Notes under the pieces: generated by a model
Told to the model about the DNA's origin: nothing
Seen by the model: the letters and a program-made list of their open reading frames with translations, nothing else
Databases searched by the model: none
Assembly (NCBI RefSeq): GCF_044647545.1
Contig: NZ_CP172818.1
DNA: 64,000 nucleotides
Direction: 5' to 3' (one strand)
Source of the DNA: Escherichia coli
Lineage (GTDB): Bacteria; Pseudomonadota; Gammaproteobacteria; Enterobacterales; Enterobacteriaceae
Position numbers and translations under genes: made by a program
Part shown: piece after piece, positions 1 to 64,000 of the stretch
How the letters are laid out: each line of letters begins with the position of its first letter
Numbering within the stretch: position 1 is the first letter of the stretch

Positions 1-1871
1 GAATTTTATCAGCGTTCGATTAACGAACCGGAGCAGTTCTGGGCCGAGCAGGCCGTGTATTGACTGGCAGACGCCCTTTACGCAAACGCTCGATCACAGC
101 AATCCGCCGTTTGCCCGTTGGTTTTGTGAAGGCTGAACCAACTTGTGCACAACGCTATCGACCGCTGGCTGGAGAAACAGCCAGAGGCGCTGGCGCTGAT
201 TGCCGTCTCTTCGGAAACAGAAGAAGAGCGCACCTTTACCTTTCGTCAGCTGCATGACGAAGTGAACGCGGTGGCCTCAATGTTGCGTTCATTGGGCGTG
301 CAGCGTGGCGATCGGGTGCTGGTGTATATGCCGATGATTGCCGAAGCGCATATTACTCTGCTGGCCTGCGCGCGCATTGGCGCTATTCACTCGGTGGTGT
401 TTGGGGGATTTGCCTCGCACAGCGTGGCGGCGCGAATTGATGATGCTAAACCGGTGCTGATTGTCTCGGCTGATGCCGGAGCGCGCGGTGGCAAAATCAT
501 TCCCTATAAAAAATTGCTCGACGATGCGATAAGTCAGGCGCAGCACCAGCCACGCCATGTTTTGCTGGTGGATCGCGGGCTGGCGAAAATGGCGCGCGTC
601 AGCGGGCGGGATGTCGATTTCGCGTCGTTGCGCCATCAACACATCGGCGCGCGGGTACCGGTGGCGTGGCTGGAATCCAACGAAACCTCCTGCATTCTCT
701 ACACCTCCGGCACGACCGGCAAACCTAAAGGCGTGCAGCGTGACGTCGGCGGATATGCGGTGGCGCTGGCGACCTCGATGGACACCATTTTTGGCGGCAA
801 AGCGGGCGGTGTGTTCCTTTGTGCTTCGGATATCGGCTGGGTGGTGGGGCGTTCTATATCGTCTACGCGCCGCTGCTGGCGGGGATGGCGACTATCGTTT
901 ACGAAGGATTACCGACCTGGCCGGACTGCGGCGTGTGGTGGAAAATCGTCGAGAAATATCAGGTTAGCCGGATGTTCTCAGCGCCGACCGCCATTCGCGT
1001 GCTGAAAAAATTCCCTACCGCTGAAATTCGCAAACACGATCTCTCGTCGCTGGAAGTGCTCTATCTGGCTGGAGAACCGCTGGACGAGCCGACCGCCAGT
1101 TGGGTGAGCAATACGCTGGATGTGCCGGTGATCGACAACTACTGGCAGACCGAATCCGGCTGGCCGATTATGGCGATTGCTCGCGGTCTGGACGACAGGC
1201 CGACGCGTCTGGGAAGCCCCGGTGTGCCGATGTATGGCTATAACGTGCAGTTGCTTAATGAAGTCACCGGCGAACCGTGTGGCGTCAACGAGAAAGGGAT
1301 GCTGGTGGTGGAAGGGCCGCTGCCGCCGGGGTGTATTCAGACCATCTGGGGCGACGACGGCCGCTTTGTGAAGACTTACTGGTCGCTGTTTTCCCGCCCG
1401 GTGTACGCCACCTTTGACTGGGGCATCCGTGACGCTGACGGTTATCACTTTATTCTCGGGCGCACTGACGATGTGATTAACGTTGCCGGGCATCGGCTGG
1501 GGACGCGCGAGATTGAAGAGAGTATCTCCAGCCATCCGGGCGTTGCCGAAGTGGCGGTGGTTGGGGTGAAAGATGCGCTGAAAGGGCAGGTGGCGGTGGC
1601 GTTTGTCATTCCGAAAGAGAGCGACAGTCTGGAAGATCGTGATGTGGCGCACTCGCAAGAGAAGGCGATTATGGCGCTGGTGGACAGCCAGATTGGCAAC
1701 TTTGGCCGCCCGGCGCACGTCTGGTTTGTCTCGCAATTGCCAAAAACGCGATCCGGAAAAATGCTGCGCCGCACGATCCAGGCGATTTGCGAAGGACGCG
1801 ATCCTGGAGATCTGACGACCATTGATGATCCTGCGTCGTTGGATCAGATCCGCCAGGCGATGGAAGAGTAG
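1..1871 (+). pseudogene. prpE: propionyl-CoA synthetase (AMP-forming acyl-CoA synthetase), 5'-truncated by window edge and frame-disrupted
   Basis: Translation is acyl-CoA synthetase-like (YTSGTTGKPKG motif ~696-731; C-terminal SGKMLRR). Frame is broken: stop at 61-63 in entry frame, TGA at 134-136 in the continuing frame, frame changes near 146-148 and 850-854; ORF fragments 145-1005 and 819-1871 overlap in different frames. Confidence 0.8.
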
Positions 1872-1875
1872 GTTA

Positions 1876-2050
1876 TTGTCGGATGCGTCGCGCGGCGCAT
1901 CCGGCACTGGTGCCGATGCCTGATGCGACGCTGACGCGTCTTATCATGCCTACGGACCTGAACCGTAGGTCGGATAAGGCGCTCGCGCCGCATCCGACAC
2001 CATGCTCAGATGCCTGATGCGACGCTGACGCGTCTTATCAGGCCTACCCA
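1876..2050. repeat. cluster of REP-like palindromic units (BIME-like)
   Basis: Repeated GCCGGATGCG...CGCATCCGAC / GCCTGATGCGACGCTGACGCGTCTTATCAGGCCTAC palindromes typical of enterobacterial REP elements. Confidence 0.6.
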
Positions 2051-2117
2051 CTGTTTTTACACCGATAATTTTTCCCCCACCTTTTTGCACTCATTCATAT
2101 AAAAAATATATTTCCCC

Positions 2118-2133
2118 ACGAAAACGATTGCTT
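2118..2133 (+). promoter_or_regulatory. PurR-box-like operator upstream of codB
   Basis: acgaaaacgattgctt resembles the PurR operator consensus (aCGcAAaCGtTTtCnT); position fits the codBA promoter. Recollection-based. Confidence 0.4.
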
Positions 2134-2199
2134 TTTATCTTCAGATGAATAGAATGCGGCGGATTTTTTGGGTTTCAAACAGCAAAAAGGGGGAATTTC

Positions 2200-3455
2200 G
2201 TGTCGCAAGATAACAACTTTAGCCAGGGGCCAGTCCCGCAGTCGGCGCGGAAAGGGGTATTGGCATTGACGTTCGTCATGCTGGGATTAACCTTCTTTTC
2301 CGCCAGTATGTGGACCGGCGGCACTCTGGAACCGGTCTTAGCTATCATCAATTCTTTCCTCGCAGTTCTCATCGGTAATCTTCTCCTCGGTATTTACACT
2401 TGATTTCTCGGTTACATTGGCGCAAACCGGCCTGACCACTCATCTTCTTGCTCGCTTCTGGTTTGGTGTTAAAGGCTCATGGCTGCCTTCACTGCTACTG
2501 GGCGGAACTCAGGTTGGCTGGTTTGGCGTCGGTGTGGCGATGTTTGCCATTTCGGTGGGTAAGGCAACCGGGCTGGATATTAATTTGCTGATTGCCGTTT
2601 CCGGTTTACTGATGACCGTCACCGTCTTTTTTGGCATTTGGCGCTGACGGTTCTTTCGGTGATTGCGGTTCCGGCTATCGCCTGCCTGGGCGGTTATTCC
2701 GTGTGGCTGGCTGTTAACGGCATGGGCGGCCTGGACGCATTAAAAGCGGTCGTTCCCGCACAACCGTTAATTTCAATCTCGCGCTGGCGCTGGTTGTGGT
2801 CATTTTCTGGTGGGTACGCTCGCCGCTGGCGCCTTTTGTCCGGTTTGGTCGCAATGCCAAACTGGCGGTGCTGGTGGCGATGGTGGCCTTTTTCCTCGGC
2901 AACTGGTTGATGTTTATTTTCGGTGCAGCGGGCGCTGCGGCACTGCGCATGGCGGATATCTCTGATGTGATGATTGCTCAGGGCCTGCTGCTGCCTGCGA
3001 TTGTGGTGCTGGGGCTGAATATCTGGACCACCAACGATAACGCACTCTATGCGTCGGGTTTAGGTTTCGCCAACATTACCGGGATGTCGAGCAAAACCCT
3101 TTCGGTAATCAACGGTATTATCGGTACGGTCTGCGCATTATGGCTGTATAACAATTTTGTCGGCTGGTTGACCTTCCTTTCGGCAGCTATTCCTCCAGTG
3201 GGTGGCGTGATCATCGCCGACTATCTGATGAACCGTCGCCGCTATGAGCACTTTGCGACCACGCGTATGATGAGTGTCAATTGGGTGGCGATTCTGGCGG
3301 TCGCCTTGGGGATTGCTGCAGGCCACTGGTTACCGGGAATTGTTCCGGTCAACGCGGTATTAGGTGGCGCGCTGAGCTATCTGATCCTTAACCCGATTTT
3401 GAATCGTAAAACGACAGCAGCAATGACGCATGTGGAGGCTAACAGTGTCGAATAA
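2200..3455 (+). pseudogene. codB: cytosine permease, frame-disrupted
   Basis: GTG start at 2200 with upstream SD; N-terminus MSQDNNFSQGPVPQSARKG. Gene is split into four ORF fragments (2200-2403, 2417-2647, 2638-2910, 2796-3455): premature TGA 2401-2403 and frame changes near 2404-2430, ~2636 and ~2770. Confidence 0.8.
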
Positions 3456-4728
3456 CGCTTTACAAACAATTATTAACGCCCGGTTACCAGGCGAAGAGGG
3501 GCTGTGGCAGATTCATCTGCAGGACGGAAAAATCAGCGCCATTGATGCGCAATCCGGCGTGATGCCCATAACTGAAAACAGCCTGGATGCCGAACAAGGT
3601 TTAGTTATACCGCCGTTTGTGGAGCCACATATTCACCTGGACACCACGCAAACCGCCGGACAACCGAACTGGAATCAGTCCGGCACGCTGTTTGAAGGCA
3701 TTGAACGCTGGGCCGAGCGCAAAGCGTTATTAACCCATGACGATGTGAAACAACGCGCATGGCAAACGCTGAAATGGCAGATTGCCAACGGCATTCAGCA
3801 TGTGCGTACCCATGTCGATGTTTCGGATGCAACGCTAACTGCGCTGAAAGCAATGCTGGAAGTGAAGCAGGAAGTCGCGCCGTGGATTGATCTGCAAATC
3901 GTCGCCTTCCCTCAGGAAGGGATTTTGTCGTATCCCAACGGTGAAGCGTTGCTGGAAGAGGCGTTACGCTTAGGGGCAGATGTAGTGGGGGCGATTCCGC
4001 ATTTTGAATTTACCCGTGAATACGGCGTGGAGTCGCTGCATAAAACCTTCGCCCTGGCGCAAAAATACGACCGTCTCATCGACGTTCACTGTGATGAGAT
4101 CGATGACGAGCAGTCGCGCTTTGTCGAAACCGTTGCTGCCCTGGCGCACCATGAAGGCATGGGCGCGCGAGTCACCGCCAGCCACACCACGGCAATGCAC
4201 TCCTATAACGGGGCGTATACCTCACGCCTGTTCCGCTTGCTGAAAATGTCCGGTATTAACTTTGTCGCCAACCCGCTGGTCAATATTCATCTGCAAGGAC
4301 GTTTCGATACGTATCCAAAACGTCGCGGCATCACGCGCGTTAAAGAGATGCTGGAGTCCGGCATTAACGTCTGCTTTGGTCACGATGATGTCTTCGATCC
4401 GTGGTATCCGCTGGGAACGGCGAATATGCTGCAAGTGCTGCATATGGGGCTGCATGTTTGCCAGTTGATGGGCTACGGGCAGATTAACGATGGCCTGAAT
4501 TTAATCACCCACCACAGCGCAAGGACGTTGAATTTGCAGGATTACGGCATTGCCGCCGGAAACAGCGCCAACCTGATTATCCTGCCGGCTGAAAATGGGT
4601 TTGATGCGCTGCGCCGTCAGGTTCCGGTACGTTATTCGGTACGTGGCGGCAAGGTGATTGCCAGCACACAACCGGCACAAACCACCGTATATCTGGAGCA
4701 GCCAGAAGCCATCGATTACAAACGTTGA
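3445..4728 (+). CDS. codA: cytosine deaminase
   Basis: GTG start at 3445 ([14 protein letters not shown]...), 427 aa, 11-bp overlap with codB end; amidohydrolase motifs (HIHLD). Confidence 0.9.
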
Positions 4729-4750
4729 ACGACTGGGTTACAGCGAGCTT

Positions 4751-5150
4751 AGTTTATGCCGGATGCGGCGTGAACGCCTTATCCGGCCTACGTAGAGCAC
4801 TGAACTCGTAGGCCTGATAAGCGTAGCGCATCAGGCAATTCCAGCCGCTGATCTGTGTCAGCGGCTACCGTGATTCATTCCCGCCAACAACCGCGCATTC
4901 CTCCAACGCCATGTGCAAAAATGCCTTCGCAGCGGCTGTCTGCCAGCTGTAGTTTATGCCGGATGCGGCGTGAACGCCTTATCCGGCCTACGTAGAGCAC
5001 TGAACTCGTAGGCCTGATAAGCGTAGCGCATCAGGCAATTCCAGCCGCAGACCTGTGTCAGCGGCTACCGTGATTCATTTCCGCCAACAACCGCGCATTT
5101 ATCCAACGCCATGTGCAAAAATGCCTTCGCGGCGGCTGTCTGCCAGCTAT
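4751..5150. repeat. 200-bp direct tandem duplication (two copies, ~96% identical) containing REP-like palindrome and the 3' end of cynR
   Basis: Copy 1 at 4751-4950 and copy 2 at 4951-5150 align base-for-base with ~7 mismatches; copy 2 overlaps the last ~86 bp of cynR. Confidence 0.8.
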
Positions 5151-5964
5151 TTTTCCGCCGCAACAAAACCGCCGTTCTCTCCAGTAGTGGCGGGGCAAGA
5201 GAAATAGCTTTAAGCCCGTCATGTTGTGTGGCAATCGCTGCTGGTAACAATGTGGAAAGGGAAGTGCGGCGAATCAGCTCCAGAACCGCGCTAATTGAGT
5301 TCGCCTCAATGACCACCTGTGGATGTAGCCCCGCTTTCTCGCAGTAGTGGTCAATTTGCTCTCTGGTGGCAAATTCCGCGCTGAGCAGGACCAGTTTTTC
5401 ATCATGCAAGCGACTCAACGCCACCTGTTCATGGACGGCCAGCGGATGATGTTGCGCCACGACTAACGCTAAACTTTCTGTCAGTAAAGGAATTGCCTCC
5501 AGCTCCGGCGAATGCACAGGCGCGAAGGCAATCCCAACGTCCAACTCGTCGCGGCAAAGCATATCCTCGATTTTCTCCTGCGACATTTCCTGTAGCTGGA
5601 GCGTGATGCTGGGATAGCGCGCATAGAAATCCGCCATTAAGGGGCCGATAAAGTAGCTCGTAAAGGTGGGGGTGACGGCGATACGCAGCGATCCTCGCGT
5701 CAGATCGGCAACATCATGAATCGCCCGTTTACCCGCCCCCAGTTCCTGTAACGCCCGGCTGGCGTACTGTCGCCAGACTTCTCCTGCATCAGTGAGACGA
5801 ATCGTTCGCCCGCTACGGTCAAACAGCGGCACGCCTAAACTCTCCTCTAACTGGCGAATCTGCTGGGAAAGCGCAGGTTGGGAGACGTGCAACGCACTGG
5901 CGGCACGGGTGAAGCTGCCATGTTCAGCCACGGCAAGAAAATAATTGATATGTCGAGAGAGCAT
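5065..5964 (-). CDS. cynR: LysR-type transcriptional regulator of the cyn operon
   Basis: 299-aa ORF starting [40 protein letters not shown] (LysR HTH), divergent from cynT. Confidence 0.9.
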
Positions 5965-6072
5965 TCGCAACCTATAAGTAAATCCAATGGAACTCATCAT
6001 AAATGAGACTTTTACCTTATGACAATCGGCGAGTAGTCTGCCTCTCATTCCAGAGACAGACAGAGGTTAACG

Positions 6073-6732
6073 GTGAAAGAGATTATTGATGGATTCCTTA
6101 AATTCCAGCGCGAGGCATTTCCGAAGCGGGAAGCCTTGTTTAAACAGCTGGCGACACAGCAAAGCCCGCGCACACTTTTTATCTCCTGCTCCGACAGCCG
6201 TCTGGTCCCTGAGCTGGTGACGCAACGTGAGCCTGGCGATCTGTTCGTTATTCGCAACGCGGGCAATATCGTCCCTTCCTACGGGCCGGAACCCGGTGGC
6301 GTTTCTGCTTCGGTGGAGTATGCCGTCGCTGCGCTTCGGGTATCTGACATTGTGATTTGTGGTCATTCCAACTGTGGCGCGATGACCGCCATTGCCAGCT
6401 GTCAGTGCATGGACCATATGCCTGCCGTCTCCCACTGGCTGCGTTATGCCGATTCAGCCCGCGTCGTTAATGAGGCGCGCCCGCATTCCGATTTACCGTC
6501 AAAAGCTGCGGCGATGGTACGTGAAAACGTCATTGCTCAGTTGGCTAATTTGCAAACTCATCCATCGGTGCGCCTGGCGCTCGAAGAGGGGCGGATCGCC
6601 CTGCACGGCTGGGTCTACGACATTGAAAGCGGCAGCATCGCAGCTTTTGACGGCGCAACCCGCCAGTTTGTGCCACTGGCCGCTAATCCTCGCGTTTGTG
6701 CCATACCGCTACGCCAACCGACCGCAGCGTAA
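6073..6732 (+). CDS. cynT: carbonic anhydrase (beta class)
   Basis: 219-aa ORF, GTG start; beta-carbonic-anhydrase motifs (CSDSR, HSNCG). Confidence 0.9.
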
Positions 6733-6744
6733 CCTTATTTTTAA

Positions 6745-7233
<489 letters not shown>

Positions 7234-7265
7234 CAGCCATGCGCAACCATCAAAAGACGTTCACG

Positions 7266-8420
7266 ATGCTGCTGGTACTGGTGCTGATTGGTCTTAATAT
7301 GCGACCACTGCTCACCTCCGTCGGGCCACTGCTACCGCAATTGCGCCAGGCGAGCGGAATGAGCTTTAGCGTGGCTGCCCTGTTGACCGCTCTGCCGGTG
7401 GTTACCATGGGCGGGCTGGCGCTGGCCGGAAGCTGGCTTCATCAGCATGTCAGCGAACGTCGCAGTGTCGCCATCAGTCTGTTGCTGATTGCCGTCGGTG
7501 CATTGATGCGTGAGCTTTACCCGCAAAGTGCGCTGCTGCTTAGCAGCGCACTGCTTGGTGGGGTGGGGATCGGCATCATTCAGGCGGTGATGCCTTCGGT
7601 GATTAAACGGCGGTTTCAGCAGCGCACGCCACTGGTGATGGGGCTGTGGTCCGCGGCTCTGATGGGCGGCGGTGGGCTTGGTGCCGCCATAACGCCCTGG
7701 TTAGTTCAACATAGCGAAACCTGGTATCAAACACTCGCCTGGTGGGCGCTGCCTGCCGTTGTTGCGCTCTTTGCCTGGTGGTGGCAAAGCGCCCGCGAGG
7801 TCGCCTCTTCCCACAAGACAACAACCACTCCGGTTCGCGTGGTATTCACTCCCCGCGCGTGGACGCTGGGTGTTTACTTCGGTCTGATTAACGGCGGTTA
7901 CGCCAGCCTGATTGCCTGGTTACCCGCTTTCTATATTGAGATTGGTGCCAGCGCGCAGTACAGCGGTTCCTTACTGGCATTGATGACGCTTGGGCAAGCC
8001 GCAGGAGCTTTGCTGATGCCTGCTATGGCTCGCCATCAGGATCGGCGCAAACTGTTAATGCTGGCGCTGGTGTTACAACTGGTGGGGTTCTGCGGCTTTA
8101 TCTGGCTGCCGATGCAATTGCCGGTATTGTGGGCGATGGTGTGTGGGTTAGGTCTGGGCGGCGCGTTTCCGCTCTGTTTGCTGCTGGCGCTCGATCACTC
8201 TGTGCAACCGGCTATTGCTGGCAAGCTGGTGGCGTTTATGCAGGGAATCGGTTTTATCATCGCCGGGCTTGCCCCGTGGTTTTCTGGCGTGCTGCGTAGT
8301 ATCAGCGGCAATTACCTGATGGACTGGGCATTTCATGCGCTGTGCGTCGTTGGGCTGATGATCATAACCCTGCGTTTTGCACCAGTACGTTTTCCGCAGC
8401 TGTGGGTCAAAGAGGCATGA
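7266..8420 (+). CDS. cynX: MFS cyanate transporter
   Basis: Hydrophobic multi-TM ORF; 384 aa from ATG 7266 (an upstream in-frame ATG at 7239 would give 393 aa). Confidence 0.85.
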   Translation: MLLVLVLIGLNMRPLLTSVGPLLPQLRQASGMSFSVAALLTALPVVTMGGLALAGSWLHQHVSERRSVAISLLLIAVGALMRELYPQSALLLSSALLGGVGIGIIQAVMPSVIKRRFQQRTPLVMGLWSAALMGGGGLGAAITPWLVQHSETWYQTLAWWALPAVVALFAWWWQSAREVASSHKTTTTPVRVVFTPRAWTLGVYFGLINGGYASLIAWLPAFYIEIGASAQYSGSLLALMTLGQAAGALLMPAMARHQDRRKLLMLALVLQLVGFCGFIWLPMQLPVLWAMVCGLGLGGAFPLCLLLALDHSVQPAIAGKLVAFMQGIGFIIAGLAPWFSGVLRSISGNYLMDWAFHALCVVGLMIITLRFAPVRFPQLWVKEA

Positions 8421-8520
8421 TGCGACGCTTGTTCCTGCGCTTTGTTCATGCCGGATGCGGCTAATGTAGATCGCTGAACTTGTAGGCCTGATAAGCGCAG
8501 CGTATCAGGCAATTTTTATA
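8421..8520. repeat. REP-like palindromic element between cynX and lacA
   Basis: GCCGGATGCGGC / GCCTGATAAGCGCAGCG palindromic units. Confidence 0.5.
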
Positions 8521-8522
8521 AT

Positions 8523-9134
8523 TTAAACTGACGATTCAACTTTATAATCTTTGAAATAATAGTGCTTATCCCGGTCGTTTATTTCGCGAATAACCCGACA
8601 AGGAACGCCAGCCGCCACGACGTTTGGTGGAATGTCTTTTGTGACGATACTACCCGCGCCAATAACAGAATTATCCCCGATGGTGACGCCTGGATTAATA
8701 ACCACATGACTTCCGATCCAGACGTTATTGCCAATCGTTATCGGAAAAGAGTACATCTCGCCGTTTTTTCTCAATTCATGGTGTACAGGGTGTCCCGTAA
8801 CGGAAAGAGTAACGTTGGGTGCAATCAGTACGTTATCACCGATTGTTACCGTGTAGTCATCGACAATGGTTAAATTGAAATTTGCATAAAAATTGCGGCC
8901 TATATGGATGTTGGAACCGTAAGAGAAATAGACAGGCGGTTCTACCCAGGCGTTTTCCCCTACCGTGGCAAACATTTCTTTAATCAGGCTTTCTCTTTTT
9001 TCAACTTCTGATGGATGCGAGTGATTAAACTCATACATTAACGTTTTCCCACGAAGTCTTTTTTCCGGTAAGCCTTCGCACATATCGGTAAATAGCTTGC
9101 CTGCTCTTATTCTTTCGGTCATTGGCATGTTCAA
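8523..9134 (-). CDS. lacA: galactoside O-acetyltransferase
   Basis: 203-aa hexapeptide-repeat acetyltransferase; start is TTG (complement at 9132-9134) giving LNMPMTER, consistent with the known unusual lacA start. Confidence 0.9.
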   Translation of the reverse strand: MNMPMTERIRAGKLFTDMCEGLPEKRLRGKTLMYEFNHSHPSEVEKRESLIKEMFATVGENAWVEPPVYFSYGSNIHIGRNFYANFNLTIVDDYTVTIGDNVLIAPNVTLSVTGHPVHHELRKNGEMYSFPITIGNNVWIGSHVVINPGVTIGDNSVIGAGSIVTKDIPPNVVAAGVPCRVIREINDRDKHYYFKDYKVESSV

Positions 9135-9199
9135 TGCGATCACTCCGTTATGATATGTTGGTCGGATAAGGCGCTCGCGCCGCATCCGACATTGATTGC

Positions 9200-10498
<1,299 letters not shown>

Positions 10499-10504
10499 TT
10501 ATTA

Positions 10505-13617
<3,113 letters not shown>

Positions 13618-13623
13618 TCACAC

Positions 13624-13690
13624 AACATACGAGCCGGACGCATAAAATGTAAAGCCTGGGGTGCCTAATGAGTGAGCTGACTCACATTAA
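13624..13690 (-). promoter_or_regulatory. lacP: lac promoter (-10 at 13624-13629, -35 at 13648-13653) and CAP/CRP site (13666-13690)
   Basis: Reverse complement gives TTTACA...TATGTT spacing and a TGTGAGTcAGCTCACT CRP site; several substitutions versus the K-12 sequence as recalled. Confidence 0.75.
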
Positions 13691-13701
13691 TTGCGTTGCG
13701 C

Positions 13702-14784
13702 TCACTGCCCGCTTTCCAGTCGGGAAATTTGTCGCGCCAGCTGCATTAAAGAATCTGCCAACGCCTGGGGAGAAGCGGTTTGCGTATTGGACGGAAGGGT
13801 GGTTTTTCTTTTCACCAGTGAGACGGGCAACAGCTGATTGCCCTTCACCGCCTGGCCCTGAGAGAGTTGCAGCAAGCGGTCCACGCTGGTTTGCCCCAGC
13901 AGGCGAAAATCCTGTTTGATGGTGGTTAACGGCGGGATATAACACGAGCTGTCTTCGGTATCGTCGTATCCCACTACCGAGATATCCGCACCAACGCGCA
14001 GCCCGGACTCGGTAATGGCGCGCATTGCGCCCAGCGCCATCTGATCGTTGGCAACCAGCATCGCAGTGGGGACGATGCCCTCATTCAGCATTTGCATGGT
14101 TTGTTGAAAACCGGACATGGCACTCCAGTCGCCTTCCCGTTCCGCTATCGGCTGAATTTGATTGCGTGTGAGATATTTATGCCAGCCCGCCAGACGCAGA
14201 CGCGCCGAGACAGAACTTAATGGACCTGCTAACAGCGCGATTTGCTGGTGACCCAATGCGACCAGATGCTCCACGCCCAGTCGCGTACCGTCTTCATGGG
14301 AGAAAATAATACTGTTGATGGGTGTCTGGTCAGAGACATCAAGAAATAAAGCCGGAACATTAGCGCAGGCAGCTTCCACAGCAATGGCATCCTGGTCATC
14401 CAGCGGATAGTTAATGATCAGCCCACTGACGCGTTGCGCGAGAAGATTGTGCACCGCCGCTTTACAGGCTTCGACGCCGCTTCGTTCTACCATCGACACC
14501 ACCACGCTGGCACCCAGTTGATCAGCGCGAGATTTAATCGCCGCGACAATTTGCGACGGCGCGTGCAGGGCCAGACTGGAAGTGGCAACGCCAATCAGCA
14601 ACGACTGTTTGCCCGCCAGTTGTTGTGCCACGCGGTTGGGAATGTAATTCAGCTCCGCCATCGCCGCTTCCACTTTTTCCCGCGTTTTCGCAGAAACGTG
14701 GCTGGCCTGGTTCACCACGCGGGAAACGGTCTGATAAGAGACACCGGCATATTCTGCGACATCGTATAGCGTTACTGGTTTCAC
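13702..14784 (-). CDS. lacI: lactose operon repressor
   Basis: 360-aa ORF with GTG start (complement at 14782-14784), VKPVTLYDVAEYAGVSYQTVSRVVN HTH; C-terminal residues differ slightly from K-12 as recalled. Confidence 0.95.
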   Translation of the reverse strand: MKPVTLYDVAEYAGVSYQTVSRVVNQASHVSAKTREKVEAAMAELNYIPNRVAQQLAGKQSLLIGVATSSLALHAPSQIVAAIKSRADQLGASVVVSMVERSGVEACKAAVHNLLAQRVSGLIINYPLDDQDAIAVEAACANVPALFLDVSDQTPINSIIFSHEDGTRLGVEHLVALGHQQIALLAGPLSSVSARLRLAGWHKYLTRNQIQPIAEREGDWSAMSGFQQTMQMLNEGIVPTAMLVANDQMALGAMRAITESGLRVGADISVVGYDDTEDSSCYIPPLTTIKQDFRLLGQTSVDRLLQLSQGQAVKGNQLLPVSLVKRKTTLPSNTQTASPQALADSLMQLARQISRLESGQ

Positions 14785-14860
14785 ATTCACCACCCTGAAT
14801 TGACTCTCTTCCGGGCGCTATCATGCCATACCACGAAAGGTTTTGCGCCATTCGATGGTT

Positions 14861-15694
14861 TCAGCGTAAATGCACGCCGCTTCGCCTTCCCGCTACCAGA
14901 ATAGCCTGCGATTCAACCCCTTCTTCGATCTGTTTTGCCACCCGTTGCAGCGCCGGAAGATGCTTTTCCGCTGCCTGTTCGATGGTCATTGCGCTCGCCA
15001 TATACACCAGATTCAGACAGCCAATCACCCGTTGTTCACTGCGCAGCGGTACGGCGATAGAGGCGATCTTCTCCTCCTGATCCCAGCCGCGGTAGTTCTG
15101 TCCGTACCCCTCTTTGCGCGCGCGCGCCAGAATGGCTTCCAGCTTTAACGGTTCTCGTGCCAGTTGATAGTCATCACCGGGGCGGGAGGCTAACATCTCG
15201 ATTAATTCCTTGCGTTCTTGTTCCGGGCAAAAGGCCAGCCAGGTCAGGCCCGAGGCGGTTTTCAGAAGCGGTAACCGTCGCCCGACCATTGCCCGGTGAA
15301 AAGATAAGCGGCTGAAACGATGGGTGGTTTCGCGTACCACCATTGCATCAACATCCAGCGTGGACACATCTGTCGGCCATACCACTTCGCGCAACAGATC
15401 GCCCAGCAGTGGGGCCGCCAGTGCAGAAATCCACTGTTCGTCACGAAATCCTTCGCTTAATTGCCGCACTTTGATGGTCAGACGAAAACTGTCATCGGAG
15501 GTACTGCGCCGGACATATCCCTCTTCCAGTAACGTCTCCAGCAGTCGCCGCACAGTGGTGCGATGCAGGCCGCTGAGTTCCGCCAGCAGCCCGACGCTGG
15601 CACCGCCGTCAAGTTTATTTAACATATTTAATAACATTAGACCGCGGGTTAAGCCGCGCACGGTTTTGTATTCCGTCTGCTCATTGTTCTGCAT
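14861..15694 (-). CDS. mhpR: IclR-family transcriptional activator of the mhp operon
   Basis: 277-aa ORF from MQNNEQTEYKTVRGLTRGLMLLNML (IclR HTH), divergent from mhpA. Confidence 0.9.
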   Translation of the reverse strand: MQNNEQTEYKTVRGLTRGLMLLNMLNKLDGGASVGLLAELSGLHRTTVRRLLETLLEEGYVRRSTSDDSFRLTIKVRQLSEGFRDEQWISALAAPLLGDLLREVVWPTDVSTLDVDAMVVRETTHRFSRLSFHRAMVGRRLPLLKTASGLTWLAFCPEQERKELIEMLASRPGDDYQLAREPLKLEAILARARKEGYGQNYRGWDQEEKIASIAVPLRSEQRVIGCLNLVYMASAMTIEQAAEKHLPALQRVAKQIEEGVESQAILVAGRRSGVHLR

Positions 15695-15727
15695 ATTAAT
15701 TGACATTTATATAGTTAAAACAACGTT

Positions 15728-15742
15728 GTGCACCTGGTGCAC
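15728..15742. promoter_or_regulatory. MhpR operator palindrome in the mhpR-mhpA intergenic region
   Basis: Perfect inverted repeat gtgcacc-t-ggtgcac; matches the reported MhpR binding palindrome (recollection). Confidence 0.6.
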
Positions 15743-15884
15743 ATTCGGGCATGTTTTGATTGTAGCCGAAAACACCCTTCCTATACTGAGCGCACAATAA
15801 AAAATCATTTACATGCTTTTAACAAAATAAGTTGCGCTGTACTGTGCGCGCAACGGCATTTTGTCCGAGTCGTGAGGTACTGAA

Positions 15885-17549
15885 ATGGCAATACAACACC
15901 CTGACATCCAGCCTGCTGTTAACCATAGCGTTCAGGTGGCGATCGCTGGTGCCGGTCCGGTCGGGCTGATGATGGCGAACTATCTCGGCCAGATGGGCAT
16001 TGACGTGCTGGTGGTGGAGAAACTCGATAAGTTGATCGACTACCCGCGTGCGATTGGTATTGATGACGAGGCGCTGCGCACCATGCAGTCGGTTGGCCTG
16101 GTCGATAATGTTCTGCCGCACACTACGCCGTGGCACGCGATGCGTTTTCTCACCCCAAAAGGTCGCTGTTTTGCTGATATTCAGCCAATGACCGATGAAT
16201 TTGGCTGGCCGCGCCGTAACGCCTTTATTCAGCCTCAGGTCGATGCGGTAATGCTGGAAGGATTGTCGCGTTTTCCGAATGTGCGCTGCCTGTTTTCCCG
16301 CGAGCTGGAGGCCTTCAGCCAGCAAGATGACGAAGTGACCGTGCACCTGAAAACGGCAGAAGGGCAGCGGGAAACGGTCAAAGCCCAGTGGCTGGTGGCC
16401 TGTGATGGTGGGGCAAGTTTTGTCCGTCGCACCCTGAATGTGCCGTTTGAAGGTAAAACTGCGCCAAATCAGTGGATTGTGGTAGATATCGCCAACGATC
16501 CGTTAAGTACGCCGCATATCTATTTGTGTTGTGATCCGGTGCGCCCGTATGTTTCTGCCGCGCTGCCTCATGCGGTACGTCGCTTTGAATTTATGGTGAT
16601 GCCGGGAGAAACCGAAGAACAGCTGCGTGAGCCGCAAAATATGCGCAAGCTGTTAAGCAAAGTGCTGCCTAATCCGGACAATGTTGAATTGATTCGCCAG
16701 CGTGTCTACACCCACAACGCGCGACTGGCGCAACGTTTTCGTATTGATCGCGTACTGCTGGCGGGCGATGCCGCGCACATCATGCCGGTGTGGCAGGGGC
16801 AGGGCTATAACAGTGGTATGCGCGACGCCTTTAACCTCGCATGGAAACTGGCGTTGGTTATCCAGGGGAAAGCCCGCGATGCGCTGCTCGATACCTATCA
16901 ACAAGAACGTCGCGATCACGCCAAAGCGATGATTGACCTGTCCGTGACGGCGGGCAACGTGCTGGCTCCGCCGAAACGCTGGCAGGGTACGTTACGTGAC
17001 GGCGTTTCCTGGCTGCTGAATTATCTGCCGCCAGTAAAACGCTACTTCCTCGAAATGCGCTTCAAGCCGATGCCGCAATATTACGGCGGTGCGCTGGTGC
17101 GTGAGGGCGAAGCGAAGCACTCTCCGGTCGGCAAGATGTTTATTCAGCCGAAAGTCACGCTGGAAAACGGCGACGTGACGCTGCTCGATAACGCGATCGG
17201 CGCGAACTTCGCGGTAATTGGCTGGGGATGCAATCCACTGTGGGGGATGAGCGACGAGCAAATCCAGCAGTGGCGCGCGTTGGGCACACGCTTCATTCAG
17301 GTGGTGCCGGAAGTGCAAATTCATACCGCACAGGATAACCACGACGGCGTACTACGCGTGGGGGATACGCAAGGTCGCCTGCGTAGCTGGTTCGCGCAAC
17401 ACAATGCTTCGCTGGTGGTGATGCGCCCGGATCGCTTTGTTGCCGCCACCGCCATTCCGCAAACCCTGGGCAAGACCCTGAATAAACTGGCGTCGGTGAT
17501 GACGCTGACCCGCCCTGATGCCGACGTTTCTGTCGAAAAGGTAGCCTGA
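15885..17549 (+). CDS. mhpA: 3-(3-hydroxyphenyl)propionate hydroxylase (FAD monooxygenase)
   Basis: 554-aa ORF with N-terminal FAD-binding GxGxxG ([12 protein letters not shown]). Confidence 0.9.
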
Positions 17550-17550
17550 T

Positions 17551-18495
17551 ATGCACGCTTATCTTCACTGTCTTTCCCACTCGCCGCTGGTGGGGTATGT
17601 CGACCCGGCACAAGAGGTACTCGATGAGGTCAATGGCGTGATTGCCAGCGCCCGCGAGCGTATTGCGGCTTTCTCCCCTGAACTGGTGGTGCTGTTTGCG
17701 CCAGATCACTACAACGGCTTTTTCTATGACGTGATGCCACCGTTCTGTTTAGGCGTTGGAGCGACGGCAATTGGTGATTTCGGCAGTGCGGCAGGTGAGC
17801 TGCCCGTGCCTGTGGAGCTGGCGGAGGCCTGTGCGCATGCCGTCATGAAGAGCGGGATCGATCTTGCCGTTTCTTACTGTATGCAGGTGGACCACGGGTT
17901 CGCCCAGCCGCTGGAGTTCCTGCTCGGTGGGCTGGATAAGGTGCCAGTTCTGCCTATGTTCATCAACGGTGTCGCCACGCCGCTGCCCGGTTTCCAGCGT
18001 ACCCGCATGTTGGGGGAAGCCATTGGACGTTTCACCAGCACTCTCAATAAACGCGTGCTGTTCCTTGGGTCCGGTGGGCTTTCCCATCAGCCGCCGGTGC
18101 CAGAACTGGCGAAAGCCGATGCCCATATGCGCGACCGTCTATTGGGGAGCGGGAAAGATTTACCCGCCAGTGAGCGCGAATTGCGTCAGCAACGGGTGAT
18201 TAGCGCCGCTGAGAAGTTTGTTGAGGATCAGAGAACGCTGCATCCGCTCAACCCGATTTGGGATAACCAGTTCATGACTTTGCTGGAGCAGGGACGCATA
18301 CAGGAACTGGATGCCTTCAGTAACGAAGAGCTTTCCGCCATTGCCGGAAAGTCGACACATGAAATCAAAACCTGGGTCGCCGCTTTTGCCGCTATTTCTG
18401 CGTTTGGCAACTGGCGTAGCGAAGGGCGTTATTACCGCCCAATCCCGGAGTGGATTGCCGGATTTGGCTCGTTAAGCGCCAGAACAGAGAACTGA
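17551..18495 (+). CDS. mhpB: 2,3-dihydroxyphenylpropionate 1,2-dioxygenase (extradiol)
   Basis: 314-aa [22 protein letters not shown]...; 1-bp spacing from mhpA. Confidence 0.9.
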
Positions 18496-18512
18496 ATATG
18501 CAGGAGAAGATG

Positions 18513-19379
18513 ATGAGTTATCAGCCACAAACCGAAGCCGCCACCAGCCGTTTTCTGAATGTAGAAGAAGCGGGTAAAACGCTGCGCATCCATTTTAATG
18601 ACTGCGGACAAGGCGACGAAACTGTTGTCCTGCTGCATGGTTCCGGCCCGGGTGCTACTGGCTGGGCGAACTTCAGCCGCAATATCGATCCGCTGGTAGA
18701 GGCGGGCTATCGGGTGATCCTGCTGGATTGTCCGGGTTGGGGCAAGAGCGATTCGATCGTTAATAGTGGTTCGCGATCGGATCTTAATGCACGAATCCTG
18801 AAAAGCGTGGTGGATCAACTGGATATCGCCAAAATCCACCTGCTGGGCAACTCGATGGGTGGCCATAGTTCTGTGGCGTTCACCCTTAACTGGCCGGAGC
18901 GCGTCGGCAAACTGGTGCTGATGGGCGGCGGTACGGGCGGCATGAGTTTGTTTACGCCGATGCCAACCGAAGGTATTAAGCGACTGAATCAGCTTTATCG
19001 TCAGCCGACTATCGAAAACCTGAAGCTGATGATGGATATCTTCGTTTTTGATACCAGCGATTTGACCGACGCCCTGTTTGAAGCGCGTCTGAATAATATG
19101 CTGTCGCGCCGCGATCACCTGGAAAACTTCGTTAAGAGCCTGGAAGCCAATCCGAAACAGTTCCCGGATTTTGGCCCACGGCTGGCGGAAATCAAAGCGC
19201 AAACCCTGATTGTCTGGGGGCGCAACGACCGCTTTGTGCCGATGGATGCGGGTCTGCGTCTGCTGTCCGGCATTGCCGGTTCTGAACTGCATATCTTCCG
19301 CGACTGTGGTCACTGGGCGCAGTGGGAACATGCCGACGCTTTCAATCAACTGGTGCTGAATTTCCTCGCACGCCCTTAA
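18513..19379 (+). CDS. mhpC: 2-hydroxy-6-ketonona-2,4-dienedioate hydrolase (alpha/beta hydrolase)
   Basis: 288 aa from ATG 18513 with SD aggag at 18502-18506; GNSMGG nucleophile elbow. Confidence 0.9.
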
Positions 19380-21141
<1,762 letters not shown>

Positions 21142-21145
<4 letters not shown>

Positions 21146-22155
21146 ACGATAAAAAACTTTATATCTCGGACGTCACGTTGCGTGATGGTATGCACGCCAT
21201 TCGTCATCAGTATTCATTGGAAAACGTTCGCCAGGTTGCCAAAGCACTGGACGATGCCCGCGTGGATTCGATTGAAGTGGCCCACGGCGACGGTTTGCAA
21301 GGTTCCAGCTTTAACTATGGTTTCGGCGCACATAGCGACCTTGAATGGATTGAAGCGGCGGCGGATGTGGTGAAGCACGCCAAAATCGCGACGTTGTTGC
21401 TGCCTGGAATCGGCACTATTCACGATCTGAAAAATGCCTGGCAGGCTGGCGCGCGGGTGGTTCGTGTGGCTACGCACTGTACCGAAGCTGATGTTTCCGC
21501 CCAGCATATTCAGTATGCCCGCGAGCTCGGAATGGACACCGTTGGCTTTCTGATGATGAGCCATATGACCACGCCGGAGAATCTCGCAAAGCAGGCAAAG
21601 CTGATGGAAGGCTACGGTGCGACCTGTATTTATGTGGTGGATTCTGGCGGTGCGATGAACATGAGCGATATCCGTGACCGTTTCCGCGCCCTGAAAGCAG
21701 TGCTGAAACCAGAAACGCAAACCGGCATACACGCTCACCATAACCTGAGTCTTGGCGTGGCGAACTCTATCGCGGCGGTGGAAGAGGGCTGCGACCGAAT
21801 CGATGCCAGTCTCGCGGGAATGGGCGCGGGCGCAGGTAACGCGCCGCTGGAAGTGTTTATTGCCGCCGCGGATAAACTGGGTTGGCAGCATGGGACCGAT
21901 CTCTATGCGTTAATGGATGCCGCTGACGACCTGGTGCGTCCGTTGCAGGATCGTCCGGTACGAGTCGATCGCGAAACGCTGGCGCTGGGATACGCCGGTG
22001 TTTACTCCAGCTTCCTGCGTCACTGTGAAACGGCGGCGGCGCGTTATGGCTTAAGCGCGGTGGATATTCTCGTTGAGTTGGGCAAACGCCGGATGGTTGG
22101 CGGTCAGGAGGATATGATCGTCGATGTGGCGCTGGATCTGCGCAACAACAAATAA
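21142..22155 (+). CDS. mhpE: 4-hydroxy-2-oxovalerate aldolase
   Basis: 337-aa ORF overlapping mhpF by 4 bp. Confidence 0.9.
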
Positions 22156-22329
22156 TGATGACTGCCGAGAACGTGCATTTTGTATGCCCATCCCAGCACG
22201 ACTGCCGGATGTAAACGCCTTGTTCGGCCTACATTTTCTTCGCCTGTAGGCAGTCATTAAATGGTTCTGATTACGCGGCTGGCAATGTATCAGCCGCGAT
22301 TCACCTGCACTCGCAACGAGGTTCATCTT

Positions 22330-23541
22330 ATGTCGACTCGTATCCCTTCATCATCTTCATCCCGCCTGATGCTGACCATCGGGCTTTGTTTTTTGGTCGC
22401 TCTGATGGAAGGACTGGATCTTCAGGCGACTGGCATTGCGGCGGGTGGCATCGCCCAGGCTTTCGCACTCGATAAAATGCAAATGGGCTGGATATTCAGC
22501 GCCGGAATACTCGGTTTGCTACCCGGCGCGCTGGTTGGCGGAATGCTGGCGGACCGTTATGGTCGTAAGCGTATTTTAATTAGCTCAGTTGCGCTGTTTG
22601 GTTTGTTCTCACTGGCAACGGCGATTGCCTGGGATTTCCCCTCACTGGTCTTTGCGCGGCTGATGACCGGTGTCGGGCTGGGGGCGGCGTTGCCGAATCT
22701 TATCGCCCTGACGTCTGAAGCCGCAGGGCCACGTTTTCGTGGGACGGCAGTGAGCCTGATGTATTGCGGTGTTCCCATTGGCGCGGCGCTGGCGGCGACG
22801 CTGGGTTTCGCGGGGGCAAACTTAGCATGGCAAATGGTGTTTTGGGTCGGTGGTGTGGTGCCGTTGATTCTGGTGCCGCTATTAATGCGCTGGCTGCCGG
22901 AGTCGGCGGTGTTCGCTGGCGAAAAACAGGCTGCGCCACCACTGCGTGCGTTATTTGCGCCAGAAACGGCTACCGCGACGCTGCTGCTGTGGTTGTGTTA
23001 TTTCTTCACTCTGCTGGTGGTCTACATGTTGATCAACTGGCTACCGCTGCTTTTGGTGGAGCAAGGATTGCAGCCATCGCAGGCGGCAGGGGTGATGTTT
23101 GCACTGCAAATGGGTGCGGCAAGCGGGACGTTAATGTTGGGCGCATTGATGGATAAGCTGCGTCCAGTAACCATGTCGCTACTGATTTATAGCGGCATGT
23201 TAGCTTCGCTGCTGGCGCTGGGAACGGTGTCGTCATTTAACGGTATGTTGCTGGCGGGATTCGTCGCGGGGTTGTTTGCGACAGGTGGGCAAAGCGTTTT
23301 GTATGCCCTGGCACCGTTGTTTTACAGTTCGCAGATCCGCGCAACAGGTGTGGGAACAGCCGTGGCGGTAGGGCGTCTGGGGGCTATGAGCGGTCCGTTA
23401 CTGGCCGGGAAAATGCTGGCATTAGGCACTGGCACGGTTGGCGTAATGGCCGCTTCTGCGCCGGGTATTCTTGTTGCCGGCCTGGCAGTGTTTATTTTGA
23501 TGAGCCGGAGATCACGAATGCAGCCGTGTGCAGATGCCTGA
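22330..23541 (+). CDS. mhpT: MFS transporter for 3-hydroxyphenylpropionate
   Basis: 403 aa from ATG 22330 (MSTRIPSSSSS...), multi-TM; the ORF extends upstream to 22261 but this start fits the known length. Confidence 0.85.
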   Translation: MSTRIPSSSSSRLMLTIGLCFLVALMEGLDLQATGIAAGGIAQAFALDKMQMGWIFSAGILGLLPGALVGGMLADRYGRKRILISSVALFGLFSLATAIAWDFPSLVFARLMTGVGLGAALPNLIALTSEAAGPRFRGTAVSLMYCGVPIGAALAATLGFAGANLAWQMVFWVGGVVPLILVPLLMRWLPESAVFAGEKQAAPPLRALFAPETATATLLLWLCYFFTLLVVYMLINWLPLLLVEQGLQPSQAAGVMFALQMGAASGTLMLGALMDKLRPVTMSLLIYSGMLASLLALGTVSSFNGMLLAGFVAGLFATGGQSVLYALAPLFYSSQIRATGVGTAVAVGRLGAMSGPLLAGKMLALGTGTVGVMAASAPGILVAGLAVFILMSRRSRMQPCADA

Positions 23542-23642
23542 CGCGCCTTATTAAGCAGGGGCGAAAGGGACTTCCCCCCAATACACCTACGGCGTTTACA
23601 GGTATACTCGCTAAAAATTATTCAGCGGGTTTGGAAACAAAG

Positions 23643-24182
23643 ATGGCAAAACTTACCTTACAAGAGCAGTTGCTCAAAGCAGGATTAGTCACCAGCAAAA
23701 AAGCGGCGAAGGTCGAGAGAACGGCGAAAAAATCGCGCGTTCAGGCGCGTGAAGCTCGGGCGGCGGTAGAAGAAAATAAAAAGGCACAGCTTGAGCGTGA
23801 TAAACAGCTTAGTGAGCAGCAAAAACAAGCGGCGTTGGCGAAAGAATATAAAGCTCAGGTGAAGCAGCTTATCGAAATGAACCGGATCACCATTGCCAAT
23901 GGCGATATCGGTTTTAACTTTACCGATGGCAATCTGATTAAGAAGATTTTTGTCGATAAGCTCACACAAACGCAGTTGATTAATGGTCGTCTGGCGATTG
24001 CACGTTTGCAGATCGATAACAATAGCGAAGGTGAATACGCCATTATTCCCGCCAGCGTTGCCGATAAAATTGCTCAGCGTGATGCCAGCAGTATTGTGTT
24101 GCACAGCGCGCTCAGCGCCGAAGAGCAGGATGAAGACGATCCGTATGCTGACTTCAAAGTGCCTGATGATTTGATGTGGTAA
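23643..24182 (+). CDS. yaiL: conserved protein of unknown function (DUF2058-like)
   Basis: 179 aa from ATG 23643 (MAKLTLQEQLLKAGLV...), Lys/Glu-rich N-terminal half. Confidence 0.8.
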   Translation: MAKLTLQEQLLKAGLVTSKKAAKVERTAKKSRVQAREARAAVEENKKAQLERDKQLSEQQKQAALAKEYKAQVKQLIEMNRITIANGDIGFNFTDGNLIKKIFVDKLTQTQLINGRLAIARLQIDNNSEGEYAIIPASVADKIAQRDASSIVLHSALSAEEQDEDDPYADFKVPDDLMW

Positions 24183-24199
24183 ACATTGATAAATCGTGT

Positions 24200-24340
24200 G
24201 CAGCACCCACACCAGCCAGCAAGAGCGGATAAGGCGTCCGCCCACCGGCAGCGTGCATCCTGATGACGCTTTGCATCTATCATCCTAGTTTCCAGAAATA
24301 GGATAAGGCGTTCACGCCGCATCCGGCAGTCGTGCACTAT
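24200..24340. repeat. REP-like palindromic elements between yaiL and frmB
   Basis: GGATAAGGCGTTCACGCCGCATCCGGCAG-type units. Confidence 0.5.
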
Positions 24341-24342
24341 TA

Positions 24343-25176
24343 TCAACGCATATTCAGTTTATTGGCGTGGTACGCAATATGCTCGCCAATAAAACTGGAG
24401 ACAAAATAATAGCTGTGATCATAACCCTCGTGATAACGGATTAACGTCTTGATATTCATCTCCTGGCAGATCTTTTCAAGATTTGAAGTCCGCAGCTGTT
24501 CTGCGTAAAAATCATCACTCAACCCCTGATCAACCATTATTTCCGCAACGCGTTGACCTTGTGAAATAAGGCTCACCGGATCGTAATCCAACCAGGCTTC
24601 TTTATTTTCACCAAGATACGCGGCAAAGGCTTGCTGTCCCCACGGTACTTGCGATGGGGAGACAATGGGCGAAAACGCCGAGACGCTGGCATATTCATCT
24701 GGGTTACGTAACGCCAGCACCAGCGCGCCCAGCCCGCCCATAGAATGACCCGATATCGACTTTCTTGCCGTTGCTGGAAAATGTTTCAGCACTAAATCTG
24801 GTAGCTCGCTGCGGATGTAGTCATACATTTTGAAATGTTCATTCCACGGCGCTTGTGTTGCGTTCAGGTAGAACCCGGCACCTTGCCCGAGATCGTAACG
24901 GTCGGCATCTGCGACATGACTGCCTCGCGGACTGGTGTCTGGCGCAACAACAATAATGTTGTGCTCCGCCGCGTAACGTTGCATCCCCGATTTAGTAATG
25001 AAATTCTGCTCGTTGCAGGTCAGGCCCGAAAGCCAGTACAGCACCGGTAATTTTTCATTCCCGGCTTTTGGTGGGAGATAGACGCCGACATTCATTTCAC
25101 ATTTCAGTGATTGGGAATAATGCCGATACACATTTTGCCAGCCGCCAAAGCTGGCATGTTTTTCAATGAGTTCCAT
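24343..25176 (-). CDS. frmB: S-formylglutathione hydrolase
   Basis: 277-aa esterase with GHSMGG motif. Confidence 0.9.
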   Translation of the reverse strand: MELIEKHASFGGWQNVYRHYSQSLKCEMNVGVYLPPKAGNEKLPVLYWLSGLTCNEQNFITKSGMQRYAAEHNIIVVAPDTSPRGSHVADADRYDLGQGAGFYLNATQAPWNEHFKMYDYIRSELPDLVLKHFPATARKSISGHSMGGLGALVLALRNPDEYASVSAFSPIVSPSQVPWGQQAFAAYLGENKEAWLDYDPVSLISQGQRVAEIMVDQGLSDDFYAEQLRTSNLEKICQEMNIKTLIRYHEGYDHSYYFVSSFIGEHIAYHANKLNMR

Positions 25177-25267
25177 CAGTCATTATCTCACGGTTAATCC
25201 CCCGGACGGCTGCCCGGGGAGAGTATTAAGAACCCCGTCTGAACTGGACGGGTAAACCTGCGGGAAA

Positions 25268-26407
<1,140 letters not shown>

Positions 26408-26411
26408 TCAG

Positions 26412-26687
26412 CTATTTAAGATAGGCACGAACCAGTTCAATAGTGTCGTCAACGGATTGGCTGACTTCGCGGCTGTAGCAGTCATTTCGGTCAAACGTTT
26501 CCCGGATATGGCTTTCAAGCACTTCTGCCATCAGCCCGTTAGCCGCGCCCCGAACGGCAGCGATCTGTTGGAGTATGGCACGGCATTCGGCATCACCCTC
26601 CAGCGACCGTTCCAGAGCATCAATTTGCCCCCGAATACGACGAACTCGAGTAAGGACCTTTTTCTTCTCTTCCGGAGTACTGGGCAT
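26412..26687 (-). CDS. frmR: formaldehyde-responsive repressor (CsoR/RcnR family)
   Basis: 91 aa from [30 protein letters not shown]...; first gene of frmRAB. Confidence 0.9.
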
Positions 26688-26713
26688 TTCGCACCTCATC
26701 ATCTGCACGCAAT

Positions 26714-26762
26714 ATACTATAGGGGGGTATGCTATATGTCAATGCATACCCCCCTATAGTAT
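26714..26762. promoter_or_regulatory. frmR operator/promoter: 19-bp perfect inverted repeat with G6/C6 tracts
   Basis: atactataggggggtatgc (26714-26732) and gcatacccccctatagtat (26744-26762) lie immediately upstream of the frmR start. Confidence 0.7.
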
Positions 26763-26871
26763 ATAACACTGGAGAATAAAATTTATCCGGTGAATGTAGT
26801 CGGATAACAAAAAGGAAAGAGGGGCCTAATCGACAGGGAAGGCCGCCCCGGATAGCGGGCGGCAGAAGCAA

Positions 26872-27645
26872 TCAGAATTTCCAGGTCAGATGGGCTGCAA
26901 GTTGCAGACCGTTATAATCATCGGTTGGGGTGTCGTACCACACTTTACCTGCCGTCAGCCCGAGATTAAGTTGCTCAGTCAGCGGTTGAATACGTTGCAG
27001 ACTGACGCTCTTCATGCTGCCGTAGCGTGTTTCTGGCGTCCAGTCATAGGTGTAAGCGCCTGTTCCGCGGCTTAGCCATAGTTGCGTATAACCAGTGCCG
27101 CGCGGGTCATTCAGACGCACGGAAATCATATTGCTGTAACTACCACCTGCATCGCTGGAGTCATAATGGGTATAGCGGTAGCTGGAGATCACCGGGCCAG
27201 TATAGAGGGATACGCCGCCTTGCCAGGCATCGACTTCGACATCATCGTAATATTTAGTGTAGCGATAACCGGTCGTGAAAAGCGTTTTTGGCAACAGGGC
27301 CAGGTTAATATCCTGACGAAAATCCTGGCGGGCAAAGACCGGCGTATTATCCGCAAAGGCAATACCCGTTCGGGTTGTCAGCCAGTTATTCCATTTATAC
27401 CAGACCGCACCCTGACCGCGAGTGGCATTGAAATGTTCAGTTTCATAATCACGACGCCCCTGGGAAAGATTAAAAAGCAGCGTTGCGTTTTCAACTTTCG
27501 CCACCAGTTCAGCATACGCTAAATTACGATTGCCATGATCGCCAGAATAATCGGTAAAATCGTAGCCCGCGGTAATGGAAGTTAACCCGGCATAAGCGGG
27601 CAATGTGCTAAAAATGGCCGCCGCTAATAACGTCCGTTTTATCAT
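26872..27645 (-). CDS. yaiO: outer-membrane beta-barrel protein
   Basis: 257-aa ORF with signal peptide (MIKRTLLAAAIFSTLPAYA) and C-terminal aromatic residue (…HLTWKF). Confidence 0.85.
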   Translation of the reverse strand: MIKRTLLAAAIFSTLPAYAGLTSITAGYDFTDYSGDHGNRNLAYAELVAKVENATLLFNLSQGRRDYETEHFNATRGQGAVWYKWNNWLTTRTGIAFADNTPVFARQDFRQDINLALLPKTLFTTGYRYTKYYDDVEVDAWQGGVSLYTGPVISSYRYTHYDSSDAGGSYSNMISVRLNDPRGTGYTQLWLSRGTGAYTYDWTPETRYGSMKSVSLQRIQPLTEQLNLGLTAGKVWYDTPTDDYNGLQLAAHLTWKF

Positions 27646-27646
27646 T

Positions 27647-28203
27647 TTAATCTCCTGTACGGATAAGTTCTTGTCGGAGTGAATAAGTTCCGGTAGGTAA
27701 ATTACGTTCTACAATCACGCGCGGGCCAAGTTGCGTGTTCGGGGAAATAATTCGCCCAGGCAAAATAATAACTTGTACGCCAAGGCGTGAACGCTGTCCG
27801 ATATAACAACCTAATTTATCGCATCCGGTAGCGATAATTCCCTCTGGAGTTCGAACAGACACGGGCTGTTCATCCAGACGATGATTACTGGTACGTACTT
27901 GTGCGCCCAAATATGCCTGGTTTGCGACTACCGAGTCGGCAATAAAACATTGCGGACCAATCGTTGCTTCCGCTTCAATAACCGCATTTTTAATTTCGGT
28001 GGCGAAACCAATTTTTACGCCATTGCTGATTATTGTGCCAGGACGAATAAACGAAATTACCTATCAGGCAGTTTGCGCCAATCACTACCGGACCCTGAAT
28101 AACGGCACCGTGACAAATACGGGTATTCGCGCCGATAACAACTTCACCTGCAGTTTCATCAATAATTACCTGGTCTGCAATCTGAATATTTTTCTCTTTA
28201 ACA
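27647..28203 (-). pseudogene. yaiX: hexapeptide-repeat acyltransferase, frameshifted
   Basis: Hexapeptide repeats (VIGANTRICHGAVIQGPVVIGANCLIGN) continue in another frame (IRPGTIISNGVKIGFA...) with the switch near 28040-28060; no IS element at the break. Confidence 0.7.
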
Positions 28204-29400
28204 TTAAGCTTCAGAAAGTTTTTCAGTTCCTGTGACAGAAGGTTGGGAATAAGCGGTTGACGCTTCCACCAGTGCGGAATAGCGGGTGGGTTTGTCGCGC
28301 TGAGGTTCGCGTCCAGTAAAAAAGGCAATAAGTCCATAAATAATCCAGATGGCATAAGCTAATAATACATACACAACGGAAAGCGGCGCTAAAGGCACCA
28401 ACAACCAGCAACGATGAAACCAGGCGCTAAAAGCACCAATAACACAAACTACGCCGACCCAGATAAGCGGAAACATTGCCAACACCACACCATGCGGCCC
28501 GGTGGTGATGAATTCATTAAACCAGGTAGTGAGATAAATCCCAACGCCATAAAGCACAACCAACAGCATAGGAAATATACTGAAGATACCGAAGCGGCTA
28601 AATAAAAGTCTTTTATGCAGGCGCATACAGACCGCGTAGCCCACAATCCAACGCCGCCAGCGACGCCATTCCTCACGCGGGCTGTTGCATTCCTGTGGGT
28701 ATACGATGCAGCGATTCGCCTGCCGAATACGATAGCCGTTTGCCACCAATGTCCAGGTGAGATCAAGGTCTTCGACTTTAGTACGATCAGAGAAACCGAA
28801 CTTACGCAATACATCAGTACGGAACATCCCGCAGGCACCGCTGATAATAAACGGTGCGCCGCCCAGGAGCTGCTGTAGCGTGCGCTTCATAACAATCATC
28901 GGCAACTTTACGGTCGCGCGGATGTGCGGTAACAGCCCCGCGCCTTTCAACGCAGTAGAGGGAATGCCGCCTACGGCATCAGCACCGCGCTCAATTTCTG
29001 CCAGCATATAGCCCATTCCGTCTTGATCGGGCGGAACATAGGTGTCGGCATCACTTAAAAAAACCTGGTCGCAGGTGGCGTAATTGAGGCCATTCATCAG
29101 CGCACCACCTTTACCGGTATTTTTTTGCGTGACGGCAACAAAGCGGTCGCCCCATTTGCGTTTGACTTCCGCCATGACCGCTTCGGTATTGTCCGTGGAG
29201 CCGTCGTTAACGCAAATTACCCGGCAAAAATAAGGGTTACGCAGCAGATTATCCAGTGACTGCGCCAGACACGGGCCTTCGTTATAAGCAGGTATAATGG
29301 CGTCAATACAGCCTTTTTTTTGGCTGGGCTTACGCCTTAACGTACTCAGGAACCATAGCAATATTGCTACGGCCATACAGATAAATATCCAGGTTTTCAT
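28204..29400 (-). CDS. yaiP: membrane glycosyltransferase, family 2
   Basis: 398-aa ORF with N-terminal TM, GT-A signatures (CVNDGSTDNT, SDADTYV) and C-terminal TM helices. Confidence 0.85.
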   Translation of the reverse strand: MKTWIFICMAVAILLWFLSTLRRKPSQKKGCIDAIIPAYNEGPCLAQSLDNLLRNPYFCRVICVNDGSTDNTEAVMAEVKRKWGDRFVAVTQKNTGKGGALMNGLNYATCDQVFLSDADTYVPPDQDGMGYMLAEIERGADAVGGIPSTALKGAGLLPHIRATVKLPMIVMKRTLQQLLGGAPFIISGACGMFRTDVLRKFGFSDRTKVEDLDLTWTLVANGYRIRQANRCIVYPQECNSPREEWRRWRRWIVGYAVCMRLHKRLLFSRFGIFSIFPMLLVVLYGVGIYLTTWFNEFITTGPHGVVLAMFPLIWVGVVCVIGAFSAWFHRCWLLVPLAPLSVVYVLLAYAIWIIYGLIAFFTGREPQRDKPTRYSALVEASTAYSQPSVTGTEKLSEA

Positions 29401-29409
29401 GCAATTTGC

Positions 29410-30081
29410 TCAAAGAATCATTTTATGAATTACAAAGCCTTCACCCAGATCGCTATTGACCTGTTGCCCGCGAAATTGTGCAACTGCACGCAGGCGATCA
29501 TGACGCATATAATCGCGTCGTTCCTGGCTTTTATGTTTTTTTAATGCAGCAAGTTTGACTGTGAAATATTCTTCTTTAACGGATTCAAAAACCTGAGGCA
29601 TAAATGAAAGCCAGGTACTCGGGGTTTCGTAGCCGAGAATTTGTGGAATAGTTCGGCAGGCAACCATTGAGGCTTGATAGACTGCAAGATGATCCTGATG
29701 GCGGTCAGCATCATGCATGGTGTATACACGAATGATTTCTACATCAGACGGAATTTGATTTTTAATGATGTCTTCCAGGGCGGAAATCATATCATTGAGC
29801 TGTAAATGAGCGCGGGTGTCAGCAAAATTAAGATGAATAGTTTGGTGGCACCCTAATATCTTTAGGGCGTTGCGCGATTCTTCATGGCGATCGATTATTC
29901 CATCTGTGCCAGAGTTGCCGGTAGTCATCACCACGGCTGCGATATAAATTCCTTTTTGCGCAAGACGAGCAAGCGATGCGCCACAGCCTAATTCTATATC
30001 GTCAGGATGTGCGCCAATAGCAAGGATACCCTTTCTTTTATTTGCCGAAGAAAGGAGGGCTGAATCTAAAACCTTATCCAC
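29410..30081 (-). CDS. yaiS: PIG-L/LmbE-family deacetylase
   Basis: 223-aa ORF with AHPDDIELGCG motif near the N-terminus; a shorter 185-aa version (start at 29967) would lack this motif. Confidence 0.75.
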   Translation of the reverse strand: MDKVLDSALLSSANKRKGILAIGAHPDDIELGCGASLARLAQKGIYIAAVVMTTGNSGTDGIIDRHEESRNALKILGCHQTIHLNFADTRAHLQLNDMISALEDIIKNQIPSDVEIIRVYTMHDADRHQDHLAVYQASMVACRTIPQILGYETPSTWLSFMPQVFESVKEEYFTVKLAALKKHKSQERRDYMRHDRLRAVAQFRGQQVNSDLGEGFVIHKMIL

Positions 30082-30696
30082 TTAATGACACTCCATTTTA
30101 TTTATTATACTACAAGCACAACGATGCACTCAGAGACGTAATCTCTGGCGCAGCCAGATGCTAATTTATAAGTGTTAAATGTTGCTAATAATTGAAAAGC
30201 CAGGGCTTTCAGATCCGGGGGGGCGACTGGTTAATGTTTTTATGCAATTCATATGTTAAGTGTTTGTATGTTTGGTATGTATAGTTATTTTGTTTTATAC
30301 ATTGTATTTAGATGTGATTTAGTTTGTCAATTAATTGCATTTAAAAAATATGTTCTGTGAACAAGTATTGTTTATATACATTATGTGAATGTAATATGCG
30401 AGTGATTGAGAATGATACAGTGATATATATAATGCGAATATAATAGTTTTATTATATGTATTGATATTGATAGAAATAATGAAGTAATAAATCTCGTAAT
30501 GTGGTTGTTTATGCATCACTAAAATGAAGTGTAGTAATTTTCCCAATTGTTAGAACGGAGTAATTGCATATTTAATCTTTCCTTTGCCGTTTTTTTGCTA
30601 AGAATAAAATCATCTGTGCGATAACGACTAATTCTTTTAATGAATGTTTTTATTCCTGAATACTGCTCCCATAACAAGACAGGGGAGCAGACAATC

Positions 30697-31659
30697 ATGG
30701 CAATTTCATCGCGTAACACACTTCTTGCCGCACTGGCATTCATCGCTTTTCAGGCACAGGCGGTGAACGTCACCGTGGCGTATCAAACCTCAGCCGAACC
30801 GGCGAAAGTGGCTCAGGCCGACAACACCTTTGCTAAAGAAAGCGGAGCAACCGTGGACTGGCGTAAGTTTGACAGCGGAGCCAGCATCGTGCGGGCGCTG
30901 GCTTCAGGCGACGTGCAAATCGGCAACCTCGGTTCCAGCCCGTTAGCGGTTGCAACCAGCCAACAGGTGCCGATTGAAGTCTTCTTGCTGGCGTCAAAAC
31001 TGGGTAACTCCGAAGCGCTGGTGGTAAAGAAAACTATCAGTAAACCGGAAGACTTGATTGGTAAACGCATCGCCGTACCGTTTATCTCCACCACCCACTA
31101 CAGCCTGCTGGCGGCGCTGAAACACTGGGGTATTAAACCCGGGCAAGTGGAGATTGTGAACCTGCAGCCGCCCGCGATTATCGCCGCATGGCAGCGGGGA
31201 GACATTGATGGTGCTTATGTCTGGGCACCGGCGGTTAACGCCATGGAAAAAGATGGCAAGGTGCTGACCGATTCTGAACAGGTCGGGCAGTGGGGCGCGC
31301 CGACACTGGACGTCTGGGTCGTGCGGAAAGATTTTGCCGAGAAACATCCAGAGGTCGTGAAAGCGTTCGCCAAAAGCGCCATCGATGCTCAGCAACCGTA
31401 CATTGCTAACCCAGACGTGTGGCTGAAACAGCCGGAAAACATCAGCAAACTGGCGCGTTTAAGCGGCGTGCCTGAAGGTGACGTTCCGGGGCTGGTGAAG
31501 GGGAATACCTATCTGACGCAGCAGCAACAAACGGCAGAACTGACCGGACCGGTGAATAAAGCGATCATCGATACCGCGCAGTTTTTGAAAGATCAGGGCA
31601 AAGTCCCTGCCGTGGCGAATGATTACAGCCAGTACGTGACCTCGCGCTTCGTGCAATAA
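30697..31659 (+). CDS. tauA: taurine ABC transporter periplasmic binding protein
   Basis: 320 aa from ATG 30697 with signal peptide (MAISSRNTLLAALAFIAFQAQA). Confidence 0.9.
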   Translation: MAISSRNTLLAALAFIAFQAQAVNVTVAYQTSAEPAKVAQADNTFAKESGATVDWRKFDSGASIVRALASGDVQIGNLGSSPLAVATSQQVPIEVFLLASKLGNSEALVVKKTISKPEDLIGKRIAVPFISTTHYSLLAALKHWGIKPGQVEIVNLQPPAIIAAWQRGDIDGAYVWAPAVNAMEKDGKVLTDSEQVGQWGAPTLDVWVVRKDFAEKHPEVVKAFAKSAIDAQQPYIANPDVWLKQPENISKLARLSGVPEGDVPGLVKGNTYLTQQQQTAELTGPVNKAIIDTAQFLKDQGKVPAVANDYSQYVTSRFVQ

Positions 31660-31671
31660 AAGGAGGCGCAG

Positions 31672-32439
31672 ATGCTGCAAATCTCTCATCTTTACGCCGA
31701 TTATGGCGGCAAACCGGCACTGGAAGATATCAACCTGACGCTGGAAAGCGGCGAGCTTCTGGTAGTTCTGGGGCCGTCTGGCTGCGGCAAAACTACGTTG
31801 CTGAATTTGATTGCCGGTTTTGTGCCTTATCAGCATGGCAGCATTCAACTGGCGGGTAAGGGTATTCAGGGACCGGGGGCAGAGCGTGGCGTAGTTTTTC
31901 AGAATGAAGGGCTACTACCGTGGCGCAATGTACAGGACAACGTGGCATTCGGCCTGCAACTGGCAGGCGTAGAGAAAATGCAGCGACTGGAAATCGCGCA
32001 CCAGATGCTGAAAAAAGTCGGCCTGGAAGGGGCGGAAAAACGCTATATCTGGCAGCTTTCCGGCGGTCAACGTCAGCGGGTAGGGATTGCCCGCGCGCTG
32101 GCGGCGAATCCCCAGCTGTTATTACTCGACGAACCGTTTGGCGCGCTGGACGCCTTCACCCGCGATCAGATGCAAACCCTGCTGCTGAAACTCTGGCAGG
32201 AGACGGGCAAGCAGGTGCTGTTGATTACCCACGATATAGAAGAAGCGGTGTTTATGGCGACTGAACTGGTTCTGCTTTCATCCGGCCCTGGCCGCGTGCT
32301 GGAGCGGCTGCCGCTCAACTTTGCTCGCCGCTTTGTTGCCGGGGAACCGAGCCGCAGCATCAAGTCCGATCCACAATTCATCGCCATGCGCGAATATGTT
32401 TTAAGCCGCGTATTTGAGCAACGGGAGGCATTCTCATGA
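31672..32439 (+). CDS. tauB: taurine ABC transporter ATP-binding protein
   Basis: 255 aa; Walker [13 protein letters not shown] signature LSGGQRQR, Walker B LLLLDEP. Confidence 0.95.
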
Positions 32440-33263
32440 GTGTGCTCATTAATGAAAAACTGCATTCGCATCGGCTGAAATGGCGCTGGCCGCTCTCGCG
32501 TCAGGTGACCTTAAGCATTGGCACGTTAGCGGTTTTACTCACTGTATGGTGGGCGGTGGCGGCGCTGCAACTGATTAGCCCGCTGTTTTTGCCGCCACCG
32601 CAACAGGTCCTGGCAAAACTGCTCACCATTGCCGGACCGCAGGGATTTATGGACGCCACGCTGTGGCAGCATCTGGCAGCCAGCCTGACGCGCATTTTGC
32701 TGGCGCTACTCGCGGCGGTGTTGATCGGTATTCCGGTCGGGATCGCCATGGGGCTAAGCCCGACGGTGCGCGGCATTCTGGATCCGATAATCGAGCTTTA
32801 TCGTCCGGTGCCGCCGCTGGCTTATTTGCCGCTGATGGTGATCTGGTTTGGTATTGGCGAAACCTCGAAGATCTTACTGATCTATTTAGCGATTTTTGCA
32901 CCGGTGGCGATGTCGGCGCTGGCGGGGGTGAAAAGCGCGCAGCAGGTTCGCATTCGTGCCGCCCAGTCGCTGGGTGCCAGTCGTGCGCAGGTGCTGTGGT
33001 TTGTCATTTTGCCCGGCGCGCTGCCGGAAATCCTCACCGGATTACGCATTGGTCTGGGTGTGGGCTGGTCTACGCTGGTAGCGGCGGAGCTGATTGCCGC
33101 GACGCGCGGTTTAGGATTTATGGTTCAGTCAGCGGGTGAATTTCTCGCGACTGACGTGGTGCTGGCGGGGATCGCGGTGATTGCGATTATCGCTTTTCTT
33201 TTAGAACTGGGTTTGCGCGCGTTACAGCGCCGCCTGACGCCCTGGCATGGAGAAGTACAATGA
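32436..33263 (+). CDS. tauC: taurine ABC transporter permease
   Basis: 275-aa multi-TM ORF overlapping tauB by 4 bp. Confidence 0.9.
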
Positions 33264-34111
33264 GTGAACGTCTGAGCATTACCCCGCTGGGGCCGTATAT
33301 TGGCGCACAAATTTCGGGTGCCGACCTGACGCGCCCGTTAAGCGATAATCAGTTTGAACAGCTTTACCATGCGGTGCTGCGCCATCAGGTGGTGTTTCTG
33401 CGCGATCAAGCTATTACGCCGCAGCAGCAACGCGCGCTGGCCCAACGTTTTGGCGAACTGCATATTCATCCTGTTTACCCTCATGCCGAAGGGGTTGACG
33501 AGATCATCGTCCTGGATACTCATAACGATAATCCGCCGGATAACGACAACTGGCATACCGATGTGACATTTATTGAAACGCCACCCGCAGGGGCGATTCT
33601 GGCGGCAAAAGAGTTACCCTCGACCGGCGGCGATACGCTCTGGACCAGCGGTATTGCGGCCTATGAGGCGCTCTCTGTTCCCTTCCGCCAGCTGCTGAGC
33701 GGGTTGCGTGCGGAGCATGATTTCCGTAAATCGTTCCCGGAATACAAATACCGCAAAACCGAGGAGGAGCATCAACGCTGGCGCGAGGCGGTCGCGAAAA
33801 ATCCGCCGTTGCTACATCCGGTGGTGCGAACGCATCCGGTGAGCGGTAAACAGGCGCTGTTTGTGAATGAAGGCTTTACCACGCGAATTGTTGATGTCAG
33901 CGAGAAAGAGAGCGAAGCCTTGTTAGGTTTTTTGTTTGCCCATATCACCAAACCGGAGTTTCAGGTGCGCTGGAGCTGGCAACCGAATGATATTGCGATT
34001 TGGGATAACCGTGTGACTCAGCACTATGCCAATGCGGATTACCTGCCACAGCGGCGGATTATGCATCGGGCGACGATTCTTGGGGATATTCCGTTTTATC
34101 GGGCGGGGTAA
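33260..34111 (+). CDS. tauD: taurine dioxygenase (alpha-ketoglutarate dependent)
   Basis: 283-aa ORF, 4-bp overlap with tauC; HxD...H iron-binding residues (WHTDVTF). Confidence 0.9.
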
Positions 34112-34135
34112 ACGGATAACCCGGCATAATGATCA

Positions 34136-35110
34136 TTAACGCAGAATCTTCTTCTCAGCCAAATCCAGCGCAAAGTAGCTGAAAATCAGATCCGCACCCG
34201 CACGCTTAATTGAACCTAAGCTTTCGAGCACGACTTTCTCTTCATCTATAGCACCCGCCAGCGCGGCGAACTTAATCATCGCGTACTCACCGCTCACCTG
34301 ATACGCGCCAATCGACAATTCAGTACGTTCACGCAGCTCACGCACGATGTCGAGGTACGCTCCAGCAGGTTTAACCATCAGGCAGTCTGCGCCCTGGGCT
34401 TCATCCAGCAGTGACTCACGAATCGCCTCACGACGGTTCATTGGGTTCATCTGATAGCTTTTGCGGTCGCCTTTTAATGCGCTTCCGGCAGCTTCACGGA
34501 ACGGGCCATAAAAGGAGGAGGCGAACTTGGTCGAATACGACATAATCGCCGTATCTTTAAAGCCCGCAGCGTCCAGCGCCTGGCGAATCGCTTGTACCTG
34601 GCCATCCATTGCGGCGGAAGGGGCGATGAAGTCTGCACCTGCAGCAGCTGCAACCACGGCCTGCTTGCCTAAATTTTCCAGGGTCGCGTCGTTGTCGACG
34701 CCATGCTCGCACAGCACACCGCAGTGACCGTGAGAAGTGTATTCACAGAAACAGGTGTCTGACATGACGATCATTTCTGGCACGGTCTGCTTGCAGATGC
34801 GCGACATACGCGCCACCAGACCATCTTCCCGCCAGGCATCGCTGCCGGTTTCATCGGTATGGTGAGAGATGCCGAAAGTCATCACGGAACGAATACCGGC
34901 GTTGGCGATGCGTTCAATTTCGCGTGCCAGATGTTTCTCTGGAATGCGCATCACGCCTGGCATGGCTTCAACGGCTTTGTAGTCGTCAATTTCTTCTTCA
35001 ACAAAGATCGGCAACACCAGGTCGTTAAGGCTAAGTGTTGTCTCTTCAAACATAGCGCGCAGCGCAGGAGATTTGCGCAGGCGACGAGGGCGTTGGATTA
35101 AGTCTGTCAT
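34136..35110 (-). CDS. hemB: porphobilinogen synthase (delta-aminolevulinate dehydratase)
   Basis: 324 aa from [24 protein letters not shown]...; active-site lysine region ([10 protein letters not shown]). Confidence 0.9.
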
Positions 35111-37124
35111 GGTCTGCCTGATGTTTGTGGAATCGAGGGGCATAGTATACCTGAAGCAGGGTGGGGATGTTTTACGAAAGTTGTCGCGATGTTGACAAGA
35201 AGAGAATGAATGAGAGGCCAGGACATCTTTGTAATAGAAATAGCAATAATTTCATATTCACTGAAAATATTTTTAATTTTTATTTATAGTCATGGATTAT
35301 TGTTTTTGGGGATTTGGTTGCGTTATCAAAAACGGAATGATTTAAAGTTCATTGGTTATTGATAGATTATTTGTCTGGTTTGTGTGTTTGATATTTTAAA
35401 TGCATATGCTTTAAAAATGGAAATCCTGTTAACTTGTTGAAACATTAAGCCTTTATCAATTTTTTCTTTGTGTGTTCCTCCGTGCTTTATATATGTCCGT
35501 AACCGGACTTCGGGGAAAGAATAATTGAACCATTCCTCAATAACGCCGCATAATCGTTAGCGCGAAACATAATATGTTTTCTATGCATTGATAATTGATG
35601 GATCAACTTATTACGTCCCTGAGGAGGGATGACAAATGCACTCCTGGAAAAAGAAACTTGTAGTATCACAATTAGCATTGGCTTGCACTCTGGCTATCAC
35701 CTCTCAGGCTAATGCAGCGACCTACTGATACCTGGACTTATATCGATAATCCCGTTACAGCACTTGATTGGGATCATATGGATAAGGCAGGCACTGTAGA
35801 TGGCAACTATGTAAACTATAGTGGTTTTGTCTATTACAACAACACCAATGGTGATTTCGATCAGTCCTTTAACGGCGATACCGTTAACGGCACGATCTCA
35901 ACCTATTATTTGAACCATGATTATGCAGACAGTACTGCTAATCAGCTTGATATCAGTAATTCAGTGATTCACGGTTCGATTACTTCTATGCTGCCTGGCG
36001 GTTATTATGATCGTTTTGATGCAGATGGTAATAATCTGGGTGGATATGATTTTTACACTGATGCGGTTGTTGATACACACTGGCGTGATGGTGATGTTTT
36101 CACTTTGAACATTGCTAACACTACTATTGATGATGATTATGAAGCTCTTTACTTCACTGATTCTTATAAAGATGGTGATGTAACCAAGCACACAAATGAG
36201 ACATTTGATACAAGTGAAGGCGTTGCTGTTAATCTTGATGTAGAAAGTAACATCAATATTTCCAATAACTCCCGCGTTGCAGGTATTGCATTATCTCAAG
36301 GTAATACTTACAACGAAACCTACACTACCGAATCTCATACTTGGGATAACAATATCTCTGTAAAAGATTCCACAGTGACTTCGGGTTCAAATTATATCCT
36401 GGATAGCAATACTTATGGCAAAACTGGTCACTTTGGCAATTCTGATGAACCGAGTGATTATGCTGGCCCGGGTGATGTTGCAATGTCCTTTACTGCTTCA
36501 GGTTCCGACTATGCGATGAAGAACAATGTATTCCTCAGCAATTCAACGCTGATGGGTGATGTTGCCTTTACCAGCACCTGGAATAGTAATTTTGATCCGA
36601 ATGGTCATGATTCCAACGGTGACGGGGTGAAAGATACCAACGGGGGTTGGACTGATGATAGCCTCAACGTTGATGAACTAAATCTCACTCTCGATAACGG
36701 AAGCAAGTGGGTTGGTCAGGCAATTTATAACGTTGCTGAAACGTCAGCAATGTATGATGTTGCTACAAACAGCCTTACTCCTGATGCAACATATGAAAAC
36801 AATGACTGGAAACGTGTTGTTGATGACAAGGTCTTCCAGAGCGGTGTATTTAACGTAGCGTTGAATAACGGTTCTGAATGGGATACTACAGGTCGTTCCA
36901 TCGTTGATACCTTGACAGTTAATAATGGTTCTCAGGTTAATGTTTCGGAATCTAAATTAACTTCAGATACTATCGATTTAACTAACGGTTCTTCGCTGAA
37001 CATTGGTGAAGATGGCTACGTTGATACCGATCATCTGACTATTAACTCCTACAGTACTGTTGCGTTGACCGAATCTACTGGGTGGGGGGCTGATTGATCC
37101 TACCCACGTAATATGGACACAGGC

Positions 37125-37991
37125 CTAAGCGAGGTTCTTGTTTTCAAATTGTTCCGGACTGAGGCCGCCACACCAACTGTGCCGCCGCCACCGATTGTAA
37201 TCACATTCGATATAATTAAACACCGTTGCCCGCATTATTTCCCGGCTGATAAAGTGTTCTCCATGGATACATTCCACTTTCAGCGAATGAAAGAAGCTTT
37301 CCACGCAGGCATTATCGTAGCAGCAACCTTTTGCGCTCATACTTCCACGCAGATTATGCCGCTTCAGTTGCGCCTGATAATCTGCTGAACAGTACTGGCC
37401 TCCACGGTCCGTGTGAACGATAACGTTCCGGGGCCTCTTACGCCGCCACAGCGCCATCTGCAGGGCATCGCAGGCCAGTTGCGCCGTCATGCGTGGCGAC
37501 ATTGACCAGCCAATAACGGCACGTGACCACAGGTCAATGACCACTGCCAGATACAGCCAGCCTTCATCTGTACGTAAGTACGTGATGTCTCCTGCCCACT
37601 TCTGGTTCGGGCCACTGGCGTAAAAATCCTGCTCCAACAGATTTTCTGACACAGGCAGGCCGTGTGCGCGGTAGCTGACCGGGCTGAACTTCCGGGAGGC
37701 CTTTGCCCTCAGTCCCTGACGGCGCAGGCTTGCCGCCACGGTTTTTACGTTAAAGGGGTAACCCTGAGCACGCAGTTCATCCGTCAGGCGTGGGGCACCG
37801 TAACGCTGTTTTGACCGGGTAAAAGCCGCGAGGACAACGCTGTCGCAGTGTTGGCGGAACTGCTGACGCGTGCTTATCCTTGTCCGCCGCTGACACCACG
37901 TATACCAGCCGCTGCGGGCCACCCGGAGCACGCGGCACATTGCTTTGATGCTGAACTCAGCCTGATGTTTTTCAATAAAGACATACTTCAT
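37125..37991 (-). CDS. insF: IS3 transposase OrfB (DDE integrase domain), expressed with OrfA by -1 frameshifting
   Basis: 288-aa ORF overlapping insE by 4 bp (ATGA); DDE/integrase-like translation. Confidence 0.9.
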
Positions 37992-38296
37992 TTCAGGCGC
38001 TTCGCGAAGTATGTCGCGGCCTTTTGGAGGATAGCCAGCTCTTCATCCCGTTCTGCCAGCTGGCGTTTGAGACGTGCAATCTCGGTAGACATCTCCAGTT
38101 CACGTTCAGAAGACGTCTGCTGATTTTGCTGTTTACTGCGCCAGTTGTAGAGTTGTGATTCATACAGGCTGAGTTCACGGGCTGCGGCAGTAACACCGAT
38201 GCGTTCAGCAAGCTTCAGGGCTTCACTGCGAAATTCAGGCGAATGCTGTTTACGGGGTTTTTTACTGGTTGATACTGTTTTTGTCATGTGAGTCAC
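37988..38296 (-). CDS. insE: IS3 transposase OrfA (HTH)
   Basis: 102-aa [58 protein letters not shown]... Confidence 0.9.
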
Positions 38297-39166
38297 CTCT
38301 GACTGAGAGTTTACTCACTTAGCCGCGTGTCCACTATTGCTGGGTAAGATCAGATTACAACCTGTACGCCAATACTATCACCGTAACTAACGGCGGTGTA
38401 TTGGATGTGAACGTTGATCAGTTCGATACTGAAGCTTTCCGTACTGACAAACTGGAACTGACCAGCGGCAACATCGCTGACCATAACGGTAACGTAGTAT
38501 CTGGTGTGTTCAATATCGAAAGCAACCGCTTCGTACTTGATGCCGACCTGACCAACGACCGTACCAACGATACTACCAAGTCAAACTACGGTTATGGTTT
38601 AATCGCAATGAACTCTGATGGTCACCTGACCATTAACGGTAACGGCGATAACGACAACACTGCTTCTATCGAAGCTGGTCAGAACGAAGTTGATAACAAC
38701 GGTGACCATGTTGCAGCTGCAACCGGTAACTACAAAGTTCGTATCGACAACGCTACTGGTGCTGGTTCTATCGCTGACTACAACGGCAACGAGCTGATCT
38801 ACGTTAACGACAAAAACAGCAACGCGACCTTCTCTGCTGCTAACAAAGCTGACCTGGGTGCATACACCTATCAGGCTGAACAGCGCGGTAACACCGTTGT
38901 TCTGCAACAGATGGAGCTGACCGACTACGCTAACATGGCGCTGAGCATCCCGTCTGCGAACACCAATATCTGGAACCTGGAACAAGACACCGTTGGTACT
39001 CGTCTGACCAACTCTCGTCATGGCCTGGCTGATAACGGCGGCGCATGGGTAAGCTACTTCGGTGGTAACTTCAACGGCGACAATGGCACCATCAACTATG
39101 ATCAGGATGTTAACGGCATCATGGTCGGTGTTGATACCAAAATTGACGGTAACAACGCTAAGTGGA

Positions 39167-39290
<124 letters not shown>

Positions 39291-39325
39291 CGGTAGCTTG
39301 AGCTACTCTCACTTCAACAACGACC

Positions 39326-39444
<119 letters not shown>

Positions 39445-39454
39445 TACGGCAGCG

Positions 39455-39498
<44 letters not shown>

Positions 39499-39499
39499 A

Positions 39500-39620
<121 letters not shown>

Positions 39621-39640
39621 TTACGACGACTCTAACAACC

Positions 39641-39834
<194 letters not shown>

Positions 39835-39848
39835 TGAAGAAATAGGTT

Positions 39849-40531
<683 letters not shown>

Positions 40532-41689
40532 TCAGGACGCGGGGATGACCAACGGTTTATTCCCGCTCAGTTCGGTCACCAGGTCATTGATGCCATCGCT
40601 CATATTTTTAAAGCGCGTCAATGGCGAACGAGTGACCACCACAAACGCGCCAATATTCTTCTGCGGGATCATCGCCATATAGGTAATGAAACCGCCACCA
40701 CCGCCTGTCTTCTGAATAATCCCTGGACGACCCTCTTTCGGGGCCATATATACCCAGCCTAAACCAAGCGCATCCGCTTTGCCGGGGACATCCATGCCAA
40801 TCACTTTCGTAAACTGCGCTCGCTGATAAATCAACGTCTGCATGCGATCAGCCTGGTTACTGCGCTGATAAAAATCAGATGACAAATACTGCTGCATCCA
40901 GCGCATCATATCGCCAGGCGTGGAATAGACGCCGCCGCTGCCAATTGCCGCCAGCGTGTTATTGCATGGACTGGCACCGCGCTCTGCCACCATTAAACGG
41001 CGGCACTGGTCCGGCGAGGGGGTGTAGGTGGTGTCTTTCATCCCCAATGGACGGGTAATCTGCTCTTCAAACAACTGGGTATAAGGCTTGCCGGAAGCAT
41101 TCGCCAGTGCATCTGCCAGCAGGTCGAACGCAAGGTTAGAGTATGCCGCCTGACTGCCTGGCGCGGCTTTCAGCTTCGCCGTAGAAAGGTATTTCCAGCG
41201 TTGCTCGCGCGTTGGCCAGACAAACACTGGACGATGTGCCGCACCTCCCGGCTGTTCACGGGGCAGGGCACTGGTATGGGTTGCTAGATTCACCAGGGTA
41301 ATAGGCGTGCCATTGTAAGTCGGCACACGTGCGCCTGGTGGAGCATATTTACTTAGCGGATCGTTTAACTTCACGGTCCCCTGGTCGAGCAATTTCACCA
41401 GCATCTCACTGGTCATTAGCTTGGTGAGGGAAGCAATACGCACTACCGAATCCAGCTGCGGGCGAACGTTATTACCAGGTCGCGTTTCGCCATAACTGCG
41501 AAAGACGCGCTGGTTACCGTCGATAACAACCAGCGCCATCCCCGTGGCACCGCTGCCGTAAAAAATATGATCGGCATAACGATCGACAATATCAGAGGCA
41601 AACTCCGGTTCAGTGATCGGCTGCGCCGCATGGACGGAGGTCAATGACGCCGCACACAGCACGGCAGAAAAAAGCAGACTACGTTTCAA
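40532..41689 (-). CDS. ampH: penicillin-binding protein / AmpC-like D-alanyl-D-alanine carboxypeptidase
   Basis: 385-aa ORF with signal peptide and SxxK motif (ASLTK). Confidence 0.9.
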   Translation of the reverse strand: MKRSLLFSAVLCAASLTSVHAAQPITEPEFASDIVDRYADHIFYGSGATGMALVVIDGNQRVFRSYGETRPGNNVRPQLDSVVRIASLTKLMTSEMLVKLLDQGTVKLNDPLSKYAPPGARVPTYNGTPITLVNLATHTSALPREQPGGAAHRPVFVWPTREQRWKYLSTAKLKAAPGSQAAYSNLAFDLLADALANASGKPYTQLFEEQITRPLGMKDTTYTPSPDQCRRLMVAERGASPCNNTLAAIGSGGVYSTPGDMMRWMQQYLSSDFYQRSNQADRMQTLIYQRAQFTKVIGMDVPGKADALGLGWVYMAPKEGRPGIIQKTGGGGGFITYMAMIPQKNIGAFVVVTRSPLTRFKNMSDGINDLVTELSGNKPLVIPAS

Positions 41690-42040
41690 CGGTGGTGTCC
41701 ATAAATTGAATGAAGGTAACTGAGCGTATTTATACTACTCATTGATGGATTGCAAAGGGCGAATTAGTGCAATAATAGTGTTAAAAACGTAACGGCGCGT
41801 AAACACGATCTTTTTCCTGCTCACCAATGCCTGCATTTGTGATCCTGCGCGTGTTAATCCGCTTATGTAAACAATCTTTGGTTTGTGAAATCCGTCGAAA
41901 CAATTCTTATGGTCAGGCTGGCGAACTAAGCGCCTTGCTATGGGTCACAATGGGCGGTTTCATTTGGCTGACGCTTTGTAGCGGTCATGCGGTTAATACA
42001 CAGCAGTTGTTAAAACGATAAGAAGTTAGCAGGAGTGCAT

Positions 42041-43261
42041 ATGTTTAAGTCTTTTTTCCCAAAGCCGGGAACGTTTTTTCTCTCGGCCTTTGTTTGGGCA
42101 TTGATTGCCGTTATCTTCTGGCAAGCCGGTGGGGGTGACTGGGTGGCGCGTATCACCGGCGCTTCCGGGCAGATCCCGATTAGCGCCGCGCGTTTCTGGT
42201 CGTTGGATTTCCTGATTTTTTACGCTTACTACATTGTTTGCGTAGGACTTTTTGCATTGTTCTGGTTTATCTACAGCCCGCATCGTTGGCAATACTGGTC
42301 AATACTCGGTACTGCACTGATCATCTTCGTCACCTGGTTTTTGGTGGAAGTCGGGGTCGCCGTCAACGCCTGGTATGCGCCGTTCTATGATCTGATTCAA
42401 ACCGCGCTAAGTTCGCCGCATAAAGTCACCATCGAACAATTTTACCGCGAAGTGGGCGTCTTTCTGGGGATTGCGCTGATCGCGGTAGTGATCAGTGTGC
42501 TGAACAACTTCTTTGTCAGTCACTACGTGTTCCGCTGGCGTACAGCGATGAACGAATATTACATGGCGAACTGGCAACAACTGCGTCATATCGAAGGTGC
42601 CGCCCAACGTGTGCAGGAAGACACCATGCGTTTTGCTTCAACGCTGGAGAATATGGGCGTCAGCTTTATCAACGCTATCATGACGTTGATCGCCTTCCTG
42701 CCGGTGCTGGTAACGCTCTCCGCACATGTGCCGGAGCTGCCGATTGTCGGGCACATTCCGTATGGTCTGGTGATTGCCGCTATCGTCTGGTCGCTGATGG
42801 GGACCGGATTACTGGCAGTGGTAGGGATCAAACTGCCGGGGCTGGAGTTTAAAAACCAGCGTGTAGAGGCTGCCTACCGTAAAGAGCTGGTTTATGGTGA
42901 AGACGATGCCACGCGCGCGACGCCGCCTACGGTACGCGAGCTTTTTAGCGCCGTACGGAAAAACTATTTCCGCCTCTATTTTCACTATATGTATTTCAAT
43001 ATCGCCCGCATTCTCTATTTGCAGGTCGATAACGTTTTCGGTTTGTTCTTGCTGTTTCCGTCAATTGTTGCCGGTACGATTACGCTCGGCCTGATGACGC
43101 AGATTACCAACGTTTTTGGTCAGGTTCGCGGAGCTTTCCAGTACCTGATTAACTCATGGACCACACTGGTTGAGTTGATGTCTATCTACAAACGTCTGCG
43201 CAGCTTTGAACATGAGCTGGATGGTGACAAAATTCAGGAAGTAACCCATACCTTGAGCTAA
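42041..43261 (+). CDS. sbmA: peptide antibiotic/antimicrobial peptide inner-membrane transporter
   Basis: 406 aa from [28 protein letters not shown]..., multi-TM. Confidence 0.9.
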
Positions 43262-43273
43262 AAAGGAGAAGTA

Positions 43274-44368
43274 ATGTCGCGCGTCAATCATCTATCTTCG
43301 CTGTCATTGTTGGCGGTTCTGGTTTTAGCGGGGTGTAGTAGTCAGGCTCCGCAACCGTTGAAAAAGGGCGAAAAAGCGATAGATGTGGCGAGCGTCGTGC
43401 GGCAGAAGATGCCTGCGAGCGTGAAAGACCGCGATGCCTGGGCGAAAGATCTCGCCACCACGTTTGAAAGTCAGGGGCTGGCACCGACGCTGGAAAACGT
43501 CTGCTCGGTGCTGGCGGTGGCGCAGCAGGAGTCAAATTATCAGGCAGATCCGGCCGTTCCGGGCTTAAGCAAGATCGCCTGGCAAGAGATTGACCGTCGT
43601 GCTGAACGGATGCACATTCCTGCTTTTCTGGTGCATACCGCGCTAAAAATCAAATCGCCAAACGGCAAAAGCTATAGCGAACGGTTAGATTCGGTGCGTA
43701 CTGAAAAGCAATTGAGCGCGATTTTTGACGATCTGATCAGCATGGTGCCAATGGGGCAGACGTTGTTTGGTTCGCTTAATCCGGTGCGCACCGGTGGGCC
43801 GATGCAGGTCAGCATTGCCTTTGCCGAACAGCATACCAAAGGGTATCCGTGGAAAATGGACGGTACAGTCCGTCAGGAAGTCTTCAGTCGTCGCGGCGGG
43901 TTGTGGTTTGGTACTTACCATTTACTGAATTATCCCGCCAGCTATAGCGCGCCGATATACCGTTTTGCTGATTTTAACGCTGGCTGGTACGCCAGCCGTA
44001 ATGCCGCGTTTCAGAACGCGGTCAGTAAGGTCAGCGGCGTGAAGCTGGCACTGGACGGTGATTTAATTCGTTACGACAGTAAAGAGCCCGGGAAAACCGA
44101 ACTGGCAACGCGCAAACTGGCGGGAAAACTGGGGATGAGCGACAGTGAAATTCGCCGCCAGTTAGAGAAAGGGGACAGCTTCTCTTTTGAGGAGACGGCG
44201 CTGTACAAGAAAGTTTATCAACTTGCCGAAGCGAAAACGGGTAAATCACTACCCCGCGAAATGTTGCCTGGCATTCAACTGGAAAGCCCGAAAATCACCC
44301 GCAACCTGACTACGGCCTGGTTTGCGAAGCGCGTAGACGAACGGCGGGCGCGTTGTATGAAACAGTGA
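43274..44368 (+). CDS. yaiW: surface-exposed outer-membrane lipoprotein
   Basis: 364-aa ORF with lipobox (VLAGCSSQ). Confidence 0.85.
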   Translation: MSRVNHLSSLSLLAVLVLAGCSSQAPQPLKKGEKAIDVASVVRQKMPASVKDRDAWAKDLATTFESQGLAPTLENVCSVLAVAQQESNYQADPAVPGLSKIAWQEIDRRAERMHIPAFLVHTALKIKSPNGKSYSERLDSVRTEKQLSAIFDDLISMVPMGQTLFGSLNPVRTGGPMQVSIAFAEQHTKGYPWKMDGTVRQEVFSRRGGLWFGTYHLLNYPASYSAPIYRFADFNAGWYASRNAAFQNAVSKVSGVKLALDGDLIRYDSKEPGKTELATRKLAGKLGMSDSEIRRQLEKGDSFSFEETALYKKVYQLAEAKTGKSLPREMLPGIQLESPKITRNLTTAWFAKRVDERRARCMKQ

Positions 44369-44425
44369 TCAAACAGGAATGTCATGCCAGATAAAGCGTT
44401 TTAGGTCCTATCTGGCAAGTAAATC

Positions 44426-44734
44426 TTACTGGCGGCGATGTCGCCAGTGCAGCCATAGCGCCACTACTGCAAAAATGAGGCAGCCAACTAAAAACGGGAT
44501 CAGCCCGAAAATGGTGCCGACACCTAAACCAATTTCCACCCGTGGGCGACCTGTTTCCTGGACCTGCATTAAGCGCTCATAGACGCCGGGCGCATGCACT
44601 AGCAGGTTCAGCAATTGCGCCCCAGCCCAAAAGCAAAACAGCACAAACAACGCATAGGCAATATTGCCAGGCGTTGAAGAGGCATTGCGATATTTTCCGC
44701 TAAACAGCGATTTTGACAGGGTGAAATCAGCCAT
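44426..44734 (-). CDS. yaiY: inner-membrane protein (DUF2755)
   Basis: 102-aa hydrophobic ORF. Confidence 0.75.
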
Positions 44735-44993
44735 AAAAACCTCCGGAAGTCATCTGCTTCTCTTCTGGTGTGATACCAGCGGCTTATGGCAAGTCTGACA
44801 GGTCATTTAGATTGTCAATATCAGAATCATGGTAAATTGATGTTGGGAATATTCCCGAAGCGTGAATCTTCGTTGTGAGTCACAAAATGGCAACCTTAAG
44901 TTAAATTTATTAACAAATGCGAAAGTGTTGTCTACCCCACAGACAGTTGTTACAGAATATGCAAAGATGTTGTTTTTCGTTAACGGAGCTGCC

Positions 44994-45206
44994 ATGAACT
45001 TGCCTGTAAAAATCCGCCGTGACTGGCACTACTATGCGTTCGCCATTGGCCTTATATTCATTCTTAATGGCGTGGTGGGGTTACTGGGATTTGAAGCAAA
45101 AGGTTGGCAGACCTATGCCGTCGGTCTGGTGACGTGGGTGATTAGTTTCTGGCTGGCGGGGTTGATTATTCGTCGTCGCGATGAAGAAACTGAAAACGCC
45201 CAATAA
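44994..45206 (+). CDS. yaiZ: small membrane protein (DUF2754)
   Basis: 70 aa from MNLPVKIRRDWHYYAFAIGLIFILNGVVGLLGF... Confidence 0.7.
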   Translation: MNLPVKIRRDWHYYAFAIGLIFILNGVVGLLGFEAKGWQTYAVGLVTWVISFWLAGLIIRRRDEETENAQ

Positions 45207-45229
45207 GAATATTACTGGGCGTTTGAATA

Positions 45230-46324
45230 TTACATTGTGGTTTTCAGTGCGTTATCTGCAGCGTGACGCTCCAGCGCCAGCTCAATCAAACGCGTGATCA
45301 GGTCGGTGTAACCCAGACCGCTGGCTTGCCACAACTTCGGATACATACTGATGTTGGTGAAGCCAGGCAGGGTGTTGATCTCGTTGATCACCACTTCGTT
45401 CTCTGGGGTTAAAAACACGTCTACACGCGCCATGCCTGCGCATCCCAACGTTTGATAGGCCTGAACGGCAATCGCCCGGATCTTATCGTTGATTTCTGGC
45501 GCAATGGCTGCCGGAACAACCACTTTCGCGCCATCTTCGTCAATGTACTTGGTGTCGTAGGCATAAAAATCGCTGGTTAGTACGATCTCGCCACAGGTGC
45601 TGGCTTGCGGATTGTCGTTGCCCAGAACTGCGCATTCGATCTCACGACCTTTGATCCCTTGCTCAACGATCACTTTATGGTCGAACTCGAACGCCAGATC
45701 GACGGCAATTGCGTACTGTTCTTCACTGGTTACTTTGCTGACACCAACAGAAGAGCCCTGATTAGCCGGTTTTACAAACAGCGGTAACCCCAGTTTAGAC
45801 TCCACTTCGGCAAAACTGATGTTGTGACGATTAGCGCGCGTCAGGGTAATAAATGGCGCAATGTTCAGCCCGGCATCGCGCAGCAGACGTTTGGTGACAT
45901 CTTTATCCATACAGGCCGCTGAAGCCAGAACATCAGAACCTACAAACGGTAAATTGGCGACCCGCAGCATTCCCTGCAAGGAACCATCTTCGCCCAGCGT
46001 ACCGTGGACAATCGGGAAAATGACATCCACCGTCGGCAACGGCTGACCGTTTTGCGCGTCGATAAGCTGATGTTCATGTTTACCAGGCACCTGCGCAAGG
46101 CTGGTCGCCGAAGGGCGCAACGCAATATGGGCAGGATCGTCTGCATTTAGCAGATAATTGCTGGCATCGCTGACGTGCCATTGCCCTTGTTTATCAATGC
46201 CCAGCAGCACAACGTCGAAGCGACTTTTATCAATGGCATCGACAATGTTTTTTGCCGATTGCAGAGACACTTCATGTTCCGCTGATTTACCACCAAAAAC
46301 GATTCCTACCCGCAGTTTTTCCAT
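45230..46324 (-). CDS. ddlA: D-alanine--D-alanine ligase A
   Basis: 364-aa ATP-grasp ligase ([27 protein letters not shown]...). Confidence 0.95.
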
Positions 46325-46786
46325 CTTAAAAACCTATCCCGTCTAACACAAAGTGCATACATTACCACGACAAAACGGGGGATTCGCGGCCTTCTGACAG
46401 AATGTTGCAATCTTCTGCTGACAAAGCGTGCAACGTACTGGTGAAGAAAGTGCGTTATCTCAATGATGTGCGCAAGATCACAAAAATGATGAACGGGAAG
46501 CTAATTTATTCCTGGCTTGTATGGCCATGCAGTGAGTTTTTTTCTCTTAATTATAAGTTAACGAAGAGAATATATTTCATAACTTTTATTTATAATAAAG
46601 GTTGATAATTAAAAGCCTATATTTTGTGTGGGTAATTATTAAAATAAGAGAAACGTTTCGCTGGTAATCAAACAAAAAATATTTGCGCAAAGTATTTCCT
46701 TTGTCATAAAAATAATACTTCCAGACACTATGAAGTTGTGAAACATAATGTTAACTTCTCCATACTTTGGATAAGGAAATACAGAC

Positions 46787-47047
46787 ATGAAAAATCTCAT
46801 TGCTGAGTTGTTATTTAAGCTTGCCCAAAAAGAAGAAGAGTCGAAAGAACTGTGTGCGCAGGTAGAAGCTTTGGAGATTATCGTCACGGCAATGCTTCGC
46901 AATATGGCGCAAAATGATCAACAGCGGTTGATTGATCAGGTAGAGGGGGCGCTGTACGAGGTAAAGCCCGATGCCAGCATTCCTGACGACGATACGGAGC
47001 TGCTGCGCGATTACGTAAAGAAGTTATTGAGGCATCCTCGTCAGTAA
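46787..47047 (+). CDS. iraP: anti-adaptor protein stabilising RpoS
   Basis: 86-aa [33 protein letters not shown]... Confidence 0.85.
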
Positions 47048-47067
47048 AAAGTTAATCTTTTCAACAG

Positions 47068-47085
47068 CTGTCATAAAGTTGTCAC
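47068..47085 (+). promoter_or_regulatory. Pho box (PhoB binding site) of the phoA promoter
   Basis: ctgtcataaagttgtcac matches the Pho box direct-repeat consensus; -10 tatagt follows at 47096-47101. Confidence 0.85.
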
Positions 47086-47147
47086 GGCCAAGACTTATAG
47101 TCGCTTTGTTTTTATTTTTTAATGTATTTGTACATGGAGAAAATAAA

Positions 47148-48563
47148 GTGAAACAAAGCACTATTGCACTGGCACTCTTACCGTTACTGTTTACCCCTGT
47201 GACAAAAGCCCGGACACCAGAAATGCCTGTTCTGGAAAACCGGGCTGCTCAGGGCGATATTACTGCACCCGGCGGTGCTCGCCGCTTAACGGGTGATCAG
47301 ACCGCCGCTCTGCGTGATTCTCTTAGCGATAAACCTGCAAAAAATATTATTTTGCTGATTGGCGATGGGATGGGGGACTCGGAAATTACTGCCGCACGCA
47401 ATTATGCCGAAGGTGCGGGCGGCTTTTTTAAAGGTATCGATGCCTTACCGCTTACCGGACAATACACACACTATGCGCTGAATAAAAAAACCGGCAAACC
47501 GGACTACGTCACCGACTCGGCTGCATCAGCAACCGCCTGGTCAACTGGTGTCAAAACCTATAACGGCGCGCTGGGCGTCGATATTCACGAAAAAGATCAC
47601 CCAACGATTCTGGAAATGGCAAAAGCCGCAGGTCTGGCGACCGGTAACGTTTCTACCGCAGAGTTGCAGGATGCCACGCCCGCTGCGCTGGTGGCGCATG
47701 TGACCTCGCGCAAATGCTACGGTCCGAGCGCGACCAGTGAAAAATGTCCGGGTAACGCTCTGGAAAAAGGCGGAAAAGGATCGATTACCGAACAGCTGCT
47801 TAACGCCCGTGCCGATGTTACGCTTGGCGGCGGCGCAAAAACCTTTGCTGAAACGGCAACCGTCGGCGAATGGCAGGGAAAAACGCTGCGTGAACAGGCA
47901 CAGGCGCGTGGTTATCAGTTGGTGAGTGATGCTGCCTCGCTAAATGCGGTGACGGAAGCGAACCAGCAAAAACCCCTGCTAGGACTATTTGCTGACGGCA
48001 ATATGCCAGTGCGCTGGCTAGGACCGAAAGCAACGTACCACGGCAATATCGACAAGCCCGCAGTTACCTGTACGCCTAATCCGCAACGTAATGACAGCGT
48101 ACCGACCCTGGCGCAGATGACCGACAAAGCCATTGAATTGTTGAGTAAAAATGAGAAAGGCTTTTTCCTGCAAGTTGAAGGTGCATCAATCGATAAACAG
48201 GATCACGCTGCGAATCCTTGTGGGCAAATTGGCGAGACGGTCGATCTCGATGAAGCCGTACAACGTGCGCTGGAATTCGCTAAAAAGGATGGCAACACGC
48301 TGGTCATAGTCACCGCTGATCACGCCCACGCCAGCCAGATTGTCGCGCCGGACACCAAAGCGCCGGGCCTCACCCAGGCGCTAAATACCAAAGATGGCGC
48401 AGTGATGGTGATGAGTTACGGGAACTCCGAAGAGGATTCACAAGAACATACCGGCAGTCAGTTGCGTATTGCAGCGTATGGCCCACATGCCGCCAATGTC
48501 GTTGGACTGACCGACCAGACCGATCTCTTCTACACCATGAAAGCCGCCCTGGGGCTGAAATAA
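47148..48563 (+). CDS. phoA: alkaline phosphatase
   Basis: 471 aa, GTG start at 47148, signal peptide [21 protein letters not shown], active-site DSAASATAW. Confidence 0.95.
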
Positions 48564-48681
48564 AACCGCGCCCGGCGGTGAATTTTTGCTGTCGGGTGGT
48601 TTTTTTGCTGTTAGCAACCAGACTTAATGGCAGATCACGGGCGCAAACGCTCATGGTTAAAACATGAAGAGGGATGGTGCT

Positions 48682-49002
48682 ATGAAAATAACATTACTGG
48701 TTACCTTGCTTTTCGGACTGGTTTTTTTAACCACCGTCGGCGCTGCCGAGAGAACCTTAACCCCGCAACAACAGCGTATGACCTCCTGTAATCAGCAGGC
48801 GACGGCGCAGGCGTTGAAAGGGGATGCTCGTAAGACCTACATGAGTGATTGCCTGAAGAACAGCAAGTCTGCGCCTGGTGAAAAAAGTTTGACGCCACAG
48901 CAGCAAAAGATGCGCGAATGTAATAATCAAGCAACGCAACAATCTCTGAAAGGTGATGATCGTAATAAGTTTATGAGCGCCTGCCTCAAGAAAGCCGCCT
49001 GA
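48682..49002 (+). CDS. psiF: phosphate starvation-inducible protein
   Basis: 106 aa from MKITLLVTLLFGLVFLTTVGA (signal peptide); internally duplicated TPQQQ...CN.QAT...LKGD..K.YMS.CLK motif. Confidence 0.85.
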   Translation: MKITLLVTLLFGLVFLTTVGAAERTLTPQQQRMTSCNQQATAQALKGDARKTYMSDCLKNSKSAPGEKSLTPQQQKMRECNNQATQQSLKGDDRNKFMSACLKKAA

Positions 49003-49019
49003 TACCTGATAGTGCTAAC

Positions 49020-49055
49020 GGGTGAGCTACGAAAATGGCTCACCCGAAATTTCAT
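49020..49055 (+). terminator. putative intrinsic terminator after phoA-psiF
   Basis: Stem gggtgagc / gctcaccc with 10-nt loop followed by an A/T-rich tail. Confidence 0.45.
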
Positions 49056-49103
49056 ACTTCTGCCTTTAGCCCCGTCTCTATAATTTGGGAAAATTGTTTC
49101 TGA

Positions 49104-50219
49104 ATGTTCCCAAAAATAATGAATGATGAAAACTTTTTCAAAAAAGCGGCGGCGCATGGGGAGGAACCTCCTTTAACTCCTCAAAACGAACATCAGCGAT
49201 CCGGGCTGCGCTTCGCCCGTCGCGTCAGACTACCCCGCGCGGTTGGCCTGGCTGGCATGTTCTTACCGATTGCTTCAACGCTGGTTTCGCACCCGCCGCC
49301 GGGCTGGTGGTGGCTGGTGTTGGTCGGCTGGGCGTTCGTCTGGCCGCATTTAGCCTGGCAGATAGCGAGCAGGGCCGTCGATCCGCTTAGCCGGGAAATT
49401 TACAACTTAAAAACCGATGCAGTATTAGCGGGAATGTGGGTAGGCGTAATGGGCGTAAACGTGCTGCCTTCCACCGCGATGTTGATGATTATGTGTCTGA
49501 ATTTGATGGGGGCAGGCGGCCCCCGTCTGTTTGTCGCGGGTCTGGTGTTGATGGTGGTTTCCTGCCTTGTCACCCTCGAACTGACGGGCATCACCGTGTC
49601 GTTCAATAGTGCGCCGCTGGAATGGTGGCTCTCCCTTCCCATTATCGTCATTTATCCTCTGCTGTTTGGCTGGGTCAGCTACCAGACGGCGACTAAACTG
49701 GCGGAACATAAACGCAGGTTGCAGGTCATGAGTACCCGCGACGGTATGACGGGCGTGTATAACCGACGTCATTGGGAAACTATGTTACGCAATGAATTTG
49801 ATAACTGTCGGCGGCATAACCGCGATGCGACATTACTGATTATCGATATCGACCATTTCAAGAGCATCAACGATACCTGGGGCCATGATGTGGGCGATGA
49901 AGCGATTGTGGCGCTTACCCGACAGTTACAAATAACCCTGCGCGGTAGCGATGTGATTGGTCGGTTTGGCGGCGATGAGTTTGCGGTAATCATGTCCGGT
50001 ACGCCAGCTGAGAGCGCCATTACCGCCATGTTACGAGTGCATGAAGGGCTAAATACATTACGTCTGCCGAATACGCCACAGGTAACTTTACGGATTAGTG
50101 TGGGGGTTGCGCCGCTGAACCCACAAATGAGTCACTATCGTGAGTGGTTGAAATCGGCAGATTTGGCGCTTTACAAAGCAAAGAAAGCCGGACGTAACCG
50201 CACCGAAGTGGCGGCCTGA
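49104..50219 (+). CDS. dgcC: diguanylate cyclase (GGDEF domain) with N-terminal membrane domain
   Basis: 371-aa ORF with RFGGDEFAV motif and N-terminal TM segments. Confidence 0.9.
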   Translation: MFPKIMNDENFFKKAAAHGEEPPLTPQNEHQRSGLRFARRVRLPRAVGLAGMFLPIASTLVSHPPPGWWWLVLVGWAFVWPHLAWQIASRAVDPLSREIYNLKTDAVLAGMWVGVMGVNVLPSTAMLMIMCLNLMGAGGPRLFVAGLVLMVVSCLVTLELTGITVSFNSAPLEWWLSLPIIVIYPLLFGWVSYQTATKLAEHKRRLQVMSTRDGMTGVYNRRHWETMLRNEFDNCRRHNRDATLLIIDIDHFKSINDTWGHDVGDEAIVALTRQLQITLRGSDVIGRFGGDEFAVIMSGTPAESAITAMLRVHEGLNTLRLPNTPQVTLRISVGVAPLNPQMSHYREWLKSADLALYKAKKAGRNRTEVAA

Positions 50220-50235
50220 CGTCCGGCAAAAGTCA

Positions 50236-51045
50236 TCAGGATTTACTGAGTTTTTCTGATTTTTCCATACACTTCGTCATCGCTTCGATCACTGCGGCAC
50301 GGAAGCCTTTCTCTTCCAGTACGCGTACCGCCTCAATGGTGGTGCCTCCCGGTGAGCAGACCATATCTTTCAGTGCCCCTGGATGTTCTCCCGTTTCCAG
50401 CACCATTTTTGCGGAACCCATTACCGCCTGAGCGGCAAATTTATACGCCTGGGCGCGTGGCATCCCGCCCAGCACGGCGGCGTCGGCCATCGCTTCGATA
50501 AACATAAAGACGTAGGCTGGCGAAGAACCGCTCACACCGACCACCGGGTGGATCATCGGCTCGGCAATTACTTCCGCTTCGCCAAAGCAGCGGAAAATAT
50601 TCAGCACATCAGCGGTATCTTCTGGGGTTACCAGCGCGTTTGGCGTTACGGAGGTCATCCCGGCATTAACCAGCGCGGGAGTGTTCGGCATGGCGCGGAT
50701 AATTTTCCGGTCATGGCCCAGCGCGCGGGCAAGCTGGTCGAGTGTGATACCTGCAGCAATAGAAACGACCAGAGAGTCTTTATTCAGGCTGGAGGTGATT
50801 TCGCTAAGCACTTTAATCATGATGCCAGGTTTAACGGCGGCAAAAATGATGTCGGCGATTTGCGCCACTTCTTGCGCCGATTCTGCGGCGTTGATGCCGA
50901 ACTGGTCATGCAGGGCGGCGACTTTATCCGGGGAGGGGGTATATACCCAGATTTGCCCTGGAAGCACCTGACCGCTGGCAATCAGACCGCCGAGAATGGC
51001 TTTTCCCATATTGCCGCAGCCAATAAAACCGATTTTCTTTTCCAT
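50236..51045 (-). CDS. proC: pyrroline-5-carboxylate reductase
   Basis: 269 aa from [21 protein letters not shown] (Rossmann fold). Confidence 0.9.
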
Positions 51046-51164
51046 TGCCTCACTCCTGCCGTGAAATTCATTGTTTTGATAATCGCTGGCAGAAGCATAA
51101 ACAGAACTATGCCGGAAGGCAAAAGCGCGACACAATAGAGGATTACCCAACAAAGGATGACTTT

Positions 51165-51623
51165 ATGACAATTTGGGTGGATGCCGACGCGTGTCCCAAT
51201 GTAATTAAAGAGATTTTGTATCGCGCGGCGGAACGTATGCAGATGCCGCTGGTACTGGTAGCAAACCAGAGTTTACGCGTGCCGCCATCGCGATTTATTC
51301 GTACGCTGCGCGTCGCGGCAGGTTTCGACGTTGCCGATAACGAAATTGTCCGGCAGTGTGAAGCGGGCGATTTGGTGATCACCGCAGATATACCTTTGGC
51401 TGCTGAAGCCATCGAGAAAGGCGCGGCGGCGCTTAATCCACGCGGCGAACGTTACACGCCAGCGACCATTCGTGAGCGCCTGACGATGCGCGATTTTATG
51501 GATACCTTACGTGCCAGTGGGATCCAGACCGGAGGACCAGATAGTCTTTCACAACGTGACCGCCAGGCCTTTGCTGCGGAGCTGGAGAAGTGGTGGCTGG
51601 AAGTGCAACGTAGTCGTGGCTAA
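51165..51623 (+). CDS. yaiI: UPF0178/DUF188 protein
   Basis: 152 aa from [25 protein letters not shown]... Confidence 0.8.
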
Positions 51624-51624
51624 A

Positions 51625-51642
51625 TGTAATTTATTATTTACA
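51625..51642 (+). promoter_or_regulatory. TyrR box in the aroL regulatory region
   Basis: tgtaat-ttatta-tttaca fits TGTAAA-N6-TTTACA; a GTACTAGTT TrpR-like half-site lies further downstream (~51730). Confidence 0.55.
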
Positions 51643-51805
51643 CTTCATTCTTGAATATTTATTGGTATAGTAAGGGATGTATTGAGATTTTCACCTTAAG
51701 TGGAATTTTTTCTTTACAATCGAAATTGTACTAGTTTGATGGTATGATCGCTATTCTCATGACACCGGCTTTCGCCGCATTGCGACCTATTGGGGAAAAC
51801 CCACG

Positions 51806-52330
51806 ATGACACAACCTCTTTTTCTGATCGGGCCTCGGGGCTGTGGTAAAACAACGGTCGGAATGGCCCTTGCCGATTCGCTTAACCGTCGGTTTGTTGA
51901 TACCGATCAGTGGTTGCAATCACAGCTCAATATGACGGTTGCGGAGATCGTCGAAAGGGAAGAGTGGACGGGATTTCGCGCCAGAGAAACGGCGGCGCTG
52001 GAAGCGGTAACTGCGCCATCCACCGTTATCGCCACGGGCGGCGGCATTATTCTGACGGAATTTAATCGTCACTTTATGCAAAATAACGGGATCGTGGTTT
52101 ATTTGTGTGCGCCAGTATCAGTCCTGGTTAACCGACTGCAAGCTGCACCGGAAGAAGATTTACGGCCAACCTTAACGGGGAAACCACTGAGCGAAGAAGT
52201 TCAGGAAGTGCTGGAAGAACGCGATGCGCTTTATCGCGAAGTTGCGCATATTATCATCGACGCAACAAACGAACCCAGCCAGGTGATTTCTGAAATTCGC
52301 AGTGCCCTGGCACAGACGATCAATTGTTGA
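51806..52330 (+). CDS. aroL: shikimate kinase II
   Basis: 174-aa ORF with Walker [10 protein letters not shown]. Confidence 0.95.
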
Positions 52331-52370
52331 TTTTCGAGCGCCTATACTTAACGTTCATCCCGTGAAATAA

Positions 52371-52571
<201 letters not shown>

Positions 52572-52828
52572 CCGCATCAGACTGCTCGGAAGGGATTCTG
52601 AGTGCCACCACAAGGGATCTGCGTCACATTTTTCACAATTCATGTTTTTCAAATAATTAGAATATTAAAGAATAACAATCCATTACTGGAATCATTTGGA
52701 ATCTTTACATTATGCCGTGCAGGTCTGCTGCTACGCTTTTTGTCATTTGTAGCACAGGTAAGTGTCAGCAGTGGTGCTTAGCGCTTGCCCGGTAATTAAC
52801 GACGAAATAAAAGTAAGGTGGAAGAACA

Positions 52829-53506
52829 ATGAGTGCGTCGTTGGCGATCCTGACCATCGGCATTGTACCTATGCAGGAAGTTTTGCCGCTCCTGACAGAA
52901 TACATTGACGAAGATAATATTTCCCATCATAGCCTGCTGGGGAAGTTAAGCCGCGAAGAAGTGATGGCGGAGTACGCGCCAGAAGCAGGCGAAGACACCA
53001 TTCTCACATTATTAAATGACAACCAGCTGGCCCATGTTTCGCGTCGTAAAGTGGAACGAGACCTGCAAGGTGTGGTTGAAGTGCTCGATAATCAGGGTTA
53101 CGACGTCATTATATTAATGAGTACAGCAAACATTAGTAGTATGACCGCGCGTAATACGATCTTTCTTGAGCCGTCGCGGATATTGCCACCGCTGGTTTCC
53201 TCTATTGTTGAAGATCATCAGGTGGGGGTTATCGTTCCGGTTGAGGAGTTGCTGACCGTTCAGGCACAAAAATGGCAAATTTTGCAGAAACCGCCAGTAT
53301 TTTCATTGGGTAACCCCATTCATGATTCGGAACAAAAAATCATTGATGCCGGGAAAGAATTACTGGCAAAAGGGGCTGATGTCATCATGCTGGATTGTTT
53401 AGGATTTCACCAACGTCATCGCGATTTACTGCAAAAACAGCTCGATGTTCCTGTCTTGCTCTCTAACGTATTGATTGCACGGCTGGCTGCGGAATTACTG
53501 GTGTAA
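52829..53506 (+). CDS. aroM: AroM family protein
   Basis: 225-aa ORF in conserved position. Confidence 0.8.
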
Positions 53507-53577
53507 TTTTGCGTGACAGCCAGCGCCTCTGGCCCCTATAGTGAAGTAGATGTTCAACTACCAGACAGGGCCAGTTT

Positions 53578-53862
53578 ATGCTTCAAAGTAATGAGTACTT
53601 TTCCGGCAAAGTGAAATCGATCGGCTTTTCCAGCAGCAGCACTGGTCGCGCCAGCGTGGGTGTTATGGTTGAAGGTGAATACACCTTCAGCACCGCTGAG
53701 CCTGAAGAGATGACGATAATCAGTGGCGCGCTGAATGTGTTACTGCCTGACGCGACCGACTGGCAAGTGTATGAAGCCGGTTCGGTGTTTAATGTTCCCG
53801 GTCACAGCGAGTTTCATCTGCAAGTTGCCGAACCCACCTCTTATCTGTGCCGCTATCTGTAA
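53578..53862 (+). CDS. ppnP: pyrimidine/purine nucleoside phosphorylase (DUF1255)
   Basis: 94-aa [20 protein letters not shown]... Confidence 0.8.
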
Positions 53863-54069
53863 TTCCTCGCCTTCCCCTTGAACGGGAGGGCATTTTTCTG
53901 AAATGTCCTCTCTTTAACCCATAATAATATTTCCTTTGCTGGGATTTTTTCGATTTCCGATATATTCATAATTCATCAAGGTTGATATAAATATCAGCGA
54001 AGATCTCCAGATATTGTTGCGGAACTGGCGACGATAAAAGATAAATCAGATGATGAATGGTGGCGTGCA

Positions 54070-54348
54070 TTGCTGCAAAGTCGCAATGATCATTTGCGCC
54101 AAACGGCATTGCGCAACGCACATACCCCGGTGTTGTTAACGACATTGACTGAGTCTCAGGATCGGTCGCTGGCTATTAATAATCCACAGCTGGCTGCCGA
54201 TGTGAAAACGGTGTGGCTAAAAGAGGAGCCATCATTACTCTTATTTGTCGATCAACCCGCTCTTTCGCAGTTACGGGATTTAGTGAAAATCGGGGCAACG
54301 CGGAAAATTCGCAGTGAAGCGCGTCACCGGCTTGAGGAAAAACAATGA
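54070..54348 (+). CDS. hypothetical protein (possibly ykiA)
   Basis: 92-aa ORF between ppnP and rdgC; no recognisable motif. Confidence 0.35.
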   Translation: MLQSRNDHLRQTALRNAHTPVLLTTLTESQDRSLAINNPQLAADVKTVWLKEEPSLLLFVDQPALSQLRDLVKIGATRKIRSEARHRLEEKQ

Positions 54349-54429
54349 CACAACGCCCCTGGAGCAAGTTACAGCGTAAAACGCATAATATTGCTGCGCA
54401 AAATATTATTGCCCGCCGTAGCGAATAAT

Positions 54430-54495
54430 TATATGCCTGGTGTGGCTTCGTACGCCGGATAAGACGCGGCAGGCGTCGCATCCGGCATTAAAGGT
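54430..54495. repeat. REP-like palindromic element downstream of rdgC
   Basis: CGCCGGATAAGACGCGGCAGGCGTCGCATCCGGCAT palindrome. Confidence 0.5.
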
Positions 54496-54505
54496 AAATC
54501 AGCAA

Positions 54506-64000: not shown

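Follow-up and report, generated by a model that had tools for sequence, protein, structure and literature searches.

Clustered frameshift and nonsense lesions in prpE and codB of one Escherichia coli assembly are most likely consensus errors

Introduction

The genes prpE and codB are dispensable in Escherichia coli, and both do decay in certain lineages of E. coli and Shigella that are restricted to a host. In K-12 MG1655 both genes (b0335 and b0336, respectively) are intact and encode proteins of 628 aa (PrpE) and 419 aa (CodB). The stretch of E. coli DNA analysed here, a window of 64 kb, contains the same two genes in the same order and with the same flanks as K-12 MG1655, but both copies are broken. 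A preliminary description of this DNA had proposed either locally poor sequence or genuine decay as the reason. Here we compare the lesions with related genomes and with the DNA that surrounds them.

Results

Layout and Mosaic Structure of the Window

The gene content of the window (prpE-codBA-cyn-lac-mhp...sbcDC-phoB) follows the order seen in K-12, and position 1 corresponds to codon 5 of prpE. Positions 1–3500 were aligned to the best database match (strain 33-6) and to K-12 MG1655. Variants were called over the whole 64 kb against four references (K-12 MG1655, 33-6, EFF60, and MS6198), and a difference is referred to as private when it departs from all four.

The window is a mosaic in which the left 9.6 kb belong to one haplotype and the right 55 kb to another, with the switch located inside lacY (9302–9577). 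Positions 1–9577 represent a phylogroup-A-type haplotype. Within it, positions 1–1000 are nearest to strain 33-6 and not to K-12, while 2947–9577 (6,631 bp) shows 0 differences, that is 100% identity, to both K-12 MG1655 and the natural isolate EFF60. As the identity holds base for base, the haplotype of this interval must have split from K-12/EFF60 very recently. MS6198 departs from the window at 217 sites within the same interval. Outside the lesions the 1–2946 segment also matches common haplotypes. Positions 9302–64000 are virtually those of E. coli MS6198 except for a few departing spots and a replaced yaiT segment (35726–38511), and 38501–64000 shows no difference at all from that strain. 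The combination of the left and right haplotypes was found in no complete genome of the collection, the best match being 98.6% over 2951–27900.

Lesions in prpE, codB, and the Region Between Them

The first sub-cluster of lesions in prpE consists of a 2-bp deletion at 54/55, a C>T change at 56 (R24C), a nonsense change at 134 (CGA>TGA) that replaces R50 by a stop, and a 1-bp deletion at 147 (Table 1). The net shift across 54–147 is -3, so the reading frame is back after 147. It is lost again with the deletion at 854, from which the frame remains shifted through the rest of the gene. A tblastn search of the window with the PrpE of MS6198 gave two pieces with a stop. In the intergenic region the change at 1896 is common to MS6198, while the 1-bp deletion at 1909 and the change at 1988 are private.

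The lesions in codB begin with a -1 at 2327, which is paired with a +1 at 2357. They continue with a nonsense change at 2402 (TCA>TGA), a 2-bp deletion at 2424–2426 (A5 to A3), and 1-bp deletions at 2639 and 2769, followed by a group of closely spaced indels (-2 at 2799, -1 at 2805, -1 at 2809, and +4 at 2831–2834). The zone 2327–2946 also has 12 substitutions, six of which are G↔C swaps. Lesion density in codB is highest at 2769–2834, and the last lesion is found at 2946, still inside the gene. Where it is free of lesions, codB has the K-12 sequence, as does the DNA that follows it on the right.

Alignment to the four references recovered the frame-breaking events at all eight positions that the preliminary description had listed for prpE and codB, and the K-12 genes proposed there for comparison are free of them. 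Further lesions were added to that list, namely the -1 at 1909, the 2327/2357 pair, the indels at 2799–2834, and 14 missense and 2 synonymous substitutions.

Table 1. Features of the prpE-codB region and its clean flank (window coordinates).
Feature	Position	Strand	Remarks
prpE (propionate--CoA ligase) remnant	1..1871	+	From codon 5; broken into ORFs 145-1005 and 819-1871
First sub-cluster	54..147	+	Private vs all four references
Second sub-cluster	817..854	+	T>C at 817, A>G at 851, 1-bp deletion at 854; private vs four references
Isolated private synonymous substitutions in prpE	1130..1475	+	C>G at 1130, A>G at 1475
prpE-codB intergenic region	1872..2199		REP-like palindromes; changes at 1896, 1909, 1988
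codB (cytosine permease) remnant	2200..3455	+	ORFs 2200-2403, 2417-2647, 2638-2910, 2796-3455
Densest lesion zone	2327..2946	+	~24 lesion sites in 620 bp
Clean flank	2947..9577		3' codB, codA, cynR, cynTSX, lacA, part of lacY; neutral-clock control

Clustering and Spectrum of the Lesions

The clustering of lesions in the first 2.9 kb, already noted in the preliminary description, is very strong when private differences are counted against the four references. Positions 1–2946 have 13 indel events and 20 substitutions that are private, the latter including two nonsense changes. Across the ≈58 kb aligned elsewhere in the window, the private differences amount to 4 indel sites and 519 substitutions. 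The difference in indel frequency (13 in 2,946 bp vs 4 in ≈58 kb; Fisher p = 1.5e-14) is matched by a difference in the indel:substitution ratio (13:20 vs 4:519; p = 1.8e-14). Of the 20 substitutions in 1–2946, 7 are G↔C transversions, compared with 31 of the 519 elsewhere (p = 2e-4). Deletions account for 11 of the 13 indel events, and 16 of the 18 coding private substitutions change or stop the protein (14 missense, 2 nonsense; the other 2 are synonymous). Both the density and the spectrum are thus unlike natural polymorphism, which is what consensus errors would be expected to give. The sub-clusters end near 147, 854, 1988, and 2946, with 275–670 bp of clean sequence after each of them.

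The clean flank gives a neutral clock for the lesions. K-12 and the window differ 24 times within 1989–2946 (958 bp), 23 of these differences being private, and 0 times within the adjoining 2947–9577 (Fisher p = 2e-22). In a pseudogene the lesion load should be proportional to the neutral divergence of the neighbouring DNA, but here 24 changes in 958 bp stand beside 0 in 6,631 bp. Neutral drift of a pseudogene could not give 2.5% lesions in 958 bp and none in the adjacent 6.6 kb. Flanks that lack a matching divergence, as seen for 2947–9577, are in turn a property expected of consensus errors.

Search for the Lesions in Related Genomes, Plasmids, and Proteins

The lesions are common to 0 of the 5,426 complete E. 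coli genomes searched. The best match over 1–3500 is 98.8% identical, so all lesions remain as differences, and the shortfall corresponds exactly to the lesion load. The lesion-free interval 149–850 is still 3 mismatches away from the nearest genome. A lesion-spanning 51-mer was absent from 100,044 species-representative genomes. At the protein level, the broken ORF products of 286, 219, and 67 aa are each found on exactly one contig (4,499,902 bp) among ≈15 billion proteins, and in the protein collection the 67-aa fragment of CodB forms a cluster with no other member.

Assemblies that encode an identical LacZ belong to E. coli (MS6198, ECONIH1, and others) and have full-length PrpE (628 aa) and CodB (419 aa). 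The differences are therefore private to one assembly and absent in its close relatives, as consensus errors would be. Lesions of a pseudogene should be inherited by clonal relatives, and no such inheritance was seen among the complete genomes, the identical-LacZ assemblies, or the protein collection. K-12 F' plasmids with codB (e.g., NZ_CP014273.1) have an intact codB with none of the lesions.

Two further observations were made on these relatives and plasmids. The identical-LacZ relatives have an IS1 inserted in lacY, and in two of their assemblies a deletion from lacY to the yahC/bet region has removed lacA, cyn, codBA, and prp, which makes this a structurally unstable neighbourhood in that lineage. 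Through the K-12 F' plasmids with an intact codB-lac region, DNA of K-12 type might reach other strains or end up in mixed assemblies.

Other Genes and Error-Like Spots in the Window

The preliminary description had also regarded the remaining 61 kb as intact and the other housekeeping genes as uninterrupted. The latter is fully true. The former applies to 54 of the 56 further genes mapped from MS6198, which are full length in the window, with a yaiX-like acetyltransferase (frameshift) and yaiT/ehaB (IS3 insertion) as the exceptions.

The acetyltransferase gene is frameshifted by two 1-bp deletions at 28053–28054. These deletions lie ≈8 bp or less from the K-12 IS2A point, and their flanks are MS6198-like. 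They could be a coincidence, an error, or the scar of a joined contig break. The yaiT segment (35726–38511, 2.8 kb) consists of a K-12-type yaiT with IS3 (≈37092–38349) that is 100% identical to K-12, and this allele replaces ehaB, an autotransporter gene of 3 kb that is intact in MS6198. An IS3 in yaiT was likewise seen in BS-04, a natural isolate, where the insertion point appears to be the same.

Three other spots were found. In the yaiL-fghA intergenic region, ≈100 bp (24203–24300) of private, garbled REP/BIME sequence resemble natural REP copies riddled with 1-bp deletions, and the best match among the 5,426 genomes is 84–91%. A REP located between mhpE and mhpT has lost 5 bp (GCGGC) at 22210, and ≈15 nt are missing at 34111 from the tauD/hemB hairpin; both are private relative to MS6198. 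To the right of 9302, the yaiT segment apart, the few departures from MS6198 are all base losses in hairpin-forming DNA. REP and hairpin sequences of this type are the kind of place where consensus building fails.

Discussion

That the lesions exist, are private and tightly clustered, have a non-biological spectrum, and border on a neighbour with zero divergence was established directly. Judged from these sequence comparisons, it is very likely that the lesions in prpE and codB are consensus errors of one assembly and would not be mutations in the living strain. In that case both genes would be unremarkable and unbroken in the strain, with a common haplotype of phylogroup-A type. The cause would probably be a stretch with little or poor read data, for instance single-pass gap-closing reads or an unpolished segment of low coverage, and the errors would end at 2946 as the point where well-supported sequence resumes. 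The sub-clusters followed by clean runs look as if single reads had been placed one after another, each losing quality toward its tail. Since the source contig is 4.5 Mb long and the window perhaps an interior cut, the zone of lesions may extend further upstream than position 1, toward prpD. Only 2 of the 13 indels are located in homopolymers. Nanopore methylation-motif errors and pure homopolymer errors were rejected, no particular sequencing technology being indicated. One point against errors is that a RefSeq accession (WP_400165115.1) exists for the 219-aa CodB fragment, and the record has thus passed routine quality control. One or two of these lesions may also represent a real inactivation of prpE and/or codB.

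Genuine decay, where dead prpE and codB have gathered neutral lesions after selection was lost, as in host-restricted lineages, was the other option in the preliminary description. Both genes are non-essential and adjacent, and each of them is broken many times. Inactivation is also seen in accessory genes elsewhere in the window, where IS3 interrupts yaiT and the yaiX-like gene is frameshifted, and the IS1-driven loss of lacY and its neighbours in the identical-LacZ relatives points to a decay-prone neighbourhood. However, decay would have to explain 24 changes in 958 bp next to 6.6 kb with no neutral divergence, together with an abundance of indels and G↔C changes that sets the spectrum apart from the natural E. 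coli polymorphism of the same window. It would further have to explain why the lesions occur in none of the 5,426 complete genomes, why the three broken products that were looked up are on no other contig, and why the damage ends sharply at 2946 inside codB without covering the whole gene. We regard decay as improbable. The two options of the preliminary description thus part ways, with locally poor sequence being favoured and decay disfavoured by the zero divergence next door, the odd spectrum, the restriction to one contig, and the intact genes of relatives.

Even less probable, and hardly to be expected, are real lesions of unusual origin. Here low-fidelity DNA (an error-prone PCR product or uncorrected synthetic DNA) would have entered the chromosome of a clinical-lineage E. 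coli, or localized hypermutation would have acted at the edge of a recently recombined prp-lac segment. The lesion zone does form the left end of a ≈9.6-kb haplotype block that is distinct from the MS6198-like remainder, and K-12 F' plasmids bear exactly this region and could deliver foreign DNA. Oligonucleotide synthesis errors are deletion-biased, similar to the lesions seen here. Yet no known in vivo process yields ≈1.2% lesions, one third of them indels, over 3 kb, and vector, scar, and marker sequences are absent. With an unusual origin, ≈1% of the bases would be damaged over 3 kb next to imported DNA without a flaw, as the remaining block (2947–9577) has no defect. The garbled REP and hairpin spots, which are found far from the block, fit a technical cause better.

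Several other candidates were considered. Programmed frameshifting or recoding was rejected as the homologs are uninterrupted and have no single conserved shift site, while the window has 13 scattered indels and 2 stops. A Shigella origin disagrees with the E. coli identity of the identical-LacZ lineage and with the intact lacY. The lesions are private relative to all four references and can be neither MS6198 alleles nor a blend of K-12 and MS6198, and they do not derive from a plasmid or F' record, whose codB copies are without them. A consensus guided by the K-12 reference, or a hybrid with K-12, is suggested by the two K-12-identical patches and the 2-bp scar by the IS2A site, but was rejected as unproven. 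EFF60 is equally identical over 2947–9577, and BS-04 apparently shares the IS3 site in yaiT. Moreover, 1–1000 is not K-12-like, and the BIME between mhpE and mhpT follows the structure of MS6198 and not that of K-12.

If the lesions are consensus errors, as we consider very likely, they carry little biological weight, the strain most likely having a normal prpE and codB. As a biological feature the prpE-codB lesions are most likely not real. Their use is as a quality flag, showing that the record holds at least one unreliable 3-kb stretch and several small spots in REP and hairpin DNA. The apparent pseudogenes, including the 219-aa CodB fragment in RefSeq, are unfit as evidence of gene loss and should not enter pan-genome or pseudogene counts.

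The lesions share with the pseudogenes of host-restricted E. coli and Shigella that dispensable catabolic and transport genes are hit by frameshifts and stops, and that yaiT and the yaiX-like gene are inactive. Natural pseudogenes of such age differ in usually having an IS or no more than a few lesions, which are shared by clonal relatives, and a transition-rich spectrum that matches the neutral divergence nearby. Compared with typical weak spots of assemblies, the affected stretch is unusual in being unique coding DNA and not a repeat. It nevertheless resembles assembly consensus errors in its dense and deletion-biased indels, its atypical substitutions, its short extent within one record, and its perfect flanks, and the same record is also troubled in hairpin and REP DNA.

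Follow-up and report, generated by a model that had tools for sequence, protein, structure and literature searches.

Interruptions of prpE and codB in an Escherichia coli chromosome record are probably errors of a reference-templated consensus

The prpE locus and its reading frames

The window (the whole 64,000-nucleotide stretch of Escherichia coli DNA analysed here) carries prpE, codB, codA, cynR, cynTSX, lacAYZ, lacI, and the mhp genes in this order and runs on to phoB, corresponding to the E. coli 7–9 min region. It opens at codon 5 of prpE, so the position of prpD lies out of view; the downstream order of codB, codA, and cynR fits that of references with prpD–prpE. The gene is the ordinary, already well-known prpE of E. 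coli, here split into four reading-frame segments. Its lesions were called by alignment to the intact prpE of strain 33-6, of K-12 MG1655, and of the ST648 strain FDAARGOS_497, together with ten other contigs, and are as follows.

1–1871, plus strand: prpE (propionate–CoA ligase), from codon 5 to the native stop, in four reading-frame segments
54–63, plus strand: 2-bp deletion (reference CG) after base 54 and C>T at 56, called by alignment; absent in 13 of 13 references
134–136, plus strand: C>T at 134, private to the window, by which an Arg codon (CGA) of the true, shifted frame becomes TGA
145–150, plus strand: 1-bp deletion at 147; added to the 2-bp deletion it gives a net −3, and the entry frame returns
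817–855, plus strand: three private changes, namely the substitutions T>C at 817 (F278L) and A>G at 851 (H289R) and, at 854, the loss of one base (G)

Frame 1 (EFYQRSINEPEQFWAEQAVY) is shifted by the 2-bp deletion after base 54 and consequently terminates at the TGA at 61–63. The sequence continues as recognisable PrpE in frame 2 (IDWQTPFTQTLDHSNPPFARWFCEG) up to the TGA at 134–136, and frame 1 is resumed from the GTG at 145 (MHNAIDRWLEKQ...) as a 286-aa ORF spanning 145–1005. The deletion at 854 then throws the rest of the gene into frame 3, with no later compensation, and the remainder is read as a 350-aa ORF (819–1871) that reaches the native stop. With stops at 61–63 and 134–136 and frame changes at 54, 147, and 854, no intact prpE ORF is present; the longest one as deposited has 350 aa, and none spans the TIGR02316 model. 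Besides the lesion sites, further window-private substitutions in prpE lie at 817, 1130, and 1475.

All four interruptions that the initial annotation had placed in prpE are thus present in the sequence, and the comparison with K-12 prpE that it had proposed yields the 2-bp deletion after 54, the C>T at 134, and the 1-bp deletions at 147 and 854. Its description of the segments as still recognisable acyl-CoA synthetase also holds: the fragment 145–1005 matches positions 2–220 of the Pfam AMP-binding family (PF00501), the fragment 819–1871 matches positions 221–377 of the same model plus AMP-binding_C (PF13193), and the motif YTSGTTGKPKG is found in the deposited sequence. The annotation had further named a single continuous ORF of ~628 codons after error correction as the outcome that would speak against its reading, and this is what we obtained. 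With four bases reinserted and the substitution at 134 undone, the gene reads as one continuous 628-codon ORF, whose product scores 1297.7 bits against the equivalog TIGR02316 (cutoff 827.4) and covers model positions 1–628. The repaired 628-aa PrpE differs from that of strain 33-6 by three residues (R24C, F278L, and H289R), all at positions that are invariant in the PrpE proteins of Salmonella, Citrobacter, and E. albertii.

For programmed recoding, be it frameshifting or read-through, that would give a full-length PrpE from the gene as it stands, nothing speaks beyond the cancelling of the −2 and −1 shifts within 93 nt. We give this reading next to no credence, given that it would have to cope with four separate lesions including an in-frame TGA, that nothing further on compensates the last −1 shift, at 854, that every relative examined has one uninterrupted ORF, and that neighbouring codB is riddled with the same kind of lesion. 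A search for a slippery motif shared among the lesion contexts found none.

A dense lesion tract from prpE into codB

The initial annotation had treated the damage as a matter of prpE. It belongs instead to a 2.9-kb tract that spans prpE, the REP-containing spacer, and 60% of codB, in a chimeric record that appears to be reference-templated.

1872–2199, no strand assigned: prpE–codB spacer with REP elements; private 1-bp deletion at 1909
2200–3455, plus strand: codB (cytosine permease), broken into ORFs of 67, 76, 90, and 219 aa
2947–9577, no strand assigned: tract with zero differences from K-12 MG1655, comprising the codB 3′ end, codA, cynRTSX, lacA, and the 3′ part of lacY

Positions 1–2946 hold 31 private events, made up of 13 indel events (11 of them deletions) and 18 substitutions, with groups near roughly 100, 835, 1900, 2390, and 2800. 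The tract runs beyond prpE, crosses the REP spacer, covers the initial 60% of codB, and has its final lesion at base 2946, so that its boundary falls in the middle of codB and not at a gene boundary. Within codB we counted nine indel events (at 2327, 2355, 2423, 2639, 2769, 2797, 2805, 2809, and 2831–2834) and 12 private substitutions, 11 of which are missense or nonsense, including the nonsense change S68* at 2402. The damage to codB exceeds that to prpE, and every codB lesion lies upstream of 2946. The C-terminal 219-aa codB fragment holds a RefSeq protein accession, WP_400165115.1, given by PGAP.

The error tract ends abruptly. Over the following 6,631 bp (2947–9577) the window is 100% identical to K-12 and bears no lesion. 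Were the 31 lesions spread uniformly over 1–9577, the probability of all of them falling into the first 2,946 bp would be ~1e-16; in terms of density, 10.5 events fall on each kb of the tract, whereas the 95% upper bound for the adjacent 6.6 kb is 0.45 per kb, a more than 20-fold excess.

The spectrum of the lesions is equally abnormal when set against the natural baseline, for which we used the divergence between K-12 and ST648 over 45 kb of the same region. Indels make up 42% of the events in the tract (13/31) versus 4.5% in the baseline (p = 3e-10), and G<->C swaps account for 39% of the substitutions (7/18) versus 6% (p = 6e-5). Each of the seven G<->C swaps is preceded by T. Fifteen of the 18 substitutions are missense or nonsense, striking residues that are invariant across genera. 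Neither in density nor in spectrum does the prpE–codB tract resemble natural decay. Two further sources could be set aside on these grounds: only two to three of the 13 indels lie in homopolymer runs, contrary to a homopolymer-type platform error, and the residues that the private amino-acid changes affect do not vary among Salmonella, Citrobacter, and E. albertii, contrary to leakage of alleles from another genus.

None of the lesions was found elsewhere. A search of 5,426 complete E. coli genomes returned no carrier, and among the genomes covering at least 80% of window positions 1–2200, 5,217 of 5,217 differ from the window; the best match reaches 99.3%, in an alignment over 1–2200 that includes every lesion. 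An exact 34-mer over the first lesion had no match in the GTDB representative genomes. At the protein level, the frameshift-tail peptide produced by the deletion at 854 was matched identically by none of 5.8 billion protein clusters, and the exact 286-aa PrpE, 219-aa CodB, and 67-aa CodB fragments occur once each among ~15 billion proteins, all three from a single NCBI contig of 4,499,902 bp. The identical CodA protein is widespread, being present in 26,787 blocks of the collection, and all ten of the listed contigs with identical CodA carry an intact 628-aa PrpE and a 419-aa CodB.

With the private lesions put aside, the tract is an ordinary phylogroup-A haplotype, that of strain 33-6, from which four non-private differences separate it over 1–2200. 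Such a clean background argues that the tract was not imported from a lineage with long-dead genes. An old, decayed prpE–codB pseudogene allele that was recombined in from an unsampled lineage might have been considered because the window is clearly mosaic, with phylogroup-A beside ST648-type sequence, so that recombination or chimerism must be present. Still, the background is nearly identical to living alleles (33-6 and K-12) with no excess of synonymous divergence, the indel-to-substitution ratio of 13:18 is far above that of natural decay, and the allele is missing from the 5,426 genomes and 15 billion proteins searched; we hold this origin to be highly improbable.

In the prpE region (156–1988), 16 SNPs depart from K-12 and match the natural haplotype, implying that real phylogroup-A reads covered prpE. 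For a phylogroup-A prpE to stand in a window otherwise of ST648 type, the isolate must be a natural recombinant, or the sample or culture must have been mixed or contaminated. The same 16 SNPs exclude a legacy K-12 sequence entry as the source of the gene. A mixed consensus of two haplotypes was likewise rejected, as the lesions lie off the sites that differ between ST648 and phylogroup A, and these sites carry clean A-type alleles.

Could the lesions nonetheless be genuine? A strain-specific inactivation, through a localized burst of error-prone repair or deliberate mutagenesis of prpE–codB, would be compatible with their presence in a record accepted by RefSeq (the 219-aa CodB fragment having received its accession from PGAP) and with the remaining window being error-free over 54 kb. 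Loss of codB is moreover selectable with 5-fluorocytosine. Selection, however, would need no more than a single lesion, and the 2.9 kb hold 31, with zero private change in the flanking DNA and a spectrum unlike natural E. coli divergence. The tract terminates within codB rather than at a gene boundary, no lesion is common to any relative, and the same window bears other artefact-like scars tied to K-12 structures (see below). On balance, we consider genuine inactivation unlikely. That all 31 lesions are real, with the strain being a natural phylogroup A/F recombinant that underwent a localized, deletion-rich, and G<->C-biased burst of hypermutation over ~3 kb, appears very unlikely to us; if true, the burst would have struck next to a tract of recombination or deletion, destroying prpE and codB but sparing the flanks, and would parallel, in a bacterium, break-associated clustered mutation.

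A mosaic window with scars at K-12 structures

Downstream of the K-12-identical stretch, the window changes its type. Comparison with both types places the switch inside lacY, and from 9578 to 64000 the sequence is 100% of ST648 type (FDAARGOS_497, MS6198, ECONIH1), apart from five places. All five of these departures (22210, 24203–24300, 28053, 34111, and 35726–38511) coincide with structural differences between K-12 and ST648.

9302–9577, no strand assigned: switch from K-12/phylogroup-A type to ST648 type inside lacY
22205–22215, no strand assigned: 5-bp deletion within a REP element of the mhpE–mhpT spacer, at a K-12 versus ST648 structural difference
24203–24300, no strand assigned: garbled, deletion-rich copy of the K-12 two-REP structure, where ST648 relatives have one REP only
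28050–28056, no strand assigned: two 1-bp deletions, 6–8 bp from the K-12 IS2A site, splitting a yaiX-orthologue acetyltransferase gene
34105–34120, no strand assigned: 15-bp deletion in a hairpin of the tauD–hemB spacer, at a K-12 versus ST648 structural difference
35726–38511, no strand assigned: block of 2,786 bp, 100% identical to K-12 yaiT::IS3B, inside ST648-type ehaB sequence

The junction in lacY (9302–9577) was absent from the 5,426 genomes, with a best match of 99.5%. The two deletions at 28050–28056 leave the acetyltransferase gene in ORFs of 121 and 87 aa, and this deleted form was found in none of the 4,839 genomes that hold the locus. The yaiT::IS3B block has a left junction with one extra base and interleaved differences and a right junction within an 11-nt stretch shared by both types; both junctions lie within sequence that differs by ~8% between the K-12 and ST648 types. 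Two of the features by which a templated artefact may be recognised were found, namely a block identical to the template without clean homologous crossovers and scars at K-12-specific structures. The contig with the three protein fragments, presumably the source of the window, is 4.50 Mb long and thus near the size of K-12 (4.64 Mb); among the ST648-type records listed, those matching at 100% have 4.94–5.31 Mb. The yaiT start codon, at 35636, does not share its frame with the 461-aa ORF beginning at 35712.

Outside the scarred sites, the other genes of the window appear intact from a reading of its ORF list. Reductive evolution of the Shigella kind was rejected, with lacIZYA intact and a backbone that is 100% ST648-type E. 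coli.

Two side observations may be added. Within the codA–cynR spacer, two adjoining copies of ~206 bp that are ~96% alike occupy 4743–5148; the arrangement, recorded from secondary BLAST hits only, is also present in 33-6 and K-12. Separately, a record labelled 'MG1655' (NZ_CP032667.1, 16550–17432) contains an engineered lacI–lacZ insertion with aac(3)-Ia as well as integrase and cat fragments, which is a caution against using it as a K-12 reference.

The footprints of the K-12 IS2, IS3, and REP structures point to a consensus templated on K-12, as a de novo assembly of a natural isolate would have no reason to carry them. The same structures bear on whether the errors might have arisen in another way, that is, from a low-quality single-pass or legacy patch, or from an unpolished gap-fill, in a de novo assembly without K-12 templating. 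In favour of such an origin, the lesion clusters resemble the read ends of single-coverage primer walking, and the G<->C miscalls and missed bases are those of poor Sanger traces, which typically show both. The high number of WP_400165115.1, which presumably dates the submission to around 2024–25, suggests instead the long-read era, and the K-12-identical blocks and the scars at K-12 IS2, IS3, and REP structures would be left unaccounted for. We thus assign little probability to errors of this kind.

A probable templated consensus and its likeness to known systems

On the sequence evidence, we consider it likely that the prpE interruptions are errors in the deposited assembly, arising from a reference-templated consensus, and not mutations of the bacterium, whose own prpE copy is probably intact. 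Of the alternatives that the initial annotation had left standing, recent lesions or errors, the errors are favoured, and recent evolutionary lesions are disfavoured by the clustering, the spectrum, and the lack of any other carrier.

The sequence of events may be pictured as follows. An E. coli K-12 genome would have served as the template for a consensus of reads from another isolate, mostly of ST648 type. Good reads would have converted the template perfectly; stretches with no reads, or with reads that failed to align, would have retained the K-12 sequence; and where support was thin or misaligned, a deletion-biased scramble would have resulted, as in the 2,946-bp tract across prpE, the REP spacer, and codB. 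We infer that thin or contaminating read support caused this tract. A read support that tapers to nothing would fit the sharp transition at 2946, where error-rich sequence gives way to the pure template.

Several observations sit less easily with an artefact. Correct natural SNPs coexist with 11 errors in the same prpE stretch; the T-context G<->C bias matches no textbook error profile of a single platform that we can name; and the other 54 kb are flawless, so the assembly is not generally poor. Even so, the phenomenon is most likely one of reference bias together with an under-supported consensus, and not a new biological feature.

The biological weight of a broken prpE is accordingly small and its weight for data quality larger. 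The record has been accepted in RefSeq, and fragments made by errors now figure there as proteins, among them WP_400165115.1, a 219-aa 'cytosine permease'. In studies of pangenomes and populations, templated records can give rise to spurious pseudogene calls, recombination events, and K-12 alleles.

At least two further RefSeq 'complete' records look K-12-templated, judging by their sequences. PD007 (NZ_CP120910.1) has the length of K-12 plus 14 bp and places prpE at coordinate 352,709 versus 352,706, while carrying dozens of non-K-12 SNPs. BS-04 (NZ_CP172819.1) resembles K-12 in its coordinates and also contains the K-12 yaiT::IS3 block, with edges garbled in their own way; both of its yaiT fragments are flagged as frameshifted by PGAP. 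A literature search on the BS-04 project found no relevant paper.

Compared with known systems, the gene is closest to E. coli PrpE (b0335; TIGR02316/NF007815), with which it shares the locus and, downstream in the same order, codB, codA, cynR, and the lac operon; as deposited, though, two of its segments are shifted in frame, a TGA lies in frame, and three residues that do not vary across genera are substituted. In being a metabolic gene with frameshifts and a stop whose family is still recognisable, it is reminiscent of the pseudogenes of Shigella and host-restricted E. coli. Natural pseudogenes, however, carry lesions common to a clone, usually one or a few or an IS insertion, are spread genome-wide, and show neutral decay like that of their flanks, whereas those of the tract in the window occur in one record only, at a density that exceeds the upper bound for its flank more than 20-fold. 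The likeness to the apparently templated records PD007 and BS-04 lies in a K-12-like size or coordinates combined with non-K-12 SNPs and in blocks identical to K-12 where the divergence of the sample is too great, with garbled junctions, notably the yaiT::IS3B block (in BS-04). Both of these records have intact prpE and codB, in contrast to the window, and the dense error tract is specific to the window record.

Follow-up and report, generated by a model that had tools for sequence, protein, structure and literature searches.

Described counterparts of the codBA region

In Escherichia coli K-12, codB, which encodes the NCS1 cytosine permease, and codA, which encodes cytosine deaminase, form the codBA operon between prpE and cynR. 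The same operon is found in the stretch of DNA analysed here, a window of 64,000 nucleotides from E. coli (contig NZ_CP172818.1 of assembly GCF_044647545.1), where its location, the region upstream of it and the 11-nt overlap of the two genes are those of K-12. codA is 100% identical to its K-12 counterpart, and codB is identical outside positions 2328-2946. The difference between the two operons is that, in the window, the 419-aa codB ORF is cut into four by 15 events that fall within 619 bp and are private to this sequence.

Damage to this region has a precedent in Shigella, where the functions of prpBCDER, codBA and lacY have been reported absent across lineages as a case of convergent loss (Touchon et al. 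2009, PMC2617782). The window resembles this case in that the same neighbouring genes, prpE and codB, are affected, but differs from it in keeping codA and lacY intact. Furthermore, whereas the Shigella report concerns absent functions, the window shows micro-indels and transversions on a K-12-identical allele, private to one sequence in a comparison that Shigella DNA lies outside of.

A different kind of precedent comes from faulty records. E. coli NA114 is a misassembled 'complete' genome of ST131, ordered against SE15 and not against K-12 (Forde et al. 2014, PMC4134206). Errors of this type are comparable to the window in that differences with a biological look arise from the construction of the record. 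The window, for its part, combines a common lineage with K-12-type blocks and carries small defects at the seams; NA114 differs in having SE15 as its ordering reference, and nothing ties the window to NA114.

The third point of comparison is given by the mutation clusters of APOBEC kataegis and of DddA toxins, with which the damaged tract shares a strong 5'-TC bias and tight clustering. Contrary to these clusters, the tract is dominated by C->G changes and deletions and not by C->T, and extends over both strands with non-C events and multi-nucleotide indels. Of the readings considered here, the one preferred is that the four-piece codB is probably an error-rich stretch of a record that is either chimeric or was built with the aid of a reference, and not the true state of the gene.

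Organization of the damaged codB and its intact partner

The features on which the comparison relies are the following.

1-1871, plus strand: prpE (propionate--CoA ligase), from codon 5 at the window edge, broken by private indels.
2061-2199, plus strand: K-12-identical sequence preceding codBA, holding a single promoter-like hexamer pair (2084-2112).
2200-3455, plus strand: codB (NCS1 cytosine permease) remnant, its native frame traceable through 9 indel events and 1 stop.
2200-2403, plus strand: codB piece 1, 67 aa, GTG start, ending at the TGA of 2401-2403 and holding a -1/+1 pair at 2328/2355.
2417-2647, plus strand: codB piece 2, 76 aa, TTG start, its frame set by a 2-nt loss at 2424.
2638-2910, plus strand: codB piece 3, 90 aa, TTG start, its frame following a 1-nt loss at 2640 and off the CodB frame past 2770.
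2796-3455, plus strand: codB piece 4, 219 aa, GTG start, following the native CodB frame between about 2834 and the stop codon (residues ~213-419).
2328-2946, no strand assigned: lesion tract, 26 differing alignment columns in about 15 events, all private to the window.
2947-9578, no strand assigned: K-12-identical block covering 3' codB, codA, cynR, cynTSX, lacA and 3' lacY, with zero differences.
3445-4728, plus strand: codA (cytosine deaminase), intact, beginning with GTG and sharing 11 nt with the end of codB.

The position of codB is orthologous to that in K-12, as the first gene of codBA with prpE on one side and codA on the other. The initial annotation described it as split into four ORFs of 67, 76, 90 and 219 aa, a description borne out by the ORF list. 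The premature TGA that it placed at 2401-2403 is indeed in frame, where it replaces TCA (Ser68) of K-12 CodB, and the frame changes reported near 2404-2430, ~2636 and ~2770 correspond to the loss of 2 nt at 2424 and of single nucleotides at 2640 and 2770. These three shifts and the stop were thus correctly recognized, but the extent of the damage was underestimated, several more lesions having been overlooked. The uninterrupted ORF of about 419 aa that would encode the full membrane protein is absent from the window.

A Pfam search matches pieces 1, 2 and 4 to PF02133 (Transp_cyt_pur, the cytosine/purine permease family) in colinear order, covering profile positions 1-59, 67-154 and 224-439, respectively. 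Piece 4 is 93% identical to residues 191-419 of K-12 CodB. Piece 3, half of which is out of frame, has no Pfam match. A scan of codB revealed no internal promoter or terminator of note. The hexamer pair upstream of the operon was picked out by a consensus scan only, which is no evidence of function.

Since the pieces remain colinear with CodB, it could be argued that full-length CodB is still made by recoding, through programmed frameshifts and stop read-through; nothing else speaks for it. This has a practically negligible probability, as it would need nine separate frame changes (of -2, -1, +1 and +4 nt) in addition to read-through of the TGA. No slippery sites are present, and the arrangement occurs in no other genome among 5,223. 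The number and kinds of lesions effectively refute recoding.

Downstream, codA had been annotated as intact, and a single full-length match with 100% identity to K-12 CodA over 427 aa leaves this standing. The protein matches the Amidohydro_3 and Amidohydro_1 profiles, and a GGAGG Shine-Dalgarno sequence lies 7 nt upstream of its GTG start at 3445. From this arrangement it had been concluded that the deaminase may be made without its dedicated permease. This conclusion is unsupported: the lesions of codB are private, crowded, rich in indels and G<->C changes and context-dependent, which points to faulty sequence.

In operons, an early stop can lower the expression of downstream genes through Rho-dependent polarity. 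Were the lesions real, translation would end at codon 68 and leave about 1 kb of the codB mRNA untranslated, from which polarity on codA would be expected; the idea of a deaminase without a permease would then be only partly right, even though codA retains its own ribosome-binding site.

Composition of the lesion tract

The 15 events of the tract comprise nine indel events, one TGA, five G<->C transversions and a few others. The indels are -1 at 2328, +1 at 2355, -2 at 2424, -1 at 2640 and -1 at 2770, followed by -2 at 2800, -1 at 2806, -1 at 2810 and +4 at 2829-2834. As a result, the native frame changes nine times, with a net length change of codB of -4 nt. Besides the TCA->TGA change, substitutions are located at 2349, 2351, 2460, 2552, 2778, 2822, 2905 and 2946. 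All nine substitution columns alter the amino acid, and there is no trace of selection in them.

The edges of the tract are sharp. Outside 2328-2946 the background allele is, by alignment, exactly the codB allele of K-12, and the upstream stretch 1989-2327 shows zero differences from K-12. The tract has 15 events in its 619 bp, compared with zero in the 6,631 bp alongside it (Fisher P = 8e-17). A divergent codB acquired from elsewhere, or a blend with the codB allele of the lineage that makes up most of the window, is ruled out, because the K-12 base is found at every natural polymorphic site of the tract.

The spectrum of the changes is equally distinctive. In the tract, 54% of the differing columns are indel columns, 23% are G<->C changes and 12% are transitions, whereas the natural differences between the window and K-12 at 9.6-64 kb (n = 1,156) comprise 2.8% indel columns, 5.6% G<->C changes and 69% transitions. 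Only two of the nine indel events are located in homopolymers. Most of the unambiguous single-base G:C events, eight out of ten, occur in a 5'-TC context that has a background frequency of 19% (P = 4e-5), with the recurring changes TCG->TGG, TCG->TG and TCA->TGA. By strand, six of these TC-context events are on the plus and two on the minus strand, and C->T accounts for only one of the ten G:C events. A:T pairs are hit in the tract as well, 2 nt have been lost from a run of A, and 4 nt have been inserted. It is the product of a systematic, context-dependent process, unlike the normal pattern of mutation and selection in E. coli.

Two other origins of the lesions were considered and rejected. 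The lesions, inspected by eye, are not at GATC or CCWGG sites, as would be the case for nanopore errors at Dam or Dcm motifs. Regarding a recoding of the serine codons TCG and TCA, three in-frame TCR codons are affected, but they become TGG or TGA and not AGC or AGT.

The TC bias, the tight clustering and the sharp edges are the features that speak for a genuine localized hypermutation, in which a single burst of TpC-focused damage destroyed the 5' half of codB. Proposed sources include a DddA- or APOBEC-like cytidine deaminase combined with abasic-site bypass, error-prone break repair, or targeted mutagenesis in the laboratory. Such an origin is nevertheless very unlikely. A cluster left by a TpC deaminase would consist of C:G changes in TC, mainly C->T, on one strand, and of these traits only the TC bias is seen. 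C->T, the main deamination outcome expected in E. coli, is the rarity described above, with C->G changes and deletions dominating instead; the events fall on both strands; and the A:T events, the loss in the A run and the 4-nt insertion stand among them. In addition, private lesions of other kinds reach 2 kb further, into prpE. No bacterial process is known to alter about 4% of the positions in 600 bp of a single lineage. In its boldest form, this reading takes the lesions as real and as a bacterial 'kataegis' over about 0.6-3 kb, due for instance to a dsDNA cytidine-deaminase toxin or to error-prone repair at a break, that knocked out codB and prpE in one step, a scenario to which very little weight is given. 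If the lesions were real, the TC-biased cluster would stand out as an unusual example of hypermutation confined to one part of a bacterial chromosome.

Damage to prpE

The gene preceding the operon is damaged as well, a point absent from the initial annotation. When the window is compared with K-12 proteins, 54 of 56 give single full-length matches, CodB and PrpE being the only exceptions. The private indels of prpE are -2 at 55, -1 at 148 and -1 at 855; its translation stops after the shift at 55, the frame is regained at 148 and a second shift follows at 855. Accordingly, tblastn finds prpE split across two frames. The private substitutions include a CGA->TGA change, which would be a stop in the native frame. 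These indels were found neither in K-12, EFF60, 33-6 and FDAARGOS_1285 nor in the genomes of the lineage described below.

The best genome match of positions 1-2200 reaches 99.3%. The prpE allele is not that of MG1655, and is closest to that of strain 33-6, with which it has about 13 natural-looking variants in common. These shared variants rule out a plain copy of the MG1655 reference into a gap at 1-2000.

Distribution of the lesions among other genomes

Among the 5,426 complete RefSeq E. coli genomes searched, codB is present in 5,223. The tract is shared by none of these 5,223, a set that Shigella genomes lie outside of, and the best identity to it is 96.0%. Not even one of its lesions is common to any relative among the genomes searched. 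A 46-nt exact pattern from the tract was not found in GTDB species representatives or in JGI metagenome contigs, and an exact-protein look-up of three codB fragment sequences, as well as of two ehaB fragments of the window, found none of them on record as called genes (codB) or at all (ehaB). Typical genomes of the lineage that makes up most of the window, with a LacZ identical to that of the window, carry an intact 419-aa codB and an intact 628-aa prpE.

A frameshifted codB is also annotated in the unrelated complete genome of E. coli FDAARGOS_1285 (NZ_CP070152.1), where the gene measures 1,261 nt and has one extra base in a G run. In the same genome mhpR is flagged as frameshifted too. The codB frameshift of this strain is probably a homopolymer error and a different lesion from those of the window.

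The distribution bears on another explanation, namely that codB and prpE have truly decayed after relaxed selection on cytosine salvage and propionate use, with codA spared by chance. As in a natural pseudogene, the frame of codB is disrupted while the gene is intact in relatives, and purifying selection is absent from the substitutions of the tract. The two damaged genes are adjacent and dispensable, with more than 50 others intact; prpBCDER, codBA and lacY are the functions convergently lost in Shigella (PMC2617782); and some genomes of the lineage that makes up most of the window have undergone IS1-mediated deletions from lacY through prp. Even so, a multi-hit pseudogene is unlikely. The lesion load is out of proportion to how far the rest of codB and the adjoining DNA have diverged neutrally: on an allele otherwise identical to that of K-12, neutral decay could not have concentrated 15 events within 619 bp while sparing the remaining 509 bp of codB and the 6.1 kb beyond. 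The absence of every lesion from all relatives, across 5,223 genomes and with Shigella records outside the set, is also unlike a natural pseudogene, in which some lesions would be common to related genomes. Lastly, the indel- and G<->C-rich, TC-concentrated spectrum departs from the natural E. coli polymorphism of the same window in both its transitions (12% vs 69%) and its indel columns (54% vs 2.8%).

Composite structure of the window

Colinear with K-12, the window covers the region prpE-codBA-cynR-cynTSX-lacAYZI-mhp to phoBR. Beyond about 9.5 kb, it belongs to a common natural lineage of E. coli, referred to here as lineage X; exact-protein look-ups of its FghA and LacZ variants retrieved ordinary genomes of this lineage. 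Positions 14312-35159 (20.8 kb) have 0 mismatches to GCA_030476185.1, and the LacZ variant of this lineage is found in 4,442 index blocks. Positions 1-9578, in turn, form a K-12/ST10-type block inside lineage X, across which (1-9500) typical lineage-X genomes are 2-4% different from the window. The combination of K-12-type and lineage-X sequence is absent from all complete RefSeq E. coli genomes, among which the best match for positions 3500-28000 is 98.5%.

The switch between the two lies inside lacY, between 9301 and 9578. This interval brackets 9363, the end of an IS1-bounded deletion in the lineage-X genome JARWMK010000001.1 that removes the region from lacY' through lacA, cyn and codBA to prp. 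In the lineage-X sequences CP103468.1 and JARWMK010000001.1, IS1 is located right after lacZ or within lacY and is followed directly by yahC-yahB-yahA-betT. These IS1 arrangements represent a natural deletion of lacY/lacA-cyn-codBA-prp, and the functions removed are those convergently lost in Shigella (PMC2617782).

A second K-12-identical block is found at 35725-38512 (2.8 kb); it carries IS3 inserted in yaiT/ehaB and replaces 1.6 kb of lineage-X ehaB. The IS3 junction itself is present in 365 of the 5,426 complete genomes. At the left seam of the block, a private 1-nt insertion is located at 35725, exactly at the end of the homology between K-12 and lineage X, and at the right seam there is an 11-nt microhomology (38501-38512) in very divergent DNA. 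There is no support for repeats in lineage-X ehaB having led to a contig break, as no direct repeats of at least 40 nt were found.

At 28054-28055, two separate nucleotides have been privately lost, a few bases from the target site of IS2 in K-12. The loss splits a hexapeptide acetyltransferase, which has 193 aa in lineage-X genomes, into minus-strand ORFs at 27647-27910 and 27990-28355. This locus is yaiX, split by IS2 in K-12, and the window is without IS2 there. The coding private indels of the window are thus all in the left 3 kb or at K-12/lineage-X discontinuities.

Probable origin of the tract and consequences for the record

A generally noisy assembly is ruled out by the 54 of 56 intact genes and the 0 mismatches over 20.8 kb, and a local cause must therefore be assumed. 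The private nature of the lesions, their crowding into 619 bp of an allele otherwise identical to that of K-12, their excess of indels and G<->C changes and their dependence on context point to faulty sequence and not to the state of a living strain. The pattern has the marks of an error tract: confined to a single record, it begins and ends abruptly between flawless flanks, and it is systematic and indel-rich, with the TC events turning TCG into TGG or TG.

Under the preferred explanation of an error-rich tract in a composite record, the left 2.95 kb, spanning prpE, the REP-containing intergenic DNA and 750 bp at the start of codB, would be a K-12/ST10-type allele laden with base-calling or reconstruction errors. 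Errors would make up about 0.5% of prpE and about 4% of the stretch 2328-2946, with the sequence perfect again from 2947. The record as a whole would be a composite, with K-12-type sequence at 1-9578 and 35725-38512 and lineage X elsewhere, and its remaining private frameshifts would sit at the seams. It may have been put together with K-12-like sequence as a guide, or from data that were mixed or of low coverage, with prpE-codB as a segment of low quality. Candidate technical causes of the errors include reads of low coverage or from a single pass, an amplicon used for gap closing, and filling from a reference. In the real strain, codB would presumably be either intact or absent altogether.

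Some observations do not fit a simple story of this kind, namely the non-MG1655 allele of prpE and the repeat-free ehaB of lineage X. The convergent loss of prp, codBA and lacY in Shigella (PMC2617782) may also be counted as a precedent against it.

If the tract is indeed a sequence error, the codB and prpE 'pseudogenes' and the frameshifts at 28054 and 35725 are not to be counted as gene loss. The same loci would be unfit for inferences on pseudogenes or metabolism and for claims that deaminase and permease are uncoupled, and the record should be handled as composite, with K-12-type sequence joined to that of a common E. coli lineage. The broken codB is probably of no biological interest.

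Outside the coding regions, some REP-like sequences also differ from all references fetched. These differences, which could be natural REP variation or more reconstruction noise, comprise an intergenic stretch at 24204-24301 with 55 nt without match and scattered gaps, together with losses of 5 nt at 22212 and 15 nt at 34112.

Follow-up and report, generated by a model that had tools for sequence, protein, structure and literature searches.

The window, by which we mean the whole 64-kb stretch of Escherichia coli DNA that was analysed, is from E. coli K-12 and contains codA and cynR as convergent genes with a 336-bp spacer between them. In MG1655 these genes lie at 356171-357454 and 357791-358690, respectively. 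The region from 4600 to 5300 of the window (701 nt) is 100% identical to W3110, and a 491-nt stretch at the spacer is the same in W3110 and MG1655.

An earlier note on this DNA had described a 200-bp tandem duplication that places a copy of the cynR 3' end in the spacer, and its description was borne out by two repeat finders and by direct comparison of the copies. Tandem Repeats Finder reported an array at 4746-5148 with a period of 200, 2.0 copies, 96% matches, 0% indels and a score of 755, and a gap-free repeat finder paired 4750-4948 with 4950-5148 at 97%. Direct comparison resolved two 200-bp units (U1 and U2; Table 1), which lie head to tail and are identical at 193 of 199 positions without indels; the six internal differences fall at unit positions 100, 103, 131, 151, 152 and 182, to which the boundary base has to be added. 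A 199-nt match at 97% identity excludes chance, and this array was the sole tandem repeat within the 64-kb window that reached a score of at least 80. The coordinates first given for the array (4751-5150) and the estimate of about 86 bp for its match to cynR were right to within 1-2 nt, the measured match being 84 nt, and the proposal that only the second copy is part of the real gene also held, since cynR overlaps U2 alone.

Table 1. Parts of the codA-cynR region, with positions in the window
Feature	Position	Strand	Basis and remarks
codA (cytosine/isoguanine deaminase)	3445-4728	+	stop TGA 4726-4728; left neighbour; ORF list and mapped W3110/MG1655 RefSeq annotation
Unique left flank, codA stop to repeat	4729-4748	no strand	alignment, flank table
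U1, non-functional copy: BIME, perfect hairpin and cynR pseudo-tail	4749-4948	no strand	repeat finders, unit comparison
Y-type REP of U1, inverted (iREP)	4758-4791	+	exact pattern match; ends CTAC (4788-4791)
Linker between U1 REPs, 16 nt	4792-4807		
Z2-type REP of U1	4808-4836	+	pattern match; begins GTAG; head-to-head BIME with Y REP
U1 hairpin (24 nt), AGCCGCTGA-TCTGTG-TCAGCGGCT	4843-4866	no strand	perfect stem
cynR pseudo-tail in U1: last 27 codons and stop, without upstream gene body	4865-4948	-	sequence translation, PGAP
Duplication junction ...CTGCCAGCT|GTAGTTTATGCC... (T|G; CAGCT|GTAG)	4948-4949	no strand	zero microhomology
U2, terminal copy; last 84 nt are the true cynR 3' end	4949-5148	no strand	repeat finders, ORF list, annotation
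Y-type REP of U2	4958-4991	+	exact pattern match
Z2-type REP of U2	5008-5036	+	pattern match
U2 hairpin (24 nt), AGCCGCAGA-CCTGTG-TCAGCGGCT	5043-5066	no strand	one A.A mismatch; 2-nt overlap with cynR TAG stop
cynR (LysR-type regulator of cyn operon), 299 aa	5065-5964	-	right neighbour; last 84 nt (5065-5148) in U2

Each unit joins a BIME to a hairpin and the end of cynR

Both units contain the same parts in the same order: a Y REP, the 16-nt linker, a Z2 REP that starts with GTAG, a 24-nt hairpin and 84 nt of the cynR end, which correspond to 27 codons plus TAG. The earlier reading of one REP-like palindrome per unit was therefore right in recognizing REP sequence but not in its architecture, as each unit carries two inverted REPs, which form a BIME, and a separate hairpin. 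We take these REPs to match the Y and Z2 types of the Gilson/Bachellier consensus. The Y REP pattern has two exact copies in the window, where none is expected, and a further Z2 REP is found at 8482-8510. Between U1 and U2 of K-12 the BIME part is 100% conserved, and the CTAC foot that ends the Y iREP and the GTAG foot that begins the Z2 REP are found likewise in unit 2. This arrangement of two inverted REPs with a short linker in both units agrees with the definition in PMC3333891, under which a BIME combines inverted REP palindromes, 30-40 nt long, a short linker and GTAG 5' of the palindrome foot. The absence of a long L linker bearing an IHF site disfavours BIME-1. A query containing the BIME had a median of 21-39 matching places per E. 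coli genome, and the element is thus present in dispersed copies.

About 101 of the 200 nt of each unit are non-REP sequence, the 84 nt of cynR included. The pseudo-tail in U1 is annotated by PGAP as 'hypothetical protein; incomplete; missing N-terminus' in W3110 and in many other genomes, and the small ORFs inside the repeat, which span 25-46 aa (46 aa being the longest), are unsupported by-products of the duplicated tail and the REPs. An Rfam scan of 4500-5400 at a permissive threshold gave sub-threshold matches to the REP-derived naRNA4 (39 bits vs a gathering score of 59.5); these reflect REP homology, and a distinct RNA gene in the spacer was rejected.

The number of units varies among E. 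coli genomes

The comparison of copy number across E. coli genomes that had been proposed in the earlier note was run on 5,426 complete genomes and identified a variable-number locus with no BIME or with 1, 2 or 3 units. This collection is skewed towards many laboratory K-12 derivatives and clinical clones, so that the allele percentages given here are not natural frequencies. The counts were obtained with synthetic three- and four-unit queries and with a REP-free query, BLAST coverage being confounded by non-collinear pieces and REP matches, and base-by-base reading covered about 25 alleles.

In the allele without a BIME (strain 504211), the spacer has 39 bp and contains the hairpin only, while in one-unit alleles (O157:H7, OW1E2, 0H24, 22AR0750) it measures 132-146 bp. 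The two-unit allele, with the 336-bp spacer of K-12, is also carried by many natural isolates and accounts for about 25% of the genomes in this collection. B2 strains such as NU14 lack cynRTSX entirely, an absence from B2 strains that was previously described (Touchon et al. 2009). A 799-nt synthetic query built as flank-U1-U1-U2-flank matched at 100% and in one piece in at least 30 genomes, and strains 4/2-1 and 167 were verified as three-unit, their 536-bp spacers holding U1, U1 and U2. Three-unit alleles, about 3% of the genomes examined, are exactly U1-U1-U2 and mark a set of clinical genomes. Among the 5,426 genomes there was no four-unit allele, the best match of the four-unit query being a two-unit genome. 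When 60 evenly spaced ranks of the four-unit query search were sampled, 15 were two-unit, 2 three-unit, 10 one-unit and 17 without BIME, and in the other 16 cynR was absent or the row was a partial match or a plasmid record.

The REP-free query (4838-4949) identified 3,840 genomes with the cynR tail and 5,549 places in total, and every sampled row with at least 99% identity had two or three places. From this query, multi-unit genomes number roughly 1,500-1,590 (about 28% of all genomes in the collection and about 40% of those bearing cynR), of which some 150-210 have three units. The two-unit locus occurs a second time in a 242-kb record of XL1-Blue (NZ_CP132549.1), probably an F' episome, and this copy probably accounts for the genomes with four tails and for 16 plasmid matches.

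A further, rarer class, with a period of 186 bp, comprises 24 records, E. coli C included, with two units each. Both units carry the same 14-nt deletion (TCCAGCCGCAGACC), which removes the left arm of the hairpin and is also found in O157-type single-unit alleles. In the three loci of this class that were read, among them E. coli C, the tails of the two units differ at 9 sites and their BIME parts share the private variants 21A and 35T, a pattern that is a sign of concerted evolution within the array. A search of the GTDB representatives, with one genome per bacterial species, returned 0 matches to the junction pattern, but the E. coli representative may carry another allele.

Unit haplotypes point to one duplication followed by homologous reshaping

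The junction CAGCT|GTAG is the same in all multi-unit alleles read (16 or so), and the sequence of a unit depends on its place in the array. Inner units that keep the hairpin are all 100T/103T, the terminal units and single-unit alleles read are all 100A/103C, and most inner units carry the synonymous 182A. The six differences between K-12 U1 and U2 divide into three that belong to inner units (100 and 103, in the hairpin, and the synonymous 182) and three that belong to the tail haplotype (131 and 151-152). The single unit of Ec-U9-1, whose sequence is also that of U2 in strain 510016, lies midway between the two K-12 units: K-12 U1 equals this unit plus 100T, 103T and 182A, and K-12 U2 equals it plus 131T and 151-152 TA. 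The tail variants of U2 (131T, 151T and 152A), which change ...EE... to ...DK... in CynR, also occur in the single-unit alleles 22AR0750 and DETEC-S792, and they therefore came by ordinary replacement of the cynR end.

The base at 4749 is T in K-12 and G in most other alleles, as seen in the alignment and the flank table. In E. coli C, RM9088, EA2 and JNEC-KY208 unit 1 is preceded by G, the base also found in most single-unit and cyn-less alleles, and in E. coli C, EA2 and JNEC-KY208 the array is then an exact [G...T] x2. The G-type flank gives a perfect [G...T] x2 of 200 nt, and the most likely reading of the K-12 T is that it changed later. Distinct haplotypes are formed by the codA end together with the first 20 spacer nt (4720-4749): the stop is TGA or TAA, 25 nt contain 5 differences, and there is an indel of 10 nt, of the TGTGTTGACA type. 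This stretch is far more diverged than the adjoining, nearly invariant BIME. The last 15 residues of CynR are likewise polymorphic in E. coli, with an EE form, the DK form of K-12 and the O157 form ...ALEECADVGENESR; in K-12, the dead tail keeps the EE form and the live cynR has DK.

Changes in unit number can be followed in related alleles. OW1E2 corresponds to VG888-46E9 minus U1, and Ec-U9-1 to 510016 minus U1, flank and protein alleles included, so that single-unit alleles with the T flank are the flank plus U2 of a sampled two-unit allele, which matches the prediction for a crossover within the repeat. The pure-U1 middle unit of the three-unit arrays is likewise the outcome predicted for crossing-over in the first 99 nt, which are identical. 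In U1 of VE-V11-M, 100T/103T and 182A stand around a U2-like patch at 113-146, indicating gene conversion, and the units of BHUCD02 differ at 100/103 only. No genome of the 5,426 had the common single-unit haplotype directly before the junction, which is the form that a fresh duplication would take.

The unit number thus differs by strain while the junction is identical, as in VNTR loci, and of the roles considered in the earlier note it is the recombination or amplification scar that the comparative data favour, with their 1-3 units, their BIME-less alleles and their common junction. We consider it probable that the array is a strain-variable minisatellite without dedicated function, which originated in one old duplication and was then reshaped by homologous processes. 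Its history would have begun with the insertion of a BIME (Y plus Z2) between the codA stop and an older hairpin abutting the cynR stop, a step suggested by the BIME-less 39-bp allele. A single illegitimate, homology-independent tandem duplication of exactly 200 bp would then have copied one flank base (G), the BIME, the hairpin and the last 84 nt of cynR, generating the junction and the dead tail; the common junction and the common inner-unit markers argue for a single origin. Later, copy number would have changed by unequal homologous recombination or by slippage in the identical BIME part, with expansion leading to U1-U1-U2 and contraction to a single unit made of the flank and U2, and short gene conversions and exchange of cynR alleles between lineages may have accompanied these changes. 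Since both 186-bp units have the same 14-nt deletion, a single origin needs at least two conversion or replacement events, and recurrent formation at the same nucleotides is possible.

Hairpins, termination and function

The U1 hairpin folds with about -17 kcal/mol on either strand and the mismatched hairpin of U2 with -13.8 to -15.9 kcal/mol. Alleles without BIME or duplication already have a hairpin at the cynR stop, and in the no-BIME allele (positions 1647-1670 of locus L003) its arms read AGCCACTGA/TCAGTGGCT vs AGCCGCTGA/TCAGCGGCT in K-12. The stem has therefore been kept by a compensatory change from G-C to A-T (unit positions 98/113), which indicates that the hairpin itself probably had a use at one time. 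A perfect stem is confined to the no-BIME allele and to inner, dead units; terminal or single units that retain the hairpin all have the 100A mismatch, and in O157, E. coli C and others the hairpin adjoining cynR is half-deleted. Arrival of the BIME may have made the hairpin redundant.

Both strands of the spacer form strong structures, with minimum free energies of -145 and -149 kcal/mol (z = -6.0 and -3.9). A scan with promoter and terminator consensus patterns found no promoter-like site and, in the spacer, no stem followed by a T-run on either strand; two terminator-like sites were reported, both inside cynR, against 1.4 expected by chance. The combination of stem-loop and U-run on both strands that defines an intrinsic bidirectional terminator is thus absent from the scan results. 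A weak terminator-like site on the plus strand at 5131-5157, in the sense of codBA, lies at the repeat's right edge, slightly within the 3' end of cynR, and consists of a 5-bp stem plus AGCTATTTTT, which is at chance level. In the supplements examined of a 3'-end map of E. coli (PMC7815308), the 3' ends of codA and cynR have no entry.

The earlier note had suggested that the structure could act as a convergent terminator for codBA and cynR. This role is unsupported: besides the missing stem and T-run, the hairpin predates the duplication and is weakened or half-deleted in many strains, and there are lineages without the extra unit. Whole lineages also lack the BIME or the entire cyn operon, and it is from this dispensability across strains that we infer the absence of function. 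The effect of the extra unit is most likely nil or a redundant lengthening of both 3' UTRs; both convergent 3' UTRs would be 200 nt longer and would include a second BIME and a second hairpin, offering at most redundant 3'-end protection or termination.

It seems very unlikely, then, that the block is kept for a function of its own, whether as a reinforced bidirectional terminator, as a 3'-end stabiliser or as a doubled site for a REP-binding protein such as gyrase. The folding on both strands and the compensatory change in the stem at the cynR stop are what such a function would lead one to expect, as is the commonness of the multi-unit allele, but this last frequency is also expected from clonal over-sampling of K-12, ST10 and ST167-like genomes. 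Single-unit alleles already have each part once, and copy number drifts among 1, 2 and 3, contractions included, which together with the lack of a stem and U-tract in the spacer, the decay of the hairpin next to cynR and the silence of the examined 3'-end supplements argues against maintenance by selection. Nothing suggests an unexpected function or a new kind of element at codA-cynR.

The founding junction and its possible mechanisms

The joint reads T|G in the top strand, which corresponds to C|A in the bottom one. A duplication with zero microhomology is unusual for slippage or RecA-independent events in E. coli. With the G-type flank, the state of most lineages, the left parental breakpoint is C|G and the right one T|A; an AGC|T site is found no more than 1 nt from the right breakpoint and, in the K-12 flank, from the left one as well. 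If the nearest C|T sites were joined, in whichever strand, the period would be 199 bp and the sequence CAGCTTAG or CAGCGTAG; the observed sequence is CAGCTGTAG. Slippage on AGC/AGCT microhomology as the founding event, in its simple form, was rejected, as the period would then also be 199 bp. What founded the array is best regarded as a one-off duplication, illegitimate and independent of homology, for which gyrase-type breakage at the BIME is a possible mechanism.

The gene tnpA_REP, which encodes the REP-associated transposase, is yafM, located outside the 64-kb window. Ton-Hoang et al. (2012, Nucleic Acids Res 40:3596, PMC3333891) discuss BIME amplification by TnpA_REP and cite codA-cynR as a case in which a BIME unit has taken up a flanking gene fragment. 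According to the same paper, this enzyme cleaves strictly at C|T, cleavage has been shown more than 400 nt from the BIME, and K-12 carries tnpA_REP, the in vivo activity of RAYTs being described as undemonstrated (PMC3333891).

We judge it unlikely that the array arose in this way, that is, by a RAYT (TnpA_REP, a Y1 transposase) that bound the BIME, cut single-stranded DNA at C|T and rejoined it, with the hairpin and the cynR tail carried along. The mechanism has been suggested for this very locus, and the distant cleavage, the complete BIME in a unit that starts with GTAG, the proximity of AGC|T to the breakpoints and the single junction common to the 200-bp and 186-bp classes are all compatible with it, but the joint and the parental breakpoints contain no C|T, the period is 200 bp where C|T joining gives 199, and the repeating unit is not the BIME itself, about half of it being non-REP. 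Furthermore, the 5,426 genomes include no fresh duplication of the common single-unit allele, and the later changes in copy number are fully accounted for by homology. As the junction is not C|T, the published RAYT model is unsupported in its simple form. A broader version, in which the array is the in vivo footprint of BIME-directed breakage and rejoining, RAYT or gyrase-type, that captured the flanks and possibly recurred at the same nucleotides, is to us quite unlikely as well; a recurrent process of this kind, if true, would explain why the 200-bp and 186-bp classes share a homology-free junction, and codA-cynR would then provide a natural assay for the mobility of REP/BIME elements, so far never seen in vivo. 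Highly improbable, finally, is that illegitimate recombination after DNA transfer joined two different spacer alleles, whose copies were about 3% different at birth. The variants of K-12 U2 that are shared with the single units of 22AR0750 and DETEC-S792 could be understood in this manner, but they are explained as later imports by homologous replacement of the cynR end, the bases specific to U1 occur in no sampled single-unit allele, and some two-unit alleles are nearly identical within themselves (as in BHUCD02) or have the inferred ancestral unit as U2 (510016).

Relation to known systems

The codA-cynR structure is real, ordinary and already in the literature, and it is not a new kind of element. 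As far as its description goes, the example of Ton-Hoang et al. (2012) is the same locus and the same BIME unit with its flanking gene fragment; there the locus is offered as an illustration of possible TnpA_REP action, whereas the joint described here fails the C|T rule. New here beyond that paper are the polymorphism of 1-3 units, the 186-bp variant and the haplotype history. A literature search for the codA-cynR or cynR tandem duplication found only that study and a CAST paper in which the spacer was used as target, serving as an integration site (PMC8464060).

With BIME-2 arrays the locus shares the inverted REPs of putative Y and Z2 type, the 16-nt linker, the GTAG/CTAC feet and a tandem unit number that varies by strain. 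The repeating unit of BIME-2 is roughly 70-100 bp. According to PMC3333891 it is composed of the BIME and short s/l/r linkers only, whereas the codA-cynR unit has 200 bp, half of it non-REP (spacer, an unrelated hairpin and 84 nt of coding sequence), and its join lies outside the REPs. REP-associated chromosomal duplications are also tandem, and they too are found in enterobacterial chromosomes at REP-containing intergenic DNA. Those described by Shyamala, Schneider and Ames in 1990 (EMBO J) reportedly span tens of kb and have their join points within REPs, as products of REP-REP recombination, whereas at codA-cynR 200 bp are duplicated and the join connects cynR coding sequence to a point 9 nt upstream of a REP, without homology.

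Minisatellite or VNTR loci, such as those used in MLVA, resemble the array in their long unit, their 1-3 copies, their homologous misalignment and a stability sufficient to mark clones. They differ in that the codA-cynR unit overlaps a gene end, and consequently the terminal copy is under selection and the inner copies are not; a literature search for the repeat as a typing locus gave no match. Duplications at att sites also combine a functional gene end with a displaced dead copy nearby, but the copies of codA-cynR are directly head to tail, with no integrase and no cargo between them, and an origin of the attL/attR type from an integrated element was rejected because nothing lies between the copies.

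In practice, the dead cynR tail is a known annotation nuisance, being called as a partial 'hypothetical protein' by PGAP. Short-read assembly and primer design can be misled by the 200-bp repeat, as can work that uses the codA-cynR spacer for integration. Whether a strain has 1, 2 or 3 units could be scored by PCR as a simple marker within lineages of E. coli. The locus also illustrates how a BIME-containing spacer may evolve, through an insertion, a single illegitimate duplication and then expansion, contraction and gene conversion driven by homology, and it is one of few concrete loci at which the proposed RAYT-driven amplification of BIMEs can be tested, with a joint that breaks the C|T rule.

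Other BIME-related observations in the region

The cynRTSX genes are bracketed by two related BIMEs in the same orientation, the one between codA and cynR and another between cynX and lacA (8449-8510 of the window), which consists of a truncated Y REP and a Z2 REP. NU14, a B2 strain without cynRTSX, has a single BIME between codA and lacA (positions 3150-3245 of its locus, L007); the left side of this BIME resembles the codA flank, and its linker and right side resemble the cynX-lacA BIME. Judged by its sequence, this arrangement suggests that cynRTSX may have been lost or gained by recombination between BIMEs.

In three genomes (strain 1500, H231 and H233), IS621, a member of the IS110 family that is known to target REPs (PMC1525189, PMC11208160), is inserted in the Y REP of unit 2 (...CTTATCTGGCC|TTGTATTATCC...). 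In strain 1500, the site lies at about 697-740 of locus L019, and the REP-free query for the cynR tail matches this record in one place, the pseudo-tail of unit 1.

Follow-up and report, generated by a model that had tools for sequence, protein, structure and literature searches.

The long inverted repeat immediately upstream of frmR in this 64,000-nucleotide stretch of Escherichia coli DNA (hereafter, the window) is very probably the operator of the frmRAB promoter, composed of two mirrored 17-bp boxes for the repressor FrmR. The functional unit is the 17-bp box, occurring once per arm, and not the 53-bp palindrome as such. Operator, element and mechanism are all already known from published work, and we regard the site as ordinary and well explained. 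It controls the main operon by which E. coli detoxifies formaldehyde, and the frm promoter has been widely reused as a biosensor for formaldehyde or methylglyoxal. Our analysis adds comparative detail: a conserved unit of 17 bp, a second box restricted to certain lineages, a dispensable G-run, and a palindrome without detectable selection. Such details could be of use when minimal or orthogonal promoters under FrmR control are designed.

On the plus strand, positions 26712-26764 read ATATACTATAGGGGGGTATGC TATATGTCAAT GCATACCCCCCTATAGTATAT (53 bp in all), the arms being ATATACTATAGGGGGGTATGC (26712-26732) and GCATACCCCCCTATAGTATAT (26744-26764) and the 11-nt spacer TATATGTCAAT. A repeat finder and a separate scan both gave 21-nt arms with 100% complementarity. 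The first-pass annotation had described a 19-bp perfect palindrome here; its 19-nt arms (26714-26732 and 26744-26762) are present but understate the repeat, since they are nested in the 21-nt arms, whose outer ends add two paired bases. The G6 and C6 tracts (26722-26727 and 26749-26754) and the 11-bp spacer that it reported are both found in the sequence. Among inverted repeats with a spacer of at most 30 nt, this is the longest perfect one in the window, the runner-up having 13-nt arms, and about 5e-7 perfect 21-nt repeats would be expected by chance (64000 x 31 x 4^-21, assuming uniform bases). Folded as single-stranded DNA, the palindrome gives a hairpin of -21.5 kcal/mol, compared to -6.8 +/- 2.0 for shuffled sequences (z = -7.4).

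Elsewhere in the window, positions 13580-13700 on the minus strand are the lac promoter/operator region. We take it to differ from K-12 in the CAP site (gagtCagctc), the -35 (tttacaT) and the operator O1 (gtgAaattgtgagcgAataacaatt). Through one of these differences in O1, the perfect inverted repeat of the lac operator is extended to 13-nt arms (13590-13602 and 13612-13624). This lac haplotype is rare: over 81 nt, identity reached 99% or more in only 48 of 4,773 E. coli records.

The repeat lies where the first-pass annotation had placed it, immediately upstream of frmR: its edge is 24 nt from the frmR ATG (26687-26685, minus strand), and the downstream ORF is identified as FrmR by an NCBIfam equivalog model (Table 1). 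The window is chromosomal E. coli DNA; the 241 bp around the palindrome are 100% identical to E. coli FDAARGOS_497, where frmR and yaiO are annotated, and the same 241 bp were matched in 5,415 of 5,426 complete E. coli genomes. The gene adjoining the frmR promoter differs among E. coli; it is mostly yaiO, as in the window, with fbpC in FORC_044 and tauA in FDAARGOS_1265, and homology among E. coli breaks just upstream of the conserved promoter block (from window position 26779 onward). Further upstream, two adjacent minus-strand ORFs of 87 and 121 aa in different frames (27647-28355) lie between yaiO and a 398-aa glycosyltransferase-like ORF. They look like one frameshifted or pseudogenised gene, possibly yaiX.

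On the frmR strand the region reads ...gttat ATATACTATAGGGGGGTATGC ATTGACATATA GCATACCCCCCTATAGTATAT tgcgtgcagatgatGAGGTGcgaaATG. A promoter scan of 26300-27100 found a single sigma-70-like promoter, TTGACA and TAGTAT at a 17-nt spacing (10 of 12 positions matching), with its -35 hexamer in the palindrome spacer and its -10 hexamer in the promoter-proximal box. The same scan found no promoter on the plus strand, and a scan for intrinsic terminators found none in this interval. The symmetric element takes its direction from the asymmetry of the spacer, which holds the -35. Relative to the predicted transcription start, the palindrome centre (26738) is at about -30, the proximal box spans approximately -22 to -6, and the distal box approximately -54 to -38. 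A search of the available literature found no mapped frmR transcription start. RNA folding of the DNA between yaiO and frmR yielded only a weak signal (z = -2.3). Sort-seq work by Rohlhill and colleagues in 2017 reportedly defined two 19-bp repressor sites in this promoter, the first lying upstream of the -35 and the second across the -10.

Read on the frmR strand, the proximal box is ATACCCCCCTATAGTAT, with a C6 core, and the distal box, ATACTATAGGGGGGTAT, is its inverted copy. The exact pattern ATAC-N9-GTAT occurs twice in the 64-kb window, which is to say only at these two boxes, whose starts are 32 bp apart. The boxes have the features of type I sites of the CsoR/RcnR (DUF156) family. Each arm carries G6 between ATACTATA and TAT(GC); the sites overlap the promoter of the cognate DUF156 repressor operon; and they are conserved upstream of orthologous repressor genes, in 70 of the 80 FrmR loci compared below.

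Table 1. Features of the frmRAB operator region and neighbouring genes (window coordinates).
Feature	Position	Strand	Basis
Whole inverted repeat, 21-nt perfect arms and 11-nt spacer	26712..26764	.	sequence, repeat finder, scan, ssDNA fold
Promoter-proximal FrmR box, type I ATAC-N9-GTAT	26714..26730	-	pattern scan, consensus match
Distal FrmR box	26746..26762	-	pattern scan, species comparison
-35 hexamer TTGACA	26737..26742	-	promoter scan
-10 hexamer TAGTAT	26714..26719	-	promoter scan
Predicted transcription start, 6-8 nt past the -10	26706..26708	-	inferred from promoter scan
Shine-Dalgarno-like GAGGTG before the frmR ATG	26692..26697	-	sequence; invariant in alignments
frmR, 91 aa, CsoR/RcnR-family formaldehyde-responsive repressor	26412..26687	-	NF008464, 189 bits (cutoff 133); RefSeq annotation of identical DNA
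frmA, S-(hydroxymethyl)glutathione dehydrogenase	25268..26377	-	TIGR02818, 743 bits
frmB/fghA, S-formylglutathione hydrolase	24343..25176	-	TIGR02821, 397 bits
yaiO	26872-27645	-	annotated neighbour upstream of frmR

Published experiments bear directly on this element. Denby et al. (2016; PMC5146963) described a large inverted repeat in E. coli frmRAB centred at -29 from the predicted start, and interpreted it as tandem type I FrmR sites in which ATAC and GTAT surround 9-bp GC-rich tracts (their Fig. 6a). For E. coli FrmR (EcFrmR), the Kd was about 220 nM on Pfrm DNA and about 3600 nM on control PydhY DNA, the Pfrm value being measured on a whole PCR fragment and fitted with a 1:1 model (PMC5146963). 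Formaldehyde dissociated the EcFrmR-Pfrm complex, and in vitro transcription from Pfrm was repressed by EcFrmR in a formaldehyde-reversible manner (PMC5146963). That paper uses neither the word footprint nor the term EMSA, and a literature search whose reach did not extend to the 2017 sort-seq study found no EcFrmR footprint on the E. coli site and no mutagenesis of its boxes one by one.

Evidence from the Salmonella operator bears on the proximal box. The proximal box plus 2 nt is identical at 19 of 19 nt to the core of Salmonella frmRAPro (ATACCCCCCTATAGTATAT). A 33-bp Salmonella probe that contains this core, TTCTGATAGTATACCCCCCTATAGTATATGGAG, binds two FrmR tetramers at about 100 nM (PMC4528141, PMC5016687), and a mutant probe, TTCTGGTTCAACACCCCCCTATAGTATATGGAG, in which one AT-rich flank was changed from ATAGTATAC to GTTCAACAC, showed no detectable FrmR binding (PMC5016687). 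Osman et al. (2016) also present an alignment of the frm promoters of the two species in which, according to the legend of their Fig. 2D, the G/C tracts and T/A-rich repeats are marked (PMC5016687).

Promoter engineering points to the same unit. In a 2024 study, the promoter J23100 became FrmR-repressible when ATAC-N9-GTAT boxes were placed upstream of its -35 and in its spacer (PMC11127321). Papers citing Rohlhill et al. (2017) credit that study with mapping critical repressor sites in Pfrm by sort-seq mutagenesis (PMC11127321). A truncated PfrmR that kept both boxes and lacked the DNA upstream of them reportedly lost repression (PMC11127321), which raises the possibility that sequence upstream of the palindrome has a part in repression. 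A block adjoining the distal arm on its upstream side, TTTTATTCTCCAGTGTTAT (26765-26790), is kept in Escherichia with a different upstream gene, and TTTATTCT from this block is also present in a plasmid frm operon. Given this conservation and the behaviour of the truncated promoter, the block might serve as a weak third site or an UP element, or as a point of contact in wrapping.

The first-pass annotation had called the palindrome the obvious FrmR operator and had made that reading depend on FrmR binding the site in vitro. Binding has been published, both for the E. coli promoter (PMC5146963) and for the shared 19-nt Salmonella core (PMC4528141, PMC5016687), and the footprinting or gel-shift, reporter and mutagenesis experiments that it proposed have largely been done in published work. 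The operator reading is upheld by these experiments and by our comparative analysis, with the correction that the unit is the 17-bp box and not the palindrome.

We compared 80 FrmR loci, taking one genome per species with FrmR protein as query, which ranged from Escherichia to Rhizobiales at 52-100% identity and spanned Alpha-, Beta- and Gammaproteobacteria. The Salmonella locus was not among the 80, and the published probe sequences stood in for it. Searching the 140 nt upstream of frmR for ATACT-N7-AGTAT with at most 2 flank mismatches found at least one box in 70 of the 80 loci, compared to about 6 expected from shuffled sequences; 49 loci had one box and 21 had two. The 37 distinct promoter-proximal boxes gave the consensus ATACTCCCCTATAGTAT, in which positions 1-4 and 14-17 are nearly invariant and with which the proximal box of the window agrees at 16 of 17 positions. 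The C-rich side of the box was on the coding strand in 27 of the 37. A run of six G is not required, as boxes in other species are kept with interrupted cores such as GTGGAG and GTAGAG.

Across the 80 loci the promoter-proximal box was nearly universal, and in Rhizobiales it comes directly after TTGAC. The second, inverted box was found mainly in Enterobacterales and Aeromonas. A box upstream of the -35 was found in Escherichia, Pantoea, Providencia, Edwardsiella, Aeromonas, Erwinia, Serratia and Morganella; in each of these genera except Erwinia, and in a mobile plasmid type, the two boxes are mirrored around TTGAC. This intervening motif was shared by every two-box species examined apart from Aeromonas, where it reads TTGAT. 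The start-to-start spacing was 32-35 bp across Enterobacterales and Aeromonas. Two further layouts were seen. In Erwinia endophytica (locus L021, positions ~1420-1470), the boxes ATACTgggatatAGTAT and ATACTggtgtatAGTAT are in direct orientation and not mirrored, providing a natural test in which the palindrome is not required. In Tatumella spp. (loci L024-L026 and L029-L030, positions ~1440-1470), a single extended palindrome ATACTATAC(T/C)CCCATATAGTAT forms two overlapping boxes with one core, unlike both the single-box and the two-box layouts.

Together, the published and comparative evidence suggest the following arrangement. FrmR recognizes ATAC-N9-GTAT, with a family consensus of ATACT-N7-AGTAT around a C/G-rich core, as a type I site of CsoR/RcnR (DUF156) repressors. 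The distal box lies just upstream of the -35, which fills the asymmetric spacer, and the proximal box overlies the -35/-10 spacer and the -10 hexamer. From this geometry, FrmR tetramers on the boxes would be expected to block RNA polymerase, a step for which repression in vitro has been published. According to published work, formaldehyde cross-links Pro2 of FrmR to Cys35 and alters the DNA-binding face, and release of the repressor de-represses frmRAB. The 21-nt complementarity is very probably a by-product of two opposed near-consensus boxes with two matching flank bases on each side, and no structure need form from it.

The palindrome itself might instead act as a cruciform or intrastrand hairpin, with supercoil-driven extrusion controlling the promoter or FrmR binding. 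The perfect 21-nt arms and the strong single-stranded hairpin would fit such a role, as would the mobile frmR operon, which has arms of a different sequence (GTGGAG/CTCCAC) that are nevertheless perfectly symmetric (L005, L013, L015 and L023). However, a structural palindrome would be expected to keep its complementarity through compensatory change across relatives, and we did not find this in 13 two-box loci. Mismatches between the arms, at 1-4 of 17 positions, occur in E. albertii, Pantoea, Providencia (two species), Edwardsiella hoshinae, Aeromonas and Serratia, and K-12-type E. coli has a mismatch at the inner arm end. In nine independent lineages, arm mismatch averaged 1.67 within genomes and 2.11 between genomes (permutation p = 0.07), and most of the arm complementarity is explained by both boxes matching one consensus. 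This lack of conserved complementarity among species weighs against a cruciform being required, as do the 49 of 80 loci that have a single box and no partner arm. An 11-nt loop disfavours cruciform extrusion. Since within-genome complementarity showed no significant excess and the boxes of one species are direct repeats, we rejected a cruciform or hairpin as a requirement, and we consider any such role very unlikely. The palindrome is still less plausibly, and almost certainly is not, a copy of a dispersed element (REP/BIME or a transposon end) or a structured-RNA gene, for which the strong hairpin and sub-threshold hits to Rfam miRNA precursors (about 27 bits, compared to gathering scores of 90-139) could be cited. 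In 5,415 of 5,426 E. coli genomes it is found at a single locus, invariably beside frmR, with plasmid frmR operons accounting for the extra copies; the median of two places per genome reflects the palindrome matching on both strands. A permissive scan found no Rfam family at gathering score in 24000-29000, the best match being a miRNA hairpin model at 26.8 bits compared to 90, and with the predicted start downstream of the palindrome, the frmR mRNA would not contain it.

Two other proposals accept the boxes and concern how they are used. A single FrmR tetramer might bridge both boxes with its two DNA-binding faces, looping or wrapping the -35, which would be a variant of the main mechanism and which we consider possible but unlikely. 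Denby et al. raised the possibility over the wide spacing of the boxes (PMC5146963), the boxes stay 32-35 bp apart, close to three helical turns, in Enterobacterales and Aeromonas, and the loss of repression in the truncated promoter hints at extended DNA contacts (PMC11127321). On the other hand, one box suffices in most lineages, the single Salmonella box binds two tetramers, and the spacing does vary over 3 bp, or roughly one-third of a helical turn. The crystal of formaldehyde-treated FrmR, in which one face is cross-linked and cannot fit DNA, speaks against bridging as well but is silent on the untreated tetramer (PMC5146963). Somewhat more doubtful is the proposal that the mirrored layout is a derived device and more than a pair of independent sites, in which an inverted duplication of the ancestral single proximal box adds an FrmR site ahead of the -35 and lets FrmR clamp or wrap the -35 and the arms are renewed by template-switching. 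If true, the device would give tighter repression, with the -35 clamped by one bridging tetramer or by wrapping of upstream DNA, and the perfect arms that arose independently in E. coli (G6/C6) and in the mobile operon (GTGGAG/CTCCAC) would be renewed by quasi-palindrome template-switch correction.

Variation within E. coli is consistent with two boxes as the conserved unit of the operator. Over 65 nt centred on the palindrome, 3,107 E. coli records show no difference and a further 2,305 have 1-3 differing positions. Sampled variants affect the inner arm end (the K-12-type change of GCATAC to GAATAC, and TATGC to TATGT) and the spacer (TTGACA to TTGACG, and TATAGC to TATGGC or TATATC), with others in the flanks, and none of the sampled variants, a small sample, has a base substitution within the 17-bp boxes. 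Since variants fall in the arm ends, spacer and flanks and the boxes are constant in this small sample, the perfect 21-nt pairing is a feature of the haplotype.

The first-pass annotation had also suggested that the palindrome with its G/C runs could be slippage-prone, which would allow G6 and C6 to serve as contingency tracts that toggle frmRAB regulation in populations. Four 31-32-nt megablast queries (G5, G7, C5 and C7) against 5,426 E. coli genomes found G5 in the distal arm of 12 genomes, among them the sampled genome FORC_044, and C5 in the proximal arm of 11, and no genome belonged to both sets. Because the proximal probes match only the flank haplotype of the window, these counts are lower bounds. 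These shortened tracts are the evidence in favour of slippage. But only 23 of the 5,426 genomes (0.4%) differ, always by the loss of 1 nt, and neither G7 nor C7 was found in any of the 5,426 by these probes, whereas a phase-variable tract would show frequent length polymorphism in both directions. The variants are scattered single genomes (O157:H7 SS17 has C5, while three other sampled O157 genomes match the arm of the window), and tracts interrupted in other species leave the box intact. Six bases are short for a phase-variable tract, and scattered deletions alone are the pattern expected of homopolymer errors in long-read assemblies. The G5 and C5 variants are probably such assembly errors or rare slippage, the former being favoured. 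With only rare 1-nt deletions to support it, we rejected a population-level slippage switch, which is extremely unlikely here. On present evidence we regard the long palindrome, the G/C homopolymers, and any cruciform formation or slippage as incidental to the two-box operator.

The closest known system is the E. coli element described by Denby et al. (2016, Sci Rep 6:38879, PMC5146963), which is the same inverted repeat with two ATAC-N9-GTAT sites and GC-rich cores. The window haplotype has perfect 21-nt arms, whereas the K-12-type has its substitution at the inner end of the proximal arm, and the separation we give as 32 bp from start to start compares to centres 31 bp apart in that paper. 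The Salmonella enterica frmRA operator has a C6 tract with T/A-rich inverted repeats, one flank of which is needed for binding, and shares the 19-nt core with the E. coli proximal arm (Osman et al., 2015, 2016; PMC4528141, PMC5016687). A single C6 site, tested on a 33-bp probe, has been described for Salmonella, whereas the E. coli promoter has another box, inverted, on the upstream side of the -35. A further known system is the RcnR operator of E. coli and Salmonella, between rcnR and rcnA, whose sites in E. coli are direct repeats with centres 19 bp apart (Iwig and Chivers, 2009, as cited in PMC5146963). Unlike these, the FrmR boxes are mirrored and 32 bp apart, with ATAC/GTAT flanks and a 9-bp core, and they enclose the -35.

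Mobile frmR-frmA-(VOC)-fghA operons provide a further comparison. One of these, the frmR-frmA-VOC-fghA operon of E. coli plasmid p2-S1-CAM-01-C (L005, positions 218-3100), adjoins an IS26 fragment, and near-identical mobile-type promoters are present in Edwardsiella anguillarum plasmid 1, an Enterobacter genome and Morganella psychrotolerans (L013, L015 and L023). The mobile operons have the same mirrored two-box layout around TTGAC and the same distance to the frmR start as the E. coli window, but with GTGGAG/CTCCAC cores and a 34-bp box spacing in place of G6/C6 and 32 bp.

Follow-up and report, generated by a model that had tools for sequence, protein, structure and literature searches.

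The genes yaiS, yaiP, yaiX and yaiO of Escherichia coli form a tightly packed cassette, which we are inclined to read as a self-contained operon that makes, edits and secretes a glycan based on GlcNAc or GlcN by a synthase-type route. We infer this glycan function from folds, motifs and gene linkage. A literature search found no functional study of the yaiSPXO cluster, in agreement with the preliminary description, which had called its function uncharacterised; no other bacterium has been studied as thoroughly as E. coli, but the cassette is still without an assigned product.

Gene arrangement, conservation and expression

The window analysed was a stretch of 64 kb, in which the list of open reading frames placed the cassette at 26872-30081 on the minus strand, in the order yaiS-yaiP-yaiX-yaiO (Table 1). 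The gap between yaiS and yaiP is 9 nt. The yaiP and yaiX genes overlap by 23 nt if the PGAP start of yaiX (window position 28226) is used, or by 152 nt with the longest ORF, and 1 nt separates yaiX from yaiO. Four co-directional minus-strand genes with tight junctions, as first described, are therefore present. The frameshift reported in yaiX was also confirmed, as the gene is broken into two ORF fragments. Compared with strain ampC_0069, the sole difference across 2.7 kb was this lesion, which is private to the strain analysed here; undoing the 2-bp loss in silico gave a full YaiX ORF of 236 aa (193 aa from the PGAP start).

Table 1. Features of the yaiSPXO region, in window positions
Feature	Position	Strand	Remarks
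yaiO	26872-27645	minus	intact ORF, 257 aa
yaiX	27647-28355	minus	frameshifted; ORF fragments 27990-28355 (121 aa) and 27647-27910 (87 aa)
yaiX lesion	28053-28054 (about)	minus-strand gene	plus-strand CAT to A, net 2-bp deletion
yaiP	28204-29400	minus	intact ORF, 398 aa
yaiS	29410-30081	minus	intact ORF, 223 aa, GTG start
yaiS/tauA intergenic, AT-rich	30082-30696	none	divergent promoters, GC 0.304
predicted sigma-70 promoter of the cassette	30301-30330	minus	TTGACA, 18 nt, TACAAT

Outside E. coli, 24 distinct loci were examined, and each of them showed the same gene order and strand with overlapping or near-abutting junctions; they came from Enterobacterales, Xanthomonadales, Pseudomonas, Acinetobacter, Ignatzschineria and Sphingomonadales (Gamma- and Alphaproteobacteria). 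Because this arrangement recurs at every locus, the linkage of the four genes is more than chance, and the operon architecture proposed earlier is strongly reinforced. No fifth gene common to the cassette loci of different genera was found. The cassette moves as a block, being located also on an island and on 47 plasmids, most of which are conjugative; the plasmid carriers include conjugative IncF plasmids, one of them a CNF2 plasmid, and S. maltophilia and Acinetobacter carry it as well. Within E. coli, about 78% of complete genomes cover at least 80% of its length.

The 615 bp upstream of yaiS are the most AT-rich of all windows of that size in the 64 kb (median GC 0.532), matching the AT-rich region of about 600 bp noted previously. 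The sigma-70 promoter predicted there agrees with the consensus at 11 of 12 positions, and the same hexamers have been assigned to yaiS (PMC3946193). That study also reports an RpoD SELEX peak at the yaiS/tauA region with an HNS flag, and yaiS(-)/tauA(+) is among the H-NS-associated promoter islands in Table 1 of PMC3661553. For K-12, the idea of a silenced-looking promoter thus has published support, and H-NS bound there probably keeps K-12 from expressing the cassette under laboratory conditions.

Binding of H-NS in K-12 is also compatible with a cluster that is decaying and has no current function in E. coli, as are the lesions, which are common. In addition to the yaiX frameshift described here, K-12 carries yaiX::IS2 and a yaiS Q186amber mutation, IS1, IS2, IS3 or ISEc20 insertions were seen in five of 30 spread-sampled E. 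coli genomes, and BL21-type and O157:H7 strains have deletions. Against such a remnant, dN/dS was 0.02-0.23 in all four genes, which indicates purifying selection at the sequence level, all four ORFs were intact in each of the ten IS-free E. coli genomes sampled, and the cassette persists in two classes of proteobacteria as well as on conjugative plasmids. We regard decay as highly improbable. The earlier term "cryptic" accordingly holds for expression but not for decay, with the genes intact in most sampled strains. Standard laboratory strains are natural mutants while intact alleles are common, which may explain the absence of earlier observations.

Predicted properties of the four proteins

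Profile searches against Pfam and NCBIfam placed all four proteins in the classes given by the preliminary description, and the motifs it had quoted (AHPDDIELGCG in YaiS, NDGSTD and DAD in YaiP) were found. YaiS matched PF02585 (PIG-L; E 6e-25), its top NCBIfam model being BshB1, below cut-off. The closest PDB relative was the archaeal diacetylchitobiose deacetylase 8bgn (E 4e-12, residues 3-218 aligned). Along with the family profile, YaiS has the zinc and catalytic motifs AHPDD and HxDH of PIG-L/LmbE proteins: AHPDD is present in all six full-length YaiS sequences, the seventh gene call being N-terminally truncated, and DRHQDH is invariant across the seven family members. YaiS has no hydrophobic segment (maximum KD19 1.14), and neither a signal peptide nor such a segment was detected in any of the seven homologues. 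YaiS is thus predicted to be a cytoplasmic PIG-L/LmbE-type zinc de-N-acetylase with intact zinc motifs.

YaiP matched PF00535 (7e-28), PF13641 and PF13632. Its top NCBIfam family was PgaC_IcaA (TIGR03937; 9e-29), whose cut-off of 422.3 is far above the 100.6 bits obtained. It shares 29% identity with E. coli PgaC over 241 aa, with the D, DxD, SGxxxFR, ED and xxRW motifs aligned, and so has the GT-A domain with D, DxD and ED catalytic motif of processive family-2 glycosyltransferases (GT2). D66, D117, D119, E210, D211, R247, W248, R250 and W251 were among the invariant residues in 36 sequences. One hydrophobic segment at the N-terminus and three at the C-terminus, four transmembrane segments in total, bear out a membrane GT2 with helices at both ends; hydropathy and the positive-inside pattern show a predicted location in the inner membrane with the catalytic domain in the cytoplasm. 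In a Foldseek search against the PDB, the top matches of the YaiP AF2 model (pLDDT 80) were class I hyaluronan synthases (TMq 0.60-0.63), which are the best whole-fold matches, although sequence identity to them is only 13-18%. The PgaC_IcaA profile, the aligned motifs and these folds suggest that YaiP is of synthase type, and we predict from sequence and model that it is an inner-membrane, synthase-type GT2.

Some features of YaiP count against a synthase reading. With only four transmembrane segments and a model pLDDT of 80, a translocation channel continuous with the active site would be no more than putative. R247-W-R-R250-W251 aligns to Q-R-L-R-W of PgaC, so that YaiP retains RW but has an invariant R where QxxRW begins with Q. 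The same replacement is seen in non-processive ceramide glucosyltransferases. A further such point is that the AFDB neighbours of YaiP include proteins named monoglucosyl-diacylglycerol synthase, these names being automatic.

The intact YaiX allele (L001) matched the Hexapep, LbH_EIF2B, LbH_GLGC and GlmU-like models, and all NCBIfam scores were far below cut-off. The closest PDB relative was the C-terminal acetyltransferase domain of ST0452 (8e-23); homology to LpxD was weak (E about 1e-5). AQVRTSNHRLD and GPQ are invariant in the family. No signal peptide or transmembrane segment was seen in YaiX. These matches predict a GlmU/ST0452-like left-handed beta-helix (hexapeptide) acyltransferase. 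It has the hexapeptide beta-helix domain but departs from GlmU/ST0452-type enzymes in its family score and at the catalytic His: in an ungapped alignment His308 of ST0452, which we take to be the catalytic His, lines up with the Pro in the invariant GPQCF. A Pro at the position of the GlmU catalytic His is a point against the role proposed below for YaiX.

YaiO gave 183.9 bits against TIGR04390 (YaiO family; cut-off 32) and matched PF19413 (1.5e-25). It has the other features of this family, namely a signal peptide, ending in AYA, and a beta-barrel, which was modelled with 14 strands (pLDDT 94); the C-terminal residue is Phe. The outer-membrane barrel assignment made earlier therefore stands. 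The mature protein has 238 residues and no TPR domain. A search with the YaiO-family profile for solved relatives by sequence found none; the closest folds were CymA and OmpG, at a sequence identity of 7-11%. Like the modelled YaiO, these are 14-strand monomeric carbohydrate channels, but they serve uptake in catabolic operons, whereas the genes to which yaiO is strictly linked are biosynthetic.

Proposed route and alternative products

In the synthase-type route, the fold and motifs of YaiP suggest that it would use a UDP-sugar, probably UDP-GlcNAc, build a beta-linked chain and hand this chain across the inner membrane. YaiS would remove the N-acetyl group and YaiX would then restore an acyl group. 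Because neither YaiS nor YaiX has export signals, this editing is probably cytoplasmic, and it may act on the nucleotide sugar, on a primer or at the growing end of the chain. The logic would be to deacetylate and then reacylate, as in LpxC/LpxD or NodB/NodA, and not to trim in the periplasm as PgaB does. GlcNAc chemistry is suggested by the closest solved relatives, which are GlcNAc deacetylases for YaiS and a GlcN-1-P N-acetyltransferase domain for YaiX. YaiO, being CymA/OmpG-like in fold and strictly linked, may give the product passage through the outer membrane. A point against this scheme is that a deacetylase paired with an N-acetyltransferase at one group would achieve nothing if the acyl group put back were the one removed. 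Removal of the N-acetyl group of GlcNAc and addition of another acyl group is known from LpxC/LpxD, HpnI/HpnK and teicoplanin Orf2*/Orf11*, of which HpnK and Orf2* belong to the PIG-L family and LpxD is a beta-helix N-acyltransferase. Unlike the cassette, none of these pairs is known to be linked to a synthase-type GT2 and an outer-membrane barrel.

HpnI/HpnK, which act on hopanoids, are also the precedent for deacetylation of a glycolipid. Along those lines, YaiP would be non-processive or only briefly processive and would attach GlcNAc to a lipid of the membrane, for instance diacylglycerol; YaiS would deacetylate it, YaiX would N-acylate the free amine, and YaiO would help the resulting aminoglycolipid to reach or cross the outer membrane. 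The AFDB neighbours mentioned above would suit this product, but only by their automatic names; the best sequence family of YaiP is PgaC/IcaA and its best solved folds are processive synthases, mature YaiO is too small to hold a FadL-type plug domain, and the cassette has no linked partner for lipid transport. We consider a glycolipid unlikely.

The N-terminal GT-A domain of YaiP also had ArnC, GtrB and DPMS among its sequence or fold matches. ArnC, GtrB and FlmF2 transfer a sugar onto undecaprenyl phosphate, and ArnD and NaxD carry out deacetylation in such pathways. YaiP could similarly make an undecaprenyl-phosphate-linked amino sugar, which YaiS would deacetylate before transfer to LPS or another envelope polymer. 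However, the whole-fold TMq to GtrB and ArnC was 0.33-0.39, against the higher values for hyaluronan synthases, no flippase or periplasmic GT-C transferase was linked at any locus, and envelope modification leaves no role for YaiX or the strictly linked YaiO barrel. This makes it improbable.

The cassette had been likened to PgaABCD, and the shared logic was upheld: like PgaABCD/IcaADBC, it is a compact operon that encodes a membrane-bound GT2 synthase together with a deacetylase and a barrel of the outer membrane. The parallel does not extend to the components. PgaB is a periplasmic CE4 lipoprotein and PgaA has 16 strands plus TPR. YaiS is of the PIG-L type, a fold family other than that of PgaB, and lacks a signal peptide, which excludes deacetylation by the Pga route; structure comparison, while favouring a synthase-type YaiP, gave no PgaA-like YaiO, and YaiX has no counterpart, there being no beta-helix acyltransferase in PgaABCD/IcaADBC. 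Membership of this group was rejected, since an equivalog score, PgaD/IcaD, an exported CE4 deacetylase and a 16-strand porin with TPR were all lacking. A true Pga/Ica system, in which poly-beta-1,6-GlcNAc is deacetylated after export, would account for the top family and aligned motifs of YaiP and for the presence of a deacetylase and a barrel, but it is contradicted by the same differences, and pgaABCD is already present elsewhere in E. coli. We judge it very improbable.

In the Nod pathway, too, a GT2 works alongside a deacetylase of the cytoplasm and transferases for acyl or acetyl groups, one of which is the beta-helix enzyme NodL, and NodC resembles YaiP in size and in its 1 + 3 transmembrane layout. 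The deacetylase is CE4 in Nod systems and PIG-L here; NodA and the NodIJ exporter have no equivalent in the cassette, and Nod systems are not known to include a dedicated barrel in the outer membrane comparable to YaiO. Assignment to the NodABC pathway was rejected, as YaiP scored 29.3 bits against the NodC model (cut-off 550) and the cassette has no CE4 or NodA gene.

Implications and the xagABCD operon

A bolder reading, which we put forward only tentatively, is a minimal mobile two-membrane system, with a four-TM synthase, a 14-strand barrel and no periplasmic scaffold, that exports an as yet undescribed glycan or oligosaccharide built on glucosamine, after its N-acyl group has been swapped in the cytoplasm. 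It would represent Nod-factor-like chemistry outside rhizobia and a model of cytoplasmic N-acyl editing with export independent of a TPR scaffold. E. coli would then have a further, unrecognised surface glycan, shared with CNF2 virulence plasmids, S. maltophilia and Acinetobacter, which would join cellulose, PNAG, colanic acid and the NfrB product and could have a part in biofilm formation, in phage adsorption and in contact with the host. Carriage on conjugative IncF plasmids and in the opportunists S. maltophilia and Acinetobacter points to possible clinical relevance.

PIG-L proteins belong to COG2120, whereas XagA of Xanthomonas has no COG assignment in PMC9040811. The xagABCD operon also has four genes with a COG1215 GT2 in second place, is repressed under standard conditions and is needed for aggregation (PMC3609779, PMC3528676); in iron-oxidiser relatives a BcsB-like gene accompanies xagBCD (PMC4643136). 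Neither the 18 genome loci nor the best 120 relatives of Stenotrophomonas YaiP included one from Xanthomonas, and xagABCD probably represents a different family from the cassette.

Conservation of yaiS-yaiP-yaiX-yaiO as one unit

The main new result is that yaiS-yaiP-yaiX-yaiO is one unit. Loci carrying the cassette were selected through relatives of YaiO (35-60% identity) and of YaiP (52-85%), and came from Salmonella, Citrobacter, Escherichia whittamii, Superficieibacter, Ignatzschineria, Lysobacter, Stenotrophomonas, Pseudomonas viridiflava, Acinetobacter, Sphingomonas and several uncultured genomes. Profile HMMs built from the four alignments were run on the six-frame ORFs of each locus. 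Gene order (S-P-X-O) and strand were the same in 24/24 distinct non-E. coli loci with a true YaiP, and the yaiP/yaiX overlap was conserved in all loci scanned. The four-gene linkage is obligate, and the genes flanking the cassette vary by genus; when a conserved fifth gene (regulator, PgaD-like protein, flippase or c-di-GMP receptor) was sought in 23 loci, none was common beyond the genus Stenotrophomonas. Cassette GC content ranges from 0.29 to 0.67 in step with the host's, mostly lying a few points below it.

The whole cassette was also found on 47 plasmids, the majority conjugative, including an IncF plasmid with cnf2 and another with an EAL-domain gene adjacent. In some E. coli strains it lies on a chromosomal island, where the adjoining genes are annotated as PAPS reductase and IbrB-like. 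A second E. coli copy (S9 chromosome, L033; IncF plasmids, L035 and L036) is mosaic, with YaiS 62% identical and YaiP, YaiX and YaiO 94-98% identical, a pattern implying that recombination had its breakpoint close to where yaiS meets yaiP and that the promoter region differs. This second type was the best match for 562 records.

Regulation and context seem to vary, judging by the genes around the cassette. In Salmonella enterica (L003/L004) the upstream genes include those for a PapB-family regulator and for a YadA-like adhesin, and ccdAB and an integrase gene follow downstream; a Pseudomonas-like metagenome contig (L005) has a gene for the H-NS-like MvaT directly downstream; and on plasmid L036 an EAL-domain gene is divergent and upstream. 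Citrobacter braakii ATCC 51113 carries two diverged whole cassettes on separate contigs (L015 and L018), whose YaiP proteins are 82% and 79% identical to that of E. coli.

Gene layout, lesions and selection in E. coli

In the E. coli chromosome the region runs from frmA-frmR through yaiO-yaiX-yaiP-yaiS (minus strand) and an AT-rich spacer to tauABC (plus strand). The ORFs, their junctions and the spacer bore out the four-gene cluster of the preliminary description. The yaiS-yaiP gap is 9 nt and the yaiX-yaiO gap 1 nt, whilst yaiP and yaiX overlap by 23 nt from the PGAP start (window 28226) or by 152 nt from the longest ORF. An Rfam search of 26400-30800 gave no match, nor did PADLOC defence models against the four cassette proteins.

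Coordinates of features in the window
Feature	Coordinates	Strand	Basis
frmR promoter, TTGACA-17-TAGTAT	26742-26714		
yaiO	26872-27645	-	ORF
yaiX, split into two ORFs	27990-28355 + 27647-27910	-	
yaiP	28204-29400	-	ORF
TGREPxRDKPTRY motif of YaiP	about 28279-28317	-	
yaiS	29410-30081	-	ORF
ykiC	29425-29544	+	
AT-rich spacer	30082-30696		
Predicted promoter, TTGACA-18-TACAAT	30330-30301	-	consensus scan

Compared with ampC_0069, an otherwise identical strain, the sole difference is 'CAT' to 'A' near 28053, and undoing this change restores a full 236-aa YaiX. This sequence thus does carry the frameshift, which is either unique to the strain or introduced by sequencing error. RefSeq/PGAP labels yaiS a partial pseudogene, 'missing C-terminus', in all strains checked (the window and loci L001, L034 and L037-L044). 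Despite this label the ORF is full length (223 aa), with every PIG-L motif, and is under purifying selection; the label probably derives from a K-12 reference bearing Q186amber. K-12 itself is mutated twice, by IS2 in yaiX and by CAG to TAG at yaiS codon 186, so that the laboratory strains in which a function would have been sought are natural mutants.

Pairwise, unsaturated comparisons gave dN/dS of 0.02-0.23 for all four genes. This purifying selection contradicts pure decay of the cluster, which we consider the least probable of the explanations weighed. E. coli chromosomes were taken at even steps down the similarity ranking, and 10/10 of those free of IS insertions had all four ORFs intact; LD26-1 and ETEC-2264 are two strains with an intact set. 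At least 80% of the region is present in 4250 of 5426 complete genomes. Damage is nevertheless frequent: IS1, IS2, IS3 or ISEc20 insertions were present in 5 genomes of a 30-row spread sample, and the cluster was absent from BL21-type strains and from three of the genomes sampled, two being O157:H7.

Protein families and proposed function

The preliminary description had called the products a PIG-L/LmbE-type deacetylase, a family-2 glycosyltransferase, a hexapeptide acyltransferase and an outer-membrane beta-barrel, and these calls were correct. YaiS is a PIG-L/LmbE protein (Pfam, 6e-25) whose nearest solved relatives are archaeal diacetylchitobiose deacetylases (near full-length alignment, 4e-12). 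Its DRHQDH motif is invariant in seven family members, and AHPDD is present in 6/6 full-length sequences, the seventh gene call being N-terminally truncated. Hydropathy and homolog sequences revealed neither a signal peptide nor a hydrophobic segment. YaiX, the second soluble enzyme without an export signal, is in its intact allele a left-handed beta-helix protein, closest among solved structures to the C-terminal amino-sugar-1-phosphate acetyltransferase domain of Sulfolobus ST0452 (8e-23). In the alignment to ST0452, YaiX has Pro at the position of His308, which we take to be the GlmU-type catalytic His, and the YaiX family has an invariant SNHRLD motif of its own. The nearest characterised relatives of YaiS and YaiX remove and add N-acetyl groups on glucosamine.

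YaiP is a GT2 enzyme (PF00535, 7e-28, with PF13641 and PF13632) that sits in the membrane facing the cytoplasm and has a synthase-class fold. One hydrophobic segment lies near its N-terminus and three towards its C-terminus, and a strongly positive stretch after the first puts the catalytic domain in the cytoplasm. PgaC/IcaA was the top curated family (100.6 bits against an equivalog cut-off of 422.3), and alignment to E. coli PgaC (29% identity over 241 residues) kept the D, DxD, SGxxxFR, ED and xxRW elements in register, the Q of QxxRW being replaced by an invariant Arg. The AlphaFold model (pLDDT 80) was best matched by hyaluronan synthases (TMq 0.60-0.63), followed by the 'minimal cellulose-synthase-like' PcManGT and BcsA. 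PDB sequence and profile matches were confined to the N-terminal GT-A part. An ArnC-like undecaprenyl-phosphate route appears very improbable, as GtrB and ArnC, both polyprenol-phosphate transferases, fit the model poorly (overlap through the GT-A domain only, TMq 0.33-0.39) and the cassette has neither flippase nor final transferase. Directly after the last TM segment, residues 362-374 form the near-invariant motif TGREPxRDKPTRY, which is largely disordered in the model (pLDDT below 50 from residue 370 on). Its positive charge notwithstanding, a four-TM topology whose N-terminus is outside would put the motif in the periplasm, where YaiO could dock on it; were the motif cytoplasmic, YaiS or YaiX could dock there instead.

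YaiO belongs to the YaiO family (183.9 bits, cut-off 32) and is an outer-membrane barrel with a signal peptide and terminal Phe, modeled with 14 strands (pLDDT 94). A profile from 50 relatives matched no PDB sequence, so that fold comparison alone was informative. TPR-fused relatives, which the YaiO family description leads one to expect, were absent among 117 phmmer representatives, the full-length matches all being 250-295 aa. The literature searched held no functional account of the cluster and only three items of related work: the outer-membrane location of YaiO, cited in a passage of PMC4453288; a PCR test that takes yaiO as its marker; and a 2026 study in which a 71-aa K-12 YaiX fragment was over-expressed (PMC13058169) and which does not address the cluster.

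The glycan module put forward in the preliminary description is the best-supported reading, reinforced by invariant synteny, selection and mobility, and we lean slightly toward the full scheme. In it, YaiP would polymerise a UDP-sugar, probably UDP-GlcNAc, and pass the chain across the inner membrane; YaiS and YaiX would exchange an N-acyl group in the cytoplasm on a nucleotide sugar, primer or chain end; and YaiO would be the conduit through the outer membrane. As a deacetylase and an N-acetyltransferase acting on the same group would be futile, YaiX is expected to use a different acyl donor or position, and its divergent active site would fit this. The main rival, a glycolipid product, seems unlikely; compatible with it are the RxxRW form of the YaiP motif, a weak GT21 match in the Pfam search, the presence of only four TM segments in YaiP and the near-equal similarity of YaiO to FadL-type barrels. 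AFDB50 neighbors of YaiP were mixed, comprising entries named PNAG synthase, GT2 proteins with fused NodB-type deacetylase domains, and entries named monoglucosyl-diacylglycerol synthase, the last of which are likewise compatible with a glycolipid. A catabolic reading, with YaiO as uptake porin and YaiS as chitobiose deacetylase, was rejected: hydrolases, kinases and inner-membrane transporters are all absent from the cassette, which is built around a biosynthetic GT2.

Of the proposed parallel with PgaABCD, the logic of synthase-dependent secretion stood, whilst cytoplasmic editing and a small TPR-less barrel replace the rest. The cassette would act like such a system yet lies outside the Pga/Ica family, and a true PNAG system, four defining features of which failed, is likewise very improbable. 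Nod-factor synthesis shares the enzymatic logic of a GT2, a cytoplasmic deacetylase and acyl/acetyl transferases, and the LpxC/LpxD and HpnI/HpnK pairs are also similar, but homology to all three is only distant, at the level of the GT2 superfamily (the NodC model gave 29 bits, its cut-off being 550). The Xanthomonas biofilm operon xagABCD, whose second of four genes is a COG1215 GT2 (PMC3609779, PMC3528676), was considered since orthology would lend the family a known phenotype. As XagA has no COG assignment (PMC9040811), xagBCD relatives are paired with a BcsB-like gene (PMC4643136), and no Xanthomonas locus occurred among the genome loci or the closest relatives of Stenotrophomonas YaiP, we treat xagABCD as a probably separate family on these published descriptions and the relatives searched. 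The cassette offers an easy experimental entry point.

Promoter region and probable silencing

The spacer upstream of yaiS (615 bp, GC 0.304) is the most AT-rich 615-bp stretch in the 64 kb (median 0.532). RpoD genomic SELEX assigned to yaiS the TTGACA/TACAAT hexamers that our consensus scan also picked out, and flagged H-NS at the spacer (PMC3946193), and an independent study placed yaiS/tauA among H-NS-associated 'promoter islands' (PMC3661553). The literature and base composition together support H-NS silencing of the cassette in E. coli. The 400 bp upstream of the cassette have a GC of 0.26-0.35 in all Enterobacterales loci and are not AT-rich in high-GC hosts.

Consensus matches to internal promoters and terminators were no commoner than in shuffled sequence (6 vs 8.6 and 2 vs 4.6, respectively), and the scan spoke neither for nor against separate transcription units. 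In the region 26709-26871 no terminator-like site was seen to separate the end of yaiO from the frmR promoter, so that read-through from the cassette into frmRAB is conceivable. A passage in PMC4666370 mentions an antisense RNA inside yaiP; antisense expression within this H-NS-bound region may be spurious. Antisense within the 3' end of yaiS lies ykiC, a 39-codon ORF whose product matches K-12 YkiC, a small protein listed in PMC6001520, at 38/39 positions.

Follow-up and report, generated by a model that had tools for sequence, protein, structure and literature searches.

In Escherichia coli K-12 W3110, yaiX is interrupted by a 1331-bp IS2 flanked by a duplicated 5-bp ATTAC, and the junctions read ...CATAATTAC, IS2 and ATTACCTATC... 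in this order, in agreement with what the preliminary description of the present DNA had stated about K-12. According to a meeting abstract, in the form in which EcoGene 3.0 cites it, the repaired yaiX' promotes clumping in a manner that requires yaiP (PMC3531124). Moreover, overexpression of a 71-aa product of K-12 yaiX was reported to lead to multidrug resistance (2026; PMC13058169). Here we analysed yaiX in a 64-kb stretch of E. coli DNA (hereafter the window), where the same gene in the same operon, yaiS-yaiP-yaiX-yaiO, is disrupted within 1-5 bp of the K-12 site. For both disruptions, the predicted outcome is a left-handed beta-helix that lacks its C-terminal two thirds. Where K-12 has the 1331-bp IS2 and two copies of ATTAC, the window lacks IS2 and has one ATTAC next to a 2-bp loss, and its flanking haplotype is of the FDAARGOS_497 type, unlike that of K-12. 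As argued below from patterns in the DNA, this frameshift is very probably a scar of in-silico IS2 removal and not a bacterial mutation. The reports of clumping and resistance leave the verdict on the frameshift unchanged.

Intact YaiX is a left-handed beta-helix protein whose length is 193 residues when counted from the RefSeq start and 230 or 236 residues according to other gene calls, and the intact orthologue scores 66 bits against Pfam Hexapep (cut-off 27), which bears out the earlier naming of the gene as a hexapeptide acyltransferase. Its residues 25-182 align with residues 241-398 of ST0452 (E = 6.6e-23; PDB 2ggo, 5z09), indicating homology to the C-terminal acetyltransferase domain of this Sulfolobus tokodaii protein and to GlmU-type left-handed beta-helix enzymes, though YaiX is without their nucleotidyltransferase domain. 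The best NCBIfam score for YaiX was obtained with the archaeal GlmU subfamily model, but at 128.6 bits it stays below the cut-off of 292.1 bits, and no other NCBIfam cut-off was reached either. Within the aligned residues 90-100 of YaiX (intact gene at L001:1751-2329, minus strand), Gly-Pro-Gln-Cys-Phe stands against Pro-His308-Leu-Ser-Tyr311 of ST0452, placing Pro92/Gln93 of YaiX where ST0452 has His308. We take His308 to be the catalytic His of GlmU/ST0452-type acetyltransferases. Judged by this alignment, YaiX seems to lack that residue and its chemistry may differ. With a score below the cut-off and Pro92 aligned with His308, YaiX was not assigned functional equivalence to the GlmU/ST0452-type enzymes.

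On the minus strand, yaiX is flanked by yaiO and yaiP. The upstream yaiP (28204-29400, minus strand), which belongs to the same operon and whose end overlaps the yaiX start, encodes an intact, PgaC-like GT2 glycosyltransferase. The intact outer-membrane beta-barrel gene yaiO (26872-27645, minus strand) begins with an ATG 1 nt after the yaiX stop and has its own GGAG. The four-gene cluster at 26872-30081 thus consists of the YaiS PIG-L deacetylase, the YaiP GT2, the YaiX acetyltransferase and the YaiO barrel, and apart from yaiX the operon is intact in the window. The arrangement yaiS-yaiP-yaiX-yaiO resembles a small synthase-type exopolysaccharide locus and fits the clumping phenotype in EcoGene 3.0.

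Two collinear minus-strand ORFs in different frames, 27990..28355 and 27647..27910, cover yaiX in the window. Translation of the 5' part (27990-28226, minus strand) from 28226 begins with 57 correct codons, whose product is identical to the intact protein; it then runs out of frame through 21 unrelated codons and ends prematurely, with a stop at 27990-27992. The 3' part (27647-28057, minus strand) lies in the +1 frame, where nothing interrupts the reading between 28057 and the normal stop at 27647-27649. Its product matches the intact FDAARGOS_497 orthologue at every residue from F60 to the C-terminus, and it shows no secondary decay. Because each half alone passes the Pfam Hexapep (PF00132) cut-off of 27 bits (36.4 bits for the 5' part and 36.8 bits for the 3' part) and the frames are collinear, a chance pair of ORFs is excluded, and yaiX is confirmed as a split gene in the window sequence as given. 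The frame switch had been estimated at 28040-28060, and the aligned break at 28053-28056 falls inside this range. On the other hand, the proposed extent of the gene, 27647-28203, is right at its 3' end only, since the 5' end extends past 28203 to a start at 28226, 28337 or 28355. The PGAP-equivalent start is a CTG at 28226 (RefSeq 193-aa model), with no ATG, GTG or TTG nearby. The ATG at 28337 (230 aa) is the start in most yaiX gene calls of the protein collection, and the ATG at 28355 gives 236 aa, the length of the variant discussed in PMC13058169. With either ATG, the overlap with yaiP amounts to 134-152 nt, in another frame.

With an overlap of about 70 nt between the two frames, and a downstream frame that is open throughout, the split gene would suit a programmed +1 ribosomal frameshift yielding full-length YaiX. 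Such recoding is barely credible here. The split architecture is not conserved among orthologues, thousands of which have no break, and is seen in the window alone; an allele seen once cannot carry a conserved recoding signal. By inspection, the overlap contains no prfB-type +1 site (CUU UGA with an upstream SD).

We aligned the break with the intact genes of FDAARGOS_497, M8, BS-04 and E. whittamii, all of which have CGCATAATTAC. The sole yaiX lesion relative to them is the change of CGCATAATTAC to CGAAATTAC at 28053-28056, where a C and a T one base apart are lost. The intact G-C-A-T-A-A reads G-A-A-A in the window, and on the coding strand TATGCG becomes TTCG at codons 58-59. The net loss of 2 bases against all four references, with the rest collinear, is the kind of indel that defines a frameshift pseudogene. 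This lesion is the only difference between the window and FDAARGOS_497 over 26800-29500.

Not one of 5,426 complete E. coli genomes has the lesion allele, and no JGI metagenome contig carried it in two scans that lacked a positive control based on the intact allele. Exact look-up of the N-fragment products from four possible starts found none of them among 15 billion proteins, a collection that does contain the repaired 236-aa form. The 87-aa C-fragment is a recorded protein, yet the window lesion was absent from all ten contigs that we inspected for it; these show lesions of other kinds, runs of N, a contig end or no indel at all. The allele was thus not reproduced in any independent assembly. 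Among GTDB species representatives, E. whittamii is the sole match, with the intact sequence. Of 40 matching genomes taken as a spread sample, 36 had an unbroken yaiX. The breaks known from elsewhere are of other kinds, namely IS2 in K-12, IS1 in DETEC-P61, and 1-bp, 47-bp and 109-bp deletions in other contigs.

The K-12 IS2 target, ATTAC, is present at 28056-28060 as a single copy, and the lesion is 1 bp from it or touches it. For a random site in the 582-bp gene, the chance of touching the IS2 target is about 2%. No IS2 DNA was matched anywhere in the 64-kb window (blastn, E<=1e-3), and no IS2 terminus of at least 8 nt was found within 27900-28200. The preliminary description was therefore right that no insertion element is present at the break, and the IS2 sequence that would have contradicted it is absent. 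It had also tied the break to IS2. The lesion does adjoin the K-12 target, but the tie is most likely a computational one and not the loss of an IS2 that left a footprint. When the flanks were aligned in search of the suggested 5-bp target duplication, only one ATTAC was seen at the break, i.e. neither a duplicated target nor IS2 terminal sequence marks an insertion or excision. Imprecise excision from an IS2-bearing ancestor, suggested by a lesion lying 1 bp from the ATTAC used in K-12, is highly improbable also because the flanks are of the FDAARGOS_497 type, with about 45 differences in 2.7 kb from the IS2-bearing K-12 haplotype. IS3-family elements, including IS2, transpose by a copy-out-paste-in mechanism without excision from the donor. 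When excision does occur, rarely and independently of transposase, it happens between the two copies of the target, so that the wild type is recovered and no bases outside are deleted. This textbook behaviour of IS2 in transposition and excision likewise speaks against the loss of a resident element.

The make-up of the window as a whole bears on the lesion. Per-kilobase comparison showed that the window is a two-parent chimera of K-12 and FDAARGOS_497. Two blocks have zero differences from K-12 W3110. The first (2947-9577) runs from the 3' part of codB through codA, cynRTSX and lacA into lacY, and the second (35726-38511), which comprises the 5' part of yaiT and IS3, is placed inside sequence identical to FDAARGOS_497. 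The rest of 9302-64000 (54.7 kb) is identical to FDAARGOS_497 except for five small clusters at 22211, 24265-24301, 28054-55, 34112-14 and 35723-26. Four of the five coincide with the four sites at which K-12 is longer than the window, namely 22197-22211 (+404 nt), 24203-24301 (+65 nt), 28055-28060 (+1336 nt, i.e. IS2 with one ATTAC) and 34114-34135 (+81 nt), and the fifth is on the edge of the K-12 block at 35726. Thus, all five clusters of difference in the 54.7 kb are confined to junctions or block edges specific to the reference, and each of the four K-12-specific insertions, the one in yaiX among them, shows a small base loss at its junction. Compared with FDAARGOS_497, GCGGC (5 nt) is missing at 22197-22211, about 16 nt are missing at 24203-24301 as many small losses, and 15 nt are missing at 34112-34135. 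These three scars are in intergenic, REP-like regions and are of the same class as the yaiX lesion.

The second K-12 block also has edges that are difficult to reconcile with recombination. Homology to FDAARGOS_497 stops at 35730 and resumes at 38501, so that the edges of the block at 35726 and 38511 lie within 5-11 nt of both limits, and FDAARGOS-type SNPs stand only 5 nt outside the block. A switch of parent so close to the limit of homology, with SNPs 5 nt away, leaves no room for a natural crossover. Within the block, K-12 has yaiT::IS3 where FDAARGOS_497 has an intact ehaB. Findings of IS3 or of recombination in the window should be treated as possible fill-in from the reference.

To judge sequence quality, all K-12 genes of the region were compared with the window, and prpE and codB at its start turned out to be wrecked. 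Positions 1-2950, covering prpE and the 5' half of codB, contain at least 14 small indels, mostly single-base losses, some of them clustered within 10-35 nt, and several G<->C transversions. These changes are private to the window, since even the best match among the 5,426 genomes reaches no more than 98.6% identity and has 9 nt more. Directly after the garbled stretch, the sequence is 100% K-12 from 2947 on, codA included. Positions 1-2950 have the look of a consensus with poor support, not of decaying genes. The garbled CodB fragment of the window has entered RefSeq as WP_400165115.1, a number near those of private HS-01 proteins (WP_4001686xx/WP_4001687xx).

The same yaiX junction can be followed in assemblies that are probably related. 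BS-01, HS-01 and BS-04 (CP172816, CP172817 and CP172819) come from one Indonesian farm project and are 4.49-4.52 Mb in size, and the window is probably from the same submission batch as HS-01 and BS-04, the proximity of the accessions being part of the basis. Our literature search found no paper describing the Sukabumi genomes or their assembly method. Removal of 1336 bp (IS2 and one ATTAC) from K-12 yields the intact sequence, and BS-04 has exactly this junction. On the other hand, HS-01 (NZ_CP172817.1, L004 1545) has lost CAT on the same three bases as the window lesion in a different haplotype, and its junction equals K-12 minus a single 1339-bp deletion. To obtain the window junction, 1 bp and 1337 bp must be taken from K-12, an excess of 2 bp. 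HS-01 and the window thus show independent errors at one junction. At yaiT::IS3, BS-04 (L006 30000-32000) is also identical to K-12 over a block that is bordered at each end by dense differences, and the whole set of HS-01, BS-04 and BS-01 may be reference-guided. In BS-01 (L021), partial, 'frameshifted' fragments of IS2, IS3 and IS1 replace yaiP-yaiS.

These patterns suggest how the lesion may have arisen. The source chromosome would be a consensus built on an E. coli K-12 reference, with reads from a strain that resembles FDAARGOS_497 in this region. Regions not covered by the sample reads would be left as K-12, K-12-specific insertions absent from the sample would be removed as called deletions with slightly wrong breakpoints, and poorly supported stretches would come out garbled. 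In yaiX, IS2 and one ATTAC (1336 bp) would have been due for removal, and 2 bp extra would have been taken, breaking the frame. The locus resembles reference-guided consensus artefacts in its reference-identical blocks bounded at the limits of homology, in its losses at every reference-specific insertion, in its garbled low-confidence stretches and in the different error at the same junction of a probable sister assembly. It differs from them in that the yaiX junction needs two deletions relative to the reference and not one, which counts against an artefact. We prefer the artefact because all five differences sit on K-12-specific structures and HS-01 has an error at the same junction. Further support comes from the untouched downstream frame and the rest of the operon, from the absence of the allele among the genomes, metagenome contigs and proteins searched, and from the garbling of 1-2950 by private indels beside 100% K-12 sequence. 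Reference guidance is our reading of these sequence patterns, whereas the chimeric make-up, the co-location with K-12 structural differences and the junction arithmetic are directly observed. The isolate itself probably carries an intact yaiX of 193 codons, and a continuous ORF is predicted after correction of the sequence.

The main point in favour of a real mutation is a perfect 8-bp inverted repeat, formed by TAATTTCG (27991-27998) with CGAAATTA (28052-28059), which is created by the lesion and exists in the lesion allele only. It resembles the outcome of quasi-palindrome (template-switch) mutations in E. coli, where two non-adjacent losses turn an imperfect repeat into a perfect one, and in this respect it also counts against an artefact. 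One template switch between TAATTTCG and CGCATAATTA could have removed the bulged C and T, so that a single templated event would account for both base losses. A genuine, recent and strain-private frameshift was in fact our first reading; we dropped it after the K-12 junction pattern appeared and kept it as a minor rival, which we regard as unlikely. A perfect inverted repeat arose in 2% of simulated replacements of the same class (3-to-1), or in about 5% when direct repeats were counted too, and the predicted DNA fold contains the 8-bp stem with its 53-nt spacer. However, this stem is weak and the fold is not significant (z = -1.3). Unlike known quasi-palindrome mutations, the arms here are only 8 bp long and 53 nt apart, and the K-12 junction explains the site better. 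We judged the inverted repeat to be coincidental. That yaiX is broken in several other ways elsewhere, and that no further error occurs within several kb of the lesion, would also fit a real frameshift. Yet this reading leaves unexplained the abutment to the K-12 IS2 target, the HS-01 lesion on the same three bases and the position of all five window-versus-FDAARGOS_497 differences on K-12 structural differences or block edges, and the allele was not seen in any of the collections searched. Because of the HS-01 lesion and the position of the five differences, the independent frameshift in an IS-free ancestor proposed in the preliminary description is not the best reading either.

Intact yaiX also contains a 10-bp direct repeat, ATAATTACCT, whose copies are 109 bp apart (L001 2156-2165 and 2265-2274; window 28055-28062 and 28164-28171). 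One copy overlaps the IS2 target, and a metagenome contig (L014, 1347-1356) has an exact 109-bp deletion between the two copies. It is quite unlikely that the lesion is real and marks a natural fragile site in the 11 bp at yaiX nt 165-175, which are AT-rich, include one copy of the 10-bp repeat and lie beside the quasi-palindrome. If a fragile site did exist there, IS2 in K-12, the CAT loss in HS-01, the C/T loss in the window and the 109-bp deletion in L014 would converge on it, and it would mean recurrent inactivation of an operon reported to promote clumping.

The preferred reading, an assembly scar, matters for how the record is used. Taken at face value, the lesion would be logged either as the footprint of an excised IS2 or as evidence that yaiX had been inactivated a second time, independently. 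The window, and probably the whole source chromosome and the sister assemblies, mixes K-12 reference with sample sequence, and frameshifts, pseudogenes, IS content and apparent recombination tracts found here should be given no biological interpretation without the reads. As a separate observation, yaiO-yaiX-yaiP matches about 30 places on plasmid-classed records, e.g. H30, NZ_CP031707.1 (E. coli R1, a 127,578-bp record), and these may be mislabelled chromosome fragments or large chromids.

Follow-up and report, generated by a model that had tools for sequence, protein, structure and literature searches.

A review of the LmbE-like superfamily gives its metal site as HxD1D2 plus a distant histidine, with D2 and both histidines as metal ligands and D1 as the general base; 97–148 residues separate the second and third ligands (PMC4101496). 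Two groups of solved structures in this superfamily stand closest to YaiS, the Escherichia coli protein analyzed here. The bacillithiol GlcNAc-malate deacetylase BshB/BC1534 (PDB accession numbers 2IXD, 6P2T/6ULL) resembles YaiS in its LmbE-like fold, with TM scores of 0.76–0.78, and in its HxDD plus H site. The C-terminal strand of BshB is needed for activity, the enzyme being inactive without the short β8 strand (PMC4101496). However, the sequence identity between BshB and YaiS is only 19–21%, and the yaiS gene lies in a cassette encoding a GT2 glycosyltransferase, an acetyltransferase and an outer-membrane barrel, not among bsh genes. E. coli is not known to produce bacillithiol. Of the solved structures, the archaeal diacetylchitobiose deacetylase Dac (3WE7, 3WL4, 8BGN/8BGO) matches YaiS best by sequence, the C-terminal elements HKSQ...G...EGF included, and superimposes with a TM score of 0.76. 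Nonetheless, identity to YaiS is 22–25%, Dac is ~45 residues longer, and it functions in a chitin-catabolic pathway, whereas no chitin genes are located beside yaiS.

At the level of gene organization, the PNAG systems pgaABCD and icaADBC follow a similar logic, combining a GT2 synthase-like enzyme, a deacetylase and an outer-membrane barrel, and the clumping reported from K-12 genetics adds to the likeness. The components themselves differ. YaiP falls far under the PgaC cut-off (100 versus 422 bits), YaiS is of the cytoplasmic LmbE type whereas PgaB is a periplasmic CE4 enzyme, YaiO is unrelated to PgaA, and the yai cassette contains a hexapeptide acetyltransferase that is extra relative to Pga/Ica.

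The nearest described relative is K-12 YaiS itself (b0364, entry YAIS_ECOLI, 185 residues). The two forms have locus, GTG codon, Shine-Dalgarno sequence and the HPDD and HQDH motifs in common, and residues 1–185 of K-12 YaiS differ from those of the protein described here at I117M only. However, the K-12 gene has TAG at codon 186 and its product is without the 38 C-terminal residues, whereas codon 186 is CAG in the window (64,000 nucleotides of contig NZ_CP172818.1, assembly GCF_044647545.1) and the reading frame continues to 223 residues. A 223-residue PIG-L protein of the WP_000362029.1 type, known from non-K-12 E. coli, has equal length and start, with zero or one residue differing. A literature search on yaiS turned up no work on where its translation begins or on the activity of its product.

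The features of the gene are as follows.

29410..30081, minus strand: yaiS coding sequence of 223 codons and a TGA stop (29410–29412), an intact PIG-L/LmbE-family deacetylase gene according to the open reading frame list and PF02585
30079..30081, minus strand: GTG start codon, the sole in-frame ATG, GTG or TTG ahead of codon 50
30091..30094, minus strand: Shine-Dalgarno core GGAG, 9 nt 5' of the GTG
30082..30096, minus strand: four-codon mini-ORF ATG GAG TGT CAT TAA, enclosing the GGAG, its TAA in frame with, and abutting, the yaiS GTG
29998..30009, minus strand: H-P-D-D, codons 25–28, of which H25 and D28 are predicted to bind the metal and D27 to act as the general base
29926..29928, minus strand: internal ATG, Met52 of MTTGNSG, the alternative start put forward by a first-pass annotation; product 172 residues
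29689..29700, minus strand: H-Q-D-H, codons 128–131, with H131 the predicted third metal ligand and H128 a predicted oxyanion-stabilizing histidine
29524..29526, minus strand: codon 186, CAG (Gln), which is TAG in K-12 by sequence comparison
29413..29523, minus strand: codons 187–223, comprising a C-terminal helix (194–206) and strand (213–221) absent from the K-12 protein

Predicted catalytic site and fold of YaiS

The 223-residue YaiS sequence matched the PF02585 profile with 89.1 bits and an E value of 4e-25, residues 20–141 covering profile positions 1–128 of 129. The score exceeds the curated cut-off of 28.2 bits, which places YaiS in the PIG-L/LmbE-like superfamily by sequence. As the first-pass annotation had noted, an HPDD motif lies within the first 40 codons of the reading frame; it occupies codons 25–28 as part of an A-H-P-D-D segment (residues 24–28). 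The profile match opens at residue 20, before HPDD, and the motif is therefore inside the conserved domain. Truncation from the N-terminus reduced the score to 55.6 bits when the sequence was read from codon 39 and to 47.6 bits when it was read from Met52, the latter product matching profile positions 53–128 only.

Conservation was assessed in an alignment of 40 full-length YaiS homologues with identities down to 47%. The N-terminal residues G23, A24, H25, P26, D27, D28, E30, C33 and G34 are invariant, as are H128 and H131. In diacetylchitobiose deacetylase, the sequence aligned with residues 128–131 is HpdH. D28 and H131 are separated by a spacer of 102 residues, and YaiS thus carries the HxD1D2 plus H arrangement of the superfamily. 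When the solved structures were searched with phmmer, the best match was to archaeal Dac, spanning YaiS residues 3–218 with an E value of 4e-12. By extension of the superfamily mechanism (PMC4101496), H25, D28 and H131 would hold the metal, D27 would activate the metal-bound water and H128 would stabilize the oxyanion, such that YaiS would take the N-acetyl group off a GlcNAc-containing substrate.

An AlphaFold2 model computed on the alignment has a pLDDT of 92.5 and a pTM of 0.89. In the model, residues 1–10 are disordered, strand β1 comprises residues 16–23, and the HPDD loop leads into a helix at residues 28–42; the ~15 residues ahead of β1 are poorly conserved. Foldseek comparison of the model resulted in TM scores of 0.76–0.79 and a probability of 1.00 to 2IXD, 1UAN (TT1542), 6ULL and 8BGO, and the matches also include the diacetylchitobiose deacetylase 4XM2. 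The predicted structure adopts a Rossmann-like α/β fold followed by a C-terminal β/α subdomain. Taken with the sequence matches, this indicates that the reading frame at 29410..30081 on the minus strand is very probably the intact, full-length yaiS gene, and that it encodes a predicted 223-residue cytoplasmic, metal-dependent (probably Zn2+) LmbE-like/PIG-L de-N-acetylase.

Assignment to a named member of the superfamily was rejected in each case considered. YaiS scored 80.4 bits against the BshB1 equivalog TIGR04001 (cut-off 182.5), 20.4 bits against the MshB equivalog TIGR03445 (cut-off 224.35) and 20.9 bits against the Mca equivalog TIGR03446 (cut-off 277.15). It was below the cut-off for BshB2 as well, and so for every named equivalog compared.

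Translation start and upstream region of yaiS

Read from GTG 30081, the product has the N-terminus V/M-DKVLDSALLSSANKRKGILAIGAHPDDIELGCG. Codons 1–70 contain four in-frame ATG, GTG or TTG codons, namely GTG1, GTG50, GTG51 and ATG52. The first-pass annotation had called for a check for a Shine-Dalgarno sequence upstream of 30081, and the GGAG found there, with its 9-nt spacing, forms the strongest duplex with the 3' end of 16S rRNA among the candidates (-7.9 kcal/mol). The anti-Shine-Dalgarno duplex of GTG50 amounts to -5.3 kcal/mol, but its AAGGA is ~15 nt distant, that of GTG51 to -1.4 kcal/mol, and that of ATG52 to -4.9 kcal/mol with a GGTG that directly abuts the ATG, leaving essentially no spacer. 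Starts at GTG50, GTG51 or Met52 are rejected on account of these weaker or badly spaced sequences and the loss of the conserved N-terminal block. The GGAG is identical in K-12, M172-1, CX15, 120899, ampC_0069 and Nissle. The 40 nt 5' of the GTG are identical across the five A/B1-type strains read and have one base changed in the divergent Nissle. The GTG start is also the one annotated in K-12 and other strains.

The in-frame TAA directly before the GTG means that the reading frame cannot extend further 5' in this strain. The upstream ATG at 30096 is accordingly ruled out here as the yaiS start, as it meets this TAA after four codons. In Nissle the TAA of the mini-ORF is replaced by AAA (1704..1721 in the Nissle locus), and PGAP starts a pseudogene-flagged coding sequence at the ATG, which would make the yaiS frame 227 codons long (MECHK-VDKV...). 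An upstream-ATG start is possible only in lineages such as this one.

Comparison with homologues leaves some latitude at the extreme N-terminus. YaiS has its MDKVL N-terminus in common with the E. fergusonii and Y. enterocolitica homologues, and distant homologues begin 6–12 residues ahead of the ILAIGAHPDD strand, that of E. lignolyticus with an ATG preceded by a GGAAG Shine-Dalgarno sequence. In the Y. enterocolitica orthologue, the position homologous to the yaiS GTG is occupied by TTG, and an ATG at codon 8 is preceded by a better Shine-Dalgarno sequence. Since residues 1–10 are predicted to be disordered and are unconserved beyond close relatives, homology cannot fix the exact first residue. 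GTG 30081 was assigned as the start because it is the only start codon that retains the invariant N-terminal block, and on the sequence evidence yaiS translation is predicted to begin there.

The first-pass annotation had placed an internal start at MTTGNSG, position 29967, giving a protein of 185 residues. The codon at 29967 is codon 39, CGT (Arg), which rules out a start at that position, and the methionine of MTTGNSG is codon 52 (ATG, 29928..29926), from which a product of 172 residues would follow. The contrast that was drawn between a long form with the motif and a 185-residue form without it is false, as the 185-residue K-12 form keeps HPDD. As 185 residues is the length of K-12 YaiS, the difference between long and short forms is at the C-terminus and not at the motif, and no N-terminally shortened YaiS of 185 residues exists. 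The earlier observation is thus partly confirmed, its reading frame and motif being right and the coordinates and length of its alternative wrong. Its interpretation is partly supported: the preference for the longer frame as the functional reading agrees with an HPDD that is integral to the conserved fold and invariant, whereas the premise concerning the 185-residue form is false.

The region between yaiS and tauA (30082..30639) is 558 nt long with 28–34% G+C and contains divergent promoter-like sites, one of which faces yaiS:

30301..30330, minus strand: promoter-like TTGACA-18-TACAAT, matching 11 of 12 consensus positions in a consensus scan, ~210 nt before the GTG

This position puts both candidate yaiS starts, GTG 30081 and Met52, on one transcript. 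The same hexamers were described as the constitutive sigma-70 promoter of yaiS, together with an H-NS site (Shimada et al., PMC3946193), and the intergenic region upstream of yaiS is among the reported promoter islands (PMC3661553). Expression of yaiS is probably low, and with H-NS bound at its promoter region yaiS may go unexpressed in laboratory culture. A terminator scan of 29200..30700 found none, and an Rfam scan of 26500..31000 returned no RNA family.

The C-terminus, the K-12 form and the antisense frame

The yaiS annotation of the K-12 genome NZ_CP043189 is 558 nt long and begins at this GTG (locus position 1720, equivalent to window position 30081), and codon 186 is TAG at locus 2275..2277. 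Translated past this codon, the K-12 gene reads ...ALKKHKS, stop, ERRDYMRHDRLRAVAQFRGQQVNSDLGEGFVIHKMIL, stop. The 185-residue sequence, which starts MDKVLD, is that of the entry YAIS_ECOLI; it matches PF02585 with 89.7 bits over residues 20–141 and retains HPDD. K-12 YaiS is therefore short because of a Q186* nonsense change (CAG to TAG) and not because of a later start.

The segment that K-12 has lost is well conserved. S185, Q186, Y191, A201, F203, R204, G205, Q207, E214 and F216 are invariant in the 40 homologues, the block-mean pLDDT is ~96–97 through residue 220 and 82 for residues 221–223, and the segment aligns to the C-terminus of the archaeal Dac structures. From this, and from the effect of the β8 deletion in BshB, we infer that the 185-residue K-12 protein would be impaired. 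The reference K-12 entry describes a truncated protein without a conserved structural element, and as this element is missing, knock-out and overexpression data obtained in K-12 may not reflect wild-type YaiS. The Keio yaiS mutant was scored thermosensitive (PMC5828445).

The alleles of codon 186 were counted in 5,426 complete genomes with 32-mer probes, for which any mismatch abolishes the megablast seed. The TAG allele occurred in 355 of the 5,426 genomes, and 12 sampled TAG rows were mostly named laboratory K-12 strains or derivatives, with chromosomes of 4.55–4.69 Mb. The CAG allele with identical flanks occurred in 2,221. The yaiS region was matched by 4,277 genomes, and the ~1,700 remaining carriers have diverged flanks, as does Nissle, where yaiS is open at codon 186. 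Judged by these counts, the Q186 nonsense change appears to be lineage-specific. At least 1000 contigs in public collections encode the exact 223-residue protein of the window, under the names "PIG-L deacetylase family protein" or "LmbE-like protein". In RefSeq, strain CX15 has a 672-nt coding sequence with the same start (WP_000362029.1), whose product differs from the window protein at I117M only. The full-length gene is thus an ordinary, already annotated member of a well-known enzyme family: some RefSeq annotations give the 223-residue reading with the GTG start, and both family and motif are textbook knowledge.

The 3' end of yaiS also overlaps a small reading frame on the opposite strand:

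29425..29544, plus strand: ykiC-like frame of 39 codons, Pfam PF23686 (YkiC), codon-aligned antisense to and nested in the 3' end of yaiS

Its product differs from K-12 YkiC by S15P, and ykiC is listed among the K-12 small-protein genes in an annotation table (PMC6001520). The same antisense frame is open in the Nissle, Y. enterocolitica and E. lignolyticus homologues, as would be expected, since stops in this frame require TTA, CTA or TCA codons in the sense frame. In four of four genomes with a ykiC-like coding sequence, PGAP renders the intact yaiS as a 121-codon (in Nissle, 142-codon) pseudogene with "missing C-terminus". CX15 has no ykiC-like coding sequence annotated and has the full 223-residue yaiS. 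A PIG-L coding sequence covers codon 186 in 2 of 12 CAG-allele genomes drawn as an even-step sample. The demotion of intact yaiS looks like a systematic annotation artefact, and is of concern to curators, many RefSeq genomes being affected by the reduction to a 121-codon pseudogene.

Two alternative readings of the coding sequence were weighed against the 223-residue frame. Translation might begin at the internal Met52 (ATG 29928), producing a protein of 172 residues and leaving the 51 upstream codons as an untranslated leader. Compared with GTG, ATG is the stronger start codon, the GGTG just upstream pairs at the -4.9 kcal/mol given above, and one public entry of 173 residues, P0030, begins MTTG. 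However, those 51 codons hold the most conserved block of the family, G23–G34, whose conservation at the protein level would be surprising in an untranslated leader. The shortened product would lack β1, the predicted general base D27 and, of three predicted metal ligands, H25 and D28, and its Pfam score drops from 89 to 48 bits; the GGTG has essentially no spacer, whereas GTG 30081 has the stronger Shine-Dalgarno sequence at 9 nt. A start at Met52 is therefore highly improbable. The second reading regards ykiC as the functional gene of the 3' part, with the yaiS frame past codon ~121 or 185 being non-coding. The small gene has its K-12 listing (PMC6001520) and a Pfam family of its own, PGAP annotates ykiC while calling yaiS a 121-codon partial pseudogene in the four genomes examined, and in 10 of the 12 sampled CAG-allele genomes the small frame alone is annotated over codon 186. 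Yet the C-terminus of YaiS is conserved down to 47% identity with invariant residues, is confidently folded in the model and aligns to solved structures. The openness of the antisense frame is not independent evidence, given that it is codon-aligned and equally open in distant homologues, and both genes could coexist. We consider a non-coding yaiS 3' end very unlikely, and the 223-residue frame from GTG 30081 is retained in what follows.

The yai cassette and its possible role

Three genes follow yaiS on the same strand.

28204..29400, minus strand: yaiP, GT2 membrane glycosyltransferase (Pfam Glycos_transf_2), with its start 9 nt past the yaiS stop
27647..28226, minus strand: hexapeptide-repeat acetyltransferase, the yaiX orthologue, frameshifted (Pfam Hexapep on the intact orthologue)
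26872..27645, minus strand: yaiO, outer-membrane beta-barrel, the last gene of the cassette (PF19413, and TIGR04390 with 183.9 bits)

The best NCBIfam match of yaiP was PgaC_IcaA, with 100.6 bits against a cut-off of 422, and the acetyltransferase resembles the C-terminal domain of GlmU. The co-oriented order PIG-L, GT2, acetyltransferase and YaiO barrel (26872..30081, minus strand) is also present in M172-1. The same four genes occur in the same order in Y. enterocolitica (81% identity, locus 1050..4258) and in E. lignolyticus (52% identity, locus 5001..8191). As the order is kept across genera in unrelated neighbourhoods, the four genes behave as a cassette.

Compared with the intact gene of M172-1, the acetyltransferase gene of the window lacks 2 bp between 28056 and 28055 and carries one substitution, and it is split into two reading frames. 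A 33-mer across the lesion was found in 0 of 5,426 complete E. coli genomes, which points to a private mutation or a sequencing error. With this downstream gene frameshifted, the cassette of this strain may be non-functional. K-12 carries other lesions in the cassette, the Q186 nonsense codon in yaiS and an IS2 in yaiX.

Experimental information on the cassette comes from K-12. According to a meeting abstract summarized in the EcoGene 3.0 article (PMC3531124), repair of the K-12 yaiX' pseudogene led to vegetative clumping, for which yaiP was also required. Because the result was obtained in K-12 with its truncated yaiS, it carries no weight either way on whether clumping requires YaiS. The protein may be dispensable for this phenotype, or the 185-residue form may keep activity.

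Judging from the gene context, the probable task of the cassette is to make or modify a surface glycan based on GlcNAc and promoting the clumping of cells. We infer that a precursor or product of the cassette that contains GlcNAc is deacetylated by YaiS. A more specific proposal, offered tentatively as possible but doubtful, is that the cassette constitutes an uncharacterized pathway of the synthase type, whose product would be a surface glycan based on GlcNAc that promotes aggregation. In such a pathway, the N-acylation of the sugar would be edited by the cytoplasmic LmbE-type YaiS together with the GlmU-like acetyltransferase, either ahead of polymerization and export via YaiO or in the course of these steps. 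If this is true, the chemistry of the cassette would differ from the periplasmic CE4 deacetylation of Pga/Ica. K-12 would then be a multiple mutant of the pathway, in yaiS (Q186 nonsense) and in yaiX (IS2), explaining how the pathway escaped study, and the K-12 YaiS entry would describe a damaged protein.

The remaining alternative concerns the gene's use and not its structure, namely that yaiS is intact but belongs to a decaying, silent cassette in this strain, where YaiS would be rarely made or useless. The frameshift of the acetyltransferase by the 2-bp deletion is consistent with decay, as are the independent lesions elsewhere (the nonsense codon and IS2 in K-12, an IS1 in ampC_0069) and the many truncated yaiS entries in public clusters; the H-NS site and promoter island upstream are consistent with silence. 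On the other hand, yaiS, yaiP and yaiO all have their full length in the window, YaiS occurs very commonly in exactly this form (at least 1000 contigs), and the cassette is conserved across genera. The frameshift 33-mer, found in none of the 5,426 genomes, may reflect a sequencing error. A decaying and silent cassette is therefore regarded as unlikely, if a good deal less so than either alternative reading of the coding sequence, and an intact yaiS within a conserved cassette is the preferred reading.

Among the genomes compared, ampC_0069 was the only one 100% identical to the window over 29300..30300. Its IS1 is located between yaiS and yaiP (locus 2425..3122), is absent from the window, and represents another independent disruption of the cassette.

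Follow-up and report, generated by a model that had tools for sequence, protein, structure and literature searches.

The intergenic region between the divergent genes yaiS and tauA of Escherichia coli very likely consists of two parts: an AT-rich islet core that is coated by H-NS and contains the yaiS promoter, and a separate, conserved tauA promoter. The region lies within a stretch of 64 kb that is further called the window and to which positions refer unless another sequence record is named.

According to the mechanism that we propose, the core (about 30235-30543) would be xenogeneic-type DNA and form part of the yaiO-yaiX-yaiP-yaiS islet, which was acquired horizontally. With its extreme content of AT and of TpA steps, the core would provide a platform for the nucleation and spreading of H-NS, and the same composition would give rise to a dense population of -10- and -35-like hexamers that attract RNA polymerase, which would explain why the core has been catalogued as a promoter island. 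Among these sites, a single one would be a real, strong sigma-70 promoter, namely the minus-strand combination TTGACA-18-TACAAT that drives transcription to yaiS, and its activity would be damped by H-NS through motifs near the -35 box and in the promoter spacer. The other promoter-like sites would be by-products of composition. The right-hand 137 bp would constitute the tauABCD promoter, controlled by sulfate starvation through Cbl and CysB and independent of the core.

Genomic Context

The intergenic region, as delimited by open reading frames, annotation and composition, extends from 30082 to 30696 (615 bp, without assigned strand). It is bounded by the GTG start codon of yaiS at 30081 on the minus strand, encoding a PIG-L family deacetylase, and by the ATG of tauA at 30697 on the plus strand. 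A preliminary description of this DNA had placed the region between divergent operons, which is confirmed by the open reading frames and the annotation. The K-12 counterpart is found at 384617-385231 of NC_000913.3. With positions 30082-30697 as a query (616 bases), a match is obtained in 4,824 of the 5,426 complete E. coli genomes; the identity is 100% to FDAARGOS_497 and 97.9% to K-12 derivatives. Neither the K-12 record NC_000913.3 nor that of FDAARGOS_497, in which the spacer is identical, contains an annotated gene or feature within the spacer.

Some differences between strains are situated in the neighbouring genes. In the window, yaiS is an intact open reading frame of 223 amino acids (29410-30081, minus strand). 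The K-12 protein stops at 185 residues, 184 of which are the same as in the window protein, and the full PIG-L domain (residues 20-141) is present in both. PGAP describes yaiS as a pseudogene with a "missing C-terminus" in several strains, including FDAARGOS_497. Antisense to the 3' part of yaiS lies an open reading frame of 39 amino acids (29425-29544, plus strand), which is the counterpart of YkiC, a protein validated in K-12, and which differs from it by one substitution (S15P). Further downstream (about 35700-45200), gene positions are shifted: ddlA is located at 45230-46324 versus approximately 44076-45170 as predicted from the FDAARGOS_497 record. The segment from hemB/ehaB to ddlA is therefore longer in the window by about 1.15 kb, and the window does not stem from exactly that strain.

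Base Composition and Predicted Shape

The AT-richness over some 600 bp that had been described for this region holds. The spacer has a GC content of 30.4%, versus 52% for the window, and the lowest value of any 300-bp segment in the entire 64 kb (23.0%, at 30231-30530) falls in the core. Such segments are rare, as only 0.19% of the 300-bp segments in the window have a GC content of 26% or less. The core itself (30235-30543, without assigned strand), which equals the promoter island at 383994-384302 of U00096.2, has 23.6% GC and 14.6 TpA steps per 100 bp, versus 4.3 in the window, which is a 3.4-fold density. Both AT and TpA content are thus well above average, as is typical of H-NS-silenced DNA.

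The DNA had also been called curved, a claim that is contradicted by two approaches, a curvature profile and a test of periodicity. In a wedge model, with the parameters of Bolshoy et al. 1991, the core reaches 5.0 degrees per helical turn, corresponding to the 10th percentile of the window and hence below average; the controls behaved as expected, as phased A-tracts gave 24.4 degrees per turn and unphased or random sequences 2.4-4.5. A periodicity of AA/TT steps in the range of 10-11.5 bp is absent from the core (p = 0.99). The high-affinity motif for H-NS nucleation, TCGATAAATT, which reportedly stems from work by Lang et al. in 2007, does not occur in the core with one mismatch or less. The best similar site has 8 of the 10 positions (2 mismatches, at 30327), and this single match compares to about 2 in shuffled sequences. 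A TCGATAAATT-like motif is not obligatory for H-NS binding.

Other elements of the preliminary description disappear when composition is taken into account, with 1,000 dinucleotide-preserving shuffles serving as null model for both motifs and complexity. The motifs tgtatg, atgtga and aatgcga, presented as repeated, are found 1, 2 and 1 times, respectively, on the plus strand, without a meaningful excess over the shuffles (0.63, 0.51 and 0.05; p = 0.49, 0.09 and 0.05). Nor is the sequence of low complexity beyond what its composition entails: zlib compresses it to the same degree as the shuffles (z = -0.5), and the diversity of 5-mers is only slightly lower (z = -2.7).

The two strands of the core are markedly asymmetric. 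The plus strand contains 55 G and 18 C residues (GC skew +0.51) and 135 T and 101 A residues. This asymmetry is kept in both haplotypes of E. coli and in K-12 (GC skew 0.40-0.46), and its direction is that of the genome-wide leading-strand bias, although it is about 10 times stronger. RNA transcribed from the minus strand of the core would contain more C than G (approximately 3:1) and be nearly unstructured (-3 to -8 kcal/mol per 100 nt), and such RNA might load Rho.

To the left of the core and overlapping its edge, the segment 30150-30249 is the most variable of the spacer (73-86% identity, K-12 included). A run of G residues, GGGGGGG, is found here at 30217-30223, where K-12 has GTGGGTT, as well as a weak hairpin, AAAGCC-AG-GGCTTT, at 30196-30209, the pairing of which is broken by a substitution in K-12. 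A tRNA remnant or attachment site was rejected; near 30215, K-12 has a string similar to GGGTTCGAC, but it forms no T-arm.

The Core as a Promoter Island Bound by H-NS

Earlier work on promoter islands in E. coli is said to have been published by Shavkunov in 2009. In the catalogue of Panyukov and Ozoline (PMC3661553), which comprises 78 regions of K-12 MG1655, each 300 bp or longer, in which PlatProm predicts transcription start points at an extreme density, the island 383994_309 is listed between yaiS(-) and tauA(+) at 383994-384302 of U00096.2 (Table 1 and Table S1). It has the H-NS code "A", that is, bound in all ChIP sets (Grainger, Kahramanoglou and Oshima), and it adjoins foreign genes as predicted in three data sets (columns C-E all positive; PMC3661553). 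An offset of 776 bp between U00096.2 and NC_000913.3 places the island at 30235-30543 of the window. This offset is corroborated by a SELEX peak at 383958, a coordinate that falls between genes only in the numbering of version 2. The island mapped in this way almost coincides with the GC minimum at 30231-30530, and the core of the window is 99.0% identical to that of K-12. Of the attributes of a promoter island, the region has the following: it is catalogued, its density of promoter-like sites is far above background, and it is tied to horizontally acquired genes.

Binding of RNA polymerase is also documented. In the genomic SELEX of Shimada et al. (PMC3946193), a peak for the RpoD holoenzyme is situated in the spacer, with a flag for H-NS. 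The hexamer pairs given for it are TTGACA-18-TACAAT to yaiS and TTGAGA-16-TACAAT to tauA (PMC3946193), and our scan of the window recovers both sites. Promoter islands as a class are described as binding RNA polymerase with little full-length transcript. On the basis of published K-12 data (PMC3661553, PMC3946193, PMC11661796), it can be stated that H-NS-type silencer DNA with promoter-like hexamers does exist between these divergent operons, as the preliminary description had proposed. That description overlooked the single mapped promoter for yaiS and the fact that the regulatory DNA of tauA forms a separate, conserved block at the right-hand end. For the K-12 allele, the occupancy by H-NS, the binding of RNA polymerase, the activity of the minus-strand promoter and its repression by H-NS on a plasmid have been demonstrated in the literature. 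These K-12 results probably transfer to the strain of the window.

A Promoter Facing yaiS and a Promoter-Like Site Facing tauA

A segment of 150 bp in the core (30291-30440, without assigned strand) corresponds to P12, one of the templates mutagenised by Fuqua, Sun and Wagner (eLife 2024, PMC11661796) in its K-12 allele; the sequence in the supplement matches our stretch. The window differs from this allele at 30366 (T versus C) and at 30430 (T versus C).

The sigma-70 promoter to yaiS occupies 30301-30330 on the minus strand and consists of TTGACA (30330-30325) and TACAAT (30306-30301), separated by 18 nt, with 11 of the 12 consensus positions. The bottom strand of P12, which faces yaiS and was read out with RFP, is an active promoter (PMC11661796). 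Its -35 and -10 boxes were located with the help of about 5,900 mutants; when they were scrambled, fluorescence dropped 63-fold and 50-fold (PMC11661796). Mutational hotspots lie at positions 7-17 and 33-39 of P12, equivalent to 30301-30306 and 30325-30330 of the window, respectively. On the plasmid, this promoter is about 100 times above background. The yaiS-facing hexamers are the same in all four aligned E. coli alleles, one of which has a single change in the spacer of the promoter (locus L007). The promoter mapped in P12 is probably the native promoter of the yaiS operon; as judged from the position of its boxes, transcription of yaiS would start near 30294, with a leader of about 213 nt.

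This promoter is repressed by H-NS to a limited extent. Deletion of hns raises P12-RFP expression by about 0.5-fold on a plasmid (p = 4.3e-10; PMC11661796), with RFP/OD values of approximately 440-600 in DH5-alpha and approximately 790 in the delta-hns strain (PMC11661796). Derepression on the plasmid is hence modest, about 1.5- to 1.8-fold. An H-NS motif lies directly upstream of the -35 box, at 30331-30343 on the minus strand (P12 positions 40-52 in the source data; the mapping is approximate), and P12-RFP expression goes up when this motif is lost (+0.53 a.u.; PMC11661796). In view of the modest effect on the plasmid, a strong silencing of yaiS in the chromosome is an assumption.

Within the leader, the proximal part (30082-30181, minus strand) contains a hairpin, CAGAG-ACGTAAT-CTCTG, at 30131-30147 and the ribosome-binding site. 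Here, and nowhere else in the spacer, RNA structure is somewhat in excess (fold z-scores of -2.7 on the minus and -2.1 on the plus strand), and positions 30082-30124 are nearly invariant across the aligned alleles.

The promoter-like site to tauA (30406-30433, plus strand; TTGAGA-16-TATAAT, 11 of 12 consensus positions) emerges from the scan, the SELEX table and the alleles. Its -10 hexamer at 30428-30433 differs from allele to allele, being TATAAT in the window, TACAAT in K-12 and TGCAAT in the haplotype that is further referred to as B. The K-12 TACAAT allele was assayed with GFP on the strand of P12 toward tauA; GFP/OD was at background, and the construct is absent among the active parents (PMC11661796). 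No hotspots for P12-GFP are given in the portion of the eLife source data that covers promoter-active parents, so that their absence from that table is weak evidence on whether a change from TACAAT to TATAAT would activate the tauA-facing strand.

It is quite unlikely that the TATAAT allele represents a new tauA-facing promoter in the strain of the window or, alternatively, that the core has been selected as a two-way insulator, two ideas prompted by sequence features. The former would amount to a constitutive promoter directed to tauA from 265 bp upstream of this gene. The latter would imply a selection on strand-asymmetric composition rather than on sequence, with H-NS and Rho together silencing the islet and shielding the tauA promoter.

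Density of Promoter-Like Sites

The presence of multiple promoter-like hexamers had been taken as a further characteristic of the region. As a count this is correct, since a position weight matrix yields 20-21 matches per 300 bp in the core versus a mean of 3.7 (SD 3.6) in the window, with both strands considered. As an excess beyond base composition it is not: the core contains 19 such sites versus 29 +/- 5 in dinucleotide shuffles, and a separate scan for consensus promoters yields 3 sites versus 3.4 expected. The high count is thus fully explained by base composition. A clustering of promoters brought about by selection is rejected, as composition-matched shuffles produce an equal or higher number of sites.

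The window contains other AT-rich troughs, between hemB and ehaB (35089-35687, with a minimum of 28% GC) and between ddlA and iraP (46369-46926, with a minimum of 26.7%). They harbour 25 and 27 matrix matches per 300 bp, respectively, both more than the yaiS/tauA core, and both are absent from the published list of 78 promoter islands.

Linkage to the yaiS Islet and Pattern of Conservation

Comparison of composition and gene order among strains provides direct observations on the origin of the core. A scan of contigs across species with one tauA-proximal 22-mer returned two loci, from E. albertii and from an O157-like E. coli. In E. albertii, frmR is found directly beside tauA, and the spacer of about 290 bp has no AT-rich trough (GC at least 35%). 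In O157:H7 and in the locus L010, the region upstream of tauA is taken by a two-component system and an uhpC-like cluster, again with no trough. The yaiO-yaiX-yaiP-yaiS islet occurs together with the AT-rich core in K-12 and in the window, and both islet and core are missing in E. albertii and O157. In BL21, an IS1-associated deletion up to 30587 took yaiX-yaiS along with the core, while tauABCD was retained. Together, the patterns in BL21, O157 and E. albertii indicate that the core moves as part of the yaiS islet and that tauABCD can be retained without it.

Insertion sequences have affected this DNA in more than one strain. In BL21-AI (L003, 3250-4110), just 110 bp upstream of tauA are left. 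In TL012 (L008), an IS1 element resides within the core, with a 9-bp target duplication, TTGATATTG, at 30461-30469. TL012 and BL21 suggest that the core is a hotspot for IS1. A phage or mobile-element remnant as source of the core was discarded: a sensitive blastn search gave no phage relatives, and all matching records labelled "plasmid" are in fact E. coli chromosomes (1.2-4.9 Mb).

The E. coli genomes fall into two haplotype classes: in one, with approximately 3,800 genomes, the identity is 95% or higher, and in the other, with approximately 1,040, it is 80-90%. Between haplotypes, the core shows 84-85% identity and 10-11 indel positions; at fourfold-degenerate sites, the flanking genes diverge by 10-12%. 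Given that the two divergences are about the same, the core seems to evolve at an approximately neutral rate. The conservation is not uniform: a block of 96 bp with the yaiS-facing promoter (30250-30345) is 92-96% identical, versus 68-84% for the rest of the core.

These observations bear on the possibility that the core is passive, unconstrained AT-rich DNA left over from the transfer, bound by H-NS and RNA polymerase on account of its composition and under no selection. Several elements would be in accordance with it. The divergence of the haplotypes equals or exceeds that of synonymous sites and includes many indels, the density of promoter-like sites is slightly below that of composition-matched shuffles, and the tgtatg, atgtga and aatgcga motifs are not enriched. 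Moreover, insertion of IS1 into the core (TL012) and its total loss (BL21) are tolerated, and O157 and E. albertii do without it. Nevertheless, such a view is unlikely to be right for the core as a whole, as the block 30250-30345 is clearly better conserved than its surroundings and contains a near-consensus promoter that works in reporters. In addition, the GC content of 23-24% is kept in both haplotypes, though this could be simple inheritance. An H-NS-coated islet core with a functional yaiS promoter is more in line with these data.

Small RNA and Small Protein Candidates

The preliminary description had raised the option that the region hides a small RNA, and this was not borne out by searches with Rfam and ARAGORN, a scan for terminators, fold z-scores and the near-neutral divergence. 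Rfam gives no matches in the spacer at E-values up to 10, ARAGORN detects no tRNA or tmRNA, and the number of terminator-like sites in the spacer is 0. In sliding windows over both strands, the fold z-scores of the core are about 0 (-1.6 to +1.1). The statement that there is no convincing open reading frame stands, since only short ones are present (30-74 amino acids). Among these, a hydrophobic one of 35 amino acids (30253-30360, plus strand) is not preceded by a Shine-Dalgarno sequence and is shorter by 5 codons at its end in haplotype B, and for both reasons it was rejected as a convincing candidate for a small protein.

A gene for a small RNA or a small protein in the core is therefore exceedingly unlikely. 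It could be argued that the 35-amino-acid frame overlaps the best-conserved block of the core and that strong promoter-like sites are present on both strands. However, the missing Rfam match and terminator, the unremarkable folding and the weaknesses of the frame itself speak against it, and hydrophobic open reading frames are expected by chance from T-rich DNA. Furthermore, this part of NC_000913.3 is unannotated despite surveys for small proteins that found the neighbouring ykiC.

The tauA Promoter Block

The second part of the spacer (30560-30696, plus strand) comprises the tauA promoter, its regulatory region and the 5' leader, with a Shine-Dalgarno sequence, GGGGAG, at about 30683-30688. 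Among E. coli haplotypes its identity is 97% or more, and it is presumed to be a target of Cbl and CysB. The tauABCD promoter is reportedly activated by Cbl/CysB, according to work by van der Ploeg et al. in 1997. A Cbl site that reportedly lies at -112 to -68 would fit the start of the block at 30560 if the tauA start site is near 30672. With such a location, the Cbl site would be truncated in BL21, and the induction by taurine as a sulfur source might be impaired in this strain.

Given its position upstream of tauA, the core could be imagined to be an extension of the tauABCD control region, with far-upstream sites for CysB, Cbl or other proteins, or an architectural element. CysB binds multiple sites at promoters of the cys regulon, which would be in favour of such a role, as would the near-consensus promoter-like site facing tauA at 30406-30433. 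Yet this explanation seems very improbable, since E. albertii, O157:H7, L010 and BL21 have an intact tauABCD without the core, conservation on the tauA side ends at about 30560, and the tauA-facing strand of P12 is silent in reporters. The separation into an islet core and an independent tauA promoter is retained.

The tauA promoter exists in two types. In O157, E. albertii and L010, the tauA-proximal sequence is of a second type that is strongly diverged, being roughly half identical to that of K-12 and the window (30587-30659 of the window compared to 3860-4000 of L004, 1350-1437 of L009, and L010). Only short motifs, TTGCCGnTTTTTTnCTAA and TAATTCnTTTA, are common to both types. At 30659, 38 bp upstream of the tauA ATG, the identity jumps to 100%; from the alignment, this switch looks like an old recombination breakpoint, and the distribution of the types suggests that the yaiS islet may have arrived together with a foreign tauA promoter.

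Comparison with Known Systems

The locus is real, ordinary and already known, as it is a catalogued promoter island of which 150 bp have been mutagenised at single-base resolution. What is added is context: the excess of promoter-like sites is due to composition, no curvature is predicted, and the core travels with yaiOXPS and not with tauA. In terms of conservation, one real promoter, which faces yaiS, and the control region of tauA stand out against some 200 bp of AT-rich filler that is close to neutral. For the reading of other promoter islands these results serve as a caution; they open no new question.

The yaiS/tauA core is itself one of the promoter islands, its K-12 orthologue being intergenic, H-NS-bound and next to foreign genes. 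While the class is described as transcriptionally defective, one promoter of this island shows strong activity on a plasmid, and the island's excess of sites in a simple weight matrix is no larger than what base composition predicts. In comparison to xenogeneic silencing (Navarre, Oshima, Grainger), the core is likewise rich in AT and TpA and located on an islet that varies between strains, and in K-12 it is likewise positive for H-NS in ChIP and derepressed in a delta-hns background. It differs by a derepression of only about 1.5-fold on the plasmid and by having neither a close copy of the nucleation motif nor predicted curvature. Finally, the segment 30560-30696 is the conserved block of the tauABCD promoter that responds to Cbl and CysB, with short motifs in common with the second promoter type, and it is an element distinct from the AT-rich core.
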